Source: a virus. From it: DNA of 64,000 nucleotides. The stretch lies in the IMG/VR virus record IMGVR_UViG_3300012988_000001, positions 246,414-310,413 of that record; one strand, given 5' to 3'. Below, one piece after another: positions 1 to 64,000 of the stretch. The notes beneath the pieces are model-generated. The model made no database searches, was not told the origin of the DNA, and saw nothing but the letters and a program-made list of their open reading frames with translations. The position numbers and the translations under genes were made by a program. Position 1 is the first letter of the stretch. Every line of letters starts with the position of its first letter.

Positions 1-69
1 AGAAGCTAAAACTGTTCTGTTGGACTTCGATAGCTACATCTCAAAGATTAATAAATTAAGGAATATGTA

Positions 70-2784
70 ATGCCTAGTAAAAGTAAAGCACAAGCTAGGT
101 TCTTTGCAGCGGCAGCACACAACCCAGACTTTGCTAAGAAAGCTGGTGTTAGTACTAAAGCTGCTAAAGAATGGAACCAAGCAGACAAGAAAGCAGGAAC
201 TCTTAAAAAGGGTTCTAAGAAACCTGAACATGTGAAAGAAGAAGTTCTTGATGAAGAACTATTAGATGAAGCTAGTGGGGTTGGTAATTTCCCAGTACCG
301 CCAAGTTCTCTTAAGCTAATGCAAAAATATGCATCTTCAATTGTGTTGACATATGCTTATAAATCATTTCAACAGATGCAACAGAATACAGATGATGAAG
401 TAGATCAATTGGCTGCGAAAAAGGTTCTTCCGTTTCTAAAACGTTTCCAACAGAAATACGGTGCTCAAGTACTAAACGATAATAGTATGCGTAAGTATGT
501 GAACCAAAGTATTAGTATGCCAATCGACCATGCAGCTATTTTCCGGGAACTACCAAAATCACTACAGAATGACATGGTTAAAGTTCTAATTGAAAAGATG
601 CGTGTATTCGTAACATTCGACGCAAAATATTATAACAGCCGTGCTGGTGGTCATGCTAAGAAGATTAACAACACTACTAGTGAAATTGTTCTTGCTCTAC
701 GTCCTCAGTACTTCACATTTTCTTCAACATCCGGTACTGATGGCCTCGATGCAACAATGGAACGTATGGATTATTTCATGGGTTCTCTCGAACACGAAAT
801 GCAACACGCATTCCAAGAAATTGTCACTTCTCAAGTTAGTTCTCGTAAAGATAAGAATATTGAGATGAAGAAAGACTACGGGGATATGGGTGATGCTTAT
901 CACGCAAGTGGGGTTGAATTTGGTCCTCAGACAAAAGACATGATTAACGCTGGTATTTTGTGGTTAGATAACCAGAAAGACCGTGGAGAATTAAGTGGTA
1001 ATGCCAACAGTGATATTAAAGCTGCTATCCAACATGCATTCAAACGTTTAGAACATGGTCAAGGTAAAGTATATCAGGCTCTTAAGAATTACAAAGAAGA
1101 TGCTAATGCTAAAAAGCACATGACTCTAATCTTTAAAGGTCTTATGAAGCACTACCAAGAAATGGAAAATGAAGTTGATTCTGAGTTGGATTTAGATCCA
1201 AAAGAAGTTGACGGTGGTGAATCCCGTCTGTATCATTCCACTTCTAATGGTCCTGATGCAGATTACGAAAGTGATGATCCGATGGTTCAGATTTATCGTG
1301 CTATGGAATCCAAGAACGGTCTTAAACCATATCACGTAGAAGAAGAACGCGAACATGGTGCACCCCGTGATGATTTTGCTAACCCATATAACAAAATGGC
1401 ATCAATGGTGTATGCATTGCGTGATGGTGGATCAGTTCGTTTCATGAAGTACAGAGGTAATATTCGAGTTGACGCGTATCGTGATGGTAAAAGTCCTTCA
1501 CGTGAAGAAGGTGATTGGTTCGAAGAAGAAATAACACAAGAACTACTACCCCAAGCATTGGAAAATATGACTTCGTTCCGTTCATATAATACAATTGAGT
1601 ACTTCTTCGAAGATATTAAGCATAAAGCTAGCCAAATGGACCTAGAAGATATGGCAACTGCTTTCCCCAAATGGTTTGAAGCTGCTAAAGAGTTCTCTGG
1701 TGTTGACGACCCAAATAAGAAACTATCTTATGATTTTGATGAAGGTACTTTATTCTTTAGATTTGCTGGTGCTCGTGGTTCATGGTATATCCAAGATGCA
1801 CATGATGGTAAATGTGTACTAGAAGATAACGAAACTTATGAACGTAAGGGTTATATCAAATATGACGAAGTAGAAGATGTAATGACATTGTTATTCGCCA
1901 TCTATCAAATGGCTACCGACCGTCAAATCAATCGTGTAATGAAAAATATCAACGAATTGAATATTACTGTTGACTCGTTATCAAATACATGGGAATATGT
2001 ACAAGAATCATCTAAAGCACCAGTTGAAGAATCTTCAATGCGTGGTATGATGGATTTAGTACAAGATGCTGAAATTGCAGATGGTATAGATCAAGCAAAT
2101 AAAAGTACTGATGTTGCTAGAATGGCACAGAAGAAAAAAGATGATAGAATGAATTCATTAAATCAGCTAGGTGAAGAAGAAGAGTTTGATTTACAGGGTA
2201 AGCCTGTTAAACCCGGACAAAAATCAGCAGATGTACATGCTGGTACAAGTACTGAACGTGAGGTTAAACTAGACGAAATGCCAATGCGATTTGATTCATT
2301 CCAAGGCCAAAATGCTGATGAGTTCGTTGACAAAACAGCAGAAATGACAGGTAAAGCAAATCTAGTTCCATTCTCTGAACACGATACTTTCACTGTAATG
2401 CGTAACAAGAGTTACACTGGTTTTATCGCATTTGATAAACAAGGTAAACAAATTGCAGTTGTAAGTGGTCACCTTTCGGATGATGCAGTACTTGGTGTTA
2501 AGAACGTATTTGAAATTGCGGCGACGGCATCTAAATCAACAGTGAAAGGTGTTATGTATCAAATCTTCATGGATATGACTAAAGCTGGGATTTCAATACT
2601 AAGTGATAAATTACATACAGATAGTGCTATAAAATTCTGGACTCGTCTAATCGGTTCGAATGAAGTATATATCGTAGGTGGTGGTGAAGTTCTTGCAAAA
2701 GCTACACCAGAGAAAATCCACAAATACTGGAGCGATGATGAAAACAGCCCAAGTGCTGAACTTCAACTGCTTCTCGTGGGCTAA
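70..2784 (+). CDS. large hypothetical protein (904 aa) with basic K/A-rich N-terminus and an HEXXH motif (SLEHEMQHAF)
   Basis: Long uninterrupted ORF, RBS-like AAGGA upstream of ATG at 70. The HEMQH motif is visible in the translation. No family recognised. Confidence 0.5.
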   Translation: MPSKSKAQARFFAAAAHNPDFAKKAGVSTKAAKEWNQADKKAGTLKKGSKKPEHVKEEVLDEELLDEASGVGNFPVPPSSLKLMQKYASSIVLTYAYKSFQQMQQNTDDEVDQLAAKKVLPFLKRFQQKYGAQVLNDNSMRKYVNQSISMPIDHAAIFRELPKSLQNDMVKVLIEKMRVFVTFDAKYYNSRAGGHAKKINNTTSEIVLALRPQYFTFSSTSGTDGLDATMERMDYFMGSLEHEMQHAFQEIVTSQVSSRKDKNIEMKKDYGDMGDAYHASGVEFGPQTKDMINAGILWLDNQKDRGELSGNANSDIKAAIQHAFKRLEHGQGKVYQALKNYKEDANAKKHMTLIFKGLMKHYQEMENEVDSELDLDPKEVDGGESRLYHSTSNGPDADYESDDPMVQIYRAMESKNGLKPYHVEEEREHGAPRDDFANPYNKMASMVYALRDGGSVRFMKYRGNIRVDAYRDGKSPSREEGDWFEEEITQELLPQALENMTSFRSYNTIEYFFEDIKHKASQMDLEDMATAFPKWFEAAKEFSGVDDPNKKLSYDFDEGTLFFRFAGARGSWYIQDAHDGKCVLEDNETYERKGYIKYDEVEDVMTLLFAIYQMATDRQINRVMKNINELNITVDSLSNTWEYVQESSKAPVEESSMRGMMDLVQDAEIADGIDQANKSTDVARMAQKKKDDRMNSLNQLGEEEEFDLQGKPVKPGQKSADVHAGTSTEREVKLDEMPMRFDSFQGQNADEFVDKTAEMTGKANLVPFSEHDTFTVMRNKSYTGFIAFDKQGKQIAVVSGHLSDDAVLGVKNVFEIAATASKSTVKGVMYQIFMDMTKAGISILSDKLHTDSAIKFWTRLIGSNEVYIVGGGEVLAKATPEKIHKYWSDDENSPSAELQLLLVG

Positions 2785-2840
2785 AATTGAAAAGATAAAT
2801 ATTATCGGAAGCATCCCTGTGATGTTTCCGATATTTTTTT

Positions 2841-2869
2841 GAGACAAAGAAGCAAAAATGTGATATAAT
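2841..2869 (+). promoter_or_regulatory. class B-like promoter (GAGACA -35, 17 nt spacer, TGaTATAAT extended -10) upstream of topoisomerase gene
   Basis: gagacaaagaagcaaaaatgtgatataat. It shares the aaaatgtgatataat core with 8 other class B promoters. Confidence 0.5.
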
Positions 2870-2907
2870 AATATGGCAAAGAAACAAAGAGACAAAGGAC
2901 TGTAACA

Positions 2908-4881
2908 ATGACCAAACAAAAGAAATCCTCATCCGTGCTTTCTGAACATGACGTTCAGCGACTAAACGACTATCAACATGCTCGCATCCGTACTGAAATG
3001 TACTTAGGTTCACGTTCTGTTCATGAACACCAAGTAGTTCTTTTCGGAGAAGAAGGTTACAATGTTCAGAATCTAGAATGGGTTCCAGCATTGATTACTG
3101 CATTCCGTGAGATCATTGATAACTCCCTTGATGAGTTTAAAAAAGCTGGAACGAAAGATCCAGTACTAAAGATTGATTACAACGAAGAAGATTTATCATT
3201 TAGTATTAGTGATAACGGTCGTGGTATTCCAATCGATTACGTACCAGAGTTTGATGTACACTTGTGTACTATGGTACTAACAGAGACTAAGACAGGTCGT
3301 AACTTTGACGATTCAAAACGCGAAGGTACTATCGGTCAGAACGGTCTAGGTGGTTCCATTACAATGTGCGTTAGTTCTAAAGCAGAACTAGAGATTCACC
3401 GTGCGGGTCGCCCGTACAAAACAGTAGCATCTAACGATGGCTATGATGGTATCTATAAGTTCACACAGAAGTTTAAAGAAGGCACAATCCTTTTCCCTGA
3501 ACTAGATATTCAAGAACCTAACATTCGTAAGGTTCAAGCGGATAAAACTGGAACTTCTATTAGCTTCACGCTAAGTCCTGAAGTATTCAAAAACCGCAAC
3601 CTACCAACTGCGTTAGTATTCAGTATTCTTAAAGAGATTGCTTCAGCTAACCCAGCTTACAAGATTGTCCTTAATGGCAAGAAAATTGCTGTTAAAAACA
3701 CCCCAGAGAAAACTCTCTTCGGTGCAAACAAAATGATGAGCCTAAACGTCAAAGACGAAAGCATTGGTTTTGATAGTACTTTCTATATTGTCCCAAATGC
3801 TGTCCAAGGTATGAACACCAACTTCCATATGCAAGGTATTGTAAACAATGCTCCAGCATTTGATGGTGGTACACACCTCGAAACGTTCAAGAAGTTCTTC
3901 TCCCTAGGCGTTAGTACTGCTCTTGAGAAAGAAGCAAAGAAACGCAAGATGACACCTAACCGTGCTGATATCGAAGAAGGGCTAATGATTTATAATGTGA
4001 CTACAATGAACGCACCATCGTTCAACTCACAGATTAAATCTAAGCTAACTAACGAAAATGTTATTGCTCCAGTGAAAAAAGCGATGACTCCTGAATTCTT
4101 CGATGAACTTGTTAAAAAGAACAAAGAATGGGTTGATGAGATTTTCACTCGTACTTCAGAGCGTACCAATAAGAAAGATGCTGATGAAGATCGCCGTCTA
4201 GCTAAGAAGTTGCTAAAATCTAAAGTTGCCAAACTACTTGATGCAACTGGTACAAACCGTGAAGAATGTATTCTACTAATTGCAGAAGGTGATTCCGCTG
4301 TTAGTAACATGTCTGCTGCTCGTGATTCCAAGAAGCATGGTATTCTACCATTGCGTGGTAAAATCATGAACGTAAACGGAACGGAGAAAACTAAAGCCCT
4401 AATGGATAGTGATTCCCTAAAGGATATCATGGCATCTATCAACCTAATCCCCGGTCAGAAAGCAGTACGTTCAGAATTGAACTACGGTAAGCTATATATC
4501 TGTGCCGATGAAGATGAGGATGGTAAAAACATTGGTGCGTTAGTAGTTAACTTCCTATTCAAATTCTGGCCTGAACTATTTGAAGACCCAGAAAACCCAT
4601 TTGTATATGTTTTCAAAACACCATTTATTATCCTTGAGAAAGGAAAAGAAAGTCGTTACTATTACGGTCACAATGTGGACGAATATAACCCAGAAGAATG
4701 GAAAGGTTGGAAAGCAACTCGTGCTAAAGGATTGGGTACTCTAGAAAAGAGTAACTTCCGTGATGCATTAACAAACGGCGTAGCAGTCGCTATTATCGAT
4801 GATGGTTCACTAGGGGCAACTCTAGACCTAATCTTTAATAAAGACCGTGCAGACGACCGTAAAGAGTGGATGGAAGAATAA
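2908..4881 (+). CDS. DNA topoisomerase II large subunit (T4 gp39-like, GyrB/ParE-type ATPase plus Toprim, unsplit)
   Basis: 657 aa. The N-terminus MTKQKK...DYQHARIRTEMYLGS matches the T4 gp39 start. GHKL ATPase and Toprim (EGDSA) motifs are present. Confidence 0.85.
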   Translation: MTKQKKSSSVLSEHDVQRLNDYQHARIRTEMYLGSRSVHEHQVVLFGEEGYNVQNLEWVPALITAFREIIDNSLDEFKKAGTKDPVLKIDYNEEDLSFSISDNGRGIPIDYVPEFDVHLCTMVLTETKTGRNFDDSKREGTIGQNGLGGSITMCVSSKAELEIHRAGRPYKTVASNDGYDGIYKFTQKFKEGTILFPELDIQEPNIRKVQADKTGTSISFTLSPEVFKNRNLPTALVFSILKEIASANPAYKIVLNGKKIAVKNTPEKTLFGANKMMSLNVKDESIGFDSTFYIVPNAVQGMNTNFHMQGIVNNAPAFDGGTHLETFKKFFSLGVSTALEKEAKKRKMTPNRADIEEGLMIYNVTTMNAPSFNSQIKSKLTNENVIAPVKKAMTPEFFDELVKKNKEWVDEIFTRTSERTNKKDADEDRRLAKKLLKSKVAKLLDATGTNREECILLIAEGDSAVSNMSAARDSKKHGILPLRGKIMNVNGTEKTKALMDSDSLKDIMASINLIPGQKAVRSELNYGKLYICADEDEDGKNIGALVVNFLFKFWPELFEDPENPFVYVFKTPFIILEKGKESRYYYGHNVDEYNPEEWKGWKATRAKGLGTLEKSNFRDALTNGVAVAIIDDGSLGATLDLIFNKDRADDRKEWMEE

Positions 4882-4932
4882 GTACAGAAGGGGATACAGG
4901 AAGTATCCCCGAAATAACAAAGAGGCAAAGGA

Positions 4933-6354
4933 ATGGCTAAATCAACAAAGAAACAAGAAGCAGCGAACGCTATTATTAACCCAACGCTAACGCTACTACA
5001 ATACAACAGTTCTGATTATATTAACCAATCATCATTGGAATATTCTATCAGTACTCTTGACCGTGCAATCCCCGGTATTGATGGATTGAAAGCATCTCAG
5101 CGTAAAGCAATCTTCACGCTAAGTAAAATCTCAGGCGAGATTAAAACTGTATCCGCAGCAGGGCGAATGATCAGTGACGGTATCTACCTTCACGGTGACG
5201 CATCAGCAGCAGGAACACTACAGAACCTAGCATCACCAGTAGCGAATAACTATCCGCTAATTGGTAAGCGTGGCGGTTTTGGTACACAAGTAAACTCCAA
5301 TCCAGCAAGTGCACGTTATACTTATGTTAAACGTACTGCTGTGACCGAAGCCCTAGTTCTTCGTGATATGGATATTGTACCAATGCAACCAAACTACGAT
5401 GATACAACAATGGAACCAACTTACTTCCTACCTATTATCCCACTATCTTTATTTGGTAACGATAGTATGTCTGTAGGTTATAAGAGTCTCATTCTTCCTC
5501 ATAAAATCGAGGATATCATTGACAACTGTATTCGTGCAGTTAATAATAAACCTCTCGAAAAAATGACTCCGTATTTTGTATCTGTTGGTGCAAGTGATCA
5601 AGTTACTGAGCTAGACGAGAACAAATATGAATTTTATGGTCAGGCAGAAGTAATTGATGCCAGTACTGTAAGAATCCTAGGTCTACCACCTCGTGTCAAA
5701 ATTGACAAATTCATTGAGAAACTAATCGCAATGGAAGAGAAAGGTGAAATTCGTGATTATGATAATGATAGTACTGATACTATTGATATCACGATTAAAC
5801 TTCCACGTGGTACATCTGCAAAATGGAAAGAAAAAGATGTAATTGACTATTTTGGTCTAAGCAGCAAATTGACTCAAGCACTTGTAGTACTAGGTGAAAA
5901 TGGTCGAGTTAAAGTGTATAATAACACTTCTGACTTGATTAAAGATTTCGTTCACTTCCGCTTCAAGTTCTATGTGCGTCGTTATGAGCATCTACTTGCC
6001 AAAGCTGAAGCTGAAGTGCGTTATAAAGCTCTAGTAGCTAAATGCTTTGAGAATGAAATGGTAACTAAAATCAAAGATTTCAAGAACCGTCAAGAACTAG
6101 TTAACTTCGTAACTTCTCTAAATGATGACATTGAAGCAACTGATGACAATATTCAAAACATCGTGAACTATGCTTCTTATCGTTGGACTCAAGAGAACTA
6201 CGACAAGACACTAGAAGAAATTCAAGAAGCCCTAGCACTAATGGATGAATACCAATCTCTTTTGGATAACCATGAAGAGATTTGGAAGATTTACGGTCAA
6301 GAGCTAAAAGAACTTCGCAAAATGGATTGTACTCCAAAAGCAGATACTAAATAA
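4933..6354 (+). CDS. DNA topoisomerase II medium subunit (T4 gp52-like, GyrA-type breakage-reunion domain)
   Basis: 473 aa, immediately downstream of the gp39-like gene. The AIPGIDGLKASQRKAIF motif corresponds to the GyrA N-terminal helix and active-site region. Confidence 0.8.
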   Translation: MAKSTKKQEAANAIINPTLTLLQYNSSDYINQSSLEYSISTLDRAIPGIDGLKASQRKAIFTLSKISGEIKTVSAAGRMISDGIYLHGDASAAGTLQNLASPVANNYPLIGKRGGFGTQVNSNPASARYTYVKRTAVTEALVLRDMDIVPMQPNYDDTTMEPTYFLPIIPLSLFGNDSMSVGYKSLILPHKIEDIIDNCIRAVNNKPLEKMTPYFVSVGASDQVTELDENKYEFYGQAEVIDASTVRILGLPPRVKIDKFIEKLIAMEEKGEIRDYDNDSTDTIDITIKLPRGTSAKWKEKDVIDYFGLSSKLTQALVVLGENGRVKVYNNTSDLIKDFVHFRFKFYVRRYEHLLAKAEAEVRYKALVAKCFENEMVTKIKDFKNRQELVNFVTSLNDDIEATDDNIQNIVNYASYRWTQENYDKTLEEIQEALALMDEYQSLLDNHEEIWKIYGQELKELRKMDCTPKADTK

Positions 6355-6360
6355 AAATCA

Positions 6361-6390
6361 AAGGACGCACTTCGCGTCCTTTACTATTAT
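6361..6390 (+). terminator. rho-independent terminator
   Basis: aggacgc-actt-gcgtcct hairpin followed by a T-rich tract. Confidence 0.6.
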
Positions 6391-6429
6391 AAATACGTTA
6401 GCTTTTAAACATTTTGGAGAAATTTAATT

Positions 6430-8817
6430 ATGGCAAATTTTGAGCCACGCTGGGACTTGAAAGCTGATTCAACTGTAATGATCGAAGGTCAAACTACATA
6501 TCTAAGAATTCAATTAAGTAAGAATGATGATAGTACTGATAATGTAATAACATTAGGTGATGACCAATATTTGGAACTATCTTTTACGATAGATGGTAGT
6601 GGAGAAACTCTAGAAGAACGAGATTTTGAATTCTCTGTTGGTGAGAGTATGTCTACTTTAGTTCCAATTGAACAAGGAACTACTGGCAACAAACATATGC
6701 TAGGAAATCATACAGTCAAATTAGATAAAAAATCCTTTACCCTCGCGTCAAGTACTGCTAAACTAGACGTGTATCTAATGAAGTTATACTGTGTTGATGA
6801 TGGTGTTTGGGATGGTCCTGAAAAACTTGACTTCACATTCAACACTATGGATATTATAACCGTTGTTGATGACCAGATAGCAAATCAGGAATCATTTGGT
6901 GTATTAGGTAATACTAAAGCAACTATTTCATACAATAATTCTACTGAATATTGGGTTACACCATCTGTCATTGCACGAGGTGAAAAGTACTGTATTGGGG
7001 CTATGGCGTATGGTGCTGATAGTCGTATCTTTGTTGATGCTTATGGTCAATGCAGACGTTACGATAATGCATTGGATGAAAACCTATACCCAGATGATTT
7101 ATCTAACCGAGTATTCTATCCAACATACCAATTACAACCACTTACGTTAGCATCTACCCCAACAGATGGTATTACTGATTTACGAACTGTTTTAGTTCCT
7201 AAAACTGGTGGGTTTAATGAAGAAGTATCGGTTGTTATCCGTGATACACTTGGTAATATGGTTGATTCTGGATTGAAATTTAATGCCAACGGACAACTAT
7301 TACAAACCTTCATTTATGAATCCGAACCAACTGATGGTTATATAAAGGTACGTATCGTCCCATTATCGGCAATTTATCAAGATCCTGCTGATTCATTCCA
7401 AGTAGGTAAACGTTTCAAAGCATACCAAATGTGGATTTGCCCGAATGATACCTCTTATATAAAAGGTGCACCGAAGCCCGGTCATTTATATCAATTGAAA
7501 GATAACGTTGTTTATCCATATGTAATAAAAAATGAGTACATAAATTCAGTTGAATATGCAGTATTTGATGAAACTGCTTGGAATGATCTAGGTGTGTATG
7601 ATGTACGTTTAGGACAAGGTATAATCAACCAAGAACGTCTATTCAGAATATTGGTTAATGCCAGTACTGGAAGTGGTATTGATTTCGAAACTGATGCTAA
7701 TTTGGGAAGAATTCACGTTGGGGAATATTTTGGTCACACTGTATATCCACAAATTAAGGCCAGTGGTTCATTGGTTACATATAGAATAGTACAATCAACC
7801 TCACCTGATGATATCAGAAAATATGGTTTAGATTTAACTGCTGATGGATTAATGGTAGGTACTGCTTATGCTAGAAGTTCGGATTTTAGTGCAAACGATG
7901 ATATTAAATTAGAGTTTGACGTAATAGCCAATGACAAAAGTGGTGCAACGGTTACTAAGAGATTCAACATTACTATTATTCGTGGATTTGGTCAAAACTA
8001 TTTGGGTGCATCTATTTGTCCTAGTAAAACCTTCGAACGATCATGGTTTGCAAGCATAGCTACTGAACTATATTACAATAACAAAACTTATTATCGTGAA
8101 AGTGATGATAGATATGGTTTACAAAAAGTACCTCGCATGTTGTTAAAAGAAAACTTTGTATCACAAAGTTATCCTTATACAACATTAAAAGATATCAAAA
8201 AAGTACTTCAGGATAAACTTGTTGATCCTAACAATGGTGCTCCAGTACCGAATGGTGTTTTCTCACTAGTGATGGGGAATTATAAAATCGTATCGGCACT
8301 TGACAACCTAGGGAATGTGGTGTATGATTTACTTTATCGCGAATTACACCCAGCAGGTACACGTGTGAGTGTGAGTTTGAATCCACGAACATACACCGAT
8401 ACCGATAATGAATTGTTTGCAGAAATCTTTGGTATGCGTCAGAATGTTTTCAAGGCTGTTGGTGAAGATGTAACAAATCTTTATACTGACCCTGATGATT
8501 TGCGTAACCGTGGATTGGTTGTTCCCGCAATTTTAGGTCTATCTGATGAAATGTTAGATACCGTTCCTCGCTTTATGAATCATCCATACGAAGACGATGG
8601 ATTGAAACCTCAATTCATGACTATTATACCAGTAGCATACTTCAAGCCCGGTCAAGCGGAAGCATTCTTTAACCGAATGGTTCAAACTAACGAACATAGT
8701 TCATTGGTAAATACCGAGTTCGAGGTTCATGGAGTAGAATTTACATTCCATACCTCTCAATATGAATTGTATGTTCAAGATAAATTTACAATTCCAATTA
8801 TTGGAAACGCACTATAA
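6430..8817 (+). CDS. hypothetical protein (795 aa)
   Basis: Long ORF with an RBS. No motif recognised. Confidence 0.5.
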   Translation: MANFEPRWDLKADSTVMIEGQTTYLRIQLSKNDDSTDNVITLGDDQYLELSFTIDGSGETLEERDFEFSVGESMSTLVPIEQGTTGNKHMLGNHTVKLDKKSFTLASSTAKLDVYLMKLYCVDDGVWDGPEKLDFTFNTMDIITVVDDQIANQESFGVLGNTKATISYNNSTEYWVTPSVIARGEKYCIGAMAYGADSRIFVDAYGQCRRYDNALDENLYPDDLSNRVFYPTYQLQPLTLASTPTDGITDLRTVLVPKTGGFNEEVSVVIRDTLGNMVDSGLKFNANGQLLQTFIYESEPTDGYIKVRIVPLSAIYQDPADSFQVGKRFKAYQMWICPNDTSYIKGAPKPGHLYQLKDNVVYPYVIKNEYINSVEYAVFDETAWNDLGVYDVRLGQGIINQERLFRILVNASTGSGIDFETDANLGRIHVGEYFGHTVYPQIKASGSLVTYRIVQSTSPDDIRKYGLDLTADGLMVGTAYARSSDFSANDDIKLEFDVIANDKSGATVTKRFNITIIRGFGQNYLGASICPSKTFERSWFASIATELYYNNKTYYRESDDRYGLQKVPRMLLKENFVSQSYPYTTLKDIKKVLQDKLVDPNNGAPVPNGVFSLVMGNYKIVSALDNLGNVVYDLLYRELHPAGTRVSVSLNPRTYTDTDNELFAEIFGMRQNVFKAVGEDVTNLYTDPDDLRNRGLVVPAILGLSDEMLDTVPRFMNHPYEDDGLKPQFMTIIPVAYFKPGQAEAFFNRMVQTNEHSSLVNTEFEVHGVEFTFHTSQYELYVQDKFTIPIIGNAL

Positions 8818-8826
8818 GGAGATAGT

Positions 8827-9135
8827 ATGTTTGATCCACTATTCAGTACTGCGGGAATGTCAGACCGTGAGTTACAACAAAAAATTTTCGATATGAGTGA
8901 ACGTATCAGCCGTGCACGTGCGAGTGGTATTAATGATGATATCATTCAACGTATGTATATGGTTCTACAAGCATGTGATGATGAAGTAATGCAACGTTCT
9001 GCTAGTAAAGAGTATGAAAAATTAGAAGAAGAAGACAAATGTGTTTTTGATTCTGATGAGTACTTAAAAACCGAAGAGGATAAACAGAAAAAACATGAAG
9101 GTCCAAGGAAACAGATATATAAATCAGGATGGTGA
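8827..9135 (+). CDS. hypothetical acidic protein (102 aa)
   Basis: ORF with GGAG RBS (aaggagatagtatg). Confidence 0.4.
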   Translation: MFDPLFSTAGMSDRELQQKIFDMSERISRARASGINDDIIQRMYMVLQACDDEVMQRSASKEYEKLEEEDKCVFDSDEYLKTEEDKQKKHEGPRKQIYKSGW

Positions 9136-9613
9136 TGTACATTGCAATTTAAATGCAGTAGTATACGCTATGAACTGTGGTGCAGACTTACAGTATCTTA
9201 AATTAATGGAGATGGATGAGTTTGAACGTGCCAAGTTCAATGATAATTGTAAGAAATTTGGATTAGAATATAGAATGCTCGATTATACAATTGAGCATGA
9301 TAAAAATCATGAGCTATGGGTCTATGACCCAGCTTATGATAAAATAAACCTTGAGGATTACTTTCTTAACAAATGTTCTAACGAAGAACAAATGGATAGA
9401 GTAAAATATGAATTGGGTTTATATGAAGAATATAACATGACTAAACTACTACGCTGTATGATTTGGCTAGTAGATTACTTCGAAGAAAATAATATCTTTT
9501 GGGGTTTAGGTCGTGGTAGCTCAGTTAGCAGCTACTGTTTATATCTACTCGGTTTGCACTTAGTTGATAGCATTAAATACGATTTAGATGTAAACGAATT
9601 TTTGAAATGGTAA
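9095..9613 (+). CDS. DnaE (Pol III alpha)-like fragment, truncated just before the catalytic PDFDVDF motif
   Basis: 172 aa ORF. ...LLRCMIWLVDYFEENNIFWGLGRGSSVSSYCLYLLGLHLVDSIKYDLDVNEFLKW aligns with E. coli DnaE ...[52 protein letters not shown]. It is followed by a stop codon. Confidence 0.5.
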   Translation: MKVQGNRYINQDGDVHCNLNAVVYAMNCGADLQYLKLMEMDEFERAKFNDNCKKFGLEYRMLDYTIEHDKNHELWVYDPAYDKINLEDYFLNKCSNEEQMDRVKYELGLYEEYNMTKLLRCMIWLVDYFEENNIFWGLGRGSSVSSYCLYLLGLHLVDSIKYDLDVNEFLKW

Positions 9614-9629
9614 AATATAAGGATATATT

Positions 9630-10019
9630 ATGGCTAAACACACTTCCTATCGTGGTCAAAGTATTGACATTGATATGATGAAATATCAAAACCAGCATGA
9701 CCGTGCTTTAGGTAATGCTAATATGAACGCACGTGGTGACAAACTAGGTGCTGGTGGTACTATTGTTAAAACTCGCGAAGAATTAATCGCAGAGCGTGAA
9801 CGACAAATGCAACTACCAGATTATCTACCAGAACATACTAGTCATTCTGTTCAAACACAAAATGCAGTAGTAGAAGATTCTGGATTTGATGATTCTATGT
9901 TTGAAATGCCTGAACAAGAACCCGTAGTGGCTCCAGTGGTTGCTCCAGTTGAAGTACAGGAAGAAGTTCAAGAGAAAGCTGCACCACGCCGTGTACGTGC
10001 TAAGAAAGACGACGAGTAA
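9630..10019 (+). CDS. hypothetical protein with VVAPVVAPV repeat and basic C-terminus
   Basis: ORF with RBS aaggatatattatg. Confidence 0.4.
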   Translation: MAKHTSYRGQSIDIDMMKYQNQHDRALGNANMNARGDKLGAGGTIVKTREELIAERERQMQLPDYLPEHTSHSVQTQNAVVEDSGFDDSMFEMPEQEPVVAPVVAPVEVQEEVQEKAAPRRVRAKKDDE

Positions 10020-10029
10020 GGAGTAAGAT

Positions 10030-10353
10030 ATGGAGTCAAAAAAACTTACTGCTTGCAAAGGAAAAGTACTAGTAACTAACTTAGACAGTGGTGAACAAAA
10101 AACTGCCGCTGGTATTATCATCGGGGATGATGATGGTAAACTACGTGGTGTACGTAGCCGTTGGGCTGAAGTATATAGCGTAGGTGAAGATATTACCGAT
10201 ATACAAGTTGGTGAATGGATTTTGATTGAGCATGGTCGTTGGTCACGTACAATCTATATTGAAGGTACAGCACTAAATTTAGTCGATTATCCAAAAAGTG
10301 TACTATGTGCAGCACCAGAGAAACCAAAGAATTATGTTGGTTTCGGAAAATAA
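10030..10353 (+). CDS. GroES/T4 gp31-like co-chaperonin (Hsp10 fold)
   Basis: 107 aa. KVLVTNLDSGEQKTAAGIII...GDDDGKLRGVRSRWAEVYSVGED..VGEWILIE pattern resembles GroES (VIVKR..ETKSAGGIVL...GEVLAVG...VKVGD.V). Confidence 0.5.
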   Translation: MESKKLTACKGKVLVTNLDSGEQKTAAGIIIGDDDGKLRGVRSRWAEVYSVGEDITDIQVGEWILIEHGRWSRTIYIEGTALNLVDYPKSVLCAAPEKPKNYVGFGK

Positions 10354-10360
10354 TTTTAAT

Positions 10361-10389
10361 GCCCGGAGTTTTCTGGGCTTTCTTTTTGA
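10361..10389 (+). terminator. rho-independent terminator
   Basis: gcccgga-gttt-tctgggc hairpin plus tttcttttt. Confidence 0.6.
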
Positions 10390-10398
10390 AGGTATAAA

Positions 10399-10674
10399 AT
10401 GATTACAGATGACGGTAAAGTTGATTTTAACTTCGTTCAGTTAGAATCTAAAAATGGAAAATTTTACTTCGAACACCCAAAGAACAAAAAGATTGTTTAT
10501 GAGGTTCCTCATGATCAATTTAGATTCCTTTTCGTTAAGGCAGCACAGGATACCGCTAATGGTAGTATCCTAAAAAAGAAATCTAATTCATTTGAGTACT
10601 TACTAAGTCAACTCGAAATGAATGAAGACCTATTTCAAGCAATGTTATACCCAAATTCAGAATGGACTATTTAG
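10399..10674 (+). CDS. hypothetical protein (91 aa)
   Basis: ORF with RBS gaaggtataaaatg. Confidence 0.4.
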   Translation: MITDDGKVDFNFVQLESKNGKFYFEHPKNKKIVYEVPHDQFRFLFVKAAQDTANGSILKKKSNSFEYLLSQLEMNEDLFQAMLYPNSEWTI

Positions 10675-11642
10675 GAGTAAGTATGAGTAATAATGCACTA
10701 TGGACAGAAAAGTACCGCCCACGTGACATGGAAAACTATGTCTTTAAAAACCCAGCATTTGAAGCTAAAATGATTGAGTGGATTACTACAGGCGATATTC
10801 CACACATCGGTTTCTTCGGTCCAGCAGGAACGGGTAAAACTTCGGCTATTGGTGTCCTAATCAATGGCCTAGAAGCCAATGGTCACATCGATCGTTTTGA
10901 TGTTATGACCCTAAACATGTCCGATGAGGGTATTGACGCAGTTCGTGAAAAGATCGAACCAGCAGCCCGTCTAACGCCTAATGGAAAGTACCGTATCTTT
11001 GTACTAGAAGAGATGGAACAGATGAACCAAAAGGCACAAGCGTCCCTCAAACGTACAATGGAAGACTATGCTGATAATGCTCGTTTCATCCTAACTTCCA
11101 ATGAACCACACAAGATTCTAAAGCCTATCCTTTCTCGTGTACAAAACATTACAATCGAGAAACATGATCGTGAAGCGTATATGACTCGTGTCATTAACGT
11201 TCTATTAGCAGAAGAAGTAGATTTGAGTTCAGAAGACAGTATCAATCTAGTTGACAAGTATATCAATGCAACGTATCCTGATTTCCGCAAAACACTAAAC
11301 ACCTTGCAGAGCAGCATTGTAGATGGTAAACTTCTAAAACTCGAAGATAGTGTAGATAGCACTGCTAACTACCGTGCACTTATCATCGATGCACTTCAGA
11401 ATGGTAGCATTCGTGAAATGCGTGAACTTATTGTTCAAAACGTTCCTGAAGATGAAATGGATGGGTTCTTTACATTCCTTTCGCAGAATGTTAATATGTT
11501 CACTTCAGACGAAATCACTCGTATGAAGATTATCGTTAAAATTCGTGACGCAATGGTTAAACAAGCCTCTGTCTCTGACCGTGAATTGAACCTAAGTGCG
11601 TTACTATGTGAAATTGATCTAACTGTCTCAGGAGACATGTAA
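10662..11642 (+). CDS. clamp loader ATPase (T4 gp44-like, RFC-type AAA+)
   Basis: EKYRP...GPAGTGKTS Walker A, DEAD-like LEEME Walker B, SRV sensor. C-terminal ...TYPDFRKTLNTLQS matches T4 gp44 ...NFPDFRKTIGELDS. Confidence 0.8.
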   Translation: MDYLGVSMSNNALWTEKYRPRDMENYVFKNPAFEAKMIEWITTGDIPHIGFFGPAGTGKTSAIGVLINGLEANGHIDRFDVMTLNMSDEGIDAVREKIEPAARLTPNGKYRIFVLEEMEQMNQKAQASLKRTMEDYADNARFILTSNEPHKILKPILSRVQNITIEKHDREAYMTRVINVLLAEEVDLSSEDSINLVDKYINATYPDFRKTLNTLQSSIVDGKLLKLEDSVDSTANYRALIIDALQNGSIREMRELIVQNVPEDEMDGFFTFLSQNVNMFTSDEITRMKIIVKIRDAMVKQASVSDRELNLSALLCEIDLTVSGDM

Positions 11643-12268
11643 TGTCCAAGCGTAAAGCTATCGTATTTGATGTGGATGAAATTTTACTTGACCACCTCGG
11701 AGGTTTCCGGGTGTGGTTGGCTAAGAAACATGGCATCATTTGTAAAAGTGATTATCCAGATCAGTACGATTTGACTGAATGGATGGGAGTAGCAGACCAG
11801 AAAGAAGTAGTGAAGTACTTGAAAGAGTTCAACGAAACTTCGTGGGAGTTTGGTGTACTAAAACCACAATCAGAAAGTGTTATATCGTTTATGTTTGCTT
11901 TACGCCACACTTTCCCAGATGCGGTATTTGCAGCACTAACCAAATCTGGCACAATGGGTCATGGTGAAGTTCTTCGCCGTGCTAACTTAGAACACGTTTA
12001 CCCAGACGTACTAGATGAAGTACACATTGTTGAAATGTACGAATCTAAACGTGGAGCCTTACATAAGCTCCAAGCTAAGTACGATGTAGTTGCTCTCGTA
12101 GATGACTATATTGAGAATATTGAAACAGCAGTCGATATGGGTATTCGTGGTATTATGTTGAATTGTCCACATAATGCACAGTACTCCCAGCGTGAAGATT
12201 TTCATTACGCTGGAAATTGGCCTTCAATTATCCACGAAATCTGTACGGTAATGAATAAAGGGGAGTAA
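11642..12268 (+). CDS. HAD-superfamily 5'(3')-deoxyribonucleotidase-like protein (NT5C family)
   Basis: N-terminal VFDVDEILLD (DxD HAD motif I), size and later VDDY motif typical of 5'-deoxyribonucleotidases. Confidence 0.6.
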   Translation: MSKRKAIVFDVDEILLDHLGGFRVWLAKKHGIICKSDYPDQYDLTEWMGVADQKEVVKYLKEFNETSWEFGVLKPQSESVISFMFALRHTFPDAVFAALTKSGTMGHGEVLRRANLEHVYPDVLDEVHIVEMYESKRGALHKLQAKYDVVALVDDYIENIETAVDMGIRGIMLNCPHNAQYSQREDFHYAGNWPSIIHEICTVMNKGE

Positions 12269-12333
12269 TCCCCTTTAGTTGTTTTTATATTCAGTAAATA
12301 AGGATATAATTATGTAACATAAAGGAACATAAA

Positions 12334-12903
12334 ATGGAAGAAAATTCAGCAATTCAAAACTTGTACGATCAAGATGGTCTTCTAGATATCCTATTGGGTG
12401 TTGAGAAGTACTTCGATGATATGGACTTGTATGCATATAAGAACTGGATTTACGGTGAACTAGTAGAAGGTCCAATGGTTAGTAAGTACTGGGTAGAAGT
12501 TACCTTTAAGTACGACCATGATACTTTCCCTGATCCTATGGGAACAAGGGTACTAGAACAACAAGGGACTAAAATATTCATTAAGCGTGATTTCGAAGTT
12601 ACCCCTGTTGCGTTTCCTCGTAATCGAAATGATATGCAAGCAGTCGGTACACAAAGTGGGTCGGTATCCCTACCTAAAGATGAACGTATCCCCGTCATTC
12701 TATATAAATTCCAAATCCCTCGCCGTATCATTAACCCTGAAAGTTTCGATGAGTACAAACTAATGGCAAGTACGTTCAATAAGAACGATAACATGGATAA
12801 TGAAGAACCAGATACCCAGCAGGACATGAGCATGGACAACGAAGAAGATGTTCAACAAATGGATCAGCAAATGGGTGGACAACCACCAATGGGAGGTATG
12901 TAA
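12334..12903 (+). CDS. hypothetical protein with Q/M/G-rich acidic low-complexity tail
   Basis: ORF ending ...MDNEEDVQQMDQQMGGQPPMGGM. Confidence 0.45.
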   Translation: MEENSAIQNLYDQDGLLDILLGVEKYFDDMDLYAYKNWIYGELVEGPMVSKYWVEVTFKYDHDTFPDPMGTRVLEQQGTKIFIKRDFEVTPVAFPRNRNDMQAVGTQSGSVSLPKDERIPVILYKFQIPRRIINPESFDEYKLMASTFNKNDNMDNEEPDTQQDMSMDNEEDVQQMDQQMGGQPPMGGM

Positions 12904-13586
12904 TGAGTAAGCAATTAAATGAACGTGCGTTACGTCCAGACATTCTAAAAGATCTAGTTCACCCAATTATTAGTGTAGATGAATACACTTCCAAGATTGG
13001 TGAGAACAATGTTGTTGTAGCATTTGAAGTACTAGATAACTTCGATGCTGCATATGATTTAAGTTCTTTTATTGAAAAATCACCAGTAGGTGTCATTGAC
13101 ACTGAAGCAAGTGAAACTCCTAACGTGGATGGTAGATATATAGTATTTTCTGAATTCGAACGTGATGGCGAATTTCCAATGCGTCTTTTACTATTAATTA
13201 AGACTATTGAAAACATTTGTCCTAATCCGGGTTGGAAAATACAACTATATGGTGTTAATGATCCAATTGATGTGGACTTTAAAACTATTACTAAGAAAAT
13301 GGTTCTTGTTAAACCAGATACTATTACCGAGTTTTTCGATCCAGCATCAGTATCAGTTGACATTCTCGAAGAAACCATACGTTTAAACACTGCTTATGGA
13401 CCATTGCACTTCCAAAAAGGAAGTGGTATAGTATCTGAAACATATGTAAAAAGTTTACTTGATGAAAAAACAGACCTTGACAATACACGCTTAAGTGGTA
13501 TTCTAGGAGAAGGGTTTGATGTTCTTCGTAGTGGAGAGCAGTACATCATTGGTAATAGAACAGGACAGTATGTTGTATTGAGATAA
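12903..13586 (+). CDS. possible sliding clamp (T4 gp45-like) - weak
   Basis: 227 aa (gp45 is 228 aa). Segment FEVLDNFDAAYDLSSFIE resembles gp45 DVIDFDVAIYDLNGFLG. The position next to the clamp loader is consistent. Similarity is judged by eye only. Confidence 0.3.
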   Translation: MSKQLNERALRPDILKDLVHPIISVDEYTSKIGENNVVVAFEVLDNFDAAYDLSSFIEKSPVGVIDTEASETPNVDGRYIVFSEFERDGEFPMRLLLLIKTIENICPNPGWKIQLYGVNDPIDVDFKTITKKMVLVKPDTITEFFDPASVSVDILEETIRLNTAYGPLHFQKGSGIVSETYVKSLLDEKTDLDNTRLSGILGEGFDVLRSGEQYIIGNRTGQYVVLR

Positions 13587-14383
13587 TGAAAGTACTGAAT
13601 TCCCTTTTAGCACTTCATGAAGTAACTAAATGCAGTACCCAAAAAAGTGGTCGCAATGGCCTAGCTAAAAGATTGTATGTTCGCACATACGAGATTAACC
13701 GCATAGGCCGTGACTACGATGATATCAACCGAAAAGATGTTGGTACAGAGATGATTCTCAAAGCGTACTTAGCACGTAAGGTATATATCAATGAAAAGAA
13801 TCTCCGAAATAAGTTCTTCTTCTTTGAAGAGGACTATGAAAGTGAGAAGAAGTTTACTGATGGATTATGGAAGATATTTTGCATAGAAGTATTCGGTTCA
13901 GTACTACCTGAATTACCAGTACCCACTACATATGACGAATTAGAAAGATTATTCAGAAATGATGCACTGTACTTAGATTTCTCTTTACACAAAACCGTTA
14001 AAGAGTCAGTCATCCATAACCAAATTAAAGGTGCAAATCATTTCCAAAGTATTAAAGACTTTGACTTGTATTGTTCCTTACCGGGAATCCCCGGATGGAC
14101 TGCACAGCAACATGGTGCTATGTTAGCTGATGGTCGGGTAGAAGCCCCACAGCGTCTTCTACAATGTTCAATCTCTATGTTCAAACTTGAATATGAAGGT
14201 TGTCCAGAACCGTACCAGTACTTCTGGAAGGAACGTGCTAATGCTGCGATGAACAAAGCATTGGTTATCCTACAGAAGACGTATATTACAAAATTTAGAA
14301 ATGCCACTATGTACGACAAGCCAGTACTTCCAGAGAAGTTCGAGCCTGTCAAAACATTCGTGTGGAACAATAAAAGAGCGTAA
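13586..14383 (+). CDS. hypothetical protein (265 aa)
   Basis: ORF, ATGA overlap with upstream gene. Confidence 0.45.
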   Translation: MKVLNSLLALHEVTKCSTQKSGRNGLAKRLYVRTYEINRIGRDYDDINRKDVGTEMILKAYLARKVYINEKNLRNKFFFFEEDYESEKKFTDGLWKIFCIEVFGSVLPELPVPTTYDELERLFRNDALYLDFSLHKTVKESVIHNQIKGANHFQSIKDFDLYCSLPGIPGWTAQQHGAMLADGRVEAPQRLLQCSISMFKLEYEGCPEPYQYFWKERANAAMNKALVILQKTYITKFRNATMYDKPVLPEKFEPVKTFVWNNKRA

Positions 14384-14410
14384 CATAAAAATTACGCTCT
14401 TTTTGTTTTT
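14375..14410 (+). terminator. rho-independent terminator
   Basis: agagcgtaa-cataaaaa-ttacgctct hairpin plus tttttgttttt. Confidence 0.7.
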
Positions 14411-14415
14411 AGGGG

Positions 14416-14444
14416 TTGACAGACTGAACCGGATGCCCTATAAT
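14416..14444 (+). promoter_or_regulatory. class A sigma70-consensus promoter
   Basis: TTGACA-17nt-TATAAT. Confidence 0.65.
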
Positions 14445-14503
14445 AACCTCACTTTATTGCAGTACACATTTTATTGAACACGATTAAAAACTAACATGAG
14501 GAT

Positions 14504-14944
14504 TTGCCTATGACAGCTAAAATTGAATTTTTCTACACCCACGGTCATTCTTACACTGCCACTAACGTAATTGAAGAATCGATCTGCACTGATAACGACA
14601 AGGTTCTATATGTTCATGAAACTGTGAAAGAAGATCTAGACATTCATTCAACTAACGCAGTAACTGTTCAGAAACATGACCTAAAATTTGCAATTATCAC
14701 CTTCAGTGCAGATTCCGAACATTCCGGGTACACTGAAATCATCCACGGCCTAGTTGAGAAATTCGACATTATGGCAACCTTCGCTGAAGCTGAAAAAATT
14801 CGTAAGCTAGAAGCTGAAGATCGTGCCACCGAAGAACGTATTGCCTACAAACGCCAACGTGAAGCAGAAAAATATGTTGAGCGTCGTCGTAAGCGTTCCG
14901 CTGAACGTAAATCGGAAGGTCGCGGCAACCAACAATCAAACTAA
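14504..14944 (+). CDS. hypothetical protein with basic coiled-coil C-terminus (RKLEAEDRATEERIAYKRQREAEKYVERRRKRS)
   Basis: ORF downstream of the promoter with RBS gaggatttgcctatg. Confidence 0.5.
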   Translation: MPMTAKIEFFYTHGHSYTATNVIEESICTDNDKVLYVHETVKEDLDIHSTNAVTVQKHDLKFAIITFSADSEHSGYTEIIHGLVEKFDIMATFAEAEKIRKLEAEDRATEERIAYKRQREAEKYVERRRKRSAERKSEGRGNQQSN

Positions 14945-14947
14945 GTG

Positions 14948-14975
14948 TTGACAGTACAAAATAAGTCTGTATAAT
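14948..14975 (+). promoter_or_regulatory. class A sigma70-consensus promoter
   Basis: TTGACA-16nt-TATAAT. Confidence 0.65.
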
Positions 14976-15028
14976 GTTTGACATGAAGGGGAGCAATCCG
15001 CTCCCTTATTAATTAAACGAGGACCGAT

Positions 15029-16162
15029 ATGAAAGGCAAATACTTCTTTATTGAAAATGGCAAAGAAATCGAAATCAAAGAATTTGACTACAAATACGTT
15101 CGTAATGCCTTTCTAAAGGAGTATGATCGTAAAGCTAACCGTCAATACTGCTTCACTGTAATCGTGGACCGTACATATGACCCAGTTGGTGAGCCTGTCT
15201 TTGATGTTCGTGTACTGGATTTAAACGATATCTACTTTGATAACACACGTTTACGTATGCTCGAAGTAATGATTGACGAGATTAGCTGGGATAACAAAGC
15301 TACTACTCGTATTCAAAATCTTCCAGTTCCACCACTCCAGAAAGAGTATCAGGATTTCTTGGAAGGTAAAAAACGTAAAGCAGTGGTTACAACGGATTCA
15401 TCTCCGCAGTTGATTGAGATTCCACCGCCACCACCATTAGAGCGTGTTCCAGTACTTGAGGATGATGCACGTATTCAGAGCGTTGAACTTATGTTTGATG
15501 GTTCTGATATTGAAGTAAAACCAATGGTAGTACTGGATTGGGTTGATAACTTCCAAGTTGCTAACCACGAAGTATCTACACAAATGCGGGCTATGACCGA
15601 AAAGCAGATTAAGATGGTTGCTAACATCAATACGCACAGTCAGTACCTTCAAGGTGTAATGAAAAATGTGTCTAACGTGCTTGAAGACATTTTCCCTGTG
15701 AATCCGGGGTTATTCAAGCGTATGTTTGGGAACACTGATTTCAAGATTAGTGCAGAAGATTTGCAGCCAAGCATTGAACGTTTACAAGCAGCAGTGAAGA
15801 TTGATCCACGCCGTTTTGCTGGTATCAAAGAGACTTTTGATGAAATCAATACCTTAAGTACTGAAATCAAAGATTGTCTTGATCAGGGTGTGTTAGGTTG
15901 TAAGTTTGCAGTGGCAACGATTGAAGAATCTTTTGAATTTGACATTCGCGAAGAACGTCTAATGAAAATGGGTATCGTCGCCAACCAGACTCGTCTTTCT
16001 ATGAAAGATGCTGAAATGAACTTCAATATCAGTATGGATAGCTTCAACGAAATCCAGACAGTATTGATTCCAGTTATCGTTATGCGTATGCAAGCTAGCG
16101 TGAATAACAAGCTAGACGACGACACTGTAAACATGATCCGCAAGATTGCGAAAAAAGACTAA
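15029..16162 (+). CDS. hypothetical protein (377 aa)
   Basis: ORF with RBS cgaggaccgatatg. Confidence 0.5.
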   Translation: MKGKYFFIENGKEIEIKEFDYKYVRNAFLKEYDRKANRQYCFTVIVDRTYDPVGEPVFDVRVLDLNDIYFDNTRLRMLEVMIDEISWDNKATTRIQNLPVPPLQKEYQDFLEGKKRKAVVTTDSSPQLIEIPPPPPLERVPVLEDDARIQSVELMFDGSDIEVKPMVVLDWVDNFQVANHEVSTQMRAMTEKQIKMVANINTHSQYLQGVMKNVSNVLEDIFPVNPGLFKRMFGNTDFKISAEDLQPSIERLQAAVKIDPRRFAGIKETFDEINTLSTEIKDCLDQGVLGCKFAVATIEESFEFDIREERLMKMGIVANQTRLSMKDAEMNFNISMDSFNEIQTVLIPVIVMRMQASVNNKLDDDTVNMIRKIAKKD

Positions 16163-16171
16163 AATAAACTG

Positions 16172-16199
16172 TTGACACAATCTGGTAGTGCTGTATAAT
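16172..16199 (+). promoter_or_regulatory. class A sigma70-consensus promoter with 10-bp inverted repeat (GTAGTGCTGT/ACAGCACTAC) bracketing the -10
   Basis: TTGACA-16nt-TATAAT. The inverted repeat was read directly. Confidence 0.65.
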
Positions 16200-16252
16200 G
16201 TTCACATCAAGACGAGACAGCACTACATATTAACTTAAAAGAGGAATTAAAC

Positions 16253-17395
16253 ATGTCCGAGAAAGATATCACTCCAGCAACTAAAGCACCACGTACTCGT
16301 AAAGCTGCACCGAAAGCAACTGCTACCAAGACCAAAGCGAAAGTTAAAGCTGAAAGTGAAGTTTTCGAACAGTCTGAAAAGCAGCTACCGACATTGACCT
16401 CTGCAAAGGGTCAGACTATGGAACTGACTGTTTCTAACATTCACAACTTTGGTATGGAAGCTGGTCAAAGCATCTCTGTACTGAACGACCAGATCCTTAA
16501 CCGTGTTAAGGTTGCTGACAGCGGTGAATTTGGTGAAAGCGTAAACAACATTCTTGCTCTCACCCGTAGTGTTGACATTGAATCTTTGGGTAATAAAAAC
16601 CAAGGCATCGTAGGTAAATTCTTAGGTTTGTTCCGTGACGCAAAACGTCAAGTAACCGACCAGTTGAACACCAGCTATGACCAGATTCAAGAAATCGTTA
16701 CTACCCTTGATGGCGGCGTTGCACGTATGACCGATGAAGCACGTTGGTTGGAAAAAGTTTATACTGCTAACATCGAACATTTGAACGAACTAAAATCAGC
16801 ACTAGTTTGCATTGAAGATGTGAAAGCACCACAAGAAGCTATTCTCGATGGTATGCGTTTGGACGACACTGTAGAAGTTGAGAAGTTCGAAGAACAGAAA
16901 CTTATCGTAGAAGCACTCGATAAGCAAGCGGATAAAGTACGTCGTTTGATTACTCTATCCCAGCTAATGGCTCCACAGATTATGTCCATGCGTAAGGTTA
17001 ACACCAATACTCATGAGAAGTACCAGACTCTAATCACGACTACCATCCCAGCATGGAAGACGCAGATGAGCCTCGGTCTAATCAGTGATGCACAACGTAA
17101 AGATAACGAGCTTTCAGCTAAGATCGATGATCAGACTAACCTACTACTATCCAATAACGCGGATACCGTAGCGAAGAACATGGTTGACTCTGCTAAAGCT
17201 AACCAACGTGGGGTTGTAGATTTGGATACACTACGCAAAGTACAGAACACTATGCTCCGTGGTATCAACGATACCATCCTAGTAGAGCAGAGCGGTAAAG
17301 CAGAGCGTGAAAAAGCAAAACTTGAAATGGAAAAAATGGATCAAGATTTGAAAAACGCACTACTTGAGATTGCCGACAAAACTCACAAGAAATAA
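16253..17395 (+). CDS. TelA/YaaN-family (toxic anion resistance-like) protein
   Basis: 380 aa. C-terminal half ...SQLMAPQIMSMRKVNTNT...TTIPAWKTQM...QRGVVDLDTLRK...GKAEREKAKLEMEK parallels B. subtilis YaaN/TelA ...QMAPQI...TIPLWKNQM...ERGIVDIETLK... Confidence 0.65.
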   Translation: MSEKDITPATKAPRTRKAAPKATATKTKAKVKAESEVFEQSEKQLPTLTSAKGQTMELTVSNIHNFGMEAGQSISVLNDQILNRVKVADSGEFGESVNNILALTRSVDIESLGNKNQGIVGKFLGLFRDAKRQVTDQLNTSYDQIQEIVTTLDGGVARMTDEARWLEKVYTANIEHLNELKSALVCIEDVKAPQEAILDGMRLDDTVEVEKFEEQKLIVEALDKQADKVRRLITLSQLMAPQIMSMRKVNTNTHEKYQTLITTTIPAWKTQMSLGLISDAQRKDNELSAKIDDQTNLLLSNNADTVAKNMVDSAKANQRGVVDLDTLRKVQNTMLRGINDTILVEQSGKAEREKAKLEMEKMDQDLKNALLEIADKTHKK

Positions 17396-17404
17396 TAAAA
17401 CAAA

Positions 17405-17426
17405 GGAGGCGAAAGCCTCCTTTTTC
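17405..17426 (+). terminator. rho-independent terminator
   Basis: ggaggc-gaaa-gcctcc plus tttttc. Confidence 0.7.
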
Positions 17427-17439
17427 ATAGGAGAATTTT

Positions 17440-17655
17440 ATGAGTAAACCAGTTGTTGTTGAGTACTTTGAAGACCGATATGGGTTCGAAGAGAACCGTT
17501 TCTTTGGCCTCTTTACGTCTAAAGCATCATGGGAAAATTATTGCCAACATAACGGTATTACTATTCGCCGCCCGGATGGTGTATTCAGCCTACGTGACCA
17601 CTATAACGATGGTACTTACACATATAATGCAAACGAAGTTGACTTTATTCAATAG
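17440..17655 (+). CDS. hypothetical protein (71 aa)
   Basis: ORF with RBS taggagaattttatg. Confidence 0.4.
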   Translation: MSKPVVVEYFEDRYGFEENRFFGLFTSKASWENYCQHNGITIRRPDGVFSLRDHYNDGTYTYNANEVDFIQ

Positions 17656-17663
17656 GAGGAATA

Positions 17664-18371
17664 ATGGCAGAATTAAAACGCCGTGATGTAACTATCGATA
17701 TCGAATCTTGGGGTACTCCTGAGAATAGCGGTTACGATATTATCATCCCTAACTACGCACTAGTTGTAGTACCGGATGAACCAGAAACATATGATCTAGA
17801 ATGGCTATACGTACAGCTACCAATCCAACAACAGATTGAGAGTGGTCTAAAGATGGATGCTAGTGCTCTATCTTTCTGGTTTGATATGTGTGCACAAGAT
17901 TACCCTCATGCACTAGAAGAAATGAAGAAGTCTCTTACCCTCTCTGCTCCACGTATCCGTACTCGTAATTATGAACCTTTGCGATTGAACTCATATCAGG
18001 ATCTTGTTGTTCCAGATCCTAGTACTATCGTGGAGAACTTCATTAGCAATTTCTATCGCAATGAAGGTAAGATTTGGGGTAATGGTTGTCACTTTGACTG
18101 TAGCATTTTACAAGCGAACCATCGCCTACTCTTTGGCAACAGCACAATGTGGAAATATAATGCACCACAGAACGCTAGGAGCCTCAAAGACCTTCTAAGT
18201 GAGAAACAACGTGAAGAGATGGATGCCATCGTTAAAGACTATCTAGGACGCTTTGAAACGACTATGCGTGTGGAATGTGGGATCACCAATCTTCAGCTAC
18301 ACCACCCGTTGTATGATGCAGCACGTGAAGCCCTTCAGGTTTCTTATTGCCGTAAAGTTAAAAACGGTTGA
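17664..18371 (+). CDS. DEDDh-type 3'-5' exonuclease (DnaQ/T4 DexA-like)
   Basis: VTIDIESWG (Exo I D-x-E), GNGCHFDCSIL (Exo II) and HHPLYDAAREAL (Exo III H-x4-D) motifs. Confidence 0.55.
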   Translation: MAELKRRDVTIDIESWGTPENSGYDIIIPNYALVVVPDEPETYDLEWLYVQLPIQQQIESGLKMDASALSFWFDMCAQDYPHALEEMKKSLTLSAPRIRTRNYEPLRLNSYQDLVVPDPSTIVENFISNFYRNEGKIWGNGCHFDCSILQANHRLLFGNSTMWKYNAPQNARSLKDLLSEKQREEMDAIVKDYLGRFETTMRVECGITNLQLHHPLYDAAREALQVSYCRKVKNG

Positions 18372-18395
18372 CAGGCGTTATGGGTGTGCTATAAT
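18368..18395 (+). promoter_or_regulatory. class A sigma70-consensus promoter with GGGTGTGC/GCACACCC inverted repeat around the -10
   Basis: TTGACA-16nt-TATAAT. Confidence 0.65.
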
Positions 18396-18425
18396 CTCTG
18401 CACACCCAAATTAAGAGGATAAATC

Positions 18426-19520
18426 ATGTTAGATTTTGCTATTCTCTTCATACCAGCATTCTTAGTAATGATTGCCATGAAGATGATGTATGACCACAAG
18501 ATTACTGCTAAAGAATTAGGTATTCACCTTGCAGCAGTAATTATTGGTGCAGCAGTAATCTTAGGTATTAACTACGCTTTCCTGTATAGCAATTTACAAG
18601 ATGTTGAAGTACTGAATGGTGAAGTCACTGGTAAGTACAAGCATACTGAAATATGTACGCAGTCAAGTTCTTGTAAGCGTTATACATTAAAAGAAAAATG
18701 TCACACATATCGCAGTGATGGTAAAACTAAAAAGTCATGTAAGACTTACAAGAAGTTCCATTACTATTCAGAGTTTGACTGGTACATTACCAGTACTGTT
18801 GGTAAAGTTGAAGTTGAGCGTGTTAACAGTCGTGGTGATGTAATGCCTCCACGTTACGACATTGCTAAGATTGGTGAACCAGCTAGTGCTGAACACACAT
18901 ATACAAACTATTTGTGGGCCGATGAGCATTCTCTCTTTGCTCCAGAGAACTTCGAAGAGAAGTATCCTGAAGATTATAAGAAGAATATTCCAAGCTATCC
19001 TTTGGTTTACGATTTATATCGTACAAACCATATTGTCAACTTGACAAGCGTACCGAGTACAGGCTATAATGAATTCATATCGGATGTGCTACGCACCGAA
19101 GGTGAAAAGAAGCAGTTAAACATTACTGTGGTTATGTACAATAGCAACGATCCACAATTCGTAGATGCTACCTTGACCAAATGGCGTGGTGGCAAGAAGA
19201 ATGATGTACTCATGTTCTTCGGAATCAACTCCGAGGGGAATGTGGATAAATTCTTTAGTACATCGTTTGCTGGTGGTATGAAAAACGAAATGCTTCATGC
19301 CAACATGCGTATTGATGCGTTGAGCGAGAAAATGTCGCTTGATTTGTTGAAGAAACAGGTATATACTACTGTTCAGAAATACGAGAGGTTACCAAACGAA
19401 GAGTTCAAGTACATGAAATATCGTCTTGAACCTAAGAAGGAAATCATCGTAGTGTGTAGCGTAGTGCTACTAATTATCTCAATGTTTATTGGCTTCTATA
19501 TGAGGGACAACGATTTATGA
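18426..19520 (+). CDS. membrane protein with N- and C-terminal TM helices and a Cys-rich extracytoplasmic region
   Basis: 364 aa. Hydrophobic N-terminus (ILFIPAFLVMIAM) and C-terminus (IIVVCSVVLLIISMFIGF). CTQSSSCKRYTLKEKCHTYRSDGKTKKSCKTYKK segment. Confidence 0.5.
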   Translation: MLDFAILFIPAFLVMIAMKMMYDHKITAKELGIHLAAVIIGAAVILGINYAFLYSNLQDVEVLNGEVTGKYKHTEICTQSSSCKRYTLKEKCHTYRSDGKTKKSCKTYKKFHYYSEFDWYITSTVGKVEVERVNSRGDVMPPRYDIAKIGEPASAEHTYTNYLWADEHSLFAPENFEEKYPEDYKKNIPSYPLVYDLYRTNHIVNLTSVPSTGYNEFISDVLRTEGEKKQLNITVVMYNSNDPQFVDATLTKWRGGKKNDVLMFFGINSEGNVDKFFSTSFAGGMKNEMLHANMRIDALSEKMSLDLLKKQVYTTVQKYERLPNEEFKYMKYRLEPKKEIIVVCSVVLLIISMFIGFYMRDNDL

Positions 19521-20077
19521 AAAACGCAATTTTAGCAGTAGTTGCACTGTTGGTAGTTATTGTACTTGGTGTAGCTGGTGTGGTTGGTATGTACAGTTCC
19601 ACACATGACACTGCGGTTGAATTCGAAAGTAATATCAAGCGTTTTTATGATGCATCCGAAAACGACTTGAGCAAATATACATTGTCGATTCAAGATAAAA
19701 CACAAATCTCTGAACTATATGTTGGTGACTTGCGTTCAGTAATCGGTGAGTACTTCAATGGTAAGCAAGGCGTTTCTGAGAAACAAGTAATGTCCTTCAT
19801 CCAACAGCACATCCCGAATTTGGATAGCAAGATTTATCAAGAACTATTAGCAACAATCGAAGCTGGACGTACTCAATTCGCGAACACCCAGAAGATGAAG
19901 ATTGATCAGTGTGCTTCTTATGACAAATTCCTAAATGGTTTCTGGAATAAGAAGATTATTGATTCAGCAGTCTTCCCATCTAAAGAGAAAGCACACTACT
20001 GTGTGGTAGTATCTGACAAGCAGACACGCACTGCAATGGAAACTGGCATTCAAGAGCCAATTAAACTAAAGCGTTAA
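19517..20077 (+). CDS. membrane-anchored protein (N-terminal TM, 186 aa)
   Basis: N-terminus ILAVVALLVVIVLGVAGVVG. No LemA LIPNLV motif. Confidence 0.45.
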   Translation: MKNAILAVVALLVVIVLGVAGVVGMYSSTHDTAVEFESNIKRFYDASENDLSKYTLSIQDKTQISELYVGDLRSVIGEYFNGKQGVSEKQVMSFIQQHIPNLDSKIYQELLATIEAGRTQFANTQKMKIDQCASYDKFLNGFWNKKIIDSAVFPSKEKAHYCVVVSDKQTRTAMETGIQEPIKLKR

Positions 20078-20086
20078 TGATACAAT

Positions 20087-20112
20087 GAGAGTGCTGAGGC
20101 ACTCTCTTTTTT
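20087..20112 (+). terminator. rho-independent terminator
   Basis: gagagtgc-tgag-gcactctc plus tttttt. Confidence 0.7.
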
Positions 20113-20124
20113 ATAGGTACAAAT

Positions 20125-20796
20125 ATGACACAAGCAGGAACATTCGATGAATGGATGGCTGATACAGCAGCCTTAATAAACTTAATTCAGGAATTAGGCG
20201 ATAGACGATGGAGTATCAAATCATACAACTCCCCTCACTTCTCTTATTCTTATGATGGTAATAATTGGACTTTCAAGTACAGTAGAGTACTAGAACCGAT
20301 TGAAGACCTTCGTGGTGCACAAGCTGCATTACAACAAGCCCAACAAGCAGCCTCATTAGCTTCACAATCTATAGCTGGTCCAATTGGTGCACCCGGTGGC
20401 CTACCCCAAATGTATGGCAGTTATATCGCTGCTCAACCCGGTATTCATACTCATGGTATGAGTAACATGACGAAAACTACTCCCGGAATCAATCATATAA
20501 TCATCGTACTCGGTGGTGTGAACAGCAATTGTATTCAAAGTGTGCAATGGATTCGTAAACCAAATAGTGGTTTGTCTATAGTGAGTAATTTAGATTCAAC
20601 TTTCGGTAATATGGAAGGTGGAACCGCACGTGGTTCTTTCCTATTCTTACCGAACATGAAAATTCTTGTTAATGACAAAATCTACTCCAATGACACCCCG
20701 GATGCATTCACCCAAGATATTGGTGGTGATGATCAACCTTTCCGGTACTTAGACCTTCTCGCATTTAGGGAGAAATATGATGGGCCAATTTATTGA
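20125..20796 (+). CDS. hypothetical protein (223 aa)
   Basis: ORF after the terminator. Confidence 0.45.
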   Translation: MTQAGTFDEWMADTAALINLIQELGDRRWSIKSYNSPHFSYSYDGNNWTFKYSRVLEPIEDLRGAQAALQQAQQAASLASQSIAGPIGAPGGLPQMYGSYIAAQPGIHTHGMSNMTKTTPGINHIIIVLGGVNSNCIQSVQWIRKPNSGLSIVSNLDSTFGNMEGGTARGSFLFLPNMKILVNDKIYSNDTPDAFTQDIGGDDQPFRYLDLLAFREKYDGPIY

Positions 20797-21256
20797 GAAA
20801 CTAGAAAGAATTTCCCCACTAATCGGGAAGCACAATTTTTATGAAACAGTACAAAGAACTAGATGCTATTGGAAATCAATGCAAGAATACAATTTACATG
20901 AGAACTTAGCAATTCTAGGTGAGGGTGATAAAATTGATATCATAGTACCATCGTACACTAATGACAAATTCACACAACTATCACTCACCAAAGCAGGTGA
21001 GTGTGCTTGTGTAACCTATTGTCCAACATACGGTGGTATAACCCTAAAGATCTTCGTTGATGAAAACAATAAGATAAAATCTATCTTAGCTACAGATAAC
21101 GACATGGACGGTAGACCAGTACTTGATGTGTTTTACGGGAATGGATTTGTACGTTTATTCCACATCGTGATACCACGTGAAGAACTATCAGAAACCCTAT
21201 TTCAATTTAACACAATCGATAGTTCAGATCTATCGTTCTTAGAGGATTTTGCATGA
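20777..21256 (+). CDS. FQ-motif family protein (weak member)
   Basis: C-terminus ...ELSETLFQFNTIDSSDLSFLEDFA. Confidence 0.4.
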   Translation: MMGQFIEKLERISPLIGKHNFYETVQRTRCYWKSMQEYNLHENLAILGEGDKIDIIVPSYTNDKFTQLSLTKAGECACVTYCPTYGGITLKIFVDENNKIKSILATDNDMDGRPVLDVFYGNGFVRLFHIVIPREELSETLFQFNTIDSSDLSFLEDFA

Positions 21257-21786
21257 ATTACTTACGTACACATTTGGATAAGAAAACTGTCCAGACTATT
21301 TGTGATAAAATTAGAGAAGAGATTCTTGACAAGGTTCAGACTTTCGACTATACTGTGTTTGAACATTTCAAACCAGAAGATCAAACCACAATCCAGCGTA
21401 TTAACGTGGATGTGAAGAATAATGTACTAACACTTAGTCGAATGCTTAAATTTGATTACGTAGATATTAATAATAATTACGATCCTTACCGTTATTCACC
21501 AAACCAGTACTCAATGAGACAAATCTATGTTGATTTCAAAATTCGAGTACTTCCAAAATCGGGAAAAGTAACTTCGGTTACTATCGAATTGGGAATGGAT
21601 GGTCAAAGCAGAAATGAGGGAGTGGCATTCGGTCTATATGTTGGTGATGAGAAGTTCTTGATCAATAACGATTTCTATGATCGGGAATCCTTCGAAGGTC
21701 ATGTTTTTCAACAATCAACGGTTGACAAGGCAGAGCCTTTTGGGTTAGACTATGTACTCGAAATCATTCAAAAACTAAAGGTGTGA
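21253..21786 (+). CDS. FQ-motif family protein
   Basis: C-terminus ...ESFEGHVFQQSTVDKAEPFGLDYVLEIIQKLKV. Confidence 0.5.
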   Translation: MNYLRTHLDKKTVQTICDKIREEILDKVQTFDYTVFEHFKPEDQTTIQRINVDVKNNVLTLSRMLKFDYVDINNNYDPYRYSPNQYSMRQIYVDFKIRVLPKSGKVTSVTIELGMDGQSRNEGVAFGLYVGDEKFLINNDFYDRESFEGHVFQQSTVDKAEPFGLDYVLEIIQKLKV

Positions 21787-21789
21787 ATT

Positions 21790-21978
21790 ATGATGCAATT
21801 TCTCTTGTTGGTTAGCGTTCTACATTATGGTCAAACCCAGCAGTTGCAACCTCTAAATGTAGAGACATTGCAGATTCAAACACGCTCCTGTGAAAACGCA
21901 GAAGCAAAAATTCGTGAGTACTATGCAAATGAACGGTACTCACGTATCATTAACCTAAAATGCATGAGGATGGATTAA
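21790..21978 (+). CDS. small protein with signal-peptide-like N-terminus
   Basis: 62 aa. Confidence 0.3.
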   Translation: MMQFLLLVSVLHYGQTQQLQPLNVETLQIQTRSCENAEAKIREYYANERYSRIINLKCMRMD

Positions 21979-21979
21979 T

Positions 21980-22348
21980 ATGATCTGGATTGCCCTTATT
22001 ACGGTAGTAACTCTTTATGTGCTGTACTTCATGTTTCGCTTTGCAGCAACAATTCAGGGTGTTATTTTAAAGACTGATACTAAATCAGCATTTGGCTTCA
22101 TCGCTGACTATCCAAAGTCTTGCATTATTGCAGCTTTAGTGGTTATGGGTTTGAGCCTTAGCCAGTACTACAATCATATCTACGCAATGTATGATTGCAC
22201 AGTACAGCAGAAAATCCATAAGGCCGCTAATAGTGAGTACTCATGGTATAATGCAGAATGTAACTTCCAAGATAAGAACGGTGTATTCATTAACATGAAA
22301 CGCGTCCGGGGTCTACCCGAAGGTGCAAACGAACAAGTAGAGGAATAA
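21980..22348 (+). CDS. small membrane protein (2 predicted TM)
   Basis: 122 aa, hydrophobic segments. Confidence 0.4.
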   Translation: MIWIALITVVTLYVLYFMFRFAATIQGVILKTDTKSAFGFIADYPKSCIIAALVVMGLSLSQYYNHIYAMYDCTVQQKIHKAANSEYSWYNAECNFQDKNGVFINMKRVRGLPEGANEQVEE

Positions 22349-22851
22349 TGATGTTTGAGTGGGATCAAGAGAAGCATGAGTACTTCGATCCTACTGAAGA
22401 CGGATTTACCCATATCAATACCTATAGTAAAGGTCGTACCGAATTGGGGAGGATGCTATCAAATTTCGCATTCTCCCCTTTTGTGTATGAAGAATATGGT
22501 AAGTTCAATTCAGTAGAGGCTTTTTGGTACTGGTACTTAACCGGACAAAAGCATGATGACTTACGTACCCTAAGTGGTTCTTATGCTAAAGTAAAAGGTC
22601 AGAGTTATCATGCTGACCGTACTGAGCATTCACTTACAGAAGAAACCATAGAAGTGATGCAAGGTGCTATTATATGTAAAATTGCACAGAATGAAAAACT
22701 ACAGGAGATGCTAATTTCTAGTACTCTTCCATTCTGTCATTATTACTATATGCATGGTCGGGTTATCAATCCATTTGATGGTCATGATTGGTTCTCTGAA
22801 ACATTGGAGGATATCAGGACTGCGTTAAAATCTGGGACAACTGACCATTAA
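22348..22851 (+). CDS. NADAR/YbiA-like (DUF1768) protein, putative ADP-ribose-nucleobase hydrolase
   Basis: LSNFAFSPF...SVEAFWYWYL... aligns with E. coli YbiA FSNFAAWPI...SEHYFQAQKF. C-terminal LQEML...L..CHYY parallels LRALL...LVEH. Confidence 0.5.
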   Translation: MMFEWDQEKHEYFDPTEDGFTHINTYSKGRTELGRMLSNFAFSPFVYEEYGKFNSVEAFWYWYLTGQKHDDLRTLSGSYAKVKGQSYHADRTEHSLTEETIEVMQGAIICKIAQNEKLQEMLISSTLPFCHYYYMHGRVINPFDGHDWFSETLEDIRTALKSGTTDH

Positions 22852-22862
22852 TGTGATATAAT
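22834..22862 (+). promoter_or_regulatory. class B promoter (GGGACA-17-TGaTATAAT) reading into an ORF-free region
   Basis: ctgggacaactgaccattaatgtgatataat. Confidence 0.6.
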
Positions 22863-23297
22863 AAATGTAGATGTAACAATTGTGGCTGCAATGCAGACGT
22901 ATTAAACCGAACCCCTTGAAAACGTAAAGGGACGATGAGCATGACCACACATGCGAAGTGCAGATGAAACCCGTTCGCGGCAATGCGGCACTATAAAGAG
23001 CGACGTAAGGCACGTAAACGCTCCAAGATAGACATATGAGGTCACTCACCAATATGCTAAGGGAGATGCTTAGGCATCACGTATAGAGCTTGTTCGAATA
23101 GGTTCTATACGAGTGTAGTAAGACTACGACCGTTGCACATGACTGTGATAGAGAGAAACAGAGCAACCCGCTTTCGTTCTTTGACCAATTTTAGTACGCT
23201 ATAGTTACGTCTAAAATTCAGAGAAATTCACAATTCGAAAATTCCGATGCCACCAGCGTCAGAACTTAACTCAGTACTTTAATTAGTACTTTTTTAT
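22863..23297 (+). ncRNA. candidate structured non-coding RNA (~430 nt, ORF-free, GC-richer than surroundings)
   Basis: No ORF above 15 codons on the + strand. Bounded by a class B promoter and a hairpin plus U-run terminator at 23273-23297. Internal hairpins include cgtatagag...tctatacg. Confidence 0.35.
23273..23297 (+). terminator. rho-independent terminator (AGTACT-ttaatt-AGTACT plus T-run)
   Basis: Read directly. Confidence 0.5.
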
Positions 23298-23395
23298 TGT
23301 CTTCATTCCCCCAGTGGGGGATGAAATTGCCTCAACAAACCTCGTCAGTAATAAAAGTACAAAATGAATTGAGTTACGATAGTAACGAAAATTCT

Positions 23396-23424
23396 TTGAC
23401 AATCGTAAGATTGGCAAATATGAA
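23396..23424 (+). promoter_or_regulatory. class A promoter (TTGACA-17-TATGAA)
   Basis: A second TTGACA-17-TATGAT lies 31 nt downstream. Its -10 overlaps the ATG of the next ORF. Confidence 0.5.
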
Positions 23425-23450
23425 CCTTGACAACAATACAGGAATAAAGT

Positions 23451-23687
23451 ATGATAACAGCAATTTGTGAAATGGCTGACCAAGCCACTGGTATTGAAGA
23501 TGCCAGATTGATCGAATCTCATGCTGAATCAGTAAAAGAGTACGAAGATGAAATGGATGAGATGATGGGTATGTATGGCTATCGTCTATACTTCTATGAC
23601 ATTGAGTGTACTGGCATTGAGGATTGGACTGAATCAGAAATATATGAGTTTATGCGTGTAAACGCACATTTGGAGATTGATGCATGA
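23451..23687 (+). CDS. small highly acidic protein (78 aa)
   Basis: ORF rich in D/E. Confidence 0.4.
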   Translation: MITAICEMADQATGIEDARLIESHAESVKEYEDEMDEMMGMYGYRLYFYDIECTGIEDWTESEIYEFMRVNAHLEIDA

Positions 23688-23863
23688 AAGTTAGATTAGA
23701 AGAAGATTACCCAGAGTACGAATACGGCCCTCGTGGTGGTGATATCCTTGAAGTAGTTTCACAGGATGAAGAAGAAGGTGTATTCTATTGCAAATTTGGT
23801 GATGAAACAGATTTTGCCATTTATGAATACGAAGTGGAAGAGGTTATCGAAGATGACCAATAA
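23684..23863 (+). CDS. small highly acidic protein (59 aa)
   Basis: ATGA overlap with the upstream ORF. MKVRLEEDYPEYEYGPRGGDILEVVSQDEEEG... Not in the ORF track because it is under 60 aa. Confidence 0.35.
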   Translation: MKVRLEEDYPEYEYGPRGGDILEVVSQDEEEGVFYCKFGDETDFAIYEYEVEEVIEDDQ

Positions 23864-24815
23864 ACTAAATCGTTCCATTGGCTGCTTAATGGGACTAGCA
23901 GTAGGTGATGCTGTCGGAACCACATTAGAGTTTAAAGAACGTGATTATGAGAACATTACTGATATGGTAGGTGGTGGTCCGTTTGATTTAGATCCGGGAC
24001 AATGGACTGATGATACCAGTATGGCACTATGCCTAGGTTACGCACTACTTGAAGGTCACGACATCAATAGCATAACAGAAAGTATAAAGTGGTCAGAAGC
24101 CCAATTAGTGAATTATGTTGATTGGTACAGAAACGGTTACTGTAGTTCTAATGGTCACTGTTTTGATATTGGTGGTACTACCCGCAACGCATTACTAAAT
24201 TACATTCGTGATGGTGTTTTGCGTAACAATGATCATTTCCTAGATTCAGGTAATGGTAGCCTTATGCGTCTTGCTCCTATTCCAATCTATTACAATACGA
24301 ATAACGCAGAAGAGTTGTTCACTCTTGTGTATGCTGCTGATCTAAGTAGTAGTACTACACACGCTAGCGAATTATGTCGTCAATCTTGTATTGCTTTCTC
24401 AGTACTTTTGAATCGTGCTATCAATGGCAGTACTAGTGAAGGTTCTCCGAATAAAGCGAATCTCTTAGACTTCCCAGCACAAGTTTGGAGAACATTTGGC
24501 GTTTCAAGTAATTTAGTACTTGACATAATGAACGGATCGTATCAAAATAAGACTCGTGATGAAATCAGTTCGAGTGGTTATGTGATTGATAGCCTAGAAG
24601 CCGCTCTATGGGCGTTCTGGAACACTGATAACTTCCGTGACGCAATCCTATTAGCTGCTAACTTAGGTGACGATGCAGACACCGTAGCGGCGATTACAGG
24701 ACAGATTGCAGGTGCATTCTATGGCCTAGATGGTATCCCTGATGATTGGGTACAGAAGATTGCGAAGAAAGATAAGATTTTGAAATTAGCAGAGGACTTG
24801 TATAATGCAGGTTGA
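23853..24815 (+). CDS. ADP-ribosylglycohydrolase (DraG/ARH family)
   Basis: GCLMGLAVGDAVGTTLEF, TDDTSMAL, FDIGGTTRNAL, GNGSLMRLAPI, DADTVAAITGQIAGAFYG motifs. The ATG at 23853 is the start chosen here. The six-frame track starts the ORF at an upstream in-frame ATG (23766). Confidence 0.85.
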   Translation: MTNKLNRSIGCLMGLAVGDAVGTTLEFKERDYENITDMVGGGPFDLDPGQWTDDTSMALCLGYALLEGHDINSITESIKWSEAQLVNYVDWYRNGYCSSNGHCFDIGGTTRNALLNYIRDGVLRNNDHFLDSGNGSLMRLAPIPIYYNTNNAEELFTLVYAADLSSSTTHASELCRQSCIAFSVLLNRAINGSTSEGSPNKANLLDFPAQVWRTFGVSSNLVLDIMNGSYQNKTRDEISSSGYVIDSLEAALWAFWNTDNFRDAILLAANLGDDADTVAAITGQIAGAFYGLDGIPDDWVQKIAKKDKILKLAEDLYNAG

Positions 24816-25248
24816 TAAGATTGTCAACGTAAAACTCTCTGTTGGTGATGTTGTTCAAATCGAACATACTTCGGTTGATGAACGTAAAAAGATAAAAGCC
24901 ACGGTAGCGTGTGCTAATATCAATCAAGGGAAAGGTATTGCTATATTCTGTGATGAAGATGGTAAGACCTATTCATGGAAACCATATCCTTCTCCACACG
25001 GAGAAGTAACACGTATTGATTGTGCTCGTGAAGATGTACTAATCAATCCATATGTTATGGCTTTCAGTAAAGAGGTGCAAAAGTTTCGTCCTGTTGACGC
25101 ATATTCTGGTGAGTACTACTATACTGAAAAAGTATGTGAAACTCACGAATGGAGCATTGCACTACCACCACACGGTGACCATATATGCAGAAACTGCAAA
25201 ATGGTCGTCAATGATAACTTTCAAGAAGTAGGGTATTATGGGAATTAA
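24805..25248 (+). CDS. hypothetical protein with C-terminal Cys/His cluster (CETHEW..HGDHICRNC)
   Basis: 147 aa. Confidence 0.4.
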   Translation: MQVDKIVNVKLSVGDVVQIEHTSVDERKKIKATVACANINQGKGIAIFCDEDGKTYSWKPYPSPHGEVTRIDCAREDVLINPYVMAFSKEVQKFRPVDAYSGEYYYTEKVCETHEWSIALPPHGDHICRNCKMVVNDNFQEVGYYGN

Positions 25249-25501
25249 TATGTCTTACTGTATGTTTGAAAATACAGTAAAAGCAATGGAAGAAATTAAA
25301 GAAAGAATGTGGGACGAAGATTTCGACCCAGATGAACTTTCTAAGTACGAACGTAGAGCGTATGATGCTCTATATGATTTAGTTGATAGTATCAAAGATG
25401 CTTTAGACGAAATTGAAGAACGTAAAGAAATGGAAGAAGCTGAACGCGAATTCCAAGAAGAATGTGACGACCAATACGCAGAGGAAGATGATGACAAATA
25501 A
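25238..25501 (+). CDS. very acidic small protein (87 aa), candidate DNA-mimic
   Basis: About 40% D/E. ...EEAEREFQEECDDQYAEEDDDK. Confidence 0.45.
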   Translation: MGINMSYCMFENTVKAMEEIKERMWDEDFDPDELSKYERRAYDALYDLVDSIKDALDEIEERKEMEEAEREFQEECDDQYAEEDDDK

Positions 25502-25694
25502 AGATCAACTCCCTTACATCATCACTGAACGTATTGTGCTTGACATGGCCTACAATCCAGAGTATGGTGATAACCGTATGTGTACTTGTGGTCATGCTTA
25601 CATTCGTCATTTCGATCCATATGAAGAAATGGAGCCAACAGGTTGTAAGTACTGCGGCTGTTTTGAATTTGTAGAGAAACTACATTTTGACTAA
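25488..25694 (+). CDS. small Cys-rich (zinc-ribbon-like) protein
   Basis: MCTCGHAY...CKYCGC. Start placed at the ATG at 25488, overlapping the stop of the upstream gene. Confidence 0.4.
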   Translation: MMTNKDQLPYIITERIVLDMAYNPEYGDNRMCTCGHAYIRHFDPYEEMEPTGCKYCGCFEFVEKLHFD

Positions 25695-25703
25695 GAGGTA
25701 TAT

Positions 25704-25889
25704 ATGCGTCTATTAGTAAAGGTGATTCTAGCGGTAGCGTGTCTCAATTTTGTATTAGGCGTATGTAATGTATTTTTCACGCCATCAGAATACAAATGGT
25801 TTGGTAACATTGCTATCTTTTGTGTTCTAGGTGTGCAATTAATTTTGTGCAGTGTTATCTTCCACTCTCCAGATAAGGATTCAAAATGA
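25704..25889 (+). CDS. small membrane protein
   Basis: 61 aa, two hydrophobic segments. Confidence 0.35.
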   Translation: MRLLVKVILAVACLNFVLGVCNVFFTPSEYKWFGNIAIFCVLGVQLILCSVIFHSPDKDSK

Positions 25890-26377
25890 AATATTATATG
25901 GTAAATCTAGTAGATAGTTCCGGTATTGGTCACACCAATTATACTTACTTTCCTCTCTCTGATGAAAGTACTATCGAAGTAGCAGAAGAACTTTATTACG
26001 AAGCATTCCCATATTTACGTTATGATAATCCGGGTGTACTCACTGTTAAAGAAATTGATGAAGAAACCTATCGTGCTGGCCTAGCATTTAATCGCTATGT
26101 TGAAGTATGTCGTCAAAACGATATCGATAACAAAGTACCGATTGATCGCCAGAGCTATCATCTATGGGAAACACATAATATGTTCCCTACCCGCAAGTGG
26201 GCTGAAATGTTCGCACGTACAAGTAAACCAGTACTAATTGGTTATCCTAAAATGCACTCAGTGAACAAGATGGATGATAATCGTAATATCCACTTCGTAT
26301 ACCATTACAGTACTGGTATGGATTTCCGTGATGATAAACGTTTACATAAAGTCATCACGTACAAGTGGGAAAAATGA
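25886..26377 (+). CDS. hypothetical protein (163 aa)
   Basis: ORF, ATGA coupling. Confidence 0.45.
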   Translation: MKYYMVNLVDSSGIGHTNYTYFPLSDESTIEVAEELYYEAFPYLRYDNPGVLTVKEIDEETYRAGLAFNRYVEVCRQNDIDNKVPIDRQSYHLWETHNMFPTRKWAEMFARTSKPVLIGYPKMHSVNKMDDNRNIHFVYHYSTGMDFRDDKRLHKVITYKWEK

Positions 26378-26580
26378 TTACTAACAAAGAACCTGTATAT
26401 ACAGAAAAATCCTACTGCAATAAGTGTAAACACGCATATGAGATTCGCACTATGGAATGTCAAGTATGCGGTTATAATCTACCAGCAGTATTCAAGGTCG
26501 ATGAACGTTATTCAGACCTAACACAATTCCGGGCGTTACGCTCAATGAAACGCTATAATGAAAAAATGGGGAACGTATGA
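26365..26580 (+). CDS. small zinc-ribbon protein (CNKCKHAY...CQVCGYNL)
   Basis: 71 aa. Confidence 0.4.
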   Translation: MGKMITNKEPVYTEKSYCNKCKHAYEIRTMECQVCGYNLPAVFKVDERYSDLTQFRALRSMKRYNEKMGNV

Positions 26581-26990
26581 CTTTATCTGAAAAAATAAAA
26601 CAAATTCCTTTCTTTAAAAATCGTACCATTATCGATGCTTCTGATCGTGATAAAATTGGTCTAGTTGGCTTTAAAGAAAGTGCTGATGATGTGTATAGCT
26701 CACTGGTAGTATCTCCTGCTAGTGATAGTGGTGTAATTCCAAACATCGTCATGATTAGTACTAAAGGTTGTCTAGTACGTCTAGATGAAGGTGAGCAAAC
26801 TATCCTAATCTCTATGTGTAAAGAAGATGATAAGGATGGATTCACTGAAGTATTCCCTGCGTCCATCGATAATGGTGAATTCTTTCAAAGTACTTTAGTC
26901 AATGACTTCCGTCATATTGATTATGAATACATCGAAGCACTTCATCAGGCGGTGGCTATTCTTCATGACGAACTCCCAGAAGATAACTAA
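26577..26990 (+). CDS. FQ-motif family protein
   Basis: C-terminus ...DNGEFFQSTLVNDFRHIDYEYIEALHQAVAILHDEL. Confidence 0.5.
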   Translation: MTLSEKIKQIPFFKNRTIIDASDRDKIGLVGFKESADDVYSSLVVSPASDSGVIPNIVMISTKGCLVRLDEGEQTILISMCKEDDKDGFTEVFPASIDNGEFFQSTLVNDFRHIDYEYIEALHQAVAILHDELPEDN

Positions 26991-27384
26991 TGCTTTGAGG
27001 GTCTTTCAACGCGAGACAGCGAGTATTCCGCTTCTCGTGTATGAGGGATTAAGAAAGTATGTAAGGGTTGAAAATGACTCTTTCGATACGCAATACTACT
27101 TTGCGGATTTCTACTTAAGTTTTACTTATTATCGAAAAGAGTTCAGTTCAATGTCATTGTATACGAGTAGGTTCAGTTCTGAATGTCCTATGATCTGTTT
27201 TGAGCGTACTGGTGATATTATCATCGGTAAGGCTTTGGATAGGATTAACATCTATAATGGGTGTTCTCCTACTGCACAGGATATGAAGAACATAGACCTT
27301 GAATTGGAAGCGTTTGAGTACTTAGAAGATATACTAAGGAACATCGAACCGATGTTAGAAGATATTGCCCGGAAATTTCTTTGA
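26965..27384 (+). CDS. hypothetical protein
   Basis: Start chosen at the in-frame ATG overlapping the upstream stop. Confidence 0.4.
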   Translation: MTNSQKITNALRVFQRETASIPLLVYEGLRKYVRVENDSFDTQYYFADFYLSFTYYRKEFSSMSLYTSRFSSECPMICFERTGDIIIGKALDRINIYNGCSPTAQDMKNIDLELEAFEYLEDILRNIEPMLEDIARKFL

Positions 27385-27391
27385 GATTTCT

Positions 27392-27420
27392 GGGACAAAC
27401 TAGTGAAAATGTGATATAAT
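27392..27420 (+). promoter_or_regulatory. class B promoter directly upstream of tRNA
   Basis: tgggacaaactagtgaaaatgtgatataat. The tRNA starts 9 nt after the -10. Confidence 0.65.
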
Positions 27421-27428
27421 ATAATTAC

Positions 27429-27518
<90 letters not shown>

Positions 27519-27533
27519 CATTTATTTGAAAAT

Positions 27534-28082
27534 ATGAAACGCGAAATATATGAACTAAATCCTACAAGTTGTAAACATTGTGGGAACATAATACCATACA
27601 AGAAAGGTGTACAAGATAAAGTATTTTGTAATCTTTCATGTTCGGCTCAATACAATAATAATCAAAAATACCAAACTACCAAGATAGATAATATTTGCTT
27701 GGGATGTGGTGTATCTTTTACTACGAATAACAGACCTAGAAAATTCTGTTCGCATCTATGCTCAACTGAGTCAAAGAAGAACGAAAATATCAACCAGTGG
27801 AAATCTGGCGAACTCCAAGGATATAGCGGGAAAGCAAAACAGTTGAAACCGTGGATACGGAAGTATCTATTTGAAGTTCGAGGAACAGCTTGTTCGGAAT
27901 GTGGTTGGGATAAACGCCACCCAATGGATGGGGCAGTACTTACAGAAATCGATCATATCGATGGAAACGCCGAAAATTGTCATGAAGATAATTTGAGGAT
28001 TCTATGTCCAAACTGTCATAGTATGACAGAAACACACCGTGCTCGTAACAAGAATGGTACGAGAAATACACGATATAACTGA
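27534..28082 (+). CDS. HNH homing endonuclease
   Basis: C-terminal CSECGW...EIDHIDGNAENCHEDNLRILCPNCHSMT HNH motif plus N-terminal Cys-rich zinc fingers. Confidence 0.8.
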   Translation: MKREIYELNPTSCKHCGNIIPYKKGVQDKVFCNLSCSAQYNNNQKYQTTKIDNICLGCGVSFTTNNRPRKFCSHLCSTESKKNENINQWKSGELQGYSGKAKQLKPWIRKYLFEVRGTACSECGWDKRHPMDGAVLTEIDHIDGNAENCHEDNLRILCPNCHSMTETHRARNKNGTRNTRYN

Positions 28083-28092
28083 GGATTTAAAT

Positions 28093-29400
28093 ATGGGTAG
28101 CTTTAACGCATCATGTGCAGTAAGTCATTGTAGTATTAATCCGGGTGATCCAGTAAAATTGATCCCTATTGTAAGTAACACACCGATTCACGGTGAATAT
28201 AACGCAGACATGCATAAAGGCTTTTCATGTTATTGCCATGATCAGTTCAGTATGATTGGCTATCCTATGGATGCCACATATGAAGATTATGGTGATTTTG
28301 ATGTTAAAGAGGATATGTTCTCTGAATATAACCTAAGCATTATTCGAGACAAGTTCACGAAGAATGTCCCACCTGAAGATGAGAAAGATGATTACAGTTC
28401 AATTGCTGATAGCCGCAATGGTTACAGTCTTGAACCAGAAGATTTGGATTGGAGTAAAATAGGTGAAATGATCCATTTCGGTAATATGTATCTCGATAGT
28501 AATAAAGACCGCACTAAGCGTCGTTATATGGGATTCTTCCCAGTACACAAATGTGTATACGATCTATTGATGCAACGTAACCCAGAAATGCACTTTGATG
28601 ATTCATATGATAACGTTAATTTCCAACGTTTTCTAGAGAAAGCACTCAAAGACAATCCACCATCAACTACCAATAATCCGGTATTCGAAGAAGCTATTGT
28701 ACAATACATGGAACTCTTCGGTCCACTAATTGGTACTGAACTAAAAGACGGAACTATCATGACACCGGAAATGGCTCATGAGAAAGCTGTTGGTATGGCA
28801 GACCTAAAAGTGGAAATGGCTGAACTACGTGATAGTCATCGTCGTGAGTACTCATACGATAACACATCAAGTATCAAACGTTTCCTACGCTATCGTAAAG
28901 AAAACAAACTACCAGTACTCACTGATGAAGAACATATTGCACTAGTAACCCTAGACGCTGAATGTACTTATCTAATCCGTGGTTTGAATGATCTTCAAAT
29001 CCAACTTATCCCACCAATGACAGCGAGGCAAGAGTATGATAAGACTGATCACGCAACGTTCCTAGTAGCTTGTGGTAAAGCACTACTCGCTATGCAAGCA
29101 GTAAGTGATGAAGAACATTATGGTGATGATGAAGACGATGTAGAAAGCACTAAGGTAGTGGTTGAAGCAGAAATTCATGTATCACTAAATAACCTACGCG
29201 AATCGGCTCAACACGACTGGAAGCCAGAACGTGGAAAAGTAAAAGTTGACGCGATTGATCGTTTTGCGGTACAATACCCAGACGGCGTTACTCTAAGTGC
29301 TGGTGAAGTAATTTCACAGGGCTATGGAGTAATGCTAGTAAGTATGCCAAGTACTATCCTACCAATCGTGTTTAAAAACGATATCAAGGTAGAAGAATGA
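28093..29400 (+). CDS. hypothetical protein (435 aa)
   Basis: Start at the ATG following the HNH stop, with GAGGA RBS. Confidence 0.5.
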   Translation: MGSFNASCAVSHCSINPGDPVKLIPIVSNTPIHGEYNADMHKGFSCYCHDQFSMIGYPMDATYEDYGDFDVKEDMFSEYNLSIIRDKFTKNVPPEDEKDDYSSIADSRNGYSLEPEDLDWSKIGEMIHFGNMYLDSNKDRTKRRYMGFFPVHKCVYDLLMQRNPEMHFDDSYDNVNFQRFLEKALKDNPPSTTNNPVFEEAIVQYMELFGPLIGTELKDGTIMTPEMAHEKAVGMADLKVEMAELRDSHRREYSYDNTSSIKRFLRYRKENKLPVLTDEEHIALVTLDAECTYLIRGLNDLQIQLIPPMTARQEYDKTDHATFLVACGKALLAMQAVSDEEHYGDDEDDVESTKVVVEAEIHVSLNNLRESAQHDWKPERGKVKVDAIDRFAVQYPDGVTLSAGEVISQGYGVMLVSMPSTILPIVFKNDIKVEE

Positions 29401-29762
29401 CAGCACAAGAGCTAATCGAACGCTTACAACGCATGAAACCGGAAACGGAGATTGTAGTTGCAGTAAACGTACCATATGACTCAATTGGACCATCGCCTAG
29501 TGCGATGGTTACACAAGCCTTTAGTGGCTTTGATTGGGACAATGGAACACTACGTTTGAGTACTGAAGGAAACTTAGTGAAGTTCAATGATGAACAATTC
29601 GCAGCTTTCCAACAGATGAAAAAAGAAGCACGTAAAACTCGCAGTGATGCGTGGTACAAATTAGGCGGTCGAAACCTATCTTGGGAAGACTGCAAAGCAT
29701 TAGAAGAACAAATGGACAAAGATGTTCACCCTTTATTCAAGGGAAGTTATAACAAGGACTAA
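29397..29762 (+). CDS. ELI-family small protein (N-terminal ELIERLQRMKPETEIVVAV)
   Basis: Shares an N-terminal motif with ORFs at 42984, 45831 and 59042. Confidence 0.45.
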   Translation: MTAQELIERLQRMKPETEIVVAVNVPYDSIGPSPSAMVTQAFSGFDWDNGTLRLSTEGNLVKFNDEQFAAFQQMKKEARKTRSDAWYKLGGRNLSWEDCKALEEQMDKDVHPLFKGSYNKD

Positions 29763-29764
29763 CG

Positions 29765-30322
29765 ATGATTCAAGATATTCAAGCACTAATGAGTCAAATC
29801 TCTGATTATCTTTCTGATAAAGAAGGGTTTACAACAGAGTTATCAAATAACGGTTGTGTACTAAAAGTTATCAACAATAATGTTGACCCTGTGCAGGAAA
29901 CGCAGTATGATGGTTATGAACTATTACTTTATACTCTAGGTACTCGTAAATTAGGACATGACATTGATCTAAACATTCACGAAACCGAAGCAGGTAAAGT
30001 GTTTGCTATTAATACCGAAGCACAACTTGATATCCGGGCTTATATGTCAGATATCAACTCACTAATGGCTACTACTGATGATGCTGATGTACAATCCATC
30101 ATTCTATGTGACCAAACTGGTGACAGTGCTCAACCAATTTGTCTAATGACACTATACAAAAATGGTAACTGGCTACGTCAAGACTTGACAATGGCTGAAG
30201 TACTATATGCTGCTACTCACGAACTTGTGATTGAGAAGCAAGACGGTGCATATGTTTATGGAAAACTCCGTGAACTAGCAAACCGTGTTATTTCTGAAGC
30301 TAAAGAAGCTGAAGTAAAATAA
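29765..30322 (+). CDS. hypothetical protein (185 aa)
   Basis: ORF. Confidence 0.45.
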   Translation: MIQDIQALMSQISDYLSDKEGFTTELSNNGCVLKVINNNVDPVQETQYDGYELLLYTLGTRKLGHDIDLNIHETEAGKVFAINTEAQLDIRAYMSDINSLMATTDDADVQSIILCDQTGDSAQPICLMTLYKNGNWLRQDLTMAEVLYAATHELVIEKQDGAYVYGKLRELANRVISEAKEAEVK

Positions 30323-30334
30323 TTGAAAAAAGTT

Positions 30335-30363
30335 GGGACAAAACGTGAATTTTGTCCTATAAT
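30335..30363 (+). promoter_or_regulatory. class B promoter with perfect GGACAAAAC/GTTTTGTCC palindrome between -35 and -10
   Basis: ttgggacaaaacgtgaattttgtcctataat. Nearly identical to the copy at 58993. Confidence 0.65.
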
Positions 30364-30511
30364 ATAAGTATGAAGAGGTTACACCCCGTGTGTTTAAGTA
30401 ACGTAGCCTCTTCGAACATATAAAATGTTATTTCCATTTTATGGTTCATCCTTTTTTTGATATAATTAATGAAACAAGTGTTCTCCGCTTTATGCGTCTT
30501 GTTTCATTTCT

Positions 30512-30590
30512 GCTGATGTGGCTCAATTGGTACAGCACCGTACTTGTAATACGGCATTTTTTGTGGGTTCAAGTCCTACCATCAGCACCA
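30512..30590 (+). tRNA. tRNA-Thr (anticodon TGT)
   Basis: Acceptor GCTGATG/CATCAGC, anticodon stem-loop ccgta-cttgtaa-tacgg, T-arm gtgggttcaagtcctac, CCA. Confidence 0.7.
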
Positions 30591-30648
30591 CGTAAGTTCG
30601 AATAATATTCTCTGCACCATAAATAAAGATATTACGAAAGGATATCTT

Positions 30649-31326
30649 ATGGAAGAAATATTATTTGAATTATACCGTCACAAAGGTTCGTCATTGAATA
30701 AAACTGATATTGATGAATGTGACAAATTACCATCGTACAATACACTATGTCGTAAAGGCTATAGATTGACCGGACCGAAAGGTTTGAATGAGCAATTTAA
30801 ACAAAGACTTTATGCAGAAAATTCTAAAAAATGCCTTGTGTGTTCAAACGAATTAGAGTATAGTACTGACATTGAGATTAAGAAGTTTTGCTCACATTCA
30901 TGTTCTGCTACGTATTCTAATACGCGTAGAATACGAGAGAAGAAACCAGATAATCAATGTCTAAATTGTGACAAAACTGTTTCGTCAAGGAATGTTTACT
31001 GTGATAGTAATTGTTCAATTGAACACAAAAATAAAGTGTGGTTAACGGAATGGTTAAATGGCGAACGCCCCGGTTATAGTGGTAAAACATATCAACTATC
31101 ACCAACTGTTCGCAGATACTTACACGAAACACGAGGAACCGCATGTTCCGAATGTGGATGGGACAAGAAGCACCCAGTTGATGGTTCAGTACTCACAGAG
31201 GTTGATCACATTGATGGAAATGCATCTAATTGCCGTCCAGAGAATTTACGGATATTGTGTCCGAACTGTCATTCTATGACACCAACTTTCAGAGCAAGGA
31301 ATCCTGATTCAGTGCGAAGAAGATAA
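30649..31326 (+). CDS. HNH homing endonuclease (paralog of 27534..28082)
   Basis: C-terminal 80 aa nearly identical to the 27534 gene (RGTACSECGWDKKHPVDGSVLTEVDHIDGNASNC...LRILCPNCHSMT). Confidence 0.8.
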   Translation: MEEILFELYRHKGSSLNKTDIDECDKLPSYNTLCRKGYRLTGPKGLNEQFKQRLYAENSKKCLVCSNELEYSTDIEIKKFCSHSCSATYSNTRRIREKKPDNQCLNCDKTVSSRNVYCDSNCSIEHKNKVWLTEWLNGERPGYSGKTYQLSPTVRRYLHETRGTACSECGWDKKHPVDGSVLTEVDHIDGNASNCRPENLRILCPNCHSMTPTFRARNPDSVRRR

Positions 31327-31385
31327 CCCCCGAAAATTGAATCGTTCTCCATTTGATTTAATTTTTATTTTCCCTTAAATTGTTA

Positions 31386-31414
31386 TTGACAACAAGCCAG
31401 TTTATTGTTATGAT
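31386..31414 (+). promoter_or_regulatory. class A promoter (TTGACA-17-TATGAT)
   Basis: Read directly. Confidence 0.6.
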
Positions 31415-31440
31415 ATTCTGGCTTTCTTTTGGAGAAGAAA

Positions 31441-31623
31441 ATGTCAAATATTATGAAGAAGTGGCTAGTTGGATTTGGTATTGCACTTTATATCCTACTA
31501 GTGATGTTTAACGTAGTACCGCAGATGGTATCAGCCCCTGATACATTCTCAAACGTGCTAGGTGCAGGAATCTTTGTGTTCAGCATCCCAGCAATTATCG
31601 CAATTTACAAAAAGGTATTCTAA
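31441..31623 (+). CDS. small membrane protein (2 TM)
   Basis: GGAGA RBS. MSNIMKKWLVGFGIALYILLVMF... Confidence 0.4.
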   Translation: MSNIMKKWLVGFGIALYILLVMFNVVPQMVSAPDTFSNVLGAGIFVFSIPAIIAIYKKVF

Positions 31624-31625
31624 TA

Positions 31626-32462
31626 ATGTTGAAGAAAATTCTACTAGCAGTTGGTATTTGTTTTGGTGCACTAGCTCTAACAGGCTGTGATCGTGTTGAA
31701 CCGGGTTTTGTTGGGATTAAAGTCAACAAACTAGGTGATGACAAAGGTGTTGGTGAAGTAGTTGGTGTAGGTCGTGTATGGACTGGTATTAACACTGATC
31801 TATATGTATTCCCTATGTTCAAACAAATGAAGTCATATGACGAAGAATTTGTATTCCAAATGCGTGATGGTACTACCATCGGTTACAAAATTGGTGTGTC
31901 ATATAAAGTAGACGCTGGTAAGGTTAAAACTGTATTCCAGACTTACCGTAAAGGCGTAGACGATATTACTGATACTGATCTACGTCAAAAGATTAGTGAC
32001 TCACTAACCCGTCTTGGTAGTAAGATGAGTACTGATCAGTTTATCGATGGTGGTAAAGCACAACTACTTGATGATGCACTAAAAGATATTCAAGGTGAAA
32101 TGGGTCCAGTTGGTATTCAGATTCTAAGTCTATCTTGGATGGGGAAACCTTCATATCCTCCATCAGTTGACGCTTCTATCAACGCAAAAGTAACTGCGAA
32201 CCAGAAGACTCTACAACGTCAGCAAGAAGTGCTACAGAAGAACGCAGAAGCTGATATGGCTCGTTCTGAAGCAAAAGGCCAAGCAGATGCTAAACTACTC
32301 CTAGCTGAAGCTGAAGCAAAAAGTATCGAAATTCTAGGTGACGCACTACGTAAAAACGCAGACGTTAAAGACCTAAAAGCAATCGAAAAATGGGATGGTA
32401 AACTACCAACTATGATGGGTACTCAAGCAGTTCCATTTGTTGATGTTCCAAACACTAAGTAA
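31626..32462 (+). CDS. SPFH/band-7 (prohibitin/HflK-like) domain lipoprotein
   Basis: Lipobox LALTGC. VEPGFVGIKVNKLG...VWTGINTDLYVFPMF, then a charged coiled-coil region typical of SPFH proteins. Confidence 0.65.
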   Translation: MLKKILLAVGICFGALALTGCDRVEPGFVGIKVNKLGDDKGVGEVVGVGRVWTGINTDLYVFPMFKQMKSYDEEFVFQMRDGTTIGYKIGVSYKVDAGKVKTVFQTYRKGVDDITDTDLRQKISDSLTRLGSKMSTDQFIDGGKAQLLDDALKDIQGEMGPVGIQILSLSWMGKPSYPPSVDASINAKVTANQKTLQRQQEVLQKNAEADMARSEAKGQADAKLLLAEAEAKSIEILGDALRKNADVKDLKAIEKWDGKLPTMMGTQAVPFVDVPNTK

Positions 32463-32468
32463 TACCTT

Positions 32469-32499
32469 AAGCTCCGAGAAATCGGGGCTTTTCTTTTAA
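32469..32499 (+). terminator. rho-independent terminator
   Basis: aagctccg-agaaat-cggggctt plus ttcttttaa. Confidence 0.6.
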
Positions 32500-32518
32500 G
32501 CGTACAAAAGAGGTTACT

Positions 32519-32908
32519 ATGTTTACAGTACAAGATTTTATCAATGTATTCAGTAAAGAATTAGTTATGGGTGCTAGTATGGTTACACACTGTACTCGTA
32601 ATTATGAGAATAGTAATATTCACTATACTGTGTATAATGAAAAATTAGAAATTACAATAGTTTCGTTCAATGATCCTAAGTACAGCCACTATACCCTAAT
32701 CTATGACGAATGTATGGATTGGGTTGTAATGTTAAAGCGTGGTGTGCATGGAATAAAAGATTCTCGTGTGCATTATAAACGTGTATCTCAAGGTCACAAT
32801 CAAGTAACCCCTGAACAATTACAACAAATAAAACTAATAAAAGAGAATATGGCATTTGATCATGCTCACGATATGGTTCGGAGTAACATGAAGAGTGGAA
32901 AAGTTTAA
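32519..32908 (+). CDS. hypothetical protein (129 aa)
   Basis: ORF. Confidence 0.4.
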   Translation: MFTVQDFINVFSKELVMGASMVTHCTRNYENSNIHYTVYNEKLEITIVSFNDPKYSHYTLIYDECMDWVVMLKRGVHGIKDSRVHYKRVSQGHNQVTPEQLQQIKLIKENMAFDHAHDMVRSNMKSGKV

Positions 32909-33320
32909 AATAAACACGGAACAGTTGTATAATAGCTGTACTGAACTCATTGACTGTGTATCAAATACGCGTCAGGGGTTTACAAAAATTTATGAATCGT
33001 CAAATAGGGTAATGTTTGAAAATTCCAAAAAGATGGTAGTGCAACTTACTTCAACGGAGCTAGCTCTACGATATAAAAAAATATCATTGTACTACAGGGA
33101 TAATATAGTCCAATTTTGTACTAATGGTATTTCATACATGAACGATGTAGTATATATACCTATATTCCATGATTTTTCGTTCTATCGTATCAGTACTGAA
33201 GATGAATTATTTCAACTTAGTACCGTAATTGACATTAAGCACATTACCCTTTCTGATATACAGAAATTGAATAGGTTGAGGGAATACTTCGACTATCTGC
33301 ACCTAAAAAATAACATTTAA
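32895..33320 (+). CDS. FQ-motif family protein
   Basis: ...RISTEDELFQLSTVIDIKHITLSDIQKLNRLREYF. Confidence 0.5.
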   Translation: MEKFKINTEQLYNSCTELIDCVSNTRQGFTKIYESSNRVMFENSKKMVVQLTSTELALRYKKISLYYRDNIVQFCTNGISYMNDVVYIPIFHDFSFYRISTEDELFQLSTVIDIKHITLSDIQKLNRLREYFDYLHLKNNI

Positions 33321-33330
33321 AGGGAAAATC

Positions 33331-33759
33331 ATGAAAATCAAAGAAGTAATTGAAGAATTCGCTACAGAAGATTTCTCCGAATGGGAGATGGTACGAAACC
33401 GCAATAATCAAGCTCTATGGTTGCGTCGAAACAATAGTTGCCTTAAGGTGCACGTTCGCCGTGATTCCGATGATCAATACATTGTGAAATTATATCGTTT
33501 CCAAGATCTAGGTGATTTTAGTGGTATGAACTACCGAATTACTATTATTCCTGAAGGTATCGAGTTGTGTACATTGGAGATGAACAAAGACCAACCAGAT
33601 GAGGTAATCACAATCAATGATTATCGTTCCCTAGAATCTGAAGATAGTTTCTTCCAGCAGTCTCTAGTACAGGATATGGGAGATCTAGAATGTTCTCATA
33701 TTGAAACACTAATTTATTTGAACCACTTGGTAATTGAACGTACTAAAGGACACATCTAA
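33331..33759 (+). CDS. FQ-motif family protein
   Basis: ...LESEDSFFQQSLVQDMGDLECSHIETLIYL. Confidence 0.5.
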   Translation: MKIKEVIEEFATEDFSEWEMVRNRNNQALWLRRNNSCLKVHVRRDSDDQYIVKLYRFQDLGDFSGMNYRITIIPEGIELCTLEMNKDQPDEVITINDYRSLESEDSFFQQSLVQDMGDLECSHIETLIYLNHLVIERTKGHI

Positions 33760-34331
33760 TGAAAACCAATTCGATTCATGATGTGATCAAGATGAAGCCC
33801 TGCTTCGCTAGTACCATCATGCGTAATATCACTTTCAAGAAGATGAAACGTACTTCACGTATGAAGTCCAAGCATTATTACCGTGGACGGCAACATGATT
33901 CGTTACGTGTCATCTACGATTATGCTGAAAAGACGATCCAATTCATCCGGGAATTGAACTGTTCCTATGGTTTACGTCATGAGTCCTTGACATACCATTA
34001 CAGTAAGGGTATAGTAGTCAAAGAATTTCATGAGCGTAGTTCTTATGAACCTAAATGGCGTAAAGTTGAATATCCCTTCATCATTGACGAAGCAGAACAT
34101 TTTACACAGAGTTTAATACTAGATCAGTACTTCCCAGAGTTGGAAGATTTTGTTAAAATGAAAGAAATGCTTGCTGAGTTCAAACAGGACTCGTATGATT
34201 GGGATAATGAGATGTACGCCAATAAATGCAAACGCCGTAAGGAGAGTGCTTTAAAATGGAAACAAAAAACAGGTCGCAGTTTGACACAACATTGGGGTCG
34301 GAAATCAAAGGCAAAGCCTTCATCCTCTTAA
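33759..34331 (+). CDS. FQ-motif family protein (motif internal, basic C-terminal extension overlapping next gene)
   Basis: ...DEAEHFTQSLILDQYFPELEDFVKMKEMLAEF. Confidence 0.45.
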   Translation: MKTNSIHDVIKMKPCFASTIMRNITFKKMKRTSRMKSKHYYRGRQHDSLRVIYDYAEKTIQFIRELNCSYGLRHESLTYHYSKGIVVKEFHERSSYEPKWRKVEYPFIIDEAEHFTQSLILDQYFPELEDFVKMKEMLAEFKQDSYDWDNEMYANKCKRRKESALKWKQKTGRSLTQHWGRKSKAKPSSS

Positions 34332-34666
34332 GGAAAGACCTTGAGATGCCTGAAGGTAAGCTAGCAGTACAGGTTGGTCATGCCATTGACCAAGTTTGGG
34401 CTTACGCACATTCTGGTAACTGTAGCAGTACTGAAGAATCTGATTTTCAAGAGTGGGTTAATCACGGTCGTCGTAAAATCCTCTTGCGTCTGAAGGACGA
34501 AAGTGATATGATTAAGGTCAAGTCAAAATTGGAAGCCGAAGGGGTTTCAGTCTTTGATGTTTACGACTTCGGGATCAACTTCTTCGACGGCTTAACATAT
34601 ACGGGTCTGGTGGTATTCCCAACAGACAATGAAATCAAAGCATTAAAACGTGTGAGGGTTTACTAA
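34256..34666 (+). CDS. PTH2-type peptidyl-tRNA hydrolase
   Basis: KAFILLRKDLEMPEGKLAVQVGHA matches the PTH2 motif [24 protein letters not shown]. C-terminal DVYDFGINFFDGLTYTGLVVFP matches [21 protein letters not shown]. Confidence 0.65.
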   Translation: METKNRSQFDTTLGSEIKGKAFILLRKDLEMPEGKLAVQVGHAIDQVWAYAHSGNCSSTEESDFQEWVNHGRRKILLRLKDESDMIKVKSKLEAEGVSVFDVYDFGINFFDGLTYTGLVVFPTDNEIKALKRVRVY

Positions 34667-35061
34667 TGTTATTACAACGTCATAACGGTTTGTTCTTAGG
34701 TATTCTTCTGGGTGTTTGGCTTGCTGGTAACTTTGTACATTGGGTTATCGATGTTGAAGCACCAAACCAAGAACTTGTAGAGAAAGCTCGCCGTGAAAAT
34801 GAAGCTGCACAACCACCTAAGCCACCTGAGCCTAAACGCAACGATACTGGCTTGTATGCTGAAGTACTAGACATGTTACCTTCATGCCGTGGTAATGAAG
34901 AGAAGAGTACTGGCGACAAGTTCTATCTATGCCCTAATGGGTCTAAAATTACACAAATTAACTGGAGCCGTTTAGGTGGCGACCGTAAAGGGGTGGTAAC
35001 TCGTTACTTTAACCCAGAAGGGCAATTAATCCTAATCTACGGTCATCCTGACGACGAATAA
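34666..35061 (+). CDS. membrane-anchored protein (N-terminal TM, 131 aa)
   Basis: LFLGILLGVWLAGNFVHWVI TM segment. Confidence 0.45.
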   Translation: MLLQRHNGLFLGILLGVWLAGNFVHWVIDVEAPNQELVEKARRENEAAQPPKPPEPKRNDTGLYAEVLDMLPSCRGNEEKSTGDKFYLCPNGSKITQINWSRLGGDRKGVVTRYFNPEGQLILIYGHPDDE

Positions 35062-35070
35062 GGATTAACG

Positions 35071-35379
35071 ATGTTCACAGCAATACCACATAAAGATAAA
35101 GAACAACCAATGTCTAAATTTGGTTTGGAAATTGTAACTGATCATGCACAAGTGATGGTAAAAACATCATCTGGACACAAAGTACTAGACCTCTATGTGC
35201 GTAATAGTAATGGTCAGCTTTATGCAAAGAATGGTCAGTACTTCATTTGTCTAATGCGTTCTGGTGTAACCAGTAATTCCAAGATTACATGGGTTGAACT
35301 AGATGGAATAGATGAAGTATATGACAAATGTTACCTAACGTACTTTCAACCGATGGATGGCATGAATGAAAAAAATTAA
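35071..35379 (+). CDS. hypothetical protein
   Basis: ORF. Confidence 0.4.
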   Translation: MFTAIPHKDKEQPMSKFGLEIVTDHAQVMVKTSSGHKVLDLYVRNSNGQLYAKNGQYFICLMRSGVTSNSKITWVELDGIDEVYDKCYLTYFQPMDGMNEKN

Positions 35380-35554
35380 TAGCACCACTGAATATGAAAT
35401 CAATGTGGCAGATCTCGAACAGTTAATTCGTGAAAAACACTTGACTGATTTACCAGAAAACGCTAAGATCTCTATCACCCCGCAATACCAGAGCTACTAT
35501 GATGAGCAGGTATGGCGTGGAATGAAAATTACGGTAGAGATCAAGGGAGAATAA
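35366..35554 (+). CDS. hypothetical protein
   Basis: ORF. Confidence 0.35.
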   Translation: MKKINSTTEYEINVADLEQLIREKHLTDLPENAKISITPQYQSYYDEQVWRGMKITVEIKGE

Positions 35555-35555
35555 A

Positions 35556-35813
35556 GTGGCTAATGTTGTTAAAGCACGTAAAATGATTAGTGGTGACGAT
35601 CTTCGTTATTTGAATAACTATCGCCACCTCTTTCAGAAACTATGTGCTGGTGTACACATGACTGTGATTACTGACACTGTTCAGGAACCAGAAGATGTGT
35701 TTGGAAATTATGCTAAAGTTTTCAAGCTGTATATGAAAAAAGGGCTATTGGATCTTAAAACCATCACTGAAGTTGATGATGACGAAGAGATGGAAAACTT
35801 TTTATTCTTGTAA
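35556..35813 (+). CDS. hypothetical protein
   Basis: ORF. Confidence 0.4.
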   Translation: MANVVKARKMISGDDLRYLNNYRHLFQKLCAGVHMTVITDTVQEPEDVFGNYAKVFKLYMKKGLLDLKTITEVDDDEEMENFLFL

Positions 35814-35880
35814 GGGGGATTTATGTCTGAACCACTAGATCGTGATGATGATTTCCTAGATGAGCGTTATGGTGATAGCG

Positions 35881-36375
35881 ATGACTAAACTCAAATTAGT
35901 TACGTTAGCCGAACTCGTGAAACTCATGAATGAGTTCTTCGACACTAACCCGGAGTTTCACAAGACTCCATCATGTGAAGTCAACCTGAAGGTGTCAAAC
36001 CCTGATTTTGACCGTGATAATGGTGGTTATGATGACCTGATCACTATTTTTGCATGTGAGCGTTATATTCGTTTCAAATTGCGTGATAGTAAGAACTTAA
36101 TCGAGTATGATCTATCTTGTCTACCGTGGCGTGGCGGGTTTAACCTCAATATCTGGTACGATGGTAAAACAAGCCACATTGACCGTAGTTCTCATCAAGC
36201 GATTAAAGCTCAGTACTTAAGTACTGAAGAAGAATATTTCCAAGCGAGTACGGTTTTAGATTATCGTGGTGTAACGTTGGAAACGATCAAAGAGATTGCC
36301 AAATTACAAGATCGCATGTATAATTACTTCGGTCTTGTACCTGTGCCTTATGAAACGGATGGAGGTTTTGTATGA
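35881..36375 (+). CDS. FQ-motif family protein
   Basis: ...YLSTEEEYFQASTVLDYRGVTLETIKEIAKLQD. Preceded by a 22-codon ORF (35823-35888) with a strong AGGGGGA RBS. Confidence 0.5.
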   Translation: MTKLKLVTLAELVKLMNEFFDTNPEFHKTPSCEVNLKVSNPDFDRDNGGYDDLITIFACERYIRFKLRDSKNLIEYDLSCLPWRGGFNLNIWYDGKTSHIDRSSHQAIKAQYLSTEEEYFQASTVLDYRGVTLETIKEIAKLQDRMYNYFGLVPVPYETDGGFV

Positions 36376-36746
36376 AACAAGAAACATTAGACAAAATTCT
36401 GGAAGCGATCAAAGCTACTCCACCAGATGAACTGTACAAACAATTGTTTGGTTTCTATGAGAAGGATTACATTGCTTATCTTGATGACAAGCAGTATGAA
36501 TTCGAAGCACAGTACATCATTGATGCCATGACCAAATCTGACATTACAGAAGTGAACGTGTACGAGGGTGAGATTCAGCCTCCTTCTAAGATGTTCTTCC
36601 ATTACTTGCATAACAATGCCACACAAGGCACTGATGGCGAGTTCTGGGATGGTTGGGGAGCCTCTACGCTTGATGTACCAAACTTCCCATTGCGTTATTT
36701 GTGGGTGAACGGTCAAGGCACTGAACACTTCTTCCAGTTGGTGTAG
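36372..36746 (+). CDS. hypothetical protein
   Basis: ORF. Confidence 0.45.
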   Translation: MKQETLDKILEAIKATPPDELYKQLFGFYEKDYIAYLDDKQYEFEAQYIIDAMTKSDITEVNVYEGEIQPPSKMFFHYLHNNATQGTDGEFWDGWGASTLDVPNFPLRYLWVNGQGTEHFFQLV

Positions 36747-36748
36747 AT

Positions 36749-37183
36749 ATGACTAACCCAATTTTTCGTAAGGTGTATGATGGTAATTTAACGGCAGAGG
36801 ATTTGAAAATGCTTAACAGTACTGAAAAGTTTGTAGAATTCCATGACGCTCATTATCATACTTATGTTTCTTATAACATTAATAAGATAACGGGCGGTAA
36901 GAGTCTTTATCAGATTAAAAAGGATCATATTGATCAGCAGCACAAAATTGAACGTGAATGGTATCAAGCATATCCACAGATTGGAGAACGGGTTGTTTTC
37001 CGTAGTGTAGATGCACAAGATAATATTCATGATGGGTTTGGGATTGTTGAGAAGGTTCACGCTCACGATTTCCGTACTGGGTATGCTTTGTATACCGTGA
37101 AATTAGAGGAAGGTGATGATACATATCAATTGTATTGTAACCGTCCGGGACAAGAAGATAAGGAATGGATTAGGCGTGCTTAA
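36749..37183 (+). CDS. hypothetical protein
   Basis: ORF. Confidence 0.45.
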   Translation: MTNPIFRKVYDGNLTAEDLKMLNSTEKFVEFHDAHYHTYVSYNINKITGGKSLYQIKKDHIDQQHKIEREWYQAYPQIGERVVFRSVDAQDNIHDGFGIVEKVHAHDFRTGYALYTVKLEEGDDTYQLYCNRPGQEDKEWIRRA

Positions 37184-37388
37184 ACCAAATGTATTTTACG
37201 CAGGGCATAATACCCTAACCAATGAAGTATTCACTGAATCTATGTATCGCCATCGTATTGATACATATGATTATATGGTAATGTCCTTTGGTGAAGATTG
37301 GGAAGAATCCCGTCCATATCTTACAATTAAACTATGTGAGGTAGTGTTCGTTGGAACAGAAAATCAAAGTGAAGGGAACGGTAACTGA
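37174..37388 (+). CDS. hypothetical protein (GTG start with AAGGA RBS)
   Basis: Start is uncertain. Confidence 0.3.
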
Positions 37389-37689
37389 AGTTAAGGTTGT
37401 CGAAGTTGAATTGTATCCTGATGAATTAGTTAAAAAGGCTATGCCACATTTAACAGTCGATGATACAATTCAAGCTATCAAGAATCATATGGAACGTAGG
37501 TTTCGTGAAAACGATCCTGACCTTCCCAGTGGTGCAGAAATCAACTGGTATAGAAAGGTATGGGAGAAATACTCCTTTACTGATTACCACAAAAATGCTG
37601 ACGTGTATGAGGATATTCGTAAATTCAATTCTGAAGAGTTACAATACATTCTAGCAATTGAATCTATCTATCATGTACTAAACAACTAA
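37351..37689 (+). CDS. hypothetical protein (start uncertain, possibly ATG 37441)
   Basis: ORF. Confidence 0.35.
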   Translation: MEQKIKVKGTVTEVKVVEVELYPDELVKKAMPHLTVDDTIQAIKNHMERRFRENDPDLPSGAEINWYRKVWEKYSFTDYHKNADVYEDIRKFNSEELQYILAIESIYHVLNN

Positions 37690-37710
37690 TGCCGCTCTGC
37701 GGCATTTTTC
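37689..37710 (+). terminator. rho-independent terminator (atgccgc-tct-gcggcat plus ttttc)
   Basis: The hairpin contains the ATG used by the ORF track as the start of the next gene. Confidence 0.5.
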
Positions 37711-37721
37711 GTAGGAAAATT

Positions 37722-38192
37722 ATGAAAACTAAACCACTTACGCAGATGAAAAAATTCTACGCAGTAAAAGATGAAGTAGTGGATAGAATGATTGAGATTC
37801 GTAGCCGCCCTCTTTCACCGGAAACAAGATATACATACATTAGACCACACAAATCAAGTTTAATCTATTTTGGATGCCCCGGACTTATTGAAGAAATGTC
37901 ATTTTGCATTGAAATGGAATATAACGGTGTTCTAATGATATTCTTCTATGATCCTATTTCAGACGATAGGGTTGAGTATACTTTTGCATTCAATTGGTCT
38001 GAAGACGAAATTGAAGATGGGACTGACGAATTCTTTATTGATGTGGACATTGATGATGCGGGTCTATTCCAAGAGAGTACCATAAACGATATTCAATTCT
38101 TAACAGTAGAACTACACCAAGCATTGGTTAAGTACTGTCTAGATGTGCGAGAAGCACTAAGGATTAAACTTGAACATGATGAAAGCGTTTGA
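37722..38192 (+). CDS. FQ-motif family protein
   Basis: ...DDAGLFQESTINDIQFLTVELHQALVKY. Start placed after the terminator with a GGAAAA RBS. Confidence 0.5.
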   Translation: MKTKPLTQMKKFYAVKDEVVDRMIEIRSRPLSPETRYTYIRPHKSSLIYFGCPGLIEEMSFCIEMEYNGVLMIFFYDPISDDRVEYTFAFNWSEDEIEDGTDEFFIDVDIDDAGLFQESTINDIQFLTVELHQALVKYCLDVREALRIKLEHDESV

Positions 38193-38556
38193 AGAGATTA
38201 GAATTCTCTTGAAACAAGATGTGTATGACAAAGTAACCCCAGACCGCCACGCTGAATTTATTGCTGATTATCCGATAACAGATCACATTGATGCTATGTG
38301 TACAAAAGATGTTGTTGAGTACTCATGGCATGAGAGGAATGGTTCATATGCATACTTGAATGTAATGATATTTCGTGATGGTAGAATTTGGGTGCTATAT
38401 AATCCAGAAGGGAAGATTGGTGCTGGTATTCACCTGAAGTTTAAAATTCACAGTACTGAAGAAGATTTATTCATGCTCAGTACTGTACAAGATGATTTGG
38501 GACTTGGCTTAGAACAGCTTAAAGTCTGTAACTGGATATGGGAGATGTATTTTTGA
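38170..38556 (+). CDS. FQ-motif family protein
   Basis: ...IHSTEEDLFMLSTVQDDLGLGLEQLKV. Confidence 0.5.
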   Translation: MNMMKAFEEIRILLKQDVYDKVTPDRHAEFIADYPITDHIDAMCTKDVVEYSWHERNGSYAYLNVMIFRDGRIWVLYNPEGKIGAGIHLKFKIHSTEEDLFMLSTVQDDLGLGLEQLKVCNWIWEMYF

Positions 38557-39161
38557 ATTTATTATCTGATAAGATTGCAATGACTTATGGTAGTTTAAAT
38601 GATGAACCACGTTTTGATGCAGGATGGAATAGATACACTACAGTAAATGATTTTGCTTTCATTGACGACGACCAAGTTTTGTGTATTAATATCGCACCTA
38701 ATCTTTACATTAATTATAAAGATATTGTGTTCATTGATCCCGAAACTGGGGAAGATCTTGAAGTACTACCATATATGGATATGTCTGAAGAGGAATTCTT
38801 TCAGTACACAACTGTATATGATTTTGGTGCATGTGACTTTGATGATATTACATTCACCAAGAAACATATTTGTGCACTACAGGGCTTAACTGGTAATTTT
38901 CAGAAAAAAGTTAACGAACACATGAATAGATGGCAATCTGAATTACAAGCCACTCTATCACGAGAAATTAGTCATGAAATTGACAAAGAACTAATGCAAA
39001 ATCTATCCAATCTAAGTTGGAGTGCTAAAGAAGTTGCACTACCAATTCCACCAACACCAACCAAGATAGCTTCCATGCCACTGCTAGCAGATGCATTGAA
39101 GATTCAAATGATTGGTGATAGTTGTGTATCATTTAAAGCTATGAATCAGGGGAATCCATGA
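38538..39161 (+). CDS. FQ-motif family protein (motif internal)
   Basis: ...DMSEEEFFQYTTVYDFGACDFDDITF. Confidence 0.45.
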   Translation: MGDVFLNLLSDKIAMTYGSLNDEPRFDAGWNRYTTVNDFAFIDDDQVLCINIAPNLYINYKDIVFIDPETGEDLEVLPYMDMSEEEFFQYTTVYDFGACDFDDITFTKKHICALQGLTGNFQKKVNEHMNRWQSELQATLSREISHEIDKELMQNLSNLSWSAKEVALPIPPTPTKIASMPLLADALKIQMIGDSCVSFKAMNQGNP

Positions 39162-39592
39162 GTAACAAATATGATTTGAAAATGCTTAAACGTGGTATGA
39201 TGGAGTTTAAAAACATCATTGGTGCGTACCAGTACTTAATGGATGTTGGGGCTATCTCTGAAGTTGATTTGTACAACGAATACTGCACTAAAGATGATGC
39301 AGGTAATCCACAAGATTTCTCCGCTACTATCGGTTCTGAACACATTGAGATAACCTTTATGGATAGTATGCTATCCGTAATGCATAATCGCCTTGTGTAT
39401 GAAATTGCTAACGATGATGGGTACTTGTTAGTACTGGATATTAAAAACCCAAATGAAATAAACAACGATGAATCTTTCTTCCAAGCAAGTACGTTATATG
39501 ACCTAACAGATATAGAAGGTTATGAGTGGTTTACCACAATTATGGATTGTTTTGCTTCGGTAATGGATTTCATGGAGAGTGATGATGTATAG
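39158..39592 (+). CDS. FQ-motif family protein
   Basis: ...INNDESFFQASTLYDLTDIEGYEWFTTIMDCF. Confidence 0.5.
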   Translation: MSNKYDLKMLKRGMMEFKNIIGAYQYLMDVGAISEVDLYNEYCTKDDAGNPQDFSATIGSEHIEITFMDSMLSVMHNRLVYEIANDDGYLLVLDIKNPNEINNDESFFQASTLYDLTDIEGYEWFTTIMDCFASVMDFMESDDV

Positions 39593-39977
39593 AATTGAAA
39601 TTGAATATAGTACTGGTAACACCTTCGGTACTCATATTGAAACAACTGTTATTGATGATGTAGTATTCGCAGATCTAGAGAGTGCTAAACAAGCTCTAAA
39701 GATTATTGCTAAACACAAAGAAATGTGTGAAGCAGCAAACGTCGTTTGGCGTACAACTGACGCTGAACGTAAAGCAAAACTAGCTGAAATTGCTGCACAA
39801 CCGTGGGCGGTAAAATCCGAATTCAGCAGTGATTATGAGTACCAAGTAAAAGTCCCTACCTCTAAGGATTGTCAAGAGTGGGAGAACATTTACTGCTTCT
39901 GGATGGGGTACTTTGAAACCCTACACGAAGCCCGTATCGTGTCCGACGAAGATGATGGAATGTCGATCTCTTTCTGA
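39579..39977 (+). CDS. hypothetical protein
   Basis: ORF. Confidence 0.45.
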   Translation: MMMYRIEIEYSTGNTFGTHIETTVIDDVVFADLESAKQALKIIAKHKEMCEAANVVWRTTDAERKAKLAEIAAQPWAVKSEFSSDYEYQVKVPTSKDCQEWENIYCFWMGYFETLHEARIVSDEDDGMSISF

Positions 39978-40006
39978 TTGACAGGTACAATTTGATTTAG
40001 TATAAT
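39978..40006 (+). promoter_or_regulatory. class A promoter (TTGACA-17-TATAAT)
   Basis: Read directly. Confidence 0.65.
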
Positions 40007-40033
40007 GGCCTCCTTAATTGGGGGCTTTTTCAT

Positions 40034-40486
40034 TTGGAGGAAATCATGGGAAACACAGTCCTGACTTTGTTGCGTAAAATTAAACATCCTGTTATCCAAC
40101 GTCGCGTCCATTCGGAGAACGAGAGTCGTTATTATAATCATTGGACAAGTAGTGCTGGTGGTTTTGCAGTACTCCGCACAAACACGCACTATGAAATTGC
40201 TCTTGAGTTTAAACACAACCAAGAGAACTATCGTATTAAGTTATACCGTGATTCATTTTCTATGGTGCGTAAGCGTGTTGCAAAATTCTACGCCCACACT
40301 GGTTATCACATGCAGAAACCAGAAATAGTTGCAGAACTCGAAAACATAGCGTATAATGATTTTGAAGCAACAATATTCCAACACTCACTACTTGGTGAAC
40401 TGGGAATGTTCGGAACACAAGAGGCAGAAATGCTATTACAACTACGTAACATCTATTTTGGAGAATGCGATGAATCCACGTCCTAA
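40034..40486 (+). CDS. FQ-motif family-like protein
   Basis: ...DFEATIFQHSLLGELGMFGTQEAEMLLQLRNIYF. Confidence 0.45.
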   Translation: MEEIMGNTVLTLLRKIKHPVIQRRVHSENESRYYNHWTSSAGGFAVLRTNTHYEIALEFKHNQENYRIKLYRDSFSMVRKRVAKFYAHTGYHMQKPEIVAELENIAYNDFEATIFQHSLLGELGMFGTQEAEMLLQLRNIYFGECDESTS

Positions 40487-40585
40487 TAGTGGTACTAAAA
40501 TGAGTCCTGAGCAGAAAGCACGTTTGCTGGCTATGATCAACAAAGACAGTAACGTATTATTCGTAGATTTTAAGAAGGGAAAATA

Positions 40586-40951
40586 ATGAAACAGTTTGCA
40601 ATCTTCCATAAACCGAACATGACACCAATCTCATTCTTCTGTACTAAAGAAGCTGGTATGGAACGTTTATTGTTCATTACAGATTGTAACGTATTCGGCC
40701 TATTTGAAGTTGATGTAACTATTATTGGTAATATTGATGCTATGTACGATGCTTCTCAGCATACGATGGCAACGGTCTGTACTATCAATAATTGTGTACT
40801 GTCAGTACACCCAACTCGAAAAACTGCGTTCCAACATACGCAAGCTATTTGCCAAGGTCTGATTAGTGTATGTGCAATCGAATACACTACGGGTAAAGAA
40901 ATCAAACGTCCTAAGAAGGAGACAGAAGATGATCTTAACGATTTTTCTTAG
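40586..40951 (+). CDS. hypothetical protein
   Basis: ORF. Confidence 0.4.
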   Translation: MKQFAIFHKPNMTPISFFCTKEAGMERLLFITDCNVFGLFEVDVTIIGNIDAMYDASQHTMATVCTINNCVLSVHPTRKTAFQHTQAICQGLISVCAIEYTTGKEIKRPKKETEDDLNDFS

Positions 40952-41153
40952 TGGTATGGTTGTAAGTATTCTTCTGGATTGGTTCTATCTACATTGTGTT
41001 AAGAGTGGTGTAGAGATTGAATCTTATCCTAAGCAGTACTTGAAGTACACCAAGTATCAGCTATTCCGTTCATGGGTTTTATGGGCGACGATGTGGCCTG
41101 TAGTACTGTCTATGGTTATTGCCACGAACGTGGCTAAGTGGGTGAAATCATGA
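40929..41153 (+). CDS. small 2-TM membrane protein (holin-like topology, function unknown)
   Basis: MILTIFLSGMVVSILLDWFYL...VLWATMWPVVLSMVIA. Confidence 0.4.
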   Translation: MILTIFLSGMVVSILLDWFYLHCVKSGVEIESYPKQYLKYTKYQLFRSWVLWATMWPVVLSMVIATNVAKWVKS

Positions 41154-41350
41154 AAGCCGTATCTGTAATAAATTCACCGGGTGGTATATCTCGCTGTGAT
41201 GAAGAAACTCGCATTGTTGGATTTCGTGTAGAAGTATCTGAAATACAAAATACTAAAGGTGAACATCAGGTGACCAATCCTGATATCATTGAAGATATTG
41301 CTATTCAGTACTTGAAGGACAAAGGCTATACTGTAGAAAAGATTGATTAA
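41150..41350 (+). CDS. hypothetical protein
   Basis: ATGA overlap. Confidence 0.35.
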   Translation: MKAVSVINSPGGISRCDEETRIVGFRVEVSEIQNTKGEHQVTNPDIIEDIAIQYLKDKGYTVEKID

Positions 41351-41355
41351 AAGTA

Positions 41356-41384
41356 TTGACATGGGGAGGAAACTCCCCTATAAT
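41356..41384 (+). promoter_or_regulatory. class A promoter with GGGGAG/CTCCCC palindrome in the spacer
   Basis: ttgacatggggaggaaactcccctataat. Confidence 0.65.
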
Positions 41385-41413
41385 ACACACATCAACAAAG
41401 AAGAGGAAAATGA

Positions 41414-41603
41414 AATGTCTGAAGTCGCTCCTACTCATCTGTATGTTATTAAGTTTAAAAAGAATGGTATTCCAAAGGAATATCAAATCCCAGCAACTAC
41501 GGAATTCAATGCGATAGTACGTTTAGGTCAAATCCACGGTGATGACCGTAACTACCGTGAAGATCTGAAAATTGAAATCATCTCCATTACAAAGGTGCGT
41601 TAA
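41414..41603 (+). CDS. hypothetical protein
   Basis: RBS aggaaaatgaaatg. Confidence 0.45.
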
Positions 41604-41935
41604 TGAATCCACACAATCTGGTTTATACTGATCCAGCACTGCGTACTGCTATTAGCATGGCAACTACTCCAAGTATTGTCGAACCAAAACCACATCATCA
41701 TGCACGTTTCACTAATGATGAAGTCATTACAATGAAACTGTATTACCACTGGGATCATAAAACTTACCGTGAACTTGCTGAAATGTTTGACACGGATTAC
41801 AATATGGTATATAATATCATCAACAAGAAAAAGTACAAAAACGTTCCTCTGAACTTCATGACGAAGATTCCAGAAGATTTCCATATCCAGACGAATAACA
41901 AGTATCGTTCATTCAAAGTAAAGGGGCACAAATAA
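41603..41935 (+). CDS. hypothetical protein
   Basis: ORF. Confidence 0.45.
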   Translation: MNPHNLVYTDPALRTAISMATTPSIVEPKPHHHARFTNDEVITMKLYYHWDHKTYRELAEMFDTDYNMVYNIINKKKYKNVPLNFMTKIPEDFHIQTNNKYRSFKVKGHK

Positions 41936-41936
41936 T

Positions 41937-42083
41937 GAAAAAGATCAATAACGCATTTTTGACTAAAGAAGAAATCGAAGAAATCCTAAACGCACTGAAT
42001 CTTGCTATCAGTGAATCTATGGAAATCGATGAGGTTACTAACCTCGAATTGCAGGGTAAATTATCAGCCCTTCTCGAAGAATA
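41937..42083 (+). CDS. small hypothetical protein (48 aa)
   Basis: ATAATGA overlap. Under 60 aa, so not in the ORF track. Confidence 0.3.
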
Positions 42084-42087
42084 AGTG

Positions 42088-42116
42088 TTGACAGGGGATG
42101 AACAATCCCCTATAAT
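42088..42116 (+). promoter_or_regulatory. class A promoter with GGGGAT/ATCCCC palindrome in the spacer
   Basis: ttgacaggggatgaacaatcccctataat. Confidence 0.65.
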
Positions 42117-42155
42117 AGTCTCATCAACTGATGATTAACTGATTAAGGAAACACA

Positions 42156-42587
42156 ATGAAAACTACTATTCAAATGCGTCGTGCGAAACATATGATCGCT
42201 ATCTGGCTGAAGCCGGGTGATGAGGAATCCCTTGCTGATGCTCTGGATACCGCTCGTCGTTGCTGGAACCGTTCTTCACAGCGTACTCTGCGTGTATGGG
42301 CTAAGACCCTGTTCCGCAATCCAGAACGTTATGAGTTCACTGGTATGGCTCACAAAGAATTAGTTCTGGAAGACCATTTCAATGACGAAGAACTCATGCA
42401 AGTTGATGAAGCAATTCGCAGCCGTACTTTAGTAGTGGATTATGATTATGTAGTCCGTAGCATTATCCAGCACAAGTGGGTATACCGTTTGAGTACTGAA
42501 GAAGCTATCGATTGCGGCATTAAAGCATTCTATGGCGAAGGTCTGAAACATCGTCCAGCTAAACCGGTACTGAAGCCATGCAAATAG
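42156..42587 (+). CDS. hypothetical protein
   Basis: RBS aaggaaacacaatg. Confidence 0.5.
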   Translation: MKTTIQMRRAKHMIAIWLKPGDEESLADALDTARRCWNRSSQRTLRVWAKTLFRNPERYEFTGMAHKELVLEDHFNDEELMQVDEAIRSRTLVVDYDYVVRSIIQHKWVYRLSTEEAIDCGIKAFYGEGLKHRPAKPVLKPCK

Positions 42588-42826
42588 AACGCACAGCAGA
42601 CGGTCCTGATAATGACCGTTTCACTCTAGTGAAAATAAAATTATCTCACGCTGATGAGGGAGATGTCCTTGACAGGCGGGGTATGTGTGCTACAATGTAC
42701 CCACAGTATGAGGAACGCATTAACCTCAAATTGAATTCGGCAGGATTGGGCTTCACTCTTGATTTAGAAGAAGCTGAAAAACTCGCAAATCTACTAACAC
42801 TCGCACTAAGCGAATTTAAGGAGTAA
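42578..42826 (+). CDS. hypothetical protein (contains an internal promoter)
   Basis: ORF. Confidence 0.4.
   Translation: MQIERTADGPDNDRFTLVKIKLSHADEGDVLDRRGMCATMYPQYEERINLKLNSAGLGFTLDLEEAEKLANLLTLALSEFKE
42669..42696 (+). promoter_or_regulatory. intragenic class A promoter (TTGACA-16-TACAAT) with GGGTA/TACCC repeat around the -10
   Basis: Read directly. Confidence 0.5.
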
Positions 42827-42983
42827 ACTATGTTCAAACGTCTATACACCTCTTTCGTAACTCCGTTCAGTGAAGCTCTGAAAGCATGGGAATCCCGTAC
42901 TGAACAGTCCATCAAAGCTGGTGGTACTACTCCAGTGTATGATCGTTATGACCCTTCACGTGGTCTTCATGCGGAGCCTAAAC

Positions 42984-43175
42984 ATGACTAAAGCTGAACT
43001 TATTGCACAATTGGAAGGTTATCCAGATGATGCAGTAATGGAAGTTGTTCAATATGGCGAACACTATGACATTACGTGTGTAGTACCATATGATGATCAT
43101 GGTGTCCCAATTCTTGAATTGGGTATCTATAAACCAAAAACCGTACCGGAATCGGTGAAGAGGTCAAATGGCTAA
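42984..43175 (+). CDS. ELI-family small protein
   Basis: MTKAELIAQLEGYPDDAVMEVVQ. RBS ggagcctaaacatg. Confidence 0.4.
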   Translation: MTKAELIAQLEGYPDDAVMEVVQYGEHYDITCVVPYDDHGVPILELGIYKPKTVPESVKRSNG

Positions 43176-43365
43176 GGCTAAAGTAATTTTTACTAAAGAC
43201 GATGTTCTAGGACAAGAGAGTACGGTTATGGTTAATCTAAGGAATCATACAGCACGTAAAAACTCTACCCTAGAAGAGATCGCCAAATGCTTTAAAACGA
43301 AGCTCCCGCGTGGTAAAACGTACTGGAAGCTACACATGACTCAACTTTCGCATGGAGATTGGTAA
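43168..43365 (+). CDS. hypothetical protein
   Basis: ORF. Confidence 0.35.
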   Translation: MAKAKVIFTKDDVLGQESTVMVNLRNHTARKNSTLEEIAKCFKTKLPRGKTYWKLHMTQLSHGDW

Positions 43366-43511
43366 TGTCTATCAAAATCGATCCAGAAACACAGAAAGCA
43401 GTAGACCCTGAAAGTATCGGTAAAGACATGAAAACACGTGCTATTCTTGCAGTACTCAGCGTGTGCGTCTTTGTCGCTACATGGAAAATTGGGGCAGCAC
43501 TTTTTTCATAA
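43365..43511 (+). CDS. small membrane protein (48 aa)
   Basis: TAATG overlap. C-terminal TM segment. Confidence 0.3.
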   Translation: MSIKIDPETQKAVDPESIGKDMKTRAILAVLSVCVFVATWKIGAALFS

Positions 43512-43516
43512 AAGAT

Positions 43517-43545
43517 TTGACTCCCATACAAATTAATAGTATTAT
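43517..43545 (+). promoter_or_regulatory. class A-like promoter (TTGACT-17-TATTAT)
   Basis: Read directly. Confidence 0.5.
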
Positions 43546-43584
43546 ACTCTCATCAACTGGTGAGAGTTTTTAAGAGGAACTAAA

Positions 43585-43767
43585 ATGAAAATTTATACCT
43601 TAGATCACGGTGTATATGGTTCAGCGGTAGTAGTTGCTAACAGCAAAGCTGAAGCGTACATTAAAATCAAAGCTGAACACCCACGTACTACCGAGTTTGA
43701 CATTGATCGTGTTCGTGAACACGAAATCAACGAAAACTTTTCATTTTCTAACTGGGGAGATATGTAA
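43585..43767 (+). CDS. hypothetical protein
   Basis: RBS aagaggaactaaaatg. Confidence 0.4.
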   Translation: MKIYTLDHGVYGSAVVVANSKAEAYIKIKAEHPRTTEFDIDRVREHEINENFSFSNWGDM

Positions 43768-44018
43768 TGTACAAATATCGTTATGAAAAAGATGGTCGTG
43801 TAACTGACTGCTACCCGGTTGACGAAGATGATACAATGTGGGTACAAAGTGGTAAAACCATCAAAGACCTTATGGAACTGGCTAAAGAGAAATGGCCTGA
43901 TGTTGAGTTCGAAGATATCTCAATCGAAGCCGTTCATCACCACCAGTACAGCATCTATTACGATTTGCATGATAGCTCAGATTATGTGGACTATCTTGTG
44001 CTCTCGGTGGAGGTATAA
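43767..44018 (+). CDS. hypothetical protein
   Basis: ORF. Confidence 0.4.
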   Translation: MYKYRYEKDGRVTDCYPVDEDDTMWVQSGKTIKDLMELAKEKWPDVEFEDISIEAVHHHQYSIYYDLHDSSDYVDYLVLSVEV

Positions 44019-44019
44019 G

Positions 44020-44205
44020 ATGATCAAACGTTATGAACCTAAACAGTGGGAAAGTGCTACTGGTGAGCCATTCGTAAAAATGGTAGAAGATGTTCATGGT
44101 TCCTTCGTAAGCATTCATGATCATCAAATGGAAGTGACCCGTCTTCAAGAACGGATTGCGGAACTTCAAACCGACCGTGACGGTCGTTGGTATGGGGATG
44201 TATAA
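44020..44205 (+). CDS. hypothetical protein
   Basis: RBS ggaggtataagatg. Confidence 0.35.
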   Translation: MIKRYEPKQWESATGEPFVKMVEDVHGSFVSIHDHQMEVTRLQERIAELQTDRDGRWYGDV

Positions 44206-44423
44206 TGTCTAAACTTGCTAAACATTTTCCAATTGTAACTTTATCTGGGTACTCAGCATCATGTTTTTCTGATCTGTTTCAAACAGCGAAAGAATTCCTT
44301 GCAATCCACCCTGATTGTGTAGTACAATTTGAATTCAACGGGCAGCTTATTGGCGTCAATGATTATACCCACGATGACGCATGGGCTAAGTACATCAAAA
44401 GCGAATTTCCAAAGGTGCAATAA
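44205..44423 (+). CDS. hypothetical protein
   Basis: ORF. Confidence 0.4.
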   Translation: MSKLAKHFPIVTLSGYSASCFSDLFQTAKEFLAIHPDCVVQFEFNGQLIGVNDYTHDDAWAKYIKSEFPKVQ

Positions 44424-44588
44424 ATGCCAGTAATCTATTTCAATGTTCAGTACAGTGTTGATGGTGAAATGCGTGAAGAACGTATCTCTGGCTTAAATAA
44501 ATACCAAGTAGCTGCTGAACTAGGTTCGAAGTACTTCAAAGGTCACGAACTGTATATTTTCAATATTCAGCTAGCATAAATATATTAT

Positions 44589-44666
44589 GTCTTCATAGCT
44601 CAACAGGATAGTAGCAACGACCTTCTAAGTCGTAGGTTGTAGGTTCGAATCCTACTGGAGACACCA
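44589..44666 (+). tRNA. tRNA-Arg (anticodon TCT)
   Basis: Acceptor GTCTTCA/TGGAGAC, anticodon stem-loop cgacc-ttctaag-gtcgt, T-arm gtaggttcgaatcctac, CCA. Confidence 0.75.
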
Positions 44667-44814
44667 CATTGTTCCGAAAAACTTGAGTACTAAGATTCGT
44701 TTATCTTGTCTTCGTATAAGATGTGTATTTTCAGGAAACGTTCGAGTATAATGATTCTAATATTGTCATTATATGAGTACTAACCACAATGAAGTACTAG
44801 GAACACCATATTAA

Positions 44815-44906
44815 TTGCCGGTAGGCTAGAGTCCGATGCCACCCACCTCATAAGTGGATACAGTTAACCAGACACACCGAGGGTTAGAATCCCTCCCGGC
44901 GAACCA
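44815..44906 (+). tRNA. tRNA with extended variable region. Anticodon loop CUCAUAA (CAT: Met or Ile2?)
   Basis: Acceptor TTGCCGG/CCGGCGA, T-arm gagggttagaatccctc, CCA. The long variable region pairs poorly, so the isotype is uncertain. Confidence 0.45.
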
Positions 44907-44910
44907 TATA

Positions 44911-44941
44911 AATGCCAGTACTTAAGTACTGGCATTTTTTA
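44911..44941 (+). terminator. rho-independent terminator after the tRNA pair. Its hairpin also overlaps the 3' end of the minus-strand HNH gene
   Basis: aatgccagtac-ttaa-gtactggcatt plus ttttt. Confidence 0.65.
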
Positions 44942-45764
44942 TAGAATCATAGGAATCTACCATAGAAACCAATTCATCATATGTAATACTTGATTGTGTA
45001 CCTTTTGATTGATTCTCAGAATGTAACATGAGTTCACAATTTAACGGGTGCTTTATATAATAGGGATCATAATTGAATTTTATAGCATCTCTAATTGAAA
45101 CTTTGTGATCTCGTGAAACACCATTTATATTAATATCATTTCCCTTAGTTTTTCTCCACCCATGCTTGTTGAGAAATTCAATATCAAACAAATCGGGGTA
45201 ATGATAAACATTAAAAGTGAATATAAATTTAGCTCTCCCATTTTCGGTGTAACAGTGTTTACAATTATTACAGTATCCAGTTTGCTTTCTGTATGAACCA
45301 ACAAAAGAACAATTCTTACATTTACATATAAAGATCTTTTCAAACTCACCAACTTCATCTTTTATTTTTTTAGGATTAGTAGTAGATTTATTATATAATC
45401 TTTTCGTGGGTGATTTCTTTTTATTTCTTGGTATTTTTGAAACAGATATCGAAATTTTTTGTTTAGTTTCCTCGGTCATTTCCCTGTTGAAATTACTACA
45501 ACTTTTACTACAATATTTTTGTGTTGGGAAGTTATAGGTAAAATCTTCCCCACAGTACTCACACTTTTTAAGTTTATTAATTTTTAATTTTTTACCTTGA
45601 CATTTATTAGAACAAAAAGCAGTAGTGCTTCCATTTTTAATACACCTGCGAATTTCTTTCACTTCTCGTGAAATTTCGACTTGACAGCCATCACATTCTA
45701 GTGTTATTCTAGAACGACTTTTTAATGACGAAATATCGTTTAATGTTATATTTGTTAATTTCAT
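44922..45764 (-). CDS. HNH-type homing endonuclease (Cys-rich Zn fingers), the only convincing minus-strand gene
   Basis: 280 aa with multiple CxxC pairs. C-terminus ...GVSRDHKVSIRDAIKFNYDP...NCELMLHSENQSKG (His-Me finger-like). RBS on the minus strand. Confidence 0.6.
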   Translation of the reverse strand: MKLTNITLNDISSLKSRSRITLECDGCQVEISREVKEIRRCIKNGSTTAFCSNKCQGKKLKINKLKKCEYCGEDFTYNFPTQKYCSKSCSNFNREMTEETKQKISISVSKIPRNKKKSPTKRLYNKSTTNPKKIKDEVGEFEKIFICKCKNCSFVGSYRKQTGYCNNCKHCYTENGRAKFIFTFNVYHYPDLFDIEFLNKHGWRKTKGNDININGVSRDHKVSIRDAIKFNYDPYYIKHPLNCELMLHSENQSKGTQSSITYDELVSMVDSYDSIKNAST

Positions 45765-45830
45765 AATTTATCCTCTGCTAAATCTTTATTTAGGTTCAAA
45801 CCGCATGGGGTACACCAAAACGGAGAAAAA

Positions 45831-46232
45831 ATGAGAAAAAATGATCTAATCAAAATGTTACAAGAGATTGAGGGAAATCCACAGATTGTGATATGGAATG
45901 GTTATGTTGATGACTACATGGACATTGACAAAGGTACTGAGAAGATTACTCTTGTTAAAGAAACTGAAGAATTTCTCTTCAATGCTTTAAAAGGCCAATG
46001 GTGTCAGATGAATAATACTTGGGATATTCCAGAAGAGGAACTTACTAAGCTCGCTGCACATGCCAAAGAGTTACATAAAAACAAAGAATATGATTTTGCT
46101 AACCCATACGTGACTCCAGAAGAATTCGAGAGTTGGTATGGCAAAAGATCCTTGACAAAGTACGTTCTATCCCCTAAACTACGTGGTAAAACATCATTAG
46201 GCATATATCACAACGCAGATATCAATTACTAG
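45831..46232 (+). CDS. ELI-family protein
   Basis: MRKNDLIKMLQEIEGNPQIVIWN. Confidence 0.45.
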   Translation: MRKNDLIKMLQEIEGNPQIVIWNGYVDDYMDIDKGTEKITLVKETEEFLFNALKGQWCQMNNTWDIPEEELTKLAAHAKELHKNKEYDFANPYVTPEEFESWYGKRSLTKYVLSPKLRGKTSLGIYHNADINY

Positions 46233-46239
46233 GAGATTT

Positions 46240-46875
46240 ATGAACCGTCATAGCTTTACATCCTTTAACATCAAACGTATCGTTGGTGAAGTGTCCCAAA
46301 TCCTCGGCTGTCAAGAAGAATTTATTACTTCATCTTTTGACTTCCGTAAGAGTACTGACACTCGTGTTGTAACGCCTGAAGGTACAGTGTGTACTCGTGT
46401 TCGCTACTTCGAGCACTATCAGCAAGACCATGCTACTATTACTCAGCAGCGTACAGAACTTCCTATGTCTGAAGTACTGAAAGAGTGGATGCAAAATGTC
46501 AAGAAGTATCCACCATCCGAAATCTTCTTCCAGCAAACGGGACCGAAGTCAGAGAAAGCTGAGAAACGCTGTAAACTCATCTGTGAGGACTTATATCTCT
46601 TCTCCTTCCCAGAGGGTCAAGAGAATCTTCTAAACGAGCTAGGAGCCGCGTATCGCGAATTTGAGGTACTTACAACTCTGGGCTATGATGACTTGAAAGA
46701 TGGGCGTCTTTTAGAAGTGTCTACTAAACTTCAGTACTACATGCGTGAAGTATGTAATGCTTTGGAAGCAATGCACAAGAAAGACCAACTTCTAAACGAT
46801 TATTACAAGTCTTGGAAAGTTAAGTATCAAGACTTGAGCCGTGAAGTATCTAAACTAACAATGGAGTTTATCTAA
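46240..46875 (+). CDS. hypothetical protein
   Basis: ORF. Confidence 0.45.
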   Translation: MNRHSFTSFNIKRIVGEVSQILGCQEEFITSSFDFRKSTDTRVVTPEGTVCTRVRYFEHYQQDHATITQQRTELPMSEVLKEWMQNVKKYPPSEIFFQQTGPKSEKAEKRCKLICEDLYLFSFPEGQENLLNELGAAYREFEVLTTLGYDDLKDGRLLEVSTKLQYYMREVCNALEAMHKKDQLLNDYYKSWKVKYQDLSREVSKLTMEFI

Positions 46876-47426
46876 TGTCAAATCTATTTCGTCCGGGAGC
46901 AGTAATCCCTAAAGGTTATACAATTGCAATCACTTCATGGGAAAATGATGGTGATGATTACGATACTATCTATATTAAAGGACTACCAACCACTGATATT
47001 GTGAACGAAGTACTTCATGTACTCAAGTGGTTTGGTCATTGTTCTGATGACATGGGTAATGAAGATATTCAACATGAAGAGATCCTTGATCGCTTGTGGA
47101 ATGGTATCGAAGATGGTATTATTACCAAAGATTTTTTCGACCGCTTTATGGGTGATATTGAATTCCCAGTAATCGGTGATGATGAAGCTCACGATGATTG
47201 GCTTGATCGTGTAGCACAAAATGGTGGCTATGAAGACGTGGAAGATATGGTTCGTGGATTCTTGAGCTATCCAATGCAGTACGAATCTAACTTTGCTCGT
47301 ATGCTAGAGAGTGTTGTAATCCACCACTTCGAACAAGAGTTCAAAGTACCGGCGATGCCACCAGCACTAACCAAGTTCGATGCTAGTTGGTCTGAACGTG
47401 GTAGTAATACCGTATGGAAAATCTAA
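46875..47426 (+). CDS. hypothetical acidic protein
   Basis: ORF. Confidence 0.45.
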   Translation: MSNLFRPGAVIPKGYTIAITSWENDGDDYDTIYIKGLPTTDIVNEVLHVLKWFGHCSDDMGNEDIQHEEILDRLWNGIEDGIITKDFFDRFMGDIEFPVIGDDEAHDDWLDRVAQNGGYEDVEDMVRGFLSYPMQYESNFARMLESVVIHHFEQEFKVPAMPPALTKFDASWSERGSNTVWKI

Positions 47427-47623
47427 CACGTGATGATGTAGAAGAAATCCCGCTTGGATTCTATCTAATCTTTTGGGAAGGTGGTGGAATGAGTAAAGCT
47501 ATGATTTCTGTAAACAGAAGGGGTGTTCGTATTATAAATTGTTTAAATTGGCCCGCTAATTCTTACAATGCCCCATTAGTTGATTACGTTGACGATATTG
47601 AAAAAATGATTTTCATCATGTAA
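47414..47623 (+). CDS. hypothetical protein
   Basis: ORF. Confidence 0.35.
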   Translation: MENLTRDDVEEIPLGFYLIFWEGGGMSKAMISVNRRGVRIINCLNWPANSYNAPLVDYVDDIEKMIFIM

Positions 47624-47636
47624 TAGGAGAGTACTC

Positions 47637-48323
47637 ATGAAGTTTATAAAAGAAAATGCTTATATCTTTGTGGGTGCTCTATTAGTACTTGCACTTGCAA
47701 CAATAATTATTAATAGTATCTATGCTGGTTACCAGCAGTACAAGTTAGAAGAGGAACCAAAAATGTATGGTTTGATGTATGTTAGTCCTGAAGGTGAGAA
47801 AGAGTATTACAGAAACACTGACGGGTCCACAACTAAAAATATCGATGACATTGCTATTCTAGCACAGAAGAAAACTGCTGTAGCTAAAGCAAAAGCATTG
47901 CTAAAGTCTGGACACTTAGAAGAAGCTGGTGGGGATATCTACGTTGTTGAGGTAGTTAAGTTAGTACTTAACCCTGAGAAAGTAACTATTCCTAAGAAGA
48001 AAGAAGGTTACATGATTGAATCAATGGATGCACATAAGTTGACTCCATGTTACTATACTGGTCCAATGAATATGGATTATTACAGTTCTTACAAATTCAG
48101 CGATTGTAAAACTCCCGGCACTGTATTTAAAACTGAAAAGAAAGCACTCGAAGTGATTGAGAGATTTTCAAAATATCTACGTGATAAGGAACAGCAAGAT
48201 TTGGCTGATCACCATCGTTATCATCCTAATCGCGTGTATAGTAATCATTTCCCTACCATTGTTGAACGCAATGATTATCTCATTGAAAACTTCAAGGTGA
48301 TTAAAACTGATGAGAATGATTGA
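47637..48323 (+). CDS. membrane-anchored protein (N-terminal TM)
   Basis: AYIFVGALLVLALATIII. Confidence 0.45.
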   Translation: MKFIKENAYIFVGALLVLALATIIINSIYAGYQQYKLEEEPKMYGLMYVSPEGEKEYYRNTDGSTTKNIDDIAILAQKKTAVAKAKALLKSGHLEEAGGDIYVVEVVKLVLNPEKVTIPKKKEGYMIESMDAHKLTPCYYTGPMNMDYYSSYKFSDCKTPGTVFKTEKKALEVIERFSKYLRDKEQQDLADHHRYHPNRVYSNHFPTIVERNDYLIENFKVIKTDEND

Positions 48324-48531
48324 AGCTATTGCTACCCTATTGACTGCGGTATTCATGGTGTGTATAATGTTGTTCGTGTGCTTCATACCACTTATGGTAG
48401 TATATGCAAGTGGACTACCCGAATTGGACATGTTCGCACGAATTATGGGTTGTCTTATCTCAATTCCTATGTTAAGATTAACTCTCGACGTAATCGACTG
48501 GATTTCAGACCTCAAGTACTGGAGAAATTAA
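48310..48531 (+). CDS. small membrane protein
   Basis: 73 aa, hydrophobic. Confidence 0.35.
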   Translation: MRMIEAIATLLTAVFMVCIMLFVCFIPLMVVYASGLPELDMFARIMGCLISIPMLRLTLDVIDWISDLKYWRN

Positions 48532-48532
48532 A

Positions 48533-48964
48533 ATGCAGAAAGGTGTATCGATTTTCTTTGAAATGCACGAACAGGGTATGCCACATGTAATTGCTGGCAT
48601 CTATAGTCCTTCTATGAAAACCGAAGAAGAGATGAAAGCACAGATGGTTGGCTTGATGGGTTATGATCCATTCAATGAACGCTATAAACCTGTGTTCATC
48701 AACCACACACATTTGTACGCTCATTCCCTACTCGGTAATGAGATTGATAAAGATACTCGTTATACTTTGTCTCGCTTCTTCCCAGTGGCTTTAGAGCCGC
48801 AGAAGCTACCAGTTGACCCGTTCAAGTTCGAACACCGTGACGTGGGTGCGTATGAGTTCATCTCAAATAATCGCTACAGCAAACAACTTCGTGAGCATCG
48901 TGTTGCTTTACAGAAAGAAGGTGTTGAACGTTATAAAGAAGAACGTGCTCGCAGTAAGGGGTAA
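48533..48964 (+). CDS. hypothetical protein
   Basis: ORF. Confidence 0.45.
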   Translation: MQKGVSIFFEMHEQGMPHVIAGIYSPSMKTEEEMKAQMVGLMGYDPFNERYKPVFINHTHLYAHSLLGNEIDKDTRYTLSRFFPVALEPQKLPVDPFKFEHRDVGAYEFISNNRYSKQLREHRVALQKEGVERYKEERARSKG

Positions 48965-48966
48965 GA

Positions 48967-49770
48967 ATGAAACTTGATGAAATGATAATTCGGGCGTTGG
49001 AGCTAGAATTAGAACATCATACCCGCGAAGAAAGGCGGGGTTTTAATAAAGCACTTGCTGAAGCTAAATGGTTGGTTGCTTATCCAATAAGTAGTAATAC
49101 TACACCACTACCAAGTGAATGGGTATTTGATCGTATAACATTTGTATTCAGTAATAATATACCTACATTTAGGCCACGGGGATTCATTGATGGTATTAGT
49201 GAATTTTCTATATGTGATGATACTTATTGGGCTAGTTGGAAAGAAATTGCAGTACACATGAGTGGTACAATCTGGATTGAAACATCTAAGATTAAACCAT
49301 CACATATTGAACCAATTCCTTTTAAACATCTTGATACACTCCCAGTACTAGGATATCATGCTGTTACAGAGTTCCACGAAGCCATAACTTCTTATATGGG
49401 AGTGGGTGAAGATTATGAACTGGACGCTGTACTTGAGAAGTACTTGGAATCTTTAAAACCAGAAGAACTAAGTCTTCCAATAGTATTTGATGATGTAGAA
49501 CAACGTAACTGGTATGAGTACGGAAAACGTACTGTACGCATTGAGTACTTCAACGAAATCATTGGCTATGCTGAGTTTAGTGGTCGTGAACTCTTAGGTA
49601 AGAAGTTTTTCACCACTGATATCAAAAAATATCAGGCCGCACTAAAAGATATGGTTGACAAGAGCGGTGTTTATGATAAAATGGCGTTCAATGGAGTAAC
49701 AGTTATCACTGATGAAGATGCTGATGCTCATGTTGGGGTTCCCGATATTACCCCATTAAAATTTACGTAA
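48967..49770 (+). CDS. hypothetical protein
   Basis: ORF. Confidence 0.45.
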   Translation: MKLDEMIIRALELELEHHTREERRGFNKALAEAKWLVAYPISSNTTPLPSEWVFDRITFVFSNNIPTFRPRGFIDGISEFSICDDTYWASWKEIAVHMSGTIWIETSKIKPSHIEPIPFKHLDTLPVLGYHAVTEFHEAITSYMGVGEDYELDAVLEKYLESLKPEELSLPIVFDDVEQRNWYEYGKRTVRIEYFNEIIGYAEFSGRELLGKKFFTTDIKKYQAALKDMVDKSGVYDKMAFNGVTVITDEDADAHVGVPDITPLKFT

Positions 49771-49782
49771 ATGGGGGTTGAC

Positions 49783-50025
49783 ATGCCAAAGATTTTAGTA
49801 CTAAAATGTGTGTCTGATTCGGGCTTCGGTTATGACCGTATCTTTGTAGGAAATGAGTTCTCTCGTGATCCTGCTGATATTGTACAGCTAGCCTCTCAGC
49901 AATTTAAAAAATTCGATTGGGGTGATGGTAAACTTCACCTCGTTGATGATGTACAAGATGAGGTCATTCTTTTCTTAAAGAAAAATGGCTATGAAGAATT
50001 CGATGCAGAATGCATCCACGTTTAG
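49783..50025 (+). CDS. hypothetical protein
   Basis: ORF. Confidence 0.4.
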   Translation: MPKILVLKCVSDSGFGYDRIFVGNEFSRDPADIVQLASQQFKKFDWGDGKLHLVDDVQDEVILFLKKNGYEEFDAECIHV

Positions 50026-50037
50026 AGGAAAATAACA

Positions 50038-50192
50038 TGCAAGCAGTTCTAATTCTAGCAATCCTACTCATTCTTGCAGTACTTGGTCAGATTCCACTAC
50101 TAATCTGGTTTGTGATGGGTGTAGCAGTTGTTCTAATCTTCCGTAATGGTGTTAAGTCATACGAAGAAAATAAAAAGAAACACAAAGTGTAA
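50038..50192 (+). CDS. small membrane protein (51 aa)
   Basis: MQAVLILAILLILAVLGQIPLLIWFVMGVAVVLIF. Under 60 aa, so not in the ORF track. Confidence 0.35.
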
Positions 50193-50345
50193 AACAAATT
50201 GGGAGTACTAAAAACTCCCAATATTAATTAAATGAGCGTTGTTTCCAGACGATTAAGTAAACCGGGATGGTACATAACTGGAATCTGAATAGCTACAGCG
50301 GGGGTTCGATTCCCTCCTTCGCTCCCAAATTCTTTTCACAAAGTT

Positions 50346-50374
50346 GGGACAAAACAAATACTTTGTGATATAAT
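50346..50374 (+). promoter_or_regulatory. class B promoter
   Basis: ttgggacaaaacaaatactttgtgatataat. Confidence 0.65.
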
Positions 50375-50457
50375 AAACCATCGACGGATGTAAAGCGTAA
50401 CTTACCGCTCTCGTGTTGAGAGCATCTTGAAAAACGTAAAATAAGGATTTTACAAAT

Positions 50458-50673
50458 ATGTCTAAAGTAACTACCACCGAAACCCGCCTAGCTGATATCA
50501 CTGACGTTGAGCGTACTGTGAACTACATCAAGTTCCAACTATCCCAAGTTGAAGCGATGCTAGACCAGCACAGCGGCGACGACCGGAAGATTGTCTTTGT
50601 GCATCTTCTAGAGTGGAAGAACAACTTGAAGAGTGAGCTACACGATCTAACTCGCAAAAACAAGCGTAAGTAA
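50458..50673 (+). CDS. hypothetical protein
   Basis: ORF. Confidence 0.4.
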   Translation: MSKVTTTETRLADITDVERTVNYIKFQLSQVEAMLDQHSGDDRKIVFVHLLEWKNNLKSELHDLTRKNKRK

Positions 50674-50729
50674 GACACAAGCCGTCACTTAAGTGACGGC
50701 ATATTAATCTAATACAAAGGGATGCAAAC

Positions 50730-50972
50730 ATGATTACTCAAGAAGAATTACGTAGTACTTTCCACCGTATTGAAGATTTAAAAACAGTACGCAAAGAAAC
50801 TTGGGAAGCGTGGCATAAGCTAAACAACCAAGAACAACGTAGCAAAGAAGAAGGTAAAGAGCTATCTCGCCTCTCCAGCCTAAACTCTTCTTTGAACTAC
50901 GAAATCCGTGGGCTTCAGATTAAATTCAAAGAACAATCCGAAGCATTCATTCAACAAGTCGTAAGGGGTTAA
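50730..50972 (+). CDS. hypothetical coiled-coil protein
   Basis: ORF. Confidence 0.4.
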   Translation: MITQEELRSTFHRIEDLKTVRKETWEAWHKLNNQEQRSKEEGKELSRLSSLNSSLNYEIRGLQIKFKEQSEAFIQQVVRG

Positions 50973-50974
50973 AA

Positions 50975-51457
50975 ATGATACTCTTTATTACAATCTGTGC
51001 TAGTATCGTGGGCATCTTTGCTTTTCTACTAATTGTAAGTACTATCTGTATGGGTAAACCAGTTCTCATGAGTTTACAAGTACTGATGGGATCACTAAAG
51101 TACAGCAAAGAGGTTAACGACAAAATCGATCTAGAACTGGGTAAAGTAGATGCAGGTTTCTATCATGTAGTGGTAGAAGAACATACAATCTGTTTGTACT
51201 CTAAAGAGAAGTATCCAGACCGTGATGCAATCGCACGATACAGTGATAAACCAGAACTAGAAATCTGGATTGAAAACAAATTCTACTCATACGGTAATAT
51301 CTACCGTTTGAATGGTCAATCACCACGCGACCTACAGAATAAGCGTCCGTCTATCAAGCTAATGAAACAGATTTATCAGCTAGAGAAGACTAAAGGCGAA
51401 AGCACTTCTAAAGTGAAGAAAGACAAATCTAAAACAGAAACAGTTGTTTTAGGATAA
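50975..51457 (+). CDS. membrane-anchored protein (N-terminal TM)
   Basis: ILFITICASIVGIFAFLLIV. Confidence 0.45.
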   Translation: MILFITICASIVGIFAFLLIVSTICMGKPVLMSLQVLMGSLKYSKEVNDKIDLELGKVDAGFYHVVVEEHTICLYSKEKYPDRDAIARYSDKPELEIWIENKFYSYGNIYRLNGQSPRDLQNKRPSIKLMKQIYQLEKTKGESTSKVKKDKSKTETVVLG

Positions 51458-51460
51458 TGA

Positions 51461-51487
51461 AAGGGACTTCGGTCCCTTTTCTTTTAA
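51461..51487 (+). terminator. rho-independent terminator
   Basis: aagggac-ttcg-gtccctt plus ttcttttaa. Confidence 0.7.
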
Positions 51488-51505
51488 TTAAAGTAAGAGG
51501 TAATT

Positions 51506-52027
51506 ATGACTAATCAAGATTACATGGATTTACTGAAGAGATTTGCATGTGGTGAAAGTACTACAGAAATGAAGATTGAGTACTTCGGTCAGAATAATCC
51601 AAGAGAACTGATGATTCGGTATTTTGTTAATACAGATGTGTATAACGTTGAAACTGGTGATCTATATCAAAGGGGAGTCACTGGGTGTAATGTGATTGAG
51701 ATTATGAACAATGAGTTGATAATGCTCATGCCTAATGTTATGGATGCCTATCTCACCAAGACTTATACGAATAGTCAGTTGATTCGTTTGTATCAGGATA
51801 ATGCACGTTTAATGCAAGCAGGAACGATTCTAGCGAACCAACACTCTGGATCACAACTGCGTATCCCTTATTATGAGGACGCCGCCGAACGCTTCCAGCG
51901 TGAGCTAACGGGTGAAATCGTACTGTATGAGTCACACCTTCAGTACGTCCATAAAATCGTTCAGAATGCTCATGACGCATACGAAACAAAGATGCGAGAA
52001 ACTTGGGACAATGCAGTGATTTTGTGA
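51506..52027 (+). CDS. hypothetical protein
   Basis: ORF. Confidence 0.45.
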   Translation: MTNQDYMDLLKRFACGESTTEMKIEYFGQNNPRELMIRYFVNTDVYNVETGDLYQRGVTGCNVIEIMNNELIMLMPNVMDAYLTKTYTNSQLIRLYQDNARLMQAGTILANQHSGSQLRIPYYEDAAERFQRELTGEIVLYESHLQYVHKIVQNAHDAYETKMRETWDNAVIL

Positions 52028-52033
52028 TATAAT
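52005..52033 (+). promoter_or_regulatory. class B promoter (overlaps the 3' end of the upstream CDS)
   Basis: ttgggacaatgcagtgattttgtgatataat. Confidence 0.6.
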
Positions 52034-52064
52034 AAAAGAGTCAATTGGACATGGAGAAAATATA

Positions 52065-52361
52065 ATGGAATATCTAAACGAAGACGAATTCAAAGACCTC
52101 GATAATTTCATCGAAGGTTGTACCGATACAGAAGCAGCTATTGGCGATCTTAAAGCAGTAACCGATTCAATCGACGGTATGTTTATGATCCCAGTACGTG
52201 CTAGTACTGTATACGTTGGGGAGCTACATACCGATGGTAATGCCACCCTTAAAGATTATGAAGACATGATTTCAATGGGTCTTGACCTAAACGAAGATGA
52301 AGTCAGTCATTACCATGAATTACTTGCAGCTTACGAAGAGATGCAAAATAATTCAAAATAA
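52065..52361 (+). CDS. acidic small protein (98 aa)
   Basis: D/E-rich. Confidence 0.45.
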   Translation: MEYLNEDEFKDLDNFIEGCTDTEAAIGDLKAVTDSIDGMFMIPVRASTVYVGELHTDGNATLKDYEDMISMGLDLNEDEVSHYHELLAAYEEMQNNSK

Positions 52362-52374
52362 TTTGCAAATTCTT

Positions 52375-52403
52375 GGGACAAAAACAAGAAAATGTGATAT
52401 AAT
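52375..52403 (+). promoter_or_regulatory. class B promoter upstream of a leader and tRNA-Ser
   Basis: ttgggacaaaaacaagaaaatgtgatataat. Confidence 0.65.
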
Positions 52404-52631
52404 ATAAGTATCTTAGAGAGTTGAGTTACCTATTCCTTTTGGTGCTCTCTAAGATACAAAACGCTGGCAAAACGGATTCAAACAGCAAACATCTGAAAAA
52501 ATTATAGATGAAGTTACGACGATGTGCCTTAATCGGCCTAGTGAGTAACAGGCGGGTAGCGAGCTTAGAGCTATATTCATAGGTGAAAAATGTCGAGGCG
52601 GCCTATGTCTTATTCAAATTGAATCCAGTAT

Positions 52632-52723
52632 GGAAGGTTGGTCGAGTTGGTTTATGGCTCCAGTCTTGAAAACTGGCGACGGTTAATAGCCGTCCGTGGG
52701 TTCGAATCCCACATCTTCCTCCA
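52632..52723 (+). tRNA. tRNA-Ser (anticodon TGA), type II
   Basis: Acceptor GGAAGGT/ATCTTCC, anticodon stem-loop ccagt-cttgaaa-actgg, variable arm gacgg-ttaatag-ccgtc, T-arm gtgggttcgaatcccac, CCA. Confidence 0.8.
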
Positions 52724-52725
52724 CG

Positions 52726-52772
52726 GAATCTAACAGCAATTTACTTTTTTCGATTATAAAAAAACCCAAAGG
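52726..52772 (+). repeat. copy 1 of a ~45-nt AT-rich element GAATCTAACAGCAATTTAC-TTTTTTCGATTATAAAAAAAC immediately 3' of tRNA-Ser
   Basis: Matches 54259-54297 at about 85% identity. A partial copy lies at 54192-54213. Confidence 0.5.
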
Positions 52773-52781
52773 ATTCCCGTT

Positions 52782-53159
52782 ATGACATTTGATGATTTTG
52801 AAGTATACGTAAGACGTGAAATTGAGAATTATCTAAACCGCCCTGAGAGTAAAAGTATTTCACAGTGTTTTCACTTTGACAGTACTCAATACTTAGTGCT
52901 AAAATGGCGTAATACACCAAATACAGCAGATGTACGTTTCTCAATCAATTATGATTATGAAGATATGTATATTGAATTCACACTCATTGTTGAGTATGAT
53001 ACTGGTGAAGACGAAGATGATCATCACAGTCAAGGTACTGTACATGATATACCAACATCTGAAGAAGAATACTTTCAAAAGAGTACAGTACAAGATTTAG
53101 GTTTCCGTTGGGAATTCTACCAGTACTTGTATGACTTCTTTGAAAAGCAAAGAACCTAA
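52782..53159 (+). CDS. FQ-motif family protein
   Basis: ...IPTSEEEYFQKSTVQDLGFRWEFYQYLYDFF. Confidence 0.5.
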   Translation: MTFDDFEVYVRREIENYLNRPESKSISQCFHFDSTQYLVLKWRNTPNTADVRFSINYDYEDMYIEFTLIVEYDTGEDEDDHHSQGTVHDIPTSEEEYFQKSTVQDLGFRWEFYQYLYDFFEKQRT

Positions 53160-53164
53160 ATTAT

Positions 53165-53246
53165 TGGGGAGTGGCAGAGCGGTCGATTGCACCAGACTGT
53201 AAATCTGGCATACCACGCGTTGGTTCGAATCCAACCTCCCCAACCA
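53165..53246 (+). tRNA. tRNA-Tyr (anticodon GTA)
   Basis: Acceptor TGGGGAG/CTCCCCA, anticodon stem-loop ccaga-ctgtaaa-tctgg, T-arm gttggttcgaatccaac, CCA. Confidence 0.65.
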
Positions 53247-53264
53247 TTAAGAAAAGAATTGACA

Positions 53265-53516
53265 ATGAACACAAATTTTGAGACAATATGTGCACTTGCT
53301 CAAGGTATTATCGACGCAACGATTGATATGCCAGAGCAGTACGCACAGAAGATTGAAGAACTAGCAGCGACTATCGTTACAGTAGCTTCAATGGCTGAAG
53401 GTATCCCAACTGCTAAAACGATTGATAGTCGTGATCTTGTTGAGGGTCGTAATGATCTTGGTGATGGGATTGTTGCTTATCGCGAAGGTAATGAAATTCG
53501 CCTAGCTCGTGATTAA
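53265..53516 (+). CDS. hypothetical protein
   Basis: Start placed after the tRNA (the ORF track start overlaps the tRNA). Confidence 0.4.
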   Translation: MNTNFETICALAQGIIDATIDMPEQYAQKIEELAATIVTVASMAEGIPTAKTIDSRDLVEGRNDLGDGIVAYREGNEIRLARD

Positions 53517-53637
53517 GTAATATACTGGTTAAGCTCATAGACGTTCCTTGTAACGGGAATAAGGGTTAACAGTACCGAACGTTATCGAGTAACCCCGAAA
53601 GACCCAAAGGTATATTACTTACCTAACTGGAGAGCAT

Positions 53638-53865
53638 ATGTCAGTACTAAACAATAACTATTTCAGATTAAAAACTGAATTTGAAGTTCAAGTTGATATA
53701 AAATATATTGGTAATAATACATTTTCATATACTATTGATTCTAGTAATGTTGCAACTCCAGCACTTAAAGAATTGAAAACATTATTGTACTTTGAACCAA
53801 AAAGTGGAATACTACATGGGGTTGTAAAATTCTATGGTAAAGTTCCAGATGAGTTTGGAGATTGA
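53638..53865 (+). CDS. hypothetical protein
   Basis: RBS ggagagcatatg. Confidence 0.4.
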   Translation: MSVLNNNYFRLKTEFEVQVDIKYIGNNTFSYTIDSSNVATPALKELKTLLYFEPKSGILHGVVKFYGKVPDEFGD

Positions 53866-53866
53866 A

Positions 53867-54184
53867 ATGTCAGTACATAAAGAAGTAGTAAATAAATTAG
53901 AAGAACTTCTTGAGATAGTCAAAGTACTTCCTCAAGGATATCAATATAAAGTACGTGAATTAAGTGCTTGTATTGAAACAGTAGTATCTATGTATGATGA
54001 CGTACAACGGGGTATCATTCCTGAAGTACTGATCAAAATGCGTAACGGTGAACCAATGGATGAGATTCCAGAGGAACACCACAAAGAACAAGATGTAGAA
54101 AGTGTCCCAGTACTGGAGTCTGAAACAGATATCTCTAAGCCTGTAAAGACTAAGTTAGTACTAGGTAAAAACACTTCTCTATAA
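53867..54184 (+). CDS. hypothetical protein
   Basis: ORF. Confidence 0.4.
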   Translation: MSVHKEVVNKLEELLEIVKVLPQGYQYKVRELSACIETVVSMYDDVQRGIIPEVLIKMRNGEPMDEIPEEHHKEQDVESVPVLESETDISKPVKTKLVLGKNTSL

Positions 54185-54258
54185 CCTGTTTTGGAATCTA
54201 ACAGCAAATTATATAAAATACATTTGGCGTAATTAAAAAGACAGATTCCAGTTAAAAC

Positions 54259-54297
54259 GAAATCCAACAGCAATTTAATTTTTCGGTATAAAAAACA
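54259..54297 (+). repeat. copy 2 of the same element (AAATCCAACAGCAATTTAA-TTTTTCGGTATAAAAAAC) just 5' of tRNA-Pro
   Basis: Read directly. Confidence 0.5.
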
Positions 54298-54314
54298 AAA
54301 ATGGATTTCAGTAT

Positions 54315-54395
54315 CGGTGTGTAGCTCAGTCTGGTCAGAGCACTCCGTTTGGGACGGAGGGGTTTTCAGAGGTTCGAATCCTCTCACACCGACCA
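54315..54395 (+). tRNA. tRNA-Pro (anticodon TGG)
   Basis: Acceptor CGGTGTG/CACACCG, D-arm tagctcagtctggtcagagc, anticodon stem-loop ctccg-tttggga-cggag, T-arm agaggttcgaatcctct, CCA. Confidence 0.75.
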
Positions 54396-54434
54396 CGTAG
54401 TTACGATAAATACTCTAAACAATGGAGTATTATC

Positions 54435-55004
54435 GTGAAACAATTTACAAAAGAAGAATTAATCAACGCAACAAGAAATGCGACTCGTAAGACACATGTC
54501 TATACTAATTTGGGAATTAATAAGCCAAATGGTAATATGATAAAAAAAGTACAAAACCAATATGACCATCATCAACTAGATTTGAATGAAATGCTATATT
54601 GGAATATGTATACAGTTAAAACGTGTCCAGTTTGTGATGAAGAGTTTGTTGTATCTCAAAAGGTAGAACAAGCTAGACCTAAAATGACTTGCTCGTATGC
54701 ATGTTCTAATACCCATTTTAGAAGTGGTATTAATAATGGTTCTCATCAGAAATCACTTAACGGTGGGTTGAATAGTTCAAGTCATTATCGTACTATATGT
54801 TTCCATCATCATGAGAAGAAATGTATTATTTGCGGTGAAGACAAAATAGTTGCTGTACATCATTATGATGAAAATCATTATAATAATGCAGCAGAGAATT
54901 TAATCCCAATGTGTCCTACGCATCATCAATATATGCATAGCTCATACAAAGATTTAATTCAAAAACAAGTTGACGATTATGTGAAAACATGGTCTAATAC
55001 TTAA
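54435..55004 (+). CDS. HNH homing endonuclease
   Basis: CPVC/CSYAC zinc finger and ...AVHHYDENHYNNAAENLIPMCPTHHQYMH HNH motif. Confidence 0.7.
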   Translation: MKQFTKEELINATRNATRKTHVYTNLGINKPNGNMIKKVQNQYDHHQLDLNEMLYWNMYTVKTCPVCDEEFVVSQKVEQARPKMTCSYACSNTHFRSGINNGSHQKSLNGGLNSSSHYRTICFHHHEKKCIICGEDKIVAVHHYDENHYNNAAENLIPMCPTHHQYMHSSYKDLIQKQVDDYVKTWSNT

Positions 55005-55010
55005 ATCGGA

Positions 55011-55086
55011 GGTCGGTTAGCTCAGTCGGTAGAGCGAAACACTGTTAATGTTGAGGTCGCGTGTTCGAGCCACGCACCGACCGCCA
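55011..55086 (+). tRNA. tRNA-Asn (anticodon GTT)
   Basis: Acceptor GGTCGGT/ACCGACC, anticodon loop ctgttaa, T-arm gcgtgttcgagccacgc, CCA. Confidence 0.8.
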
Positions 55087-55092
55087 CAATTT

Positions 55093-55168
55093 GGTCCTAT
55101 AGTTTCAGCGGTAAAAATACTCGCCTGTCACGCGAATGTCGCGGGTTCGAATCCCGCTAGGACCGCCA
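55093..55168 (+). tRNA. tRNA-Asp (anticodon GTC)
   Basis: Acceptor GGTCCTA/TAGGACC, anticodon loop ctgtcac, T-arm gcgggttcgaatcccgc, CCA. Confidence 0.75.
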
Positions 55169-55179
55169 CTTTATGAGGA

Positions 55180-55377
55180 ATGTTTATGACAAACGTTCGA
55201 GTACTGCTAGTGTTCACGCCAGCAGAAAATGAATCATCACTTGATACCTTTTCGGTAAAACTTGATGAGAATGAAAATTTGACAGAAGATATCAAAGCTG
55301 ATATACTTCGATCATATTTTCAAAATTCCAAACGCACCACTGCGGAATTGGAAAGAATTCAATTTAGTATTGAATAA
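55180..55377 (+). CDS. small hypothetical protein embedded between tRNAs
   Basis: 65 aa ORF with GAGGAA RBS. Confidence 0.35.
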   Translation: MFMTNVRVLLVFTPAENESSLDTFSVKLDENENLTEDIKADILRSYFQNSKRTTAELERIQFSIE

Positions 55378-55378
55378 T

Positions 55379-55455
55379 GCGTTGTTAGCTCAGTTGGTAG
55401 AGCAGGGAACTTTTAATTCTCATGTCGCAAGGTTCGATTCCTGCACGACGCACCA
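55379..55455 (+). tRNA. tRNA-Lys (anticodon TTT)
   Basis: Acceptor GCGTTGT/ACGACGC, anticodon stem-loop gggaa-cttttaa-ttctc, T-arm with one bulge, CCA. Confidence 0.7.
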
Positions 55456-55457
55456 CT

Positions 55458-55531
55458 ACTCTATTCGTCTATCGGTTAGGACGTTGGCCTTTCACGCCAG
55501 AAAGAACAGTTCGATTCTGTTATAGAGTACC
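55458..55531 (+). tRNA. tRNA-Glu (anticodon TTC)
   Basis: Acceptor ACTCTAT/ATAGAGT, anticodon stem-loop ttggc-ctttcac-gccag, T-arm aacagttcgattctgtt, CCA. Confidence 0.7.
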
Positions 55532-55533
55532 AC

Positions 55534-55620
55534 ATTTACTGTTAGCTCAGATGGTAGAGCGGTTGTACTGGTGAGACTCCAGACAAAAGGGACACTGGTT
55601 CGATGCCAGTACAGTAAACC
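55534..55620 (+). tRNA. atypical tRNA-like gene. It has acceptor, D-arm, T-arm and CCA, but an 8 to 10 nt expanded anticodon or variable region and no clean anticodon loop
   Basis: Acceptor TTACTGT/ACAGTAA, D-arm tagctcagatggtagagc, T-arm actggttcgatgccagt, CCA. The middle folds as gtactgg-tgagact-ccagac. Confidence 0.3.
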
Positions 55621-55625
55621 ACAAT

Positions 55626-55701
55626 GCGTGATGATAGTTCAGTGTCAGAATATTTCCCTTTAGGATTCGGCAACGGTTAGATTCCGTTGATTCACGCTCC
55701 A
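55626..55701 (+). other. degenerate tRNA-like element (T-arm aacggttagattccgtt, imperfect acceptor, ends CCA)
   Basis: Read directly. D-arm and anticodon arm pairing are poor. Confidence 0.2.
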
Positions 55702-55991
55702 AACATGTTGGTGTAGATTAATCTGCATGGCAACGGGGAGAAATCCCACTCAGCAGGAGAGCAATGTAACAACTATGGTCGTGGCCGATTCCTGCCGACC
55801 CGCTTAGTACTCGTAAGGTACTAAACGATTATAAGTACAGAAGTATAAGGGCAGCGGTGTATACCAAATTGACGATACTATTTCTGTACTTTCTTTTTAT
55901 GGTAACAGATAACCAATTCTTGCAGTAATCCAGAGGGAGTGTATGCTGGGAGGGGGATATCTTGGAGTGAAAATCTTCATGTTACCTGCAT

Positions 55992-56117
55992 TGCGTGACG
56001 TTACGTAGAGCACCGAACAGATATCCTAAGTCAGTCTAGAAATACTTAGGAAGGAGTTAGTGTTATCTAGGGTATCATACGAGGTTGATCGCTCGTTGGT
56101 GTGGTTCGAGTCCACGG
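55992..56117 (+). other. tRNA-like element with a canonical T-arm (tgtggttcgagtccacg), a 3' acceptor strand plus CCA, and a matching 5' strand 126 nt upstream. Too long for a standard tRNA
   Basis: gcgtgac ... gttacgt-a-cca pairing found by eye. Confidence 0.2.
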
Positions 56118-56300
56118 TTACGTACCACTTAAATCATTTACCTTTAGACTGTAGTTCGAAATGCAGAATATTGGGGTACATAACATCGCTTAAGGACTTC
56201 GTTTAGCGGCGAAGGGGATACGTGCAAGGGTTATGAAGAAAATACCGGGAACGACTGGCTATGCCTTAGATGATTTATTTTTAATTAAAGGAGTACTGAA

Positions 56301-56693
56301 ATGCTTCATGACTTAATAGAGTTGTATTATTATATTAAGAATCTCGATAAGATTGATAACGCAATATATAGTTGGCGTTTTGAAACATGTGGCATATTAC
56401 ATTATCTGGATTTGAAACAGGTAATGAATCCTCACACTGGTGAGATATATCTTGCCATCAAATTATATGTAACATCACAGGATTCAAATTTTAAGAGTTC
56501 TAGTATTCGAGTTGATCCTAATCGAGTTGTATATAGAGATTCATATGCTCAATTATACACTACCAACCACGAAGGTGCTTTGACTGATGAGAATGCAGAT
56601 TATCTGTTAACTTGTCTCAGTACTGAAGAGGTTAACGCTATTGGTTGCATCTATGATGAAATCAATGCTTTATATAAACGGAGTCGTGTATGA
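56301..56693 (+). CDS. FQ-family variant protein
   Basis: C-terminus ...CLSTEEVNAIGCIYDEINALYKRS. Same N-terminal LI.LYYYIK start as the next ORF. Confidence 0.4.
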   Translation: MLHDLIELYYYIKNLDKIDNAIYSWRFETCGILHYLDLKQVMNPHTGEIYLAIKLYVTSQDSNFKSSSIRVDPNRVVYRDSYAQLYTTNHEGALTDENADYLLTCLSTEEVNAIGCIYDEINALYKRSRV

Positions 56694-57088
56694 TCCAAGA
56701 CTTAATTGATGTTTATTATTACATTAAAAGCGTTGATGACCTTCAAGACCTTGAGGGTTGGGCATTTACTGCCGCCACGTCATCCCATGCGATAACAATT
56801 GTCCCAACGTGGAATGCAACGTATACTGATCGTAAATGGGAAATTAAAATAACCACTGGTAACATAAATGATTATCGGTGGATTTTTTTGACCAAAAATC
56901 AGGTAGAAGTATTCCATTACTGGAAATATCGTTACGCAATATCAATTCCCGGATTAATCACCGAGAATGAATCTGATATGTTGATGAAATTCATCAGTAC
57001 TAATGAGATTTCTATTATAAATCAGATCTTACTTGAAATGCGTAAATTAGAGAACAGGAGCGTTCCTTATGAACGAACTAAATCGTAA
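56690..57088 (+). CDS. FQ-family variant protein (paralog of 56301 gene: MIQDLIDVYYYIKSVDDL vs MLHDLIELYYYIKNLDKI)
   Basis: Read directly. Confidence 0.4.
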   Translation: MIQDLIDVYYYIKSVDDLQDLEGWAFTAATSSHAITIVPTWNATYTDRKWEIKITTGNINDYRWIFLTKNQVEVFHYWKYRYAISIPGLITENESDMLMKFISTNEISIINQILLEMRKLENRSVPYERTKS

Positions 57089-57584
57089 TAGAGATTACTT
57101 CAAACTATTGGCTGAAGAGTTTAGCCATGATATGATTGATGTTCTTTCTGATGAACCGTGTTTTACTGTTGACTTTTGGAATGGGGAAGAGTATGATTTT
57201 AACATCATAGACAACCAAAGTTATCTCCGTGACTATTGTCCGAATTTCACAGGTGACGTTCATCTCTTTACAAACAAGATCCATGTATGTTATACTCCTG
57301 ATAACGGCGACATTGAATTGCGTGAGATGTTCCACTTCAATACGTCCGAGTACGGTGTACCGTCCGAGTACTGCAAAGATGAGATTCATGATAGTGATGC
57401 AAATATTATCATTATCAAGAAAGATACTTTCTGGTACAATGACGAAGAGTACAGAATGGGAAGTACAGAAGAAGAACGTTTCCAACTTTCCTGTACTGAT
57501 TTGGGGTACTTCATTGAAGTACTAAATGAAGTGAAACGTTTTATCCTAGAGGATATTGAAGATCATGGAAAACCAGAAGTATAA
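57069..57584 (+). CDS. FQ-motif family protein
   Basis: ...MGSTEEERFQLSCTDLGYFIEVLNEVKRF. Confidence 0.5.
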   Translation: MNELNRNRDYFKLLAEEFSHDMIDVLSDEPCFTVDFWNGEEYDFNIIDNQSYLRDYCPNFTGDVHLFTNKIHVCYTPDNGDIELREMFHFNTSEYGVPSEYCKDEIHDSDANIIIIKKDTFWYNDEEYRMGSTEEERFQLSCTDLGYFIEVLNEVKRFILEDIEDHGKPEV

Positions 57585-57984
57585 AGAAATGTTTCAAAAT
57601 ATGCTATTTGATGCAGACTTCGAATTCGGCTTTGTAAGCGGTTCTAATTATAAGTTCTTCATCAAGGCGGCTGGCTATCGCATCACTTGGGATCGTTTGG
57701 CACATACTATCGAATTGCCATCCCTTGATGAAGCAGGTTCAGTACGAACGAATGCTAAATCTTCGCATGGCATGACTCCTGCACAAATGGTCAACCTATT
57801 AAAAGGTCAGTCAACTAAGCAGGAGTACTACATCCCTACTTCACAAGAAGACGAGTTCCAAGCTAGTACTGCTAGGGTTGGTAACATATTACCATTTGTG
57901 TTAGTAGAACATCTTGAACGCTTACTTAGTGTTGCACAGGAATGTATTTCTCGGTACTCAATTGATGAGAGGAAGTATAAATGA
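57556..57984 (+). CDS. FQ-motif family protein
   Basis: ...IPTSQEDEFQASTARVGNILPFVLVEHLERLL. Confidence 0.45.
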   Translation: MKIMENQKYKEMFQNMLFDADFEFGFVSGSNYKFFIKAAGYRITWDRLAHTIELPSLDEAGSVRTNAKSSHGMTPAQMVNLLKGQSTKQEYYIPTSQEDEFQASTARVGNILPFVLVEHLERLLSVAQECISRYSIDERKYK

Positions 57985-58241
57985 AAGATGCACACGGCAT
58001 TGAGATTACAGAAGGTTGTACTCTCATGTTCGCACAGCGTGAACCAGACAAATGGAATCCACGTGATATGATTTTCCGTAAAGTAGAGAAGATTGATCCC
58101 GCCTTTGGTGGTCGTATCATCTTTGAAGACAAAAACCAAAATAGCATTGCTTACAAGCAAAACATCACAACTCTCCGTGTAGTATCGGAAAGTTTTGTAA
58201 AGGCTTGGGAAAGTGGTGAATTGTTTATGAGGGAATTCTAA
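57981..58241 (+). CDS. hypothetical protein
   Basis: ORF. Confidence 0.4.
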   Translation: MKDAHGIEITEGCTLMFAQREPDKWNPRDMIFRKVEKIDPAFGGRIIFEDKNQNSIAYKQNITTLRVVSESFVKAWESGELFMREF

Positions 58242-58483
58242 TGAGTAATAAGTACTTTGTACGTTATAGTTACAATGTAACCAACAAGGTTCCACGTGGT
58301 GATGGTCTTGGTTGGGGTTATGAAACTGAACAAGTGACCGATTCTTGTGTATGTGAAATCGATCCAGAGCATATTGATATATCTGAAGTACGTCATACTG
58401 TACTTCGTTATGAACTCAATTATTTGGGTGAACGTAAACCAGATGCATATGATATTGATATTTTAGTACTGAATAAACTATGA
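58241..58483 (+). CDS. hypothetical protein
   Basis: ORF. Confidence 0.4.
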   Translation: MSNKYFVRYSYNVTNKVPRGDGLGWGYETEQVTDSCVCEIDPEHIDISEVRHTVLRYELNYLGERKPDAYDIDILVLNKL

Positions 58484-58653
58484 TTAACTATATCTTTCGT
58501 GTAAGGGGTAAAGGTATTGTTCCCGGATTGACAGTTGTTCGTGCGTACACTGCAACTGATGCTCGTGAAATGCTACTAGCTGAATTCAGCAAGCCCGAAG
58601 ACGTTACGATCACTTTGGTTGAATGTAGTCAAGAATTATCGTTTTTAAACTAG
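58483..58653 (+). CDS. small hypothetical protein (56 aa)
   Basis: ATGA overlap. Under 60 aa, so not in the ORF track. Confidence 0.3.
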   Translation: MNYIFRVRGKGIVPGLTVVRAYTATDAREMLLAEFSKPEDVTITLVECSQELSFLN

Positions 58654-58754
58654 GACATATTGCGTGATCTGGTTTTATCGTGTAGAATGAGGCTAAAATC
58701 ATTTGTAAATGCGTTAGAAGCGGAGTCGGGGTTGAATTCCCCGAATGTCCACCA
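58653..58754 (+). other. long (102 nt) tRNA-like element. It has acceptor GGACATA/AATGTCC, T-arm cggggttgaattccccg, CCA. An internal stem-loop aatga-ggctaaa-tcatt would present CUA
   Basis: Read directly. Too long for a standard tRNA and the D-arm is unclear. Confidence 0.3.
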
Positions 58755-58756
58755 CC

Positions 58757-58844
58757 GGGAGAGTGATGGAAAGGCATACATAGGCATCTCCAGTGTCTTA
58801 GTCTTGATGACAATGCAAGGTTCGAGTCCTTGTCTCTCCCACCA
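58757..58844 (+). other. tRNA-like element (acceptor GGGAGAG/CTCTCCC, T-arm caaggttcgagtccttg plus 1 nt, CCA)
   Basis: Read directly. The anticodon arm was not resolved. Confidence 0.3.
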
Positions 58845-58992
58845 AACAATAATACCTATCATCTAATATCAGTACTGGTGGCGTGTCGTCGAGGACGATG
58901 GACAGTACTGACAGGATACCTCGTTCGCCAGCAGTGGGTTCGGGGGATGTACGTAAAGTCGTGCTGGGTATGCCAAATTATTTAAAAAACTT

Positions 58993-59021
58993 GGGACAAA
59001 ACATGAATTTTGTCCTATAAT
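58993..59021 (+). promoter_or_regulatory. class B promoter with GGACAAAAC/GTTTTGTCC palindrome (near-duplicate of 30335)
   Basis: ttgggacaaaacatgaattttgtcctataat. Confidence 0.65.
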
Positions 59022-59041
59022 ATACGTACAAGAGGAAATGA

Positions 59042-59258
59042 TATGAAAGCTAAAAACCTGCTGGCGATGTTACAAAACAACCCAGAAGCTGAAATTATTA
59101 TGCGTGAGCAAGGCTACGAAGTTGATGCGTTCAACGAAGTGTCCACCGCTCATTTGTACCGCCAAGGTGATGTTGTTTTTGAACGTGGTGAAAACTTCAC
59201 TGATTTCATCGATGATGAAACCGCAGAGGCTTTAGTCGATATCATCGTCCTATCATAA
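59042..59258 (+). CDS. ELI-family small protein
   Basis: MKAKNLLAMLQNNPEAEIIMREQ. Confidence 0.4.
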
Positions 59259-59292
59259 ATTGTAAATTTGCTAATTGGAGAATCCAAAGAAT

Positions 59293-59874
59293 ATGAAATT
59301 AACCCTACGTAAAGCTCATCGTTTAGTTAAAGACCTACAGAACAAGTTAGGTGTTCGTAATGTTTCCAAGAACATTCACCACAGTGCTGACCTTGCTGAA
59401 GTAACAGCAACCATTGCACTTGTCGAAGGTCTAAACCGTGCTAGTGTTGAACAAACCCTAGACGTAGCAACAGCGATTAGTGAAATCCGTGCAGCAGTAC
59501 AAGTACTAAACGCTCGTGACGTAGATGGTGATACCATCGATTCTCTACTAAACGCTAAGGTTCTAGTAGAAACCAAGATGAAAGTACTTTCATCATTCGC
59601 GTATCCTACACAGCAGGATCAAGAAGGCCGTGAACTAGCGATTCGTCGCCAAGTTTCTGACGTTGCGAAACACGCTGGCTCAGGCATGTACCACAACGAA
59701 GTAACTGTTAGTGGTCACAGTGTTGATTCACATACCCTATTCAATGAACAGTACGTTGCATTGAAACAGGAACAAGAACGCATTAGCGATAAGCTAGCGT
59801 ACATCAATAACGCTCTACACGTAGAGATTGATGACAAGTATCTTGAACTATTCAAGACACTACAAGTTTTATAA
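59293..59874 (+). CDS. hypothetical protein
   Basis: GGAGA RBS. The ORF track start at 59275 is a TTG codon. Confidence 0.45.
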   Translation: MKLTLRKAHRLVKDLQNKLGVRNVSKNIHHSADLAEVTATIALVEGLNRASVEQTLDVATAISEIRAAVQVLNARDVDGDTIDSLLNAKVLVETKMKVLSSFAYPTQQDQEGRELAIRRQVSDVAKHAGSGMYHNEVTVSGHSVDSHTLFNEQYVALKQEQERISDKLAYINNALHVEIDDKYLELFKTLQVL

Positions 59875-60156
59875 GGTAGCTTAACCGCTGACCTCCCTTT
59901 ACCGAAAGGGCATATAGATGTTAAATCTATACTTTACATGGTATGAAAGATTGTCTGAGGACACTTTTTCGAATAAAGAGTTTGCTGCCATCTACACTAT
60001 TTTACAGATTATTTCTTGCTTGTTTGTGAAATGGCTTAACTCGATTGTCCGGTTGCTATGTTGCATGTTTGCATTGTTGCTTCGCTCTTTCGGTAACGTA
60101 TCTTGGTCCCGTTCTGATGTAAATAGAATGGGACACCCTATTAATTTAAACACGAG

Positions 60157-60732
60157 GTGCTTATGAATCTTGAGAAGTTTAATCCAAAGAAAGTAAAAGA
60201 CCTACCATTGCGAAAGTATAATCTAATGCTTCTGGATGGACGATATATGCAGTGTATGGAATTGGAATATGTTGAAGACGGTCCAATGACACAAACTGTT
60301 TATTACTTTGTTAGTACTGACAGGCAAACGAAAGTAACACCGAAAGAGGTTGAATCGTTTTGTCGCTATATTCATTTTGATTATGTAGCAGTTGGTAATG
60401 GATTTGCTCTCACTAAAAACGGTTCAAAGATATTTCGTGAAAACGTGTATGGTGTAATTGAAAACGAACAATATGCACAGCACTTCATTATTAATATGAA
60501 CAATAACGCAAACACTTACACTCCTGATACAATTCATCGTAATGATATCGTTGAATGTATTGACGGTCATTTCTACAATGGTGATAAAGCCATTGTTACT
60601 GAAGTACGCAAACCGTATGATGTAGAAGACCACGGAACCGTTGAAGTGTATATGCTTGATAAGAAGTTTTTTGAGCACTTCACTTACACCGGATGGAATC
60701 AATTCTTGAAGGTGGTGGAAAAATACGACTAA
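60157..60732 (+). CDS. hypothetical protein
   Basis: ORF. Confidence 0.45.
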   Translation: MLMNLEKFNPKKVKDLPLRKYNLMLLDGRYMQCMELEYVEDGPMTQTVYYFVSTDRQTKVTPKEVESFCRYIHFDYVAVGNGFALTKNGSKIFRENVYGVIENEQYAQHFIINMNNNANTYTPDTIHRNDIVECIDGHFYNGDKAIVTEVRKPYDVEDHGTVEVYMLDKKFFEHFTYTGWNQFLKVVEKYD

Positions 60733-60764
60733 TGTACTAAATACTCCTTTAAGTAGGAGTAAAT

Positions 60765-61115
60765 ATGTTCAGTACACATCTTAAAGTTGAACTAATAAAC
60801 AACAAAGGTAAGAAATGGAAAGTACTAGAGGACTTGACATACCATAGCGATTACGGTATGATCACTGTGCCAAAAGACTTCCAGACTGACTTTGCTAGCG
60901 TCCCTCGTATCCCTGTGGTTTTCGAACTTGTAGGTGACAGAGGCCACGCAGCAGCAACCGTACACGATTGGTTATACCAACATGGTGACCTATCGAGGAA
61001 GCAAGCCGATTTAGTACTTCGTCAAGCATTACGCGATACGAATGTAGGAAAGGCTAGATCGTATGTAATGTACTATGGAGTACGTGCATTCGGATGGTTG
61101 TTCTTCAAAAAATAA
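60765..61115 (+). CDS. DUF1353-like protein
   Basis: ITVPKDFQTDFASVPR...AATVHDWLY pattern typical of DUF1353. Confidence 0.4.
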   Translation: MFSTHLKVELINNKGKKWKVLEDLTYHSDYGMITVPKDFQTDFASVPRIPVVFELVGDRGHAAATVHDWLYQHGDLSRKQADLVLRQALRDTNVGKARSYVMYYGVRAFGWLFFKK

Positions 61116-61296
61116 AGTTAGAGCGGTTGTAGCCAGTACAGGGCAGTACGTAGGAGTAGTGACCTATTAGTATCCTGTGGTCTTAATAGACTTTCACGAG
61201 GTCAGTACATACGTTAGTCACTTTTCGTATGTAGGAATAAAGCTGATAAAAAATGAGTAAGTATACCATTCACTGGTTAGGGTGGGCTTACGTCTT

Positions 61297-61372
61297 GCGG
61301 TAGTAGCTCAGATGGTAGAGCGGGAGTTTTCCAAACTTCAGGTCTTCGGTTCGAAACCGAATTATCGCTCCA
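61297..61372 (+). tRNA. tRNA-Gly (anticodon TCC)
   Basis: Acceptor GCGGTAG/TTATCGC (with G-U pairs), D-arm tagctcagatggtagagc, anticodon stem-loop ggagt-tttccaa-acttc, T-arm ttcggttcgaaaccgaa, CCA. Confidence 0.75.
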
Positions 61373-61383
61373 CGAGGTAAAAT

Positions 61384-61932
61384 ATGTATAATAAGAAGAT
61401 AGAAATATCTGGCATTAACAATGGTTACCAATATTTTATTGATTATGAACATCCATTAGCAACCGGAAATTCAGGAAGGGTGTATTTACACCGTCACATC
61501 GCATCAATTAAAATTAGTCGATGGGTTACTGGTAATGAACATGTTCACCATATTGATGAAAACAAACTTAATAATGATGAAGTTAATTTGGAAGTACTAT
61601 CAGATCTTGAACATCGTCGTTTACATTGGAAAGAAAGAAATAATTTGCCAGATGATTACGAATGGTTTGATTCTGAAATTATTCCATGTAATTGGTGCTC
61701 AGAATTATTTCAAACGAAATATAAAGATCACATGTATTGTTCTATTAGTTGCGGATCATTAGCACAACCACAAAAATTCCCAATTGATAAAGATATATTA
61801 TCCGAATTGATTTGGAAAATGCCAGCCACTGAGATAGCCAAAATATATGGTTGCTCTGATAAAACCATCGGTAAAAAATGTAACCGATATAATATAACCA
61901 AACCACCACGCGGTTATTGGTTGCGTAAATAA
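61384..61932 (+). CDS. HNH homing endonuclease
   Basis: ...NEHVHHIDENKLNNDEVNLEVLSDLEHRRLH HNH motif. C-terminal Cys pairs. Confidence 0.7.
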   Translation: MYNKKIEISGINNGYQYFIDYEHPLATGNSGRVYLHRHIASIKISRWVTGNEHVHHIDENKLNNDEVNLEVLSDLEHRRLHWKERNNLPDDYEWFDSEIIPCNWCSELFQTKYKDHMYCSISCGSLAQPQKFPIDKDILSELIWKMPATEIAKIYGCSDKTIGKKCNRYNITKPPRGYWLRK

Positions 61933-61945
61933 CAGGAGAATACAA

Positions 61946-62203
61946 ATGAAGTTTTCCAAGATTTTAGAAGAATTACAAGCGTCATGGAAAAATGGCGTAT
62001 ACGTTGACCTTCCAGAGTACCGCAGTAATGAACGCATTTATGTTCATCGCAGTGGTAAACTCTTCCACGTTAAATCACAATACGGAGGTCCATTGTGGTG
62101 TATTCCAACTGAATTAACCAGCTACGAGAAGGAAGACAGCCGTTGGCAAGTCAACCCACTTCAAAGCAACAAACTACCAGAGAAATTCTCTGAAGGTTGG
62201 TAA
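61946..62203 (+). CDS. hypothetical protein
   Basis: ORF. Confidence 0.4.
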   Translation: MKFSKILEELQASWKNGVYVDLPEYRSNERIYVHRSGKLFHVKSQYGGPLWCIPTELTSYEKEDSRWQVNPLQSNKLPEKFSEGW

Positions 62204-62269
62204 CAGATCTCTCCCGGCAGTGATGATATATTACAAAAGCTGCCATCCCCATAACGTAAGTTATGTTTT

Positions 62270-62304
62270 GCCGATAGTATGATCATCTACTATCGGCTTT
62301 TTTC
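62270..62304 (+). terminator. rho-independent terminator
   Basis: gccgatagta-tgatcatc-tactatcggc plus ttttttc. Confidence 0.7.
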
Positions 62305-62321
62305 TTATCTGGAGAAAGAAA

Positions 62322-62810
62322 ATGAACACTAAGAATCTAGCAAAGTACGTAATGCGTAGATGTAAACTATTAAGTACTTTTAATGCTGACATGTGGAGTA
62401 ATAAGGTAGATAATAAATTCCATGCTGGACGTGTATTCAACACAGCTAAAATACCAGCAGGAACGGTGCGTCAATCCCTTTATATGAGTACTGACGGTAC
62501 TATCTATATGGGAATCCTTGATTGTGATCCGGGATTTGGGAATGATGAAATTGAACTAGATATTGAGTACAATTTCGATACTCGTGTTATTACCTTAAAT
62601 TATAATAACATTACTCTTCAAGAAGCATATGAAGACATGGAAGATGATGAAGAAGATTGCTTTACTGTTTCTTATGAACTTACTGATTCCGAAGCAGAGT
62701 ACTTCCAAACTAGCTTAGTTGAAGATCCTATGTTTGAATTTGAAGATGAATTAATGATGATTACATTCTTTGAAACAATTCGTGAACGTTTCTATAAGGT
62801 TAAATCATGA
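62322..62810 (+). CDS. FQ-motif family protein
   Basis: ...LTDSEAEYFQTSLVEDPMFEFEDELMMITFF. Confidence 0.5.
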   Translation: MNTKNLAKYVMRRCKLLSTFNADMWSNKVDNKFHAGRVFNTAKIPAGTVRQSLYMSTDGTIYMGILDCDPGFGNDEIELDIEYNFDTRVITLNYNNITLQEAYEDMEDDEEDCFTVSYELTDSEAEYFQTSLVEDPMFEFEDELMMITFFETIRERFYKVKS

Positions 62811-63316
62811 AGAATATTACAACACCAGATCGCAAGGCATTTGATTTGATTATGGGATTTATCGAAGATTACGATTGCTGTAATATGGCAACGTATGATT
62901 CAGTAATACACCACAATAACGCTCTAAACAATGAACAGTACTACAATTCTGAACGTACTGATATGCATTGTTTTAAATCTAGTCTTGGTAATCATCCATT
63001 AGAAGTAACACTAAAATTTGGAACACAGGAAGATATGAGTTTCCTCATCTATCCAAAGAATGAGAATGGTATACGTCTTATCAACTTCATGTACAATTTT
63101 GATGATGCTAATGGTGATGAAGAATGGTATGAGAAGTCAAACCATTGGTGGGCTGATTTTTGTATTGAATTGTATGATACAGAGGAAGAATACTTCCAAG
63201 CTAGTACGGTTGATGATCTACTTCTAACTCCAGAGGAAAACCAAATGTTTATTGATTTCAATAATGCATTTACCCAACATTTGATCAAACGCATAGGAGA
63301 AAAACACTATGGATAA
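62807..63316 (+). CDS. FQ-motif family protein
   Basis: ...LYDTEEEYFQASTVDDLLLTPEENQMFIDF. Confidence 0.5.
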   Translation: MKNITTPDRKAFDLIMGFIEDYDCCNMATYDSVIHHNNALNNEQYYNSERTDMHCFKSSLGNHPLEVTLKFGTQEDMSFLIYPKNENGIRLINFMYNFDDANGDEEWYEKSNHWWADFCIELYDTEEEYFQASTVDDLLLTPEENQMFIDFNNAFTQHLIKRIGEKHYG

Positions 63317-63533
63317 TCAACACCGTAAAATTACAGGCTATCGTGAACTAAGTGCAGAAGAGATTGCACTCATGAATGAAGTCAAAGAAATGAGTGCTCA
63401 AGTAGGGCAGTTAATTGAGAAACTACACTCAACCCCAGACGTTGACAAACGCTGGCTAAATATTGCCAAGACAGATTTACAGAAAGGCTTCATGAGTGCT
63501 GTACGCAGCGTTGCAAAGCCTGATTCATTCTAA
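63309..63533 (+). CDS. hypothetical protein
   Basis: ORF. Confidence 0.4.
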   Translation: MDNQHRKITGYRELSAEEIALMNEVKEMSAQVGQLIEKLHSTPDVDKRWLNIAKTDLQKGFMSAVRSVAKPDSF

Positions 63534-63542
63534 GGATAGAAT

Positions 63543-64000
63543 ATGGACAATTACGAACACACCCCCGGTGGTAAACCTTTTGACGATTTAGATGCGTATT
63601 TCGATGATGACCATCTATCAGAAGAAGATAAAAAACTACTTGCTGAACTAGATGCGATCGATGTTAATACAGCAGAACTAGCAGTAGAGTTTACCGACCG
63701 TGACCTAGTACATAATAGTATGCTAATGGGTCGTATGGCTAAACTAAAAGGCCACGCTAATAACGTAGACTGTTGCTCTTACACTTACGTAATCAACGTA
63801 TATCAGAAAGACCCCGCCGCAAGTACTTTTAAGTACACTCGTGTATATGAATTCGCTGATAATGTATCCATCTCTCTAATGGAACTATTCAGTACTCAAG
63901 GTTGTAACTTCATCAAGCGTAGTACCACACAGTGCTTTGGTGCTGATGAACTACATAACCCACACATTGAACTTGAACAACGTGCAGTTTATGTGTATGA
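63543..64000 (+). CDS. hypothetical protein (3' end beyond the window)
   Basis: ORF running to the window edge, with GGATAG RBS. Confidence 0.4.
   Translation, partial: MDNYEHTPGGKPFDDLDAYFDDDHLSEEDKKLLAELDAIDVNTAELAVEFTDRDLVHNSMLMGRMAKLKGHANNVDCCSYTYVINVYQKDPAASTFKYTRVYEFADNVSISLMELFSTQGCNFIKRSTTQCFGADELHNPHIELEQRAVYVY

What the first reader, a model, noticed from the sequence alone, without database searches (positions are those of the whole stretch)
55534..56117. ORF-free ~750 nt segment after the tRNA cluster containing atypical or degenerate tRNA-like elements
After four canonical tRNAs (Asn, Asp, Lys, Glu) comes a gene with perfect acceptor, D-arm, T-arm and CCA but an oversized, non-canonical middle (55534-55620). 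Next are a degenerate tRNA-like piece (55626-55701), several strong hairpins (for example ttagtac-tcgtaag-gtactaa at 55805-55825), and a T-arm plus acceptor plus CCA end (56090-56117). The matching 5' strand of that last element lies 126 nt upstream. This could be tRNA pseudogenes, tRNAs with unusual insertions, tRNA-derived regulatory RNAs, or decoys for host tRNA-targeting nucleases (anticodon nucleases such as PrrC or RloC).
Basis: seen in the sequence. Interest (0 to 1): 0.55.

Follow-up and report, generated by a model that had tools for sequence, protein, structure and literature searches.

The report
tRNA-shaped non-decoding RNAs after phage tRNAs
The gene-free stretch after this giant phage's tRNA cluster encodes a string of conserved, folded RNAs built like tRNAs but unable to read codons, resembling phage T4's two small RNAs whose function is still unknown, with one domain shared by unrelated phages and missing from the RNA family catalogue.

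Summary
The region 55536-56300 (+ strand) is an array of structured non-coding RNAs, not decayed tRNA genes.

- U1 (55536-55621) is tRNA-shaped, with an extended, non-decoding anticodon arm.
- U2 (55626-55703) is a weaker tRNA-like element ending in UCCA.
- U3 (55704-55992) holds a pseudoknot, a long hairpin and an optional 95-nt insert.
- U4 (55993-56127) is a 135-nt four-way junction ending in ACCA.
- U5 (56128-56300) is a conserved leader.

A related metagenomic phage (L314) keeps U1-U3 and U5 at 93-99% identity, while neighbouring ORFs are 65-83% identical. U4 is only 79% identical, yet all 38 base pairs are kept and 8 changed on both sides. U4 has the same architecture as T4 RNAC, whose role is unknown.

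The U3 pseudoknot core is 85-88% identical to RNA next to tRNA genes, or ahead of a tRNA-like CCA end, in unrelated phages. It links to a large modular phage RNA family with no Rfam match. Some E. coli prophage members carry tmRNA-like tag frames; the window does not.

Most likely these are RNase P/CCA-processed stable tRNA mimics. Their target is unknown. The anticodon-nuclease decoy idea is not supported.

The parts
55279..55307 (+). Sigma-70-like promoter (TTGACA-17-TATACT, with TG) inside a 65-aa ORF. It is the candidate start of a transcript covering tRNA-Lys, tRNA-Glu and the RNA array.
   Evidence: 11 of 12 consensus matches. No + strand terminator is predicted before 56400. This is a consensus match only, so function is inferred.
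55536..55621 (+). U1: tRNA-shaped RNA with a 7-bp acceptor, D-arm, T-arm and ACCA. The anticodon arm is lengthened by an extra CUGG/CCAG helix capped by UGAGACU, which lacks U33 and a purine at 37, so it is non-decoding.
   Evidence: ARAGORN 'tRNA-???'. Rfam tRNA 40 bits with a 16-nt insertion. 96% identical in L314, with a compensatory acceptor change TTACTGT/ACAGTAA to TTTCTGT/ACAGAAA.
55626..55703 (+). U2: degenerate tRNA-like RNA. The acceptor is GCGTGA/TCACGC with tandem G-A/A-G. It has a D-like hairpin, a 3-bp stem with a 5-nt loop in place of the anticodon arm, the T-arm AACGG-TTAGATT-CCGTT, then U-CCA at 55698-55701.
   Evidence: Rfam tRNA 26.7 bits, below the gathering score of 29. 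The MFE fold closes with this acceptor. 99% identical in L314.
55704..55825 (+). U3a: conserved pseudoknot domain. Hairpin 55735-55747. S1 GCAGGA 55753-55758 pairs with TCCTGC 55790-55795. S2 GGTCG 55777-55781 pairs with CGACC 55796-55800. An invariant CCGAUU sits in the loop. Hairpin 55804-55824.
   Evidence: blastn of the window region against the phage collection gave 87.5% over 64 nt to phages 15b/15G, E 9e-13. A local blastn of the 55700-55830 core gave 87.9% over 66 nt to L004 and 85% over 54 nt to L310/L281. On alignment A4, S2 is paired in 5 of 5 sequences with 2 pairs changed on both sides (GGTC/GACC, GGTA/TACC, GATC/GATC), and the hairpin has 5 such pairs. S1 is invariant among these five. 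It covaries in tag-type relatives (CAAGG/CCTTG, TGAGG/CCTCA, CGGGG/CCCCG), read.
55831..55891 (+). U3b: long hairpin, AUAAGUACAGAAG...UUCUGUACUU. It occupies the position of the family's 'connector' hairpin GGTAAGAGCA...TGCTCTTTCC.
   Evidence: MFE fold. 93% identical in L314, where TATTTC becomes TACTTC and turns a G-U into a G-C opposite GAAGTA. Homology to the family connector is inferred from position only.
55897..55992 (+). Optional inserted module, closed by GGTAAC (55901-55906) pairing with GTTACC (55981-55986). It is absent from the relative L314.
   Evidence: Alignment A2 shows a ~94-nt window-only segment. No match in L314. It folds as a self-contained branched hairpin.
55993..56127 (+). 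U4: 135-nt tRNA-like four-way junction. Acceptor 55993-55999 pairs with 56117-56123. Long arm 56002-56074 with apical loop CAGUCUAGAAAU. Hairpin H1 56079-56096 with loop GUUGAUCG. T-arm 56100-56116. Discriminator A plus CCA at 56124-56127.
   Evidence: Independent MFE folds of the window and L314 give the same junction. All 38 pairs are kept in both sequences, with 8 changed on both sides (acceptor 2, long arm 6); 0 of 500 shuffles reach this, and slid controls give 0. G-U pairs fix the strand as +. The architecture matches T4 RNAC.
56128..56300 (+). U5: conserved untranslated leader with a T-arm-like hairpin CUGUA-GUUCGAAA-UGCAG (56149-56166). It ends in the Shine-Dalgarno AAAGGAG and the ATG at 56301.
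   Evidence: 95% identical in L314, against 74% for the ORF that follows. No supported structure (z-score +0.2).

Best explanation
The stretch 55536-56300 is a tandem array of structured non-coding RNAs appended to the phage's tRNA operon. It contains two tRNA-shaped RNAs whose anticodon arms cannot decode (U1, U2). It also contains a ~290-nt pseudoknot/hairpin domain (U3) and a 135-nt four-way-junction tRNA mimic ending in ACCA (U4), which is built like T4 RNAC.

Shown: the structures exist and are under selection on the + strand.

Inferred: the array is co-transcribed with tRNA-Lys and tRNA-Glu from the promoter-like site at 55279-55307. Host RNase P cuts at each acceptor 5' end, and the 3' ends are trimmed to the encoded CCA. 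Each unit, including U3 lying between two tRNA-like ends, would then be released as a stable small RNA.

In this reading the tRNA-like acceptor/T-arm parts act as processing and stability handles and as mimics of the tRNA acceptor-elbow. The sequence-invariant loops would be the working surfaces: CCGAUU in U3, and UCUAGA and GUUGAUCG in U4.

My best guess at function is that these RNAs bind or titrate a host factor that reads the acceptor end or elbow of tRNA rather than the anticodon. That last step is speculative.
For: Structure and selection:
- U4 keeps 38 of 38 pairs, with 8 double compensatory changes against L314.
- Both sequences fold independently into the same junction.
- U1 has a compensatory acceptor change.
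- The U3a pseudoknot and hairpin covary across five phages.
- Identity to L314 is 93-99% for U1-U3 and U5. Flanking ORFs are 65-83% and tRNA-Asp is 80%.

tRNA-like handles:
- Rfam tRNA scores 40 and 26.7 bits for U1 and U2.
- All units end in NCCA, like the window's genuine tRNAs.

Operon:
- A strong promoter-like site lies upstream and no + strand terminator is predicted before 56400.

Precedent:
- T4 has tRNA-Arg, then RNAD (119 nt), then RNAC (139 nt), next to a homing endonuclease gene, as here.
- RNAC folds into an acceptor-like stem, a long arm, a hairpin and a T-arm.
- RNAC and RNAD accumulate in infection and their roles are unknown (PMC3014915; PMC9697503).

Spread:
- In L002, L004 and the window, the U3a core starts directly after the 3' end of a tRNA or tRNA-like unit.
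- In L281 the same core begins an RNA that ends ~490 nt later in a T-arm, ATCGCCC-A-CCA and a terminator.
Against: - There are no expression or end-mapping data. Processing by RNase P and use of the CCA are inferred only.
- Folding energies are not better than shuffles (z -1.1 to -2.0).
- The T-loop of U4 is not conserved in L314 (TTCGAGT against ATCATGA). This weakens the idea of a canonical tRNA elbow.
- In L314, U1 is not followed by CCA.
- A covariance model built from the enterobacterial two-hairpin module finds L004 and L002 but not the window. The window's link to the large family therefore rests on the ~64-nt core and on the order of elements.
- No neighbouring protein gives a functional clue: 20 ORFs had no informative Pfam hit.
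- The proposed target (an acceptor- or elbow-binding factor) has no direct evidence.
Confidence: 0.6

Rival explanations
1. Decaying tRNA pseudogenes: remnants of duplicated tRNA genes with no function, common in tRNA-rich phages.
For: U2 scores below Rfam's tRNA threshold and has acceptor mismatches. The window holds other odd tRNA-like genes at 44815-44906 and 58759-58844, called by ARAGORN but not by Rfam. A 95-nt block is present in the window and absent in L314, and L314 has its own ~103-nt insert.
Against: U1, U2 and U3 are 93-99% identical to L314, while tRNA-Asp is 80% and the ORFs 65-83%. U4 diverged to 79% but kept every pair through 8 double changes. U1 shows a compensatory acceptor change.
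Confidence: 0.07
2. Decoys for host anticodon nucleases (PrrC, RloC, colicin-like enzymes): tRNA look-alikes that soak up the nuclease.
For: The units sit in a phage tRNA cluster. Phage tRNAs are proposed to counter tRNA-targeting defences (title of PMC10264068, listed; not read).
Against: From my own knowledge, these enzymes recognise the anticodon stem-loop. U1 has a 16-nt insertion there. U2 has a 5-nt loop. U4 has an 8-nt GUUGAUCG loop. None resembles the Lys, Glu or Arg anticodon loops.
Confidence: 0.05
3. A tag-less, degenerate relative of a phage tmRNA-like RNA. U3 plus U4 would be one ~400-nt RNA (pseudoknots plus a tRNA-like end) that engages the ribosome-rescue machinery, for example by titrating SmpB, without tagging proteins.
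For: - In relatives, the counterpart of U3a's S1 helix and CCGAUU loop lies directly 3' of tmRNA-like tag frames. These read ANDDVVLMAA*, ANEEMYLAVA*, ANDEQFLAVA* and others, and occur in 23 of 125 loci.
- Rfam tmRNA_permuted gives sub-threshold hits on that tag region (33 bits, threshold 47).
- The L281 RNA runs promoter, pseudoknot domain, T-arm/CCA, terminator over ~500 nt, which is tmRNA-sized.
- Mycobacteriophage DS6A carries little more than a tmRNA tRNA-like domain, and a similar molecule strongly inhibits tmRNA, perhaps by titrating SmpB (PMC4131195).
Against: - ARAGORN calls no tmRNA in the window or in any of 125 family loci.
- No tmRNA model hits 55400-56400 at E up to 10.
- No conserved tag frame exists in the window, L314, L002, L004 or L310 (read).
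- The acceptor has G3-C70 (U3-A70 in L314), not the G3-U70 needed for alanine charging.
- U4 is a four-way junction, not the three-way junction of a tmRNA tRNA-like domain.
- The 5' strand of the acceptor is internal (55993), so U3 lies outside the tRNA-like fold.
Confidence: 0.12
4. A cis-acting 5' leader of the downstream genes (56301 onward). It would act as an attenuator or as processing and stability signals, as in the late-gene leaders where the related RNAs lie in lambdoid prophages.
For: No terminator is predicted between the array and the ORF at 56301. U5 is 95% conserved up to the Shine-Dalgarno. In E. coli 55989, the family RNA fills the gap between antiterminator Q and the holin gene.
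Against: The encoded CCA ends and tRNA-like acceptor/T-arm modules point to excision as separate RNAs. T4 RNAC and RNAD accumulate in infection and are detectable on Northern blots (PMC9697503). The U3a core occurs in front of unrelated downstream genes in other phages.
Confidence: 0.1
5. One large self-assembling 'ornate' RNA, of the ROOL/GOLLD kind, that multimerises through kissing loops.
For: It is a 400-700 nt ORF-free structured region next to phage tRNA genes. Its conserved loops contain palindromes: UCUAGA and GAUC in U4, and UGAUCA in family loops. ROOL and GOLLD form homo-oligomeric RNA-only complexes (abstract of PMC12286853, listed).
Against: No ROOL or GOLLD match at E up to 10. 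Modules are gained and lost between close relatives, which is hard to reconcile with one rigid assembly. Palindromic 4-6-mers in loops are weak evidence.
Confidence: 0.06

Closest known systems
Phage T4 RNAC ('species 1', 139 nt) and RNAD ('species 2', 119 nt) small stable RNAs
   Same: They lie at the distal end of the phage tRNA cluster, beside a homing endonuclease gene. RNAC folds into an acceptor-like closing stem, a long arm, a second hairpin and a canonical T-arm at the 3' end, which is the architecture of U4 at nearly the same size. They are non-decoding and their function is unknown (PMC3014915, PMC9697503).
   Different: No detectable sequence similarity beyond the T-arm (blastn-short). 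The window has more units (U1, U2, U3). It also encodes the CCA, which T4 RNAC does not.
tmRNA (SsrA), and the tRNA-like-domain-only RNA of mycobacteriophage DS6A
   Same: Both combine pseudoknots with a tRNA-like acceptor/T-arm/CCA end. Relatives of U3a sit next to genuine-looking tag reading frames.
   Different: The window has no tag frame and no G3-U70. No tmRNA model or ARAGORN hit was found. U4 has a four-way rather than a three-way junction.
ROOL and GOLLD large RNAs
   Same: They are large structured RNAs of phages and prophages, of unknown function. From my own recollection, not checked here, they are often found beside tRNA genes.
   Different: No covariance-model match. The window's region is built of separable, individually tRNA-like modules.
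Bacterial Y RNA-like YrlA (tRNA-mimicking Y RNAs)
   Same: It is a tRNA mimic (PMC4201824, listed; not read). From my own knowledge, it is modular, with a tRNA-like domain joined to a long stem.
   Different: The only YrlA hit is a 16-bit chance-level match at 55505-55560, threshold 69. No Ro60/Rsr-like protein turned up among the 20 neighbouring ORFs scanned.
Canonical tRNA (Rfam RF00005)
   Same: U1 passes the family score and has acceptor, D-arm, T-arm and CCA.
   Different: There is a 16-nt insertion in place of the anticodon loop. U2 is below threshold and U4 is not matched at all.

Membership tests
tRNA (RF00005) | Covariance-model score at or above the gathering score (29 bits) | tested here: inconclusive
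   U1 scores 40 bits in the permissive scan of 1 kb, but was not listed in the whole-window gathering scan. U2 scores 26.7 bits, below threshold. U4 has no match.
tRNA (RF00005) | 7-nt anticodon loop with U33 and a purine at 37, able to decode | tested here: not met
   U1 has a 16-nt insertion that forms CUGG/CCAG plus UGAGACU, and ARAGORN reports 'tRNA-???' with a 4-base anticodon. U2 has a 5-nt loop. U4 has the 8-nt loop GUUGAUCG.
tmRNA | Detected by ARAGORN or by the Rfam tmRNA models | tested here: not met
   none in the window at E up to 10.
tmRNA | Tag reading frame with an alanine resume codon and a hydrophobic C-terminus, conserved among relatives | tested here: not met
   No frame is conserved between the window, L314, L002, L004 and L310 (read). 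Such frames occur only in a different subset of the family.
tmRNA | G3-U70 alanine identity pair in the acceptor stem | tested here: not met
   U4 has G3-C70, and L314 has U3-A70.
T4 RNAC-like small stable RNA | Non-decoding RNA of ~120-140 nt at the end of a phage tRNA cluster, with an acceptor-like closing stem, a long arm, a hairpin and a 3' T-arm | tested here: met
   U4 is 135 nt with this fold. The T4 RNAC fold is and the T4 gene order.
T4 RNAC-like small stable RNA | Sequence homology to T4 RNAC or RNAD | tested here: not met
   blastn-short found only T-arm-sized matches to other loci and none to the window. No curated model exists to test against.
T4 RNAC-like small stable RNA | Accumulates as a discrete stable RNA during infection | not testable with these tools
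   Needs RNA from infected cells.
ROOL / GOLLD | Match to the Rfam covariance models | tested here: not met
   no hit at E up to 10 over 55400-56400.
YrlA (Y RNA-like) | Match to RF02553 at the gathering score | tested here: not met
   16.3 bits against 69, at 55505-55560, straddling tRNA-Glu and U1. Family arrays also gave no YrlA hit.
Modular enterobacterial phage RNA family (connector GGTAAGAGCA...TGCTCTTTCCGTTGTGGTGAA; uncatalogued) | Significant sequence match of the pseudoknot core to members that carry the connector | tested here: met
   The window region matches 15b/15G (L002) at E 9e-13 against 2.3 Gb. The 55700-55830 core matches L004 at 87.9% over 66 nt. L002 and L004 both carry the connector and the tRNA-like module.
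Modular enterobacterial phage RNA family (connector GGTAAGAGCA...TGCTCTTTCCGTTGTGGTGAA; uncatalogued) | Presence of the conserved connector sequence, or of the two-hairpin module as scored by a family-derived covariance model | tested here: not met
   The 17-mer is absent from the window. Model R1 finds L004 (49 bits) and L002 (28 bits), but nothing in 55500-56300 at E up to 10. The window has only positional analogues.

The most novel reading that the evidence does not exclude
U3-U4 is a divergent outpost of a large, uncatalogued, modular phage RNA system. In that system tRNA-like units, pseudoknots and conserved 'connector' hairpins are shuffled like cassettes. The system occurs in more than 120 IMG/VR contigs. 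Its tag-carrying module is found in 171 of 5426 complete E. coli genomes and fills the Q-to-holin late leader of the E. coli 55989 prophage. Some members encode tmRNA-like degradation tags. If so, these phages carry their own RNA machinery aimed at the translation or ribosome-rescue apparatus, and the window's tag-less version, together with T4 RNAC/RNAD-like RNAs, would be variants of it.
Probability: 0.25. Interest if true: 0.85.

Novelty: new variant of a known kind. Interest (0 to 1): 0.62.

Why it matters
Small stable RNAs encoded with phage tRNA clusters have been known in T4 for about 50 years, and their function is still unknown. This locus gives a second, independently evolving example, with covariation-supported structures. 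It also has natural module gain and loss between two close relatives.

The pseudoknot core recurs in unrelated phages and links to a widespread RNA family that is missing from Rfam and from genome annotation. Relatives of that family in E. coli prophages carry tmRNA-like tags. That points to translation or ribosome rescue as a testable target.

Together this makes the old question of what phage tRNA-like RNAs are for approachable by comparative genomics, and by simple deletion and pull-down experiments.

Tried and rejected
- Rfam: the whole window at gathering score, the 1-kb region at E up to 10, and 20+ related loci. Only tRNA hits and sub-threshold tmRNA tag-region hits appeared.
- ARAGORN tmRNA search on the window and all related loci: none.
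- Pattern scans of public collections. Most hits for CTCAGCAGGAGAGC, GTGGCCGATTCCTGCC and the gapped patterns were chance matches in coding DNA. This held for the viral scans and for the metagenome and genome scans. Only L004, L314 and L310/L281 were real.
- The U1 anticodon-arm pattern hit three viral contigs, all inside protein-coding sequence. The U4 H1 pattern hit nothing.
- Covariance model R1, built from the enterobacterial two-hairpin module, did not find the window's two look-alike sites. My proposal that 55777-55824 and 56079-56116 are copies of that module is therefore unproven.
- Micro-ORF reading of the conserved core (MVVADSC[R/L]PA*): rejected. The variable codon positions are exactly the two sides of helix S2, stop positions differ between relatives, and the AGGAG lies about 17-22 nt upstream of the ATG.
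- My first register for the U4 acceptor (ACGTTAC/GTTACGT, with a U-U mismatch), and the idea that ATGGTAAC...GTTACC was a first tRNA-like acceptor, were replaced after comparison with L314.
- Thermodynamic stability: z-scores of -0.9 to -2.0 are not significant.
- Pfam on 20 neighbouring ORFs: one HNH_3 hit and nothing bearing on RNA.
- Search for other copies of the units within the window: none.
- Literature searches found no description of this RNA family or of tmRNA-like tags in enterobacterial prophage late leaders. The library is incomplete, so prior description cannot be excluded.
- 'Always next to tRNA genes' is false for the large family: only 21 of 125 loci have a tRNA within 1.5 kb.
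Full report
**What is there**

The window comes from a tRNA-rich jumbo phage. Its only DNA-level relatives among sequenced phages are the ~350-kb Salmonella phages 7t3, SE_PL and Munch, and they match only across the Asn-Asp-Lys-Glu tRNA genes.

ARAGORN finds 14 tRNA genes in the window. Four canonical ones lie at 55011-55532, followed by a 'tRNA-???' at 55536-55621. Rfam confirms 11 tRNAs at the gathering score. In a permissive scan of 55400-56400 it also scores 55536-55618 at 40 bits, with 16 nt where the 7-nt anticodon loop should be. It scores 55628-55696 at 26.7 bits, just under the threshold of 29. No other Rfam family reaches even E = 0.5, including tmRNA, ROOL, GOLLD, group I introns and YrlA. 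Between 55536 and 56300 no ORF exceeds 51 aa.

The only real correction is that the final T-arm/acceptor/CCA lies at 56100-56127 rather than 56090-56117.

**A close relative shows the region is under selection**

A metagenome scan recovered contig OBJT01002281.1 (L314), a relative of the window phage. Identity to the window, segment by segment, is as follows.

| Segment | Identity to L314 |
|---|---|
| U1 (55536-55621) | 96% |
| U2 (55626-55703) | 99% |
| U3a (55704-55825) | 98% |
| U3b (55826-55896) | 93% |
| U4 (55993-56127) | 79% |
| U5 (56128-56300) | 95% |
| Three downstream ORFs | 74%, 66%, 83% |
| tRNA-Asp | 80% |

Four of the five RNA units are far better conserved than the genes around them.

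The alignment also shows module turnover. A ~94-nt block (about 55897-55992, a self-contained branched hairpin closed by GGTAAC/GTTACC) is present only in the window. L314 has an extra ~103 nt between U1 and U2. U1 carries a compensatory change in its acceptor stem, from TTACTGT/ACAGTAA to TTTCTGT/ACAGAAA.

**U4 is a covariation-supported tRNA-like four-way junction**

Independent minimum-energy folds of the window and L314 versions give the same structure:
- a 7-bp acceptor stem (GCGUGAC 55993-55999 with GUUACGU 56117-56123);
- a 2-nt linker;
- a ~73-nt irregular long arm (56002-56074);
- a 5-bp hairpin with loop GUUGAUCG (56079-56096);
- a 3-nt linker;
- a 5-bp/7-nt T-arm (56100-56116);
- then A-CCA.

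On the gap-free alignment A6, all 38 pairs form in both sequences. Eight pairs changed on both sides: two in the acceptor and six in the long arm. Two more changed G-C to G-U or U-G to C-G. None of 500 shuffles reaches these values, and sliding the partners by 1-3 columns gives 28-41% pairing and no compensatory pairs.

By my count from the A6 alignment, about 28 columns differ and 18 of them fall in pairs that remain paired. Several G-U pairs would be C-A on the other strand, which fixes the RNA as + strand.

The apical loop AGUCUAGAAA and the GUUGAUCG loop are invariant. The T-loop is not (TTCGAGT against ATCATGA), so a canonical tRNA elbow is not guaranteed.

**U3a is a pseudoknot shared with unrelated phages**

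blastn of 55530-56300 against 50,697 phage records found one match outside the tRNAs. It was 87.5% identity over 64 nt (E 9e-13) to the identical 48-kb records 'Pseudomonas phage 15b' and 'Bacteriophage 15G'. There the matching segment starts about 40 nt after a tRNA-Met, separated from it by two small hairpins.

The same core occurs in an IMG/VR contig, a comparable distance after a tRNA-Asn/Gly/Thr cluster (L004). It also occurs in a high-GC metagenomic phage (L310/L281). There it follows a TTGACG-17-TAGAAT promoter, and the RNA ends ~490 nt later in a T-arm, ATCGCCC-A-CCA and an intrinsic terminator.

Across the five sequences the fold is:
- a small hairpin;
- helix S1 (GCAGGA/UCCUGC);
- helix S2, formed between the S1 loop and the segment 3' of S1 (GGUCG/CGACC), which makes an H-type pseudoknot;
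- an invariant CCGAUU;
- a hairpin with a 7-nt loop.

S2 is paired in all five with two double changes (GGTC/GACC, GGTA/TACC, GATC/GATC). The hairpin has five double changes. S1 is invariant here but covaries in a sister group (CAAGG/CCTTG, TGAGG/CCTCA, CGGGG/CCCCG; read).

A 10-codon ORF over this core was considered. It was rejected because its variable positions are precisely the two strands of S2.

**Link to a large uncatalogued family**

In 15b and L004 the core is followed by a conserved 'connector' hairpin (ACAACAGGTAAGAGCA...TGCTCTTTCCGTTGT). After that comes a tRNA-like module in which GTTGTGGTG pairs with CACCACAAC. This module has either true D- and T-arms or substitute hairpins.

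The 3' half of the connector is 100% identical in more than 40 GenBank phages of E. coli, Klebsiella, Salmonella, Pantoea and Erwinia, always in unannotated gaps. It is also in more than 120 IMG/VR contigs, of which about 90 are non-redundant.

Of the 125 loci carrying the connector 17-mer (IMG/VR contigs plus the GenBank phage loci fetched), 23 contain tmRNA-like tag frames behind a conserved AUAAAU-GCA resume context. The tags are ANDEQFLAVA, ANDDVVLMAA, ANDDLMLMAA, ANEEMYLAVA, ANEEMYLAAA, ANDDLMLAAA and ANEEVYLAVA. This is the only part that weakly matches Rfam's tmRNA_permuted model (33 bits against 47).

That tag module occurs in 171 of 5426 complete E. coli genomes and is unannotated. 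In strain 55989 it fills the gap between antiterminator Q and the holin gene.

Neither ARAGORN nor Rfam recognises any of this. A limited literature search found no description, and the 2014 tmRNA census lists only mycobacteriophages and Bacillus phage G (PMC4131195).

The window is a peripheral member at best. It lacks the connector sequence and any tag frame. A covariance model of the family's two-hairpin module detects L004 and L002 but not the window. Only 21 of 125 family loci have a tRNA gene within 1.5 kb, so tRNA adjacency is a feature of the window-type subgroup, not of the whole family.

**Closest known**

T4 has the same layout: a tRNA cluster, a homing endonuclease gene, tRNA-Arg, then RNAD (119 nt) and RNAC (139 nt). 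RNAC folds into an acceptor-like closing stem, a long arm, a hairpin and a canonical T-arm, which is the U4 plan. No sequence similarity is detectable.

RNAC and RNAD accumulate late in infection and their roles are unknown (PMC3014915; PMC9697503).

**How it most likely works**

Shown:
- the units are real, strand-specific structures under purifying selection;
- three of them have tRNA-like acceptor and T-arm parts followed by an encoded CCA;
- none can decode.

Inferred: one transcript starts at the strong promoter-like site at 55279-55307 and runs through the array, since no + strand terminator is predicted. RNase P cleaves at 55536, 55626 and 55993, and exonucleases trim to the CCA. The ~290-nt U3 would then be released between two tRNA-like ends.

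In this reading the tRNA-like parts serve as processing and stability handles and as mimics of the acceptor-elbow half of tRNA. The invariant loops would be the contact surfaces.

The target is unknown. I favour a host factor that reads the acceptor end or elbow. Anticodon-nuclease decoys are unlikely, because the anticodon stem-loop is the one part that is consistently absent. A tag-less tmRNA-like role, a cis-acting leader and a self-assembling large RNA remain possible at lower probability.

**Verdict**

The finding is confirmed and is more than tRNA debris. It is best filed as a new, richer variant of the T4 RNAC/RNAD kind of phage tRNA-cluster RNA. One domain ties it to a widespread and apparently undescribed phage RNA family. 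Function remains inferred.

Noticed in passing
L146 1311-1346 (E. coli phage HC6); L147 (Klebsiella phage DP01); L145 (phage IME11); L267 3311-4100 (E. coli 55989 prophage, between Q and holin): Unannotated phage and prophage RNAs carry tmRNA-like tag frames (ANDDVVLMAA**, ANEEMYLAVA*, ANDEQFLAVA* and others) behind an AUAAAU-GCA resume context, followed by a covarying pseudoknot. The module is present in 171 of 5426 complete E. coli genomes. ARAGORN and Rfam do not call it a tmRNA, and the associated tRNA-like stem lacks G3-U70.
   Followed up: partly
L148-L266 and L002, L004, L144-L147 (family loci): A conserved 'connector' hairpin (ACAACAGGTAAGAGCA...variable...TGCTCTTTCCGTTGT) separates highly variable RNA modules, sometimes in tandem (L152, L202, L266). 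The layout recalls a cassette array. GTTGT can pair either with the upstream ACAAC or with a downstream CACCACAAC, so two mutually exclusive folds are possible.
   Followed up: partly
window 44815-44906 and 58759-58844: Two more oversized tRNA-like genes are called by ARAGORN but missed by Rfam at the gathering score. One is 'Met' (92 nt, with a ~20-nt unstructured variable region). The other is 'Gly' (86 nt, with mismatches in an 8-bp acceptor and a degenerate D-arm). Both end in CCA.
   Followed up: partly
window 54435-55004 and 61384-61932: Homing-endonuclease-type genes are interspersed with the tRNA genes, as segB is in the T4 tRNA cluster. 61384-61932 hits Pfam HNH_3. 54435-55004 has a Cys/His-rich HNH-like C-terminus but no Pfam hit.
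   Followed up: partly
window 55180-55377: A 65-aa ORF lies between tRNA-Asp and tRNA-Lys. It contains the best sigma-70-like promoter of the region (TTGACA-17-TATACT with TG, at 55279-55307). In Salmonella phage 7t3, Asp and Lys are only 2 nt apart, so this ORF plus promoter is an insertion.
   Followed up: no
L314 (reverse complement) about 382-487, between its U1 and U2: The relative carries a ~103-nt insert at the place where the window has only ACCAC. As a result its U1 is not followed by an encoded CCA. This is another example of module gain or loss in the array.
   Followed up: no
window 56036-56041 (UCUAGA), 56087-56090 (GAUC); family loops AUUGAUCAC and AGAUCAGCA: The sequence-invariant hairpin loops contain 4-6-nt palindromes. 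These could form kissing-loop dimers. At the DNA level, GATC is also a Dam site.
   Followed up: no
window 55710-55721 against L147 about 1206-1217: The 12-mer GGTGTAGATTAA is shared with the -10 region of the TTGACA-17-TAGATT promoter that drives the DP01/HC6 RNAs. In the window the matching -35 is only TTCACG, and the site was not called by the promoter scan.
   Followed up: partly
window 56301-56693 and 56690-57088: Two adjacent ORFs of 130 and 132 aa begin with near-identical N-termini (MLHDLIELYYYIKNLD / MIQDLIDVYYYIKSVD), so they are tandem paralogues. Neither has a Pfam match.
   Followed up: no

Follow-up and report, generated by a model that had tools for sequence, protein, structure and literature searches.

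Three tandem tRNA-shaped RNAs, probably non-decoding, in the likely terminal part of an early transcript of a RaK2-like jumbo phage

Stable RNAs resembling tRNAs have been on record in phage tRNA clusters since the 1970s, RNA C and RNA D from T4 being examples. The genes of these two T4 RNAs (rnaC and rnaD, encoding the species 1 and 2 stable RNAs) yield products of approximately 120-140 nt and are arranged in tandem at the end of the phage tRNA cluster. These small RNAs originate from transcription of the tRNA region, and their roles are unknown (PMC3014915). In Bacillus cereus, the tRNA-derived RNA known as tRNA-Other is described as taking no part in translation, and its deletion has a phenotype (PMC3399842). 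This RNA is chromosomally encoded beside a genomic island, keeps its cloverleaf and anticodon, and has no sequence kinship to the RNAs described here.

The locus analysed here lies in a 64,000-nt stretch of viral DNA (the window) and comprises a tandem array of three RNAs on the + strand, designated RNA1 (58653..58754), RNA2 (58757..58844) and RNA3 (58852..58975), which were defined from their sequence, folds and homologues. The array probably closes an early transcript within the tRNA region of a RaK2-like jumbo phage of roughly 366 kb, and its members are best read as three tRNA-shaped, non-decoding RNAs, that is, tRNA mimics, predicted to be cut from that transcript by tRNA-processing enzymes. 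The first-pass annotation had proposed two adjacent non-standard tRNA-like genes at this position; both are real, but the third RNA was overlooked. Like T4 rnaC and rnaD, the three RNAs sit inside a phage tRNA cluster or at its end, and the T arm held by T4 rnaC (CCGGG-UUCGAAU-CCCGG) is a further likeness. In contrast to the NCCA encoded here, the CCA of rnaC and rnaD is not encoded, and the minihelix-plus-rod layout of RNA1 is not seen in the T4 RNAs. A search for homology with models R1 and R2 found no match in the T4 locus (L012).

The tRNA genes of the window are spread over 27-62 kb, and gaps of only 2 nt (RNA1-RNA2) and 7 nt (RNA2-RNA3) separate the members of the array. When both strands of the window were scanned for a T arm combined with an acceptor stem and NCCA, the output consisted of the tRNAs, RNA1, RNA2, three further odd tRNA-like elements and one weak minus-strand match, and nothing else. 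With so few non-tRNA matches, the pattern displayed by RNA1 and RNA2 is far from chance. The tRNA cluster contains other degenerate tRNA-like genes besides these two. Immediately upstream, the TAG stop codon of a small ORF (58651..58653, +) ends on a G that is also nucleotide 1 of RNA1, an overlap repeated in the related loci L007 and L013 despite a different gene preceding RNA1 there. The + strand from the small-gene array to RNA3 showed no terminator-like site, from which we infer that RNA1-RNA3 are co-transcribed with the upstream genes. Downstream, the promoter that had been annotated after the tRNA-like genes corresponds to a promoter-like site (GGGACA, 17 nt, TATAAT; 58993..59021, +), which opens the next transcription unit.

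RNA1 measures 102 nt. Its acceptor stem (GGACAU/AUGUCC) has 6 bp and leads into a 9-nt linker and then a long rod, after which come a 6-bp T arm and, at the 3' end, an encoded ACCA; the paired acceptor stem and CCA end initially recognised in it are thus indeed present. The T arm (UCGGGG-UUGAAUU-CCCCGA; 58726..58744, +) stacks with the acceptor stem into a 12-bp helix. Its stem is as canonical as had been reported, but its loop (UUGAAUU) is not, as it carries a G for the expected C56. The linker AUUGCGUGA (58659..58667, +) stands in place of the D arm; it is identical in all three distinct RNA1 sequences, unpaired in each predicted fold, and may contact the T-loop that bears the G at the C56 position. 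In the rod (58668..58724, +), a basal UCUG/CGGA stem carries irregular helices topped by an apical hairpin, GAAUGA-GGCUAAAA-UCAUUU, whose loop occupies 58691-58698. The predicted minimum-energy architecture does not differ between the three RNA1 variants, with z-scores of -3.0, -3.1 and -3.7. A cloverleaf with a D arm and a variable-arm hairpin can also be folded from the window sequence; it was rejected because the variable-arm hairpin cannot form in the homologue from Erwinia phage pEa_SNUABM_47 (pEa47), while compensatory changes keep the rod. Additionally, a C/D-box or kink-turn reading was considered for motifs in RNA1 (GUGAUC/GAA) and RNA2 (GUGAUG, UGAUGA) and discarded, as there is no box D partner; snoRNA matches were weak (E = 0.1 to 8), and the strand geometry, by inspection, is unlike that of a standard kink-turn.

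Conservation of RNA1 is strict. Its window and L007 sequences are identical at 102/102 positions, compared with 78.5% identity in the neighbouring gene, and RNA1 was the sole part of a 211-nt query to be matched in a distant phage genus, with compensatory changes. Across the alignment, 97.6% of the cells are paired and 9 of the 28 pairs have changed on both sides, a value reached by none of 500 shuffles, on the thin basis of three distinct sequences. The pairs G1-C72, G2-C71 and A3-U70 and the residue A73 are invariant, and pairs 4-6 covary. In the T stem, three compensatory pairs give UCUAGG/CCUAGA in L013 and UUAAGG/CCUUAA in pEa47 around a constant loop. The helices of the rod are likewise kept with different sequences (CUUCCU.UCC/GGA.AGGAAG in pEa47, UUUUA.CGUGU/AUGCG.UAGAA in the window), although aligning these two rods requires a one-nucleotide register shift, so that part of the evidence for the rod comes from the per-sequence folds and not from alignment columns. 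Such strict conservation points to a sequence-specific role. The invariant linker showed no enrichment of antisense targets in the window, with 24 complementary sites against 16 ± 4 expected.

The distribution of RNA1 is sporadic, its only homologues being those in L007, L009, L013 and pEa_SNUABM_47. When the two versions of RNA1 served as BLAST queries on 50,697 phage records, pEa_SNUABM_47 was the only match (1/50,697); two pattern scans of IMG/VR yielded nothing relevant, and a scan of metagenomes recovered one relative, L013. Among 185,579 prokaryotic genomes scanned, there were 33 pattern matches, without any full-length RNA1 homologue; when these 33 were compared with model R1, a single partial T-arm match was obtained (L028, 21.8 bits, E = 0.0077), which overlaps the searched pattern itself. 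Relatives sought in IMG/VR through a neighbouring protein were not found either. In Serratia phage BF, a minus-strand CDS occupies the place where RNA1 would be. Its sporadic occurrence and its absence from BF indicate that RNA1 is dispensable for such phages.

Sequence comparison supports the derivation of RNA1 from a tRNA-Ser-type gene. RNA1 is nearest to the phage's own tRNA-Ser (pairwise z = 5.5), and tRNA-Ser genes are the top cross-matches of model R1. When RNA1 was compared with the phage's tRNA-Ser genes (27429-27518 and 52632-52723) and with bacterial type-II tRNA-Ser, the features held in common were the GGA...UCC acceptor end, the UGGUU motif, the 3' strand of the long arm and the T arm. 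More specifically, the 3' basal block GAAGCGGA of RNA1 aligns to the long variable arm of tRNA-Ser, in its 3' half, and both are placed one nucleotide ahead of the T stem. Unlike tRNA-Ser, RNA1 lacks both the D arm and the anticodon arm with its loop, its T-loop has a G for C56, and its discriminator is A. The D arm and anticodon arm of the ancestor would thus have been replaced by the invariant 9-nt linker and a single long rod, which would leave the RNA1 core where the long serine variable arm sits. This layout resembles the tRNA-like domain of tmRNA, in which an acceptor/T helix with ACCA is likewise combined with a single strand and one long helix at the positions of the D arm and the anticodon arm, respectively. 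RNA1 differs from tmRNA in having neither an mRNA-like part nor a tag frame, and in its invariant A3-U70; G3-U70 is the alanine identity pair. No tmRNA was found by ARAGORN in tmRNA mode or by Rfam, even at E up to 10.

RNA2 (88 nt) is a degenerate type-II tRNA-like element whose 7-bp acceptor stem (GGGAGAG/CUCUCCC), 6-bp T stem within the arm GCAAGG-UUCGAGU-CCUUGU and terminal ACCA are all present, as the first-pass annotation had described. It is 74/88 identical to L007 and 73/88 to L013, and its substitutions relative to L007 (16%) come near the 21% of the neighbouring coding DNA. The T stem and a stem formed by 26-30/38-42 remain 100% paired, compared with 78% for the D and variable stems, and one compensatory pair was found in each of the acceptor and T stems; with only three closely related sequences, between 32 and 51 of 500 shuffles attain values as high as these. 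The pair 1:72 is G-C in the window and mismatched in the relatives (AxG in L007, GxG in L013). The loop UCUCCAG alternates with UCUUCAG, the triplet thereby changing from UCC to UUC, and position 33 is a C. ARAGORN calls RNA2 as 'Gly(tcc)' in the window only, through a shifted and mismatched acceptor stem, and leaves the relatives uncalled; among the window's tRNAs, RNA2 comes nearest to tRNA-Tyr (z = 4.6). Thus, RNA2 evolves fast and, judged by these comparisons, looks like a decaying type-II (Tyr-like) tRNA, which would retain little beyond what processing requires, namely the acceptor stem, the T stem and one inner stem. The identity of RNA2 as a tRNA-Sec was also considered and rejected, given a score below threshold with model RF01852 (21.2 bits against 47), the lack of UCA in the 7-nt loop and the 1:72 mismatches of L007 and L013. 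Separately, the acceptor and T stems of the window's RNA2 add up to 7+6 = 13 bp, a tRNA-Sec-like length.

RNA3 is a 124-nt RNA of cloverleaf topology, closed by a 7-bp stem (AUACCUA/UGGGUAU) that is followed by G and CCA. Its structure was derived with RNAalifold over five variants, in all of which NCCA follows the closing stem. In the model-fitted alignment, pairing holds in 98.1% of the cells and both sides have changed in 16 of 36 pairs, which none of 500 shuffles reproduced. Covariance model R2 matches RNA3 in K64-1, RaK2 and EJP2, and reaches 68 bits in pEa47 and Serratia phage BF, where RNA3 comes after the last tRNA-Ala. BLAST detected RNA3 in 10 phage records, some of which annotate a 'hypothetical protein' over it, and the IMG/VR scan recovered RaK2 itself only. 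On this comparative evidence, RNA3 forms a structured family of its own, broadly conserved among RaK2-, K64-1-, EJP2- and BF-type jumbo phages. Neither RNA3, which had no match at all, nor RNA1 or RNA2 reached the Rfam thresholds. Y-RNA-like (YrlA) Rfam models gave no match at E up to 10, and the TROVE domain was absent from the 10 large ORFs scanned (10 of the window's 11 largest).

The first-pass annotation had suggested that RNA1 presents a CUA, amber-reading loop, and RNA1 as a UAG-reading suppressor tRNA, or RNA2 as a working tRNA-Gly(UCC), is a very improbable reading that the comparative data already contradict. The triplet C-U-A does occur in the loop of the window's RNA1, and ARAGORN does name RNA2 as a glycine tRNA. 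Nevertheless, the hairpin, described as having a 7-nt loop, is actually aatga-GGCTAAAA-tcatt with an 8-nt loop, which rules out CUA as the triplet at positions 34-36 of an ordinary anticodon loop and would put a G at position 33. In pEa_SNUABM_47, the only distant homologue, the loop is GGAUAAAA (8 nt) and AUA stands where the window has CUA; in L013, the 5-nt GCAUA replaces the entire loop and the remainder of RNA1 is conserved. Of the features of a tRNA, RNA1 therefore has the acceptor stem, the T arm and NCCA, and lacks the D arm, the 7-nt loop with U33 and a conserved anticodon; having no anticodon, it cannot read UAG or any other codon. The Rfam tRNA model RF00005 scores RNA1 at 13.5 bits (E = 8.5), against a threshold of 29, and does not match RNA2 at E up to 10, and ARAGORN makes no call on RNA1 in any variant. 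The earlier view that these are not standard tRNAs thus holds, and ARAGORN, tmRNA mode included, assigns the elements no stable conventional isotype. Furthermore, the in-frame TAG enrichment that the first-pass annotation had named as a check, its absence counting against the amber reading, was not seen in the window: ORFs cover 0.882 of it under the standard code, and the figure becomes 0.899 when either TAG or TAA is read as sense. Of the 113 ORFs, TAG terminates 9, most of which have a back-up stop no more than 16 codons away. Against a working glycine tRNA stand the missing calls in L007 and L013, the Glu triplet UUC on the same body, C33, and a canonical tRNA-Gly(UCC) already present at 61297-61372. 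There is next to no chance that the locus encodes small proteins instead. The frames 58660-58866 (+), 58610-58849 (-) and 58650-58862 (-) are open in the window, and the hypothetical protein placed on the RNA3 homologue in some records would agree with such coding, but all three frames are interrupted by stops in both L007 and L013, and the substitutions are compensatory in RNA helices and not codon-periodic. The ORFs called over the elements on both strands had rightly been regarded as spurious. A false lead, whether amber suppression or a change of code, is thereby removed, and the spurious ORF annotations are flagged.

Two further explanations would grant the RNAs their tRNA ancestry or their processing, and no function beyond that. 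That the elements are decaying pseudogenes of tRNA-Ser and tRNA-Tyr type, drifting without function, is unlikely for the array as a whole. It suits RNA2, given a substitution level close to that of the adjacent coding DNA, the breaks in the D and variable stems and in pair 1:72, and the shift from UCC to UUC; moreover, other degenerate tRNA-like genes occur in the cluster and 'tRNA-Pseudo' is annotated in related phages. For RNA2 an absence of constraint is therefore plausible from the substitutions, even though three of its stems are still fully or nearly fully paired. For RNA1, the sequence comparisons reject it, with full identity beside a diverged gene and a distant compensatory match, and RNA3, with 16 covarying pairs and a presence in several genera, fits drift no better. 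It also seems doubtful that the elements are mere RNase P punctuation, defining the mRNA ends of the early polycistron and releasing RNAs without a role. The overlap of the upstream TAG with G1 of RNA1 in the window, L007 and L013, the short gaps and the missing upstream terminator would all be expected of punctuation, as would an RNA2 that keeps mainly its acceptor and T portions. However, a cleavage signal has no need of an invariant 9-nt linker, of a T-loop kept unchanged with its odd G, of a covarying 57-nt rod or of the four-helix core of RNA3, and one signal would suffice, yet three stand in tandem.

Under the tRNA-mimic reading that we favour, each RNA would display what processing enzymes read, an acceptor stem stacked on an adjacent arm with an encoded NCCA. 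The 5' ends would most likely be cut by host RNase P and the 3' ends trimmed to CCA, after which the excised RNAs would accumulate as stable species. RNA1 would then mimic the upper half of a tRNA and be bound by a tRNA-recognising protein that acts independently of the anticodon, candidate binders being SerRS, the CCA-adding enzyme, EF-Tu or a host toxin directed at the acceptor end. Host antiphage effectors that attack tRNA acceptor ends whatever the anticodon include nucleotidyltransferases of the MenT/AbiEii type and toxins of the CapRel/FaRel type, which pyrophosphorylate the CCA end. A more speculative extension, to which we assign a low probability, is that RNA1 and perhaps RNA3 act in RNA-based counter-defence, with RNA1 as an anticodon-less tRNA-Ser mimic, offering a CCA end, an acceptor stem of serine type and a long arm, that serves as a decoy or is serylated by SerRS for non-ribosomal use. 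As a decoy, RNA1 would soak up such effectors or be preferentially modified by them, and its patchy occurrence in two unrelated jumbo-phage lineages would fit an arms-race accessory gene. A relevant precedent is the toxin MenT3, which picks tRNA-Ser by its CCA end and by the length and orientation of its long variable arm (PMC11541572).

The locus adds two well-supported structured RNA families that are absent from Rfam and that, in public phage records, are either unannotated or mislabelled as hypothetical proteins. In RNA1 the anticodon has visibly been lost and selection is still strong. Many host defences are now being shown to target tRNAs, and some of the jumbo phages that bear RNA3 have been isolated and are culturable. 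RNA1 and RNA3 thus provide a testable case for what tRNA mimics do in phages.

The DNA of the window matches other phages only in short stretches of ~80% identity (Salmonella phage Munch, Klebsiella phages K64-1 and RaK2, Escherichia phage EJP2, and Eneladusvirus phages of Serratia and Erwinia), and its phage is therefore a new lineage among the RaK2-like jumbo phages. The window is contained as an identical stretch in a metagenome contig of 366,036 bp (ENA ERZ27311759, k141_2757135). Its tRNA region is long, comprising 14 genes according to ARAGORN and 11 tRNAs above threshold according to Rfam, and CCA is encoded in every tRNA gene. An exact-protein look-up identified two related sequences, L007 (Logan ERR14654858), a close yet distinct strain, and L009, identical to the window; a further relative, L013 (OBJT01002281.1), was recovered by a metagenome pattern scan.

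The first-pass annotation had proposed two adjacent non-standard tRNA-like genes, one with a possible amber-reading CUA loop; the observation largely holds, and its reading as an amber suppressor is wrong. The acceptor stems, T arms and ACCA ends are present both in RNA1 (58653-58754, + strand, 102 nt; 6-bp acceptor stem GGACAU/AUGUCC, 6-bp T stem UCGGGG/CCCCGA with loop UUGAAUU) and in RNA2 (58757-58844, + strand, 88 nt; 7-bp acceptor stem GGGAGAG/CUCUCCC, T arm GCAAGG-UUCGAGU-CCUUGU). The T arm of RNA1, described as canonical, has its stem in place, but its invariant loop carries a G instead of tRNA C56. A scan of both strands for a T arm, acceptor stem and NCCA returned the known tRNAs, RNA1, RNA2, three more odd elements and one weak minus-strand match, and the tRNA-like features of RNA1 and RNA2 are not due to chance. 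Neither is a standard tRNA, as had been supposed: RNA1 reaches 13.5 bits with the Rfam tRNA model (threshold 29) and is ignored by ARAGORN, and the best score of RNA2 is 21.2 bits as tRNA-Sec (threshold 47). ARAGORN reads RNA2 as 'Gly(tcc)' by shifting the acceptor stem and accepting mismatches in it, and makes no call in the orthologues from two relatives or in the Erwinia phage homologue. The ORFs spanning the RNAs, suspected of being spurious, are indeed broken by stops in L007 and L013.

The supposed 7-nt CUA loop is in fact the 8-nt loop (58691-58698) of the hairpin AAUGA-GGCUAAAA-UCAUU. This apical loop is the least conserved part of RNA1, reading GGCUAAAA in the window, GGAUAAAA in Erwinia phage pEa_SNUABM_47 and only GCAUA (5 nt) in L013; since RNA1 tolerates a 5-nt replacement, the loop is not used as an anticodon loop, and CUA is not an amber-reading anticodon. 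Nor was there any sign of in-frame TAG usage in the window, where ORF coverage is 88.2% with the standard code and 89.9% with TAG as sense, the same gain being obtained with TAA as sense. TAG terminates 9 of 113 ORFs, seven of which have another stop within 16 codons. This genome does not need an amber suppressor.

The predicted fold of RNA1 consists, from 5' to 3', of the 6-bp acceptor stem, an unpaired 9-nt linker (AUUGCGUGA), the rod, which is a long and irregular hairpin, a single nucleotide, the 6-bp T arm and ACCA, with the T arm stacking straight on the acceptor stem to give 12 tRNA-like bp. The minimum-energy shape is shared by all three distinct sequences (z-scores -3.0, -3.1 and -3.7). 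In their alignment (n=3), 97.6% of cells are paired and both sides have changed in 9 of 28 pairs, including three in the acceptor stem and three in the T stem; these values were reached by none of 500 shuffles, and slid registers came nowhere near. Midway along the rod, the window has UUUUA.CGUGU / AUGCG.UAGAA and pEa_SNUABM_47 has CUUCCU.UCC / GGA.AGGAAG, a different sequence with the structure kept, in a comparison that rests on per-sequence folds owing to a one-nucleotide register shift. Invariant parts are the linker AUUGCGUGA, GUAG within the rod, the block GAAGCGGA, the entire T-loop, the pairs G1-C72, G2-C71 and A3-U70, and A73. The window sequence can also be drawn as a cloverleaf that has a D stem and a variable-arm hairpin; because that hairpin cannot form in pEa_SNUABM_47, where the rod persists, we prefer the minihelix-plus-rod model.

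RNA1 is identical to its L007 counterpart at 102/102 positions, in a strain where the gene just upstream is 78.5% and RNA2 84% identical. A BLAST search of 50,697 phage records found RNA1 only in pEa_SNUABM_47 (L001:2995-3097), unannotated and flanked by two tRNA-Met genes, at ~70% identity, though the rest of that genome is too diverged for blastn. In Serratia phage BF, a minus-strand CDS occupies its position. No homologue was found in pattern scans of IMG/VR, and no full-length one among 185,579 prokaryotic genomes, where the RNA1 covariance model (R1) matched one of 33 pattern hits (L028; a partial T-arm of 21.8 bits overlapping the searched pattern). The ancestor of RNA1 was a type-II tRNA, most likely tRNA-Ser, since tRNA-Ser genes are the top cross-hits of R1, the phage's own tRNA-Ser is the closest to RNA1 (z = 5.5), and a joint alignment matches the 5' UUG.GUGA..UGGUU of RNA1 to the tRNA-Ser D region and GAAGCGGA, which is separated from the T stem by one nucleotide, to the 3' strand of the long variable arm in tRNA-Ser. 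The tRNA nearest RNA1 (tRNA-Ser, 27429-27518) has its anticodon called as ACU, with an A at position 34 that is unusual among bacterial-type tRNAs.

A third tRNA-shaped RNA, of cloverleaf topology and missed by the first-pass annotation, lies directly 3' of RNA2 (RNA3, 58852-58975, + strand, 124 nt). Strong BLAST matches in the region are confined to the 135 bases 3' of RNA2 (82-86%, ten records, of the K64-1, RaK2 and Muenster type plus EJP2). RNAalifold on five variants gave a four-way junction closed by a 7-bp stem (AUACCUA/UGGGUAU); its first arm is long and varies at the tip, its second arm pairs CCUCG/CGGGG with an inner CCA/UGG, and its third arm (GUACG-UAAAGU-CGUGC) adjoins the 3' strand of the closing stem. 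A discriminator (G or A) and CCA come after the closing stem in all variants. The RNA3 covariance model (R2) detects it at 68 bits in pEa_SNUABM_47 and BF, right after the last tRNA-Ala of each cluster; with these added, 98.1% of cells are paired and 16 of 36 pairs have changed on both sides (0 of 500 shuffles), in an alignment that was itself fitted to R2. Copies lie at L002:2505-2638 (K64-1), L014:604-737 (RaK2), L004:20005-20132 (EJP2), L001:3327-3457 (pEa_SNUABM_47) and L005:28596-28726 (BF), in GenBank either unannotated or tagged 'hypothetical protein'. RNA3 has no match in Rfam, and no counterpart was detected in the T4 locus. In L013, its slot holds a different structured sequence without CCA, ending in a U-run. 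Across several jumbo-phage genera, RNA3 is conserved and covaries strongly.

Oversized tRNA-like genes seem to recur in this phage group. A 135-nt element (55993-56127; 7-bp acceptor stem GCGUGAC/GUUACGU, T arm UGUGG-UUCGAGU-CCACG, ACCA), called by neither ARAGORN nor Rfam, is conserved at 99% in L007 and 78% in L013 and has a counterpart of similar size in Munch (L003:29655-29785). At 55536-55621, a 16-nt insert replaces the 7-nt anticodon loop (ARAGORN '???' with 4-base anticodon ctgg; Rfam tRNA 40 bits); this gene and a neighbouring degenerate tRNA (55628-55696; 26.7 bits, below threshold) are both kept in L007 and L013. A 92-nt 'tRNA-Met' (44815-44906; T-loop UUAGAAU, long extra region) is called by ARAGORN alone and is not among the Rfam matches reaching threshold. 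Long acceptor-plus-T-arm elements of 87-125 nt occur in BF (L005:4091-4209 and L005:5740-5864) and Munch (L003:25233-25321), one annotated 'tRNA-Pseudo' and the others unannotated. Just after RNA3 of K64-1, ARAGORN calls nothing at L002:2655-2735, where both the D arm (AGCUCAAAUAGGUAGAGC) and the T arm (GUGAGUUCAAUUCUCAC) are tRNA-like; this sequence may be a further degenerate tRNA-like gene.

A series of small + strand genes precedes the three RNAs. Because no + strand terminator-like site was found before them, and the promoter annotated after the tRNA-like elements corresponds to a promoter-like site (GGGACA, 17 nt, TATAAT) just 3' of RNA3, the simplest route would be co-transcription with the upstream genes. 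RNase P recognises the acceptor/T-stem stack plus RCCA, a layout that suggests subsequent excision of RNA1-RNA3 by tRNA-processing enzymes. The TAG stop of the ORF preceding RNA1 (58651-58653) supplies its G as nucleotide 1 of RNA1, an overlap also seen in L007 (~3625-3627) and L013 (~330-332, minus strand) despite a different preceding gene; RNase P cleavage at this 5' end would leave the mRNA with a terminal UA in place of a full stop codon. The flanks of the array are hot spots of gene gain and loss: the 57-aa ORF upstream of RNA1 (58480-58653) is missing in L007 and L013, where RNA1 directly follows an 80-aa gene, and L007 has a ~265-nt insertion with an 84-aa ORF after RNA3. Farther downstream lie a DUF1353 protein (60765-61115), an HNH endonuclease gene (61384-61932) that is not in L007, and, at ~63.3-63.5 kb (L006:8545-8769), a small protein with an Acb2/Tad1-hairpin domain, the anti-CBASS/anti-Thoeris sponge fold; counter-defence and mobile genes are therefore present downstream of the RNAs.

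These RNAs are best read as an array of tRNA mimics that do not decode codons. One rival, that they are pure pseudogenes, probably holds for RNA2 but is improbable for RNA1 and RNA3, given the covariation in both families. Of the 88 positions of RNA2, 14 differ in L007 and 15 in L013; its T stem and 26-30/38-42 stem are 100% paired across the three sequences, with one compensatory A-U to G-C change each in the T stem and, in L013, the acceptor stem, and G59.U77 has become G-C. Its putative D and variable stems have lost pairs, the G-C of the window at pair 1:72 corresponds to AxG in L007 and to GxG in L013, and the triplet that ARAGORN takes as anticodon shifts from UCC (Gly) to UUC (Glu) while the rest of the body, which has C at position 33, is unchanged. 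The statistics on three close sequences are correspondingly weak, the observed values being reached by 32 to 51 of 500 shuffles; the closest tRNA to RNA2 within the window is tRNA-Tyr (z = 4.6). We read RNA2 as a probable type-II tRNA in decay, keeping what processing requires. A further rival holds that the RNAs are purely RNase P punctuation.

As regards the tRNA mimics, the invariant serine-type acceptor end, T-loop and linker of RNA1, together with a long arm in the place of the variable arm, whose structure is kept and whose tip is dispensable, would be expected if a protein read RNA1 as SerRS reads tRNA-Ser, without an anticodon. The toxin MenT3 selects tRNA-Ser via the CCA end and the long variable arm's length and orientation (PMC11541572), and CCA-end-pyrophosphorylating toxins have been implicated in antiphage immunity (PMC11559606); together they lend a decoy or substrate role for RNA1 some plausibility, although we consider it a long shot. 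RNA1 resembles the tRNA-like domain of tmRNA in layout but has neither a tag frame nor a G3-U70 pair. T4 RNA C and RNA D, transcripts of the tRNA region whose roles are still unknown (PMC3014915), are the nearest precedent; they resemble the RNAs here in kind and position without homology, as models R1 and R2 found no homology to RNA1 or RNA3 in the T4 locus. The locus thus belongs to the tRNA-like stable RNAs of phage tRNA clusters, already known as a kind, to which it adds two well-supported new RNA families, RNA1 and RNA3, alongside a degenerate tRNA remnant, RNA2.
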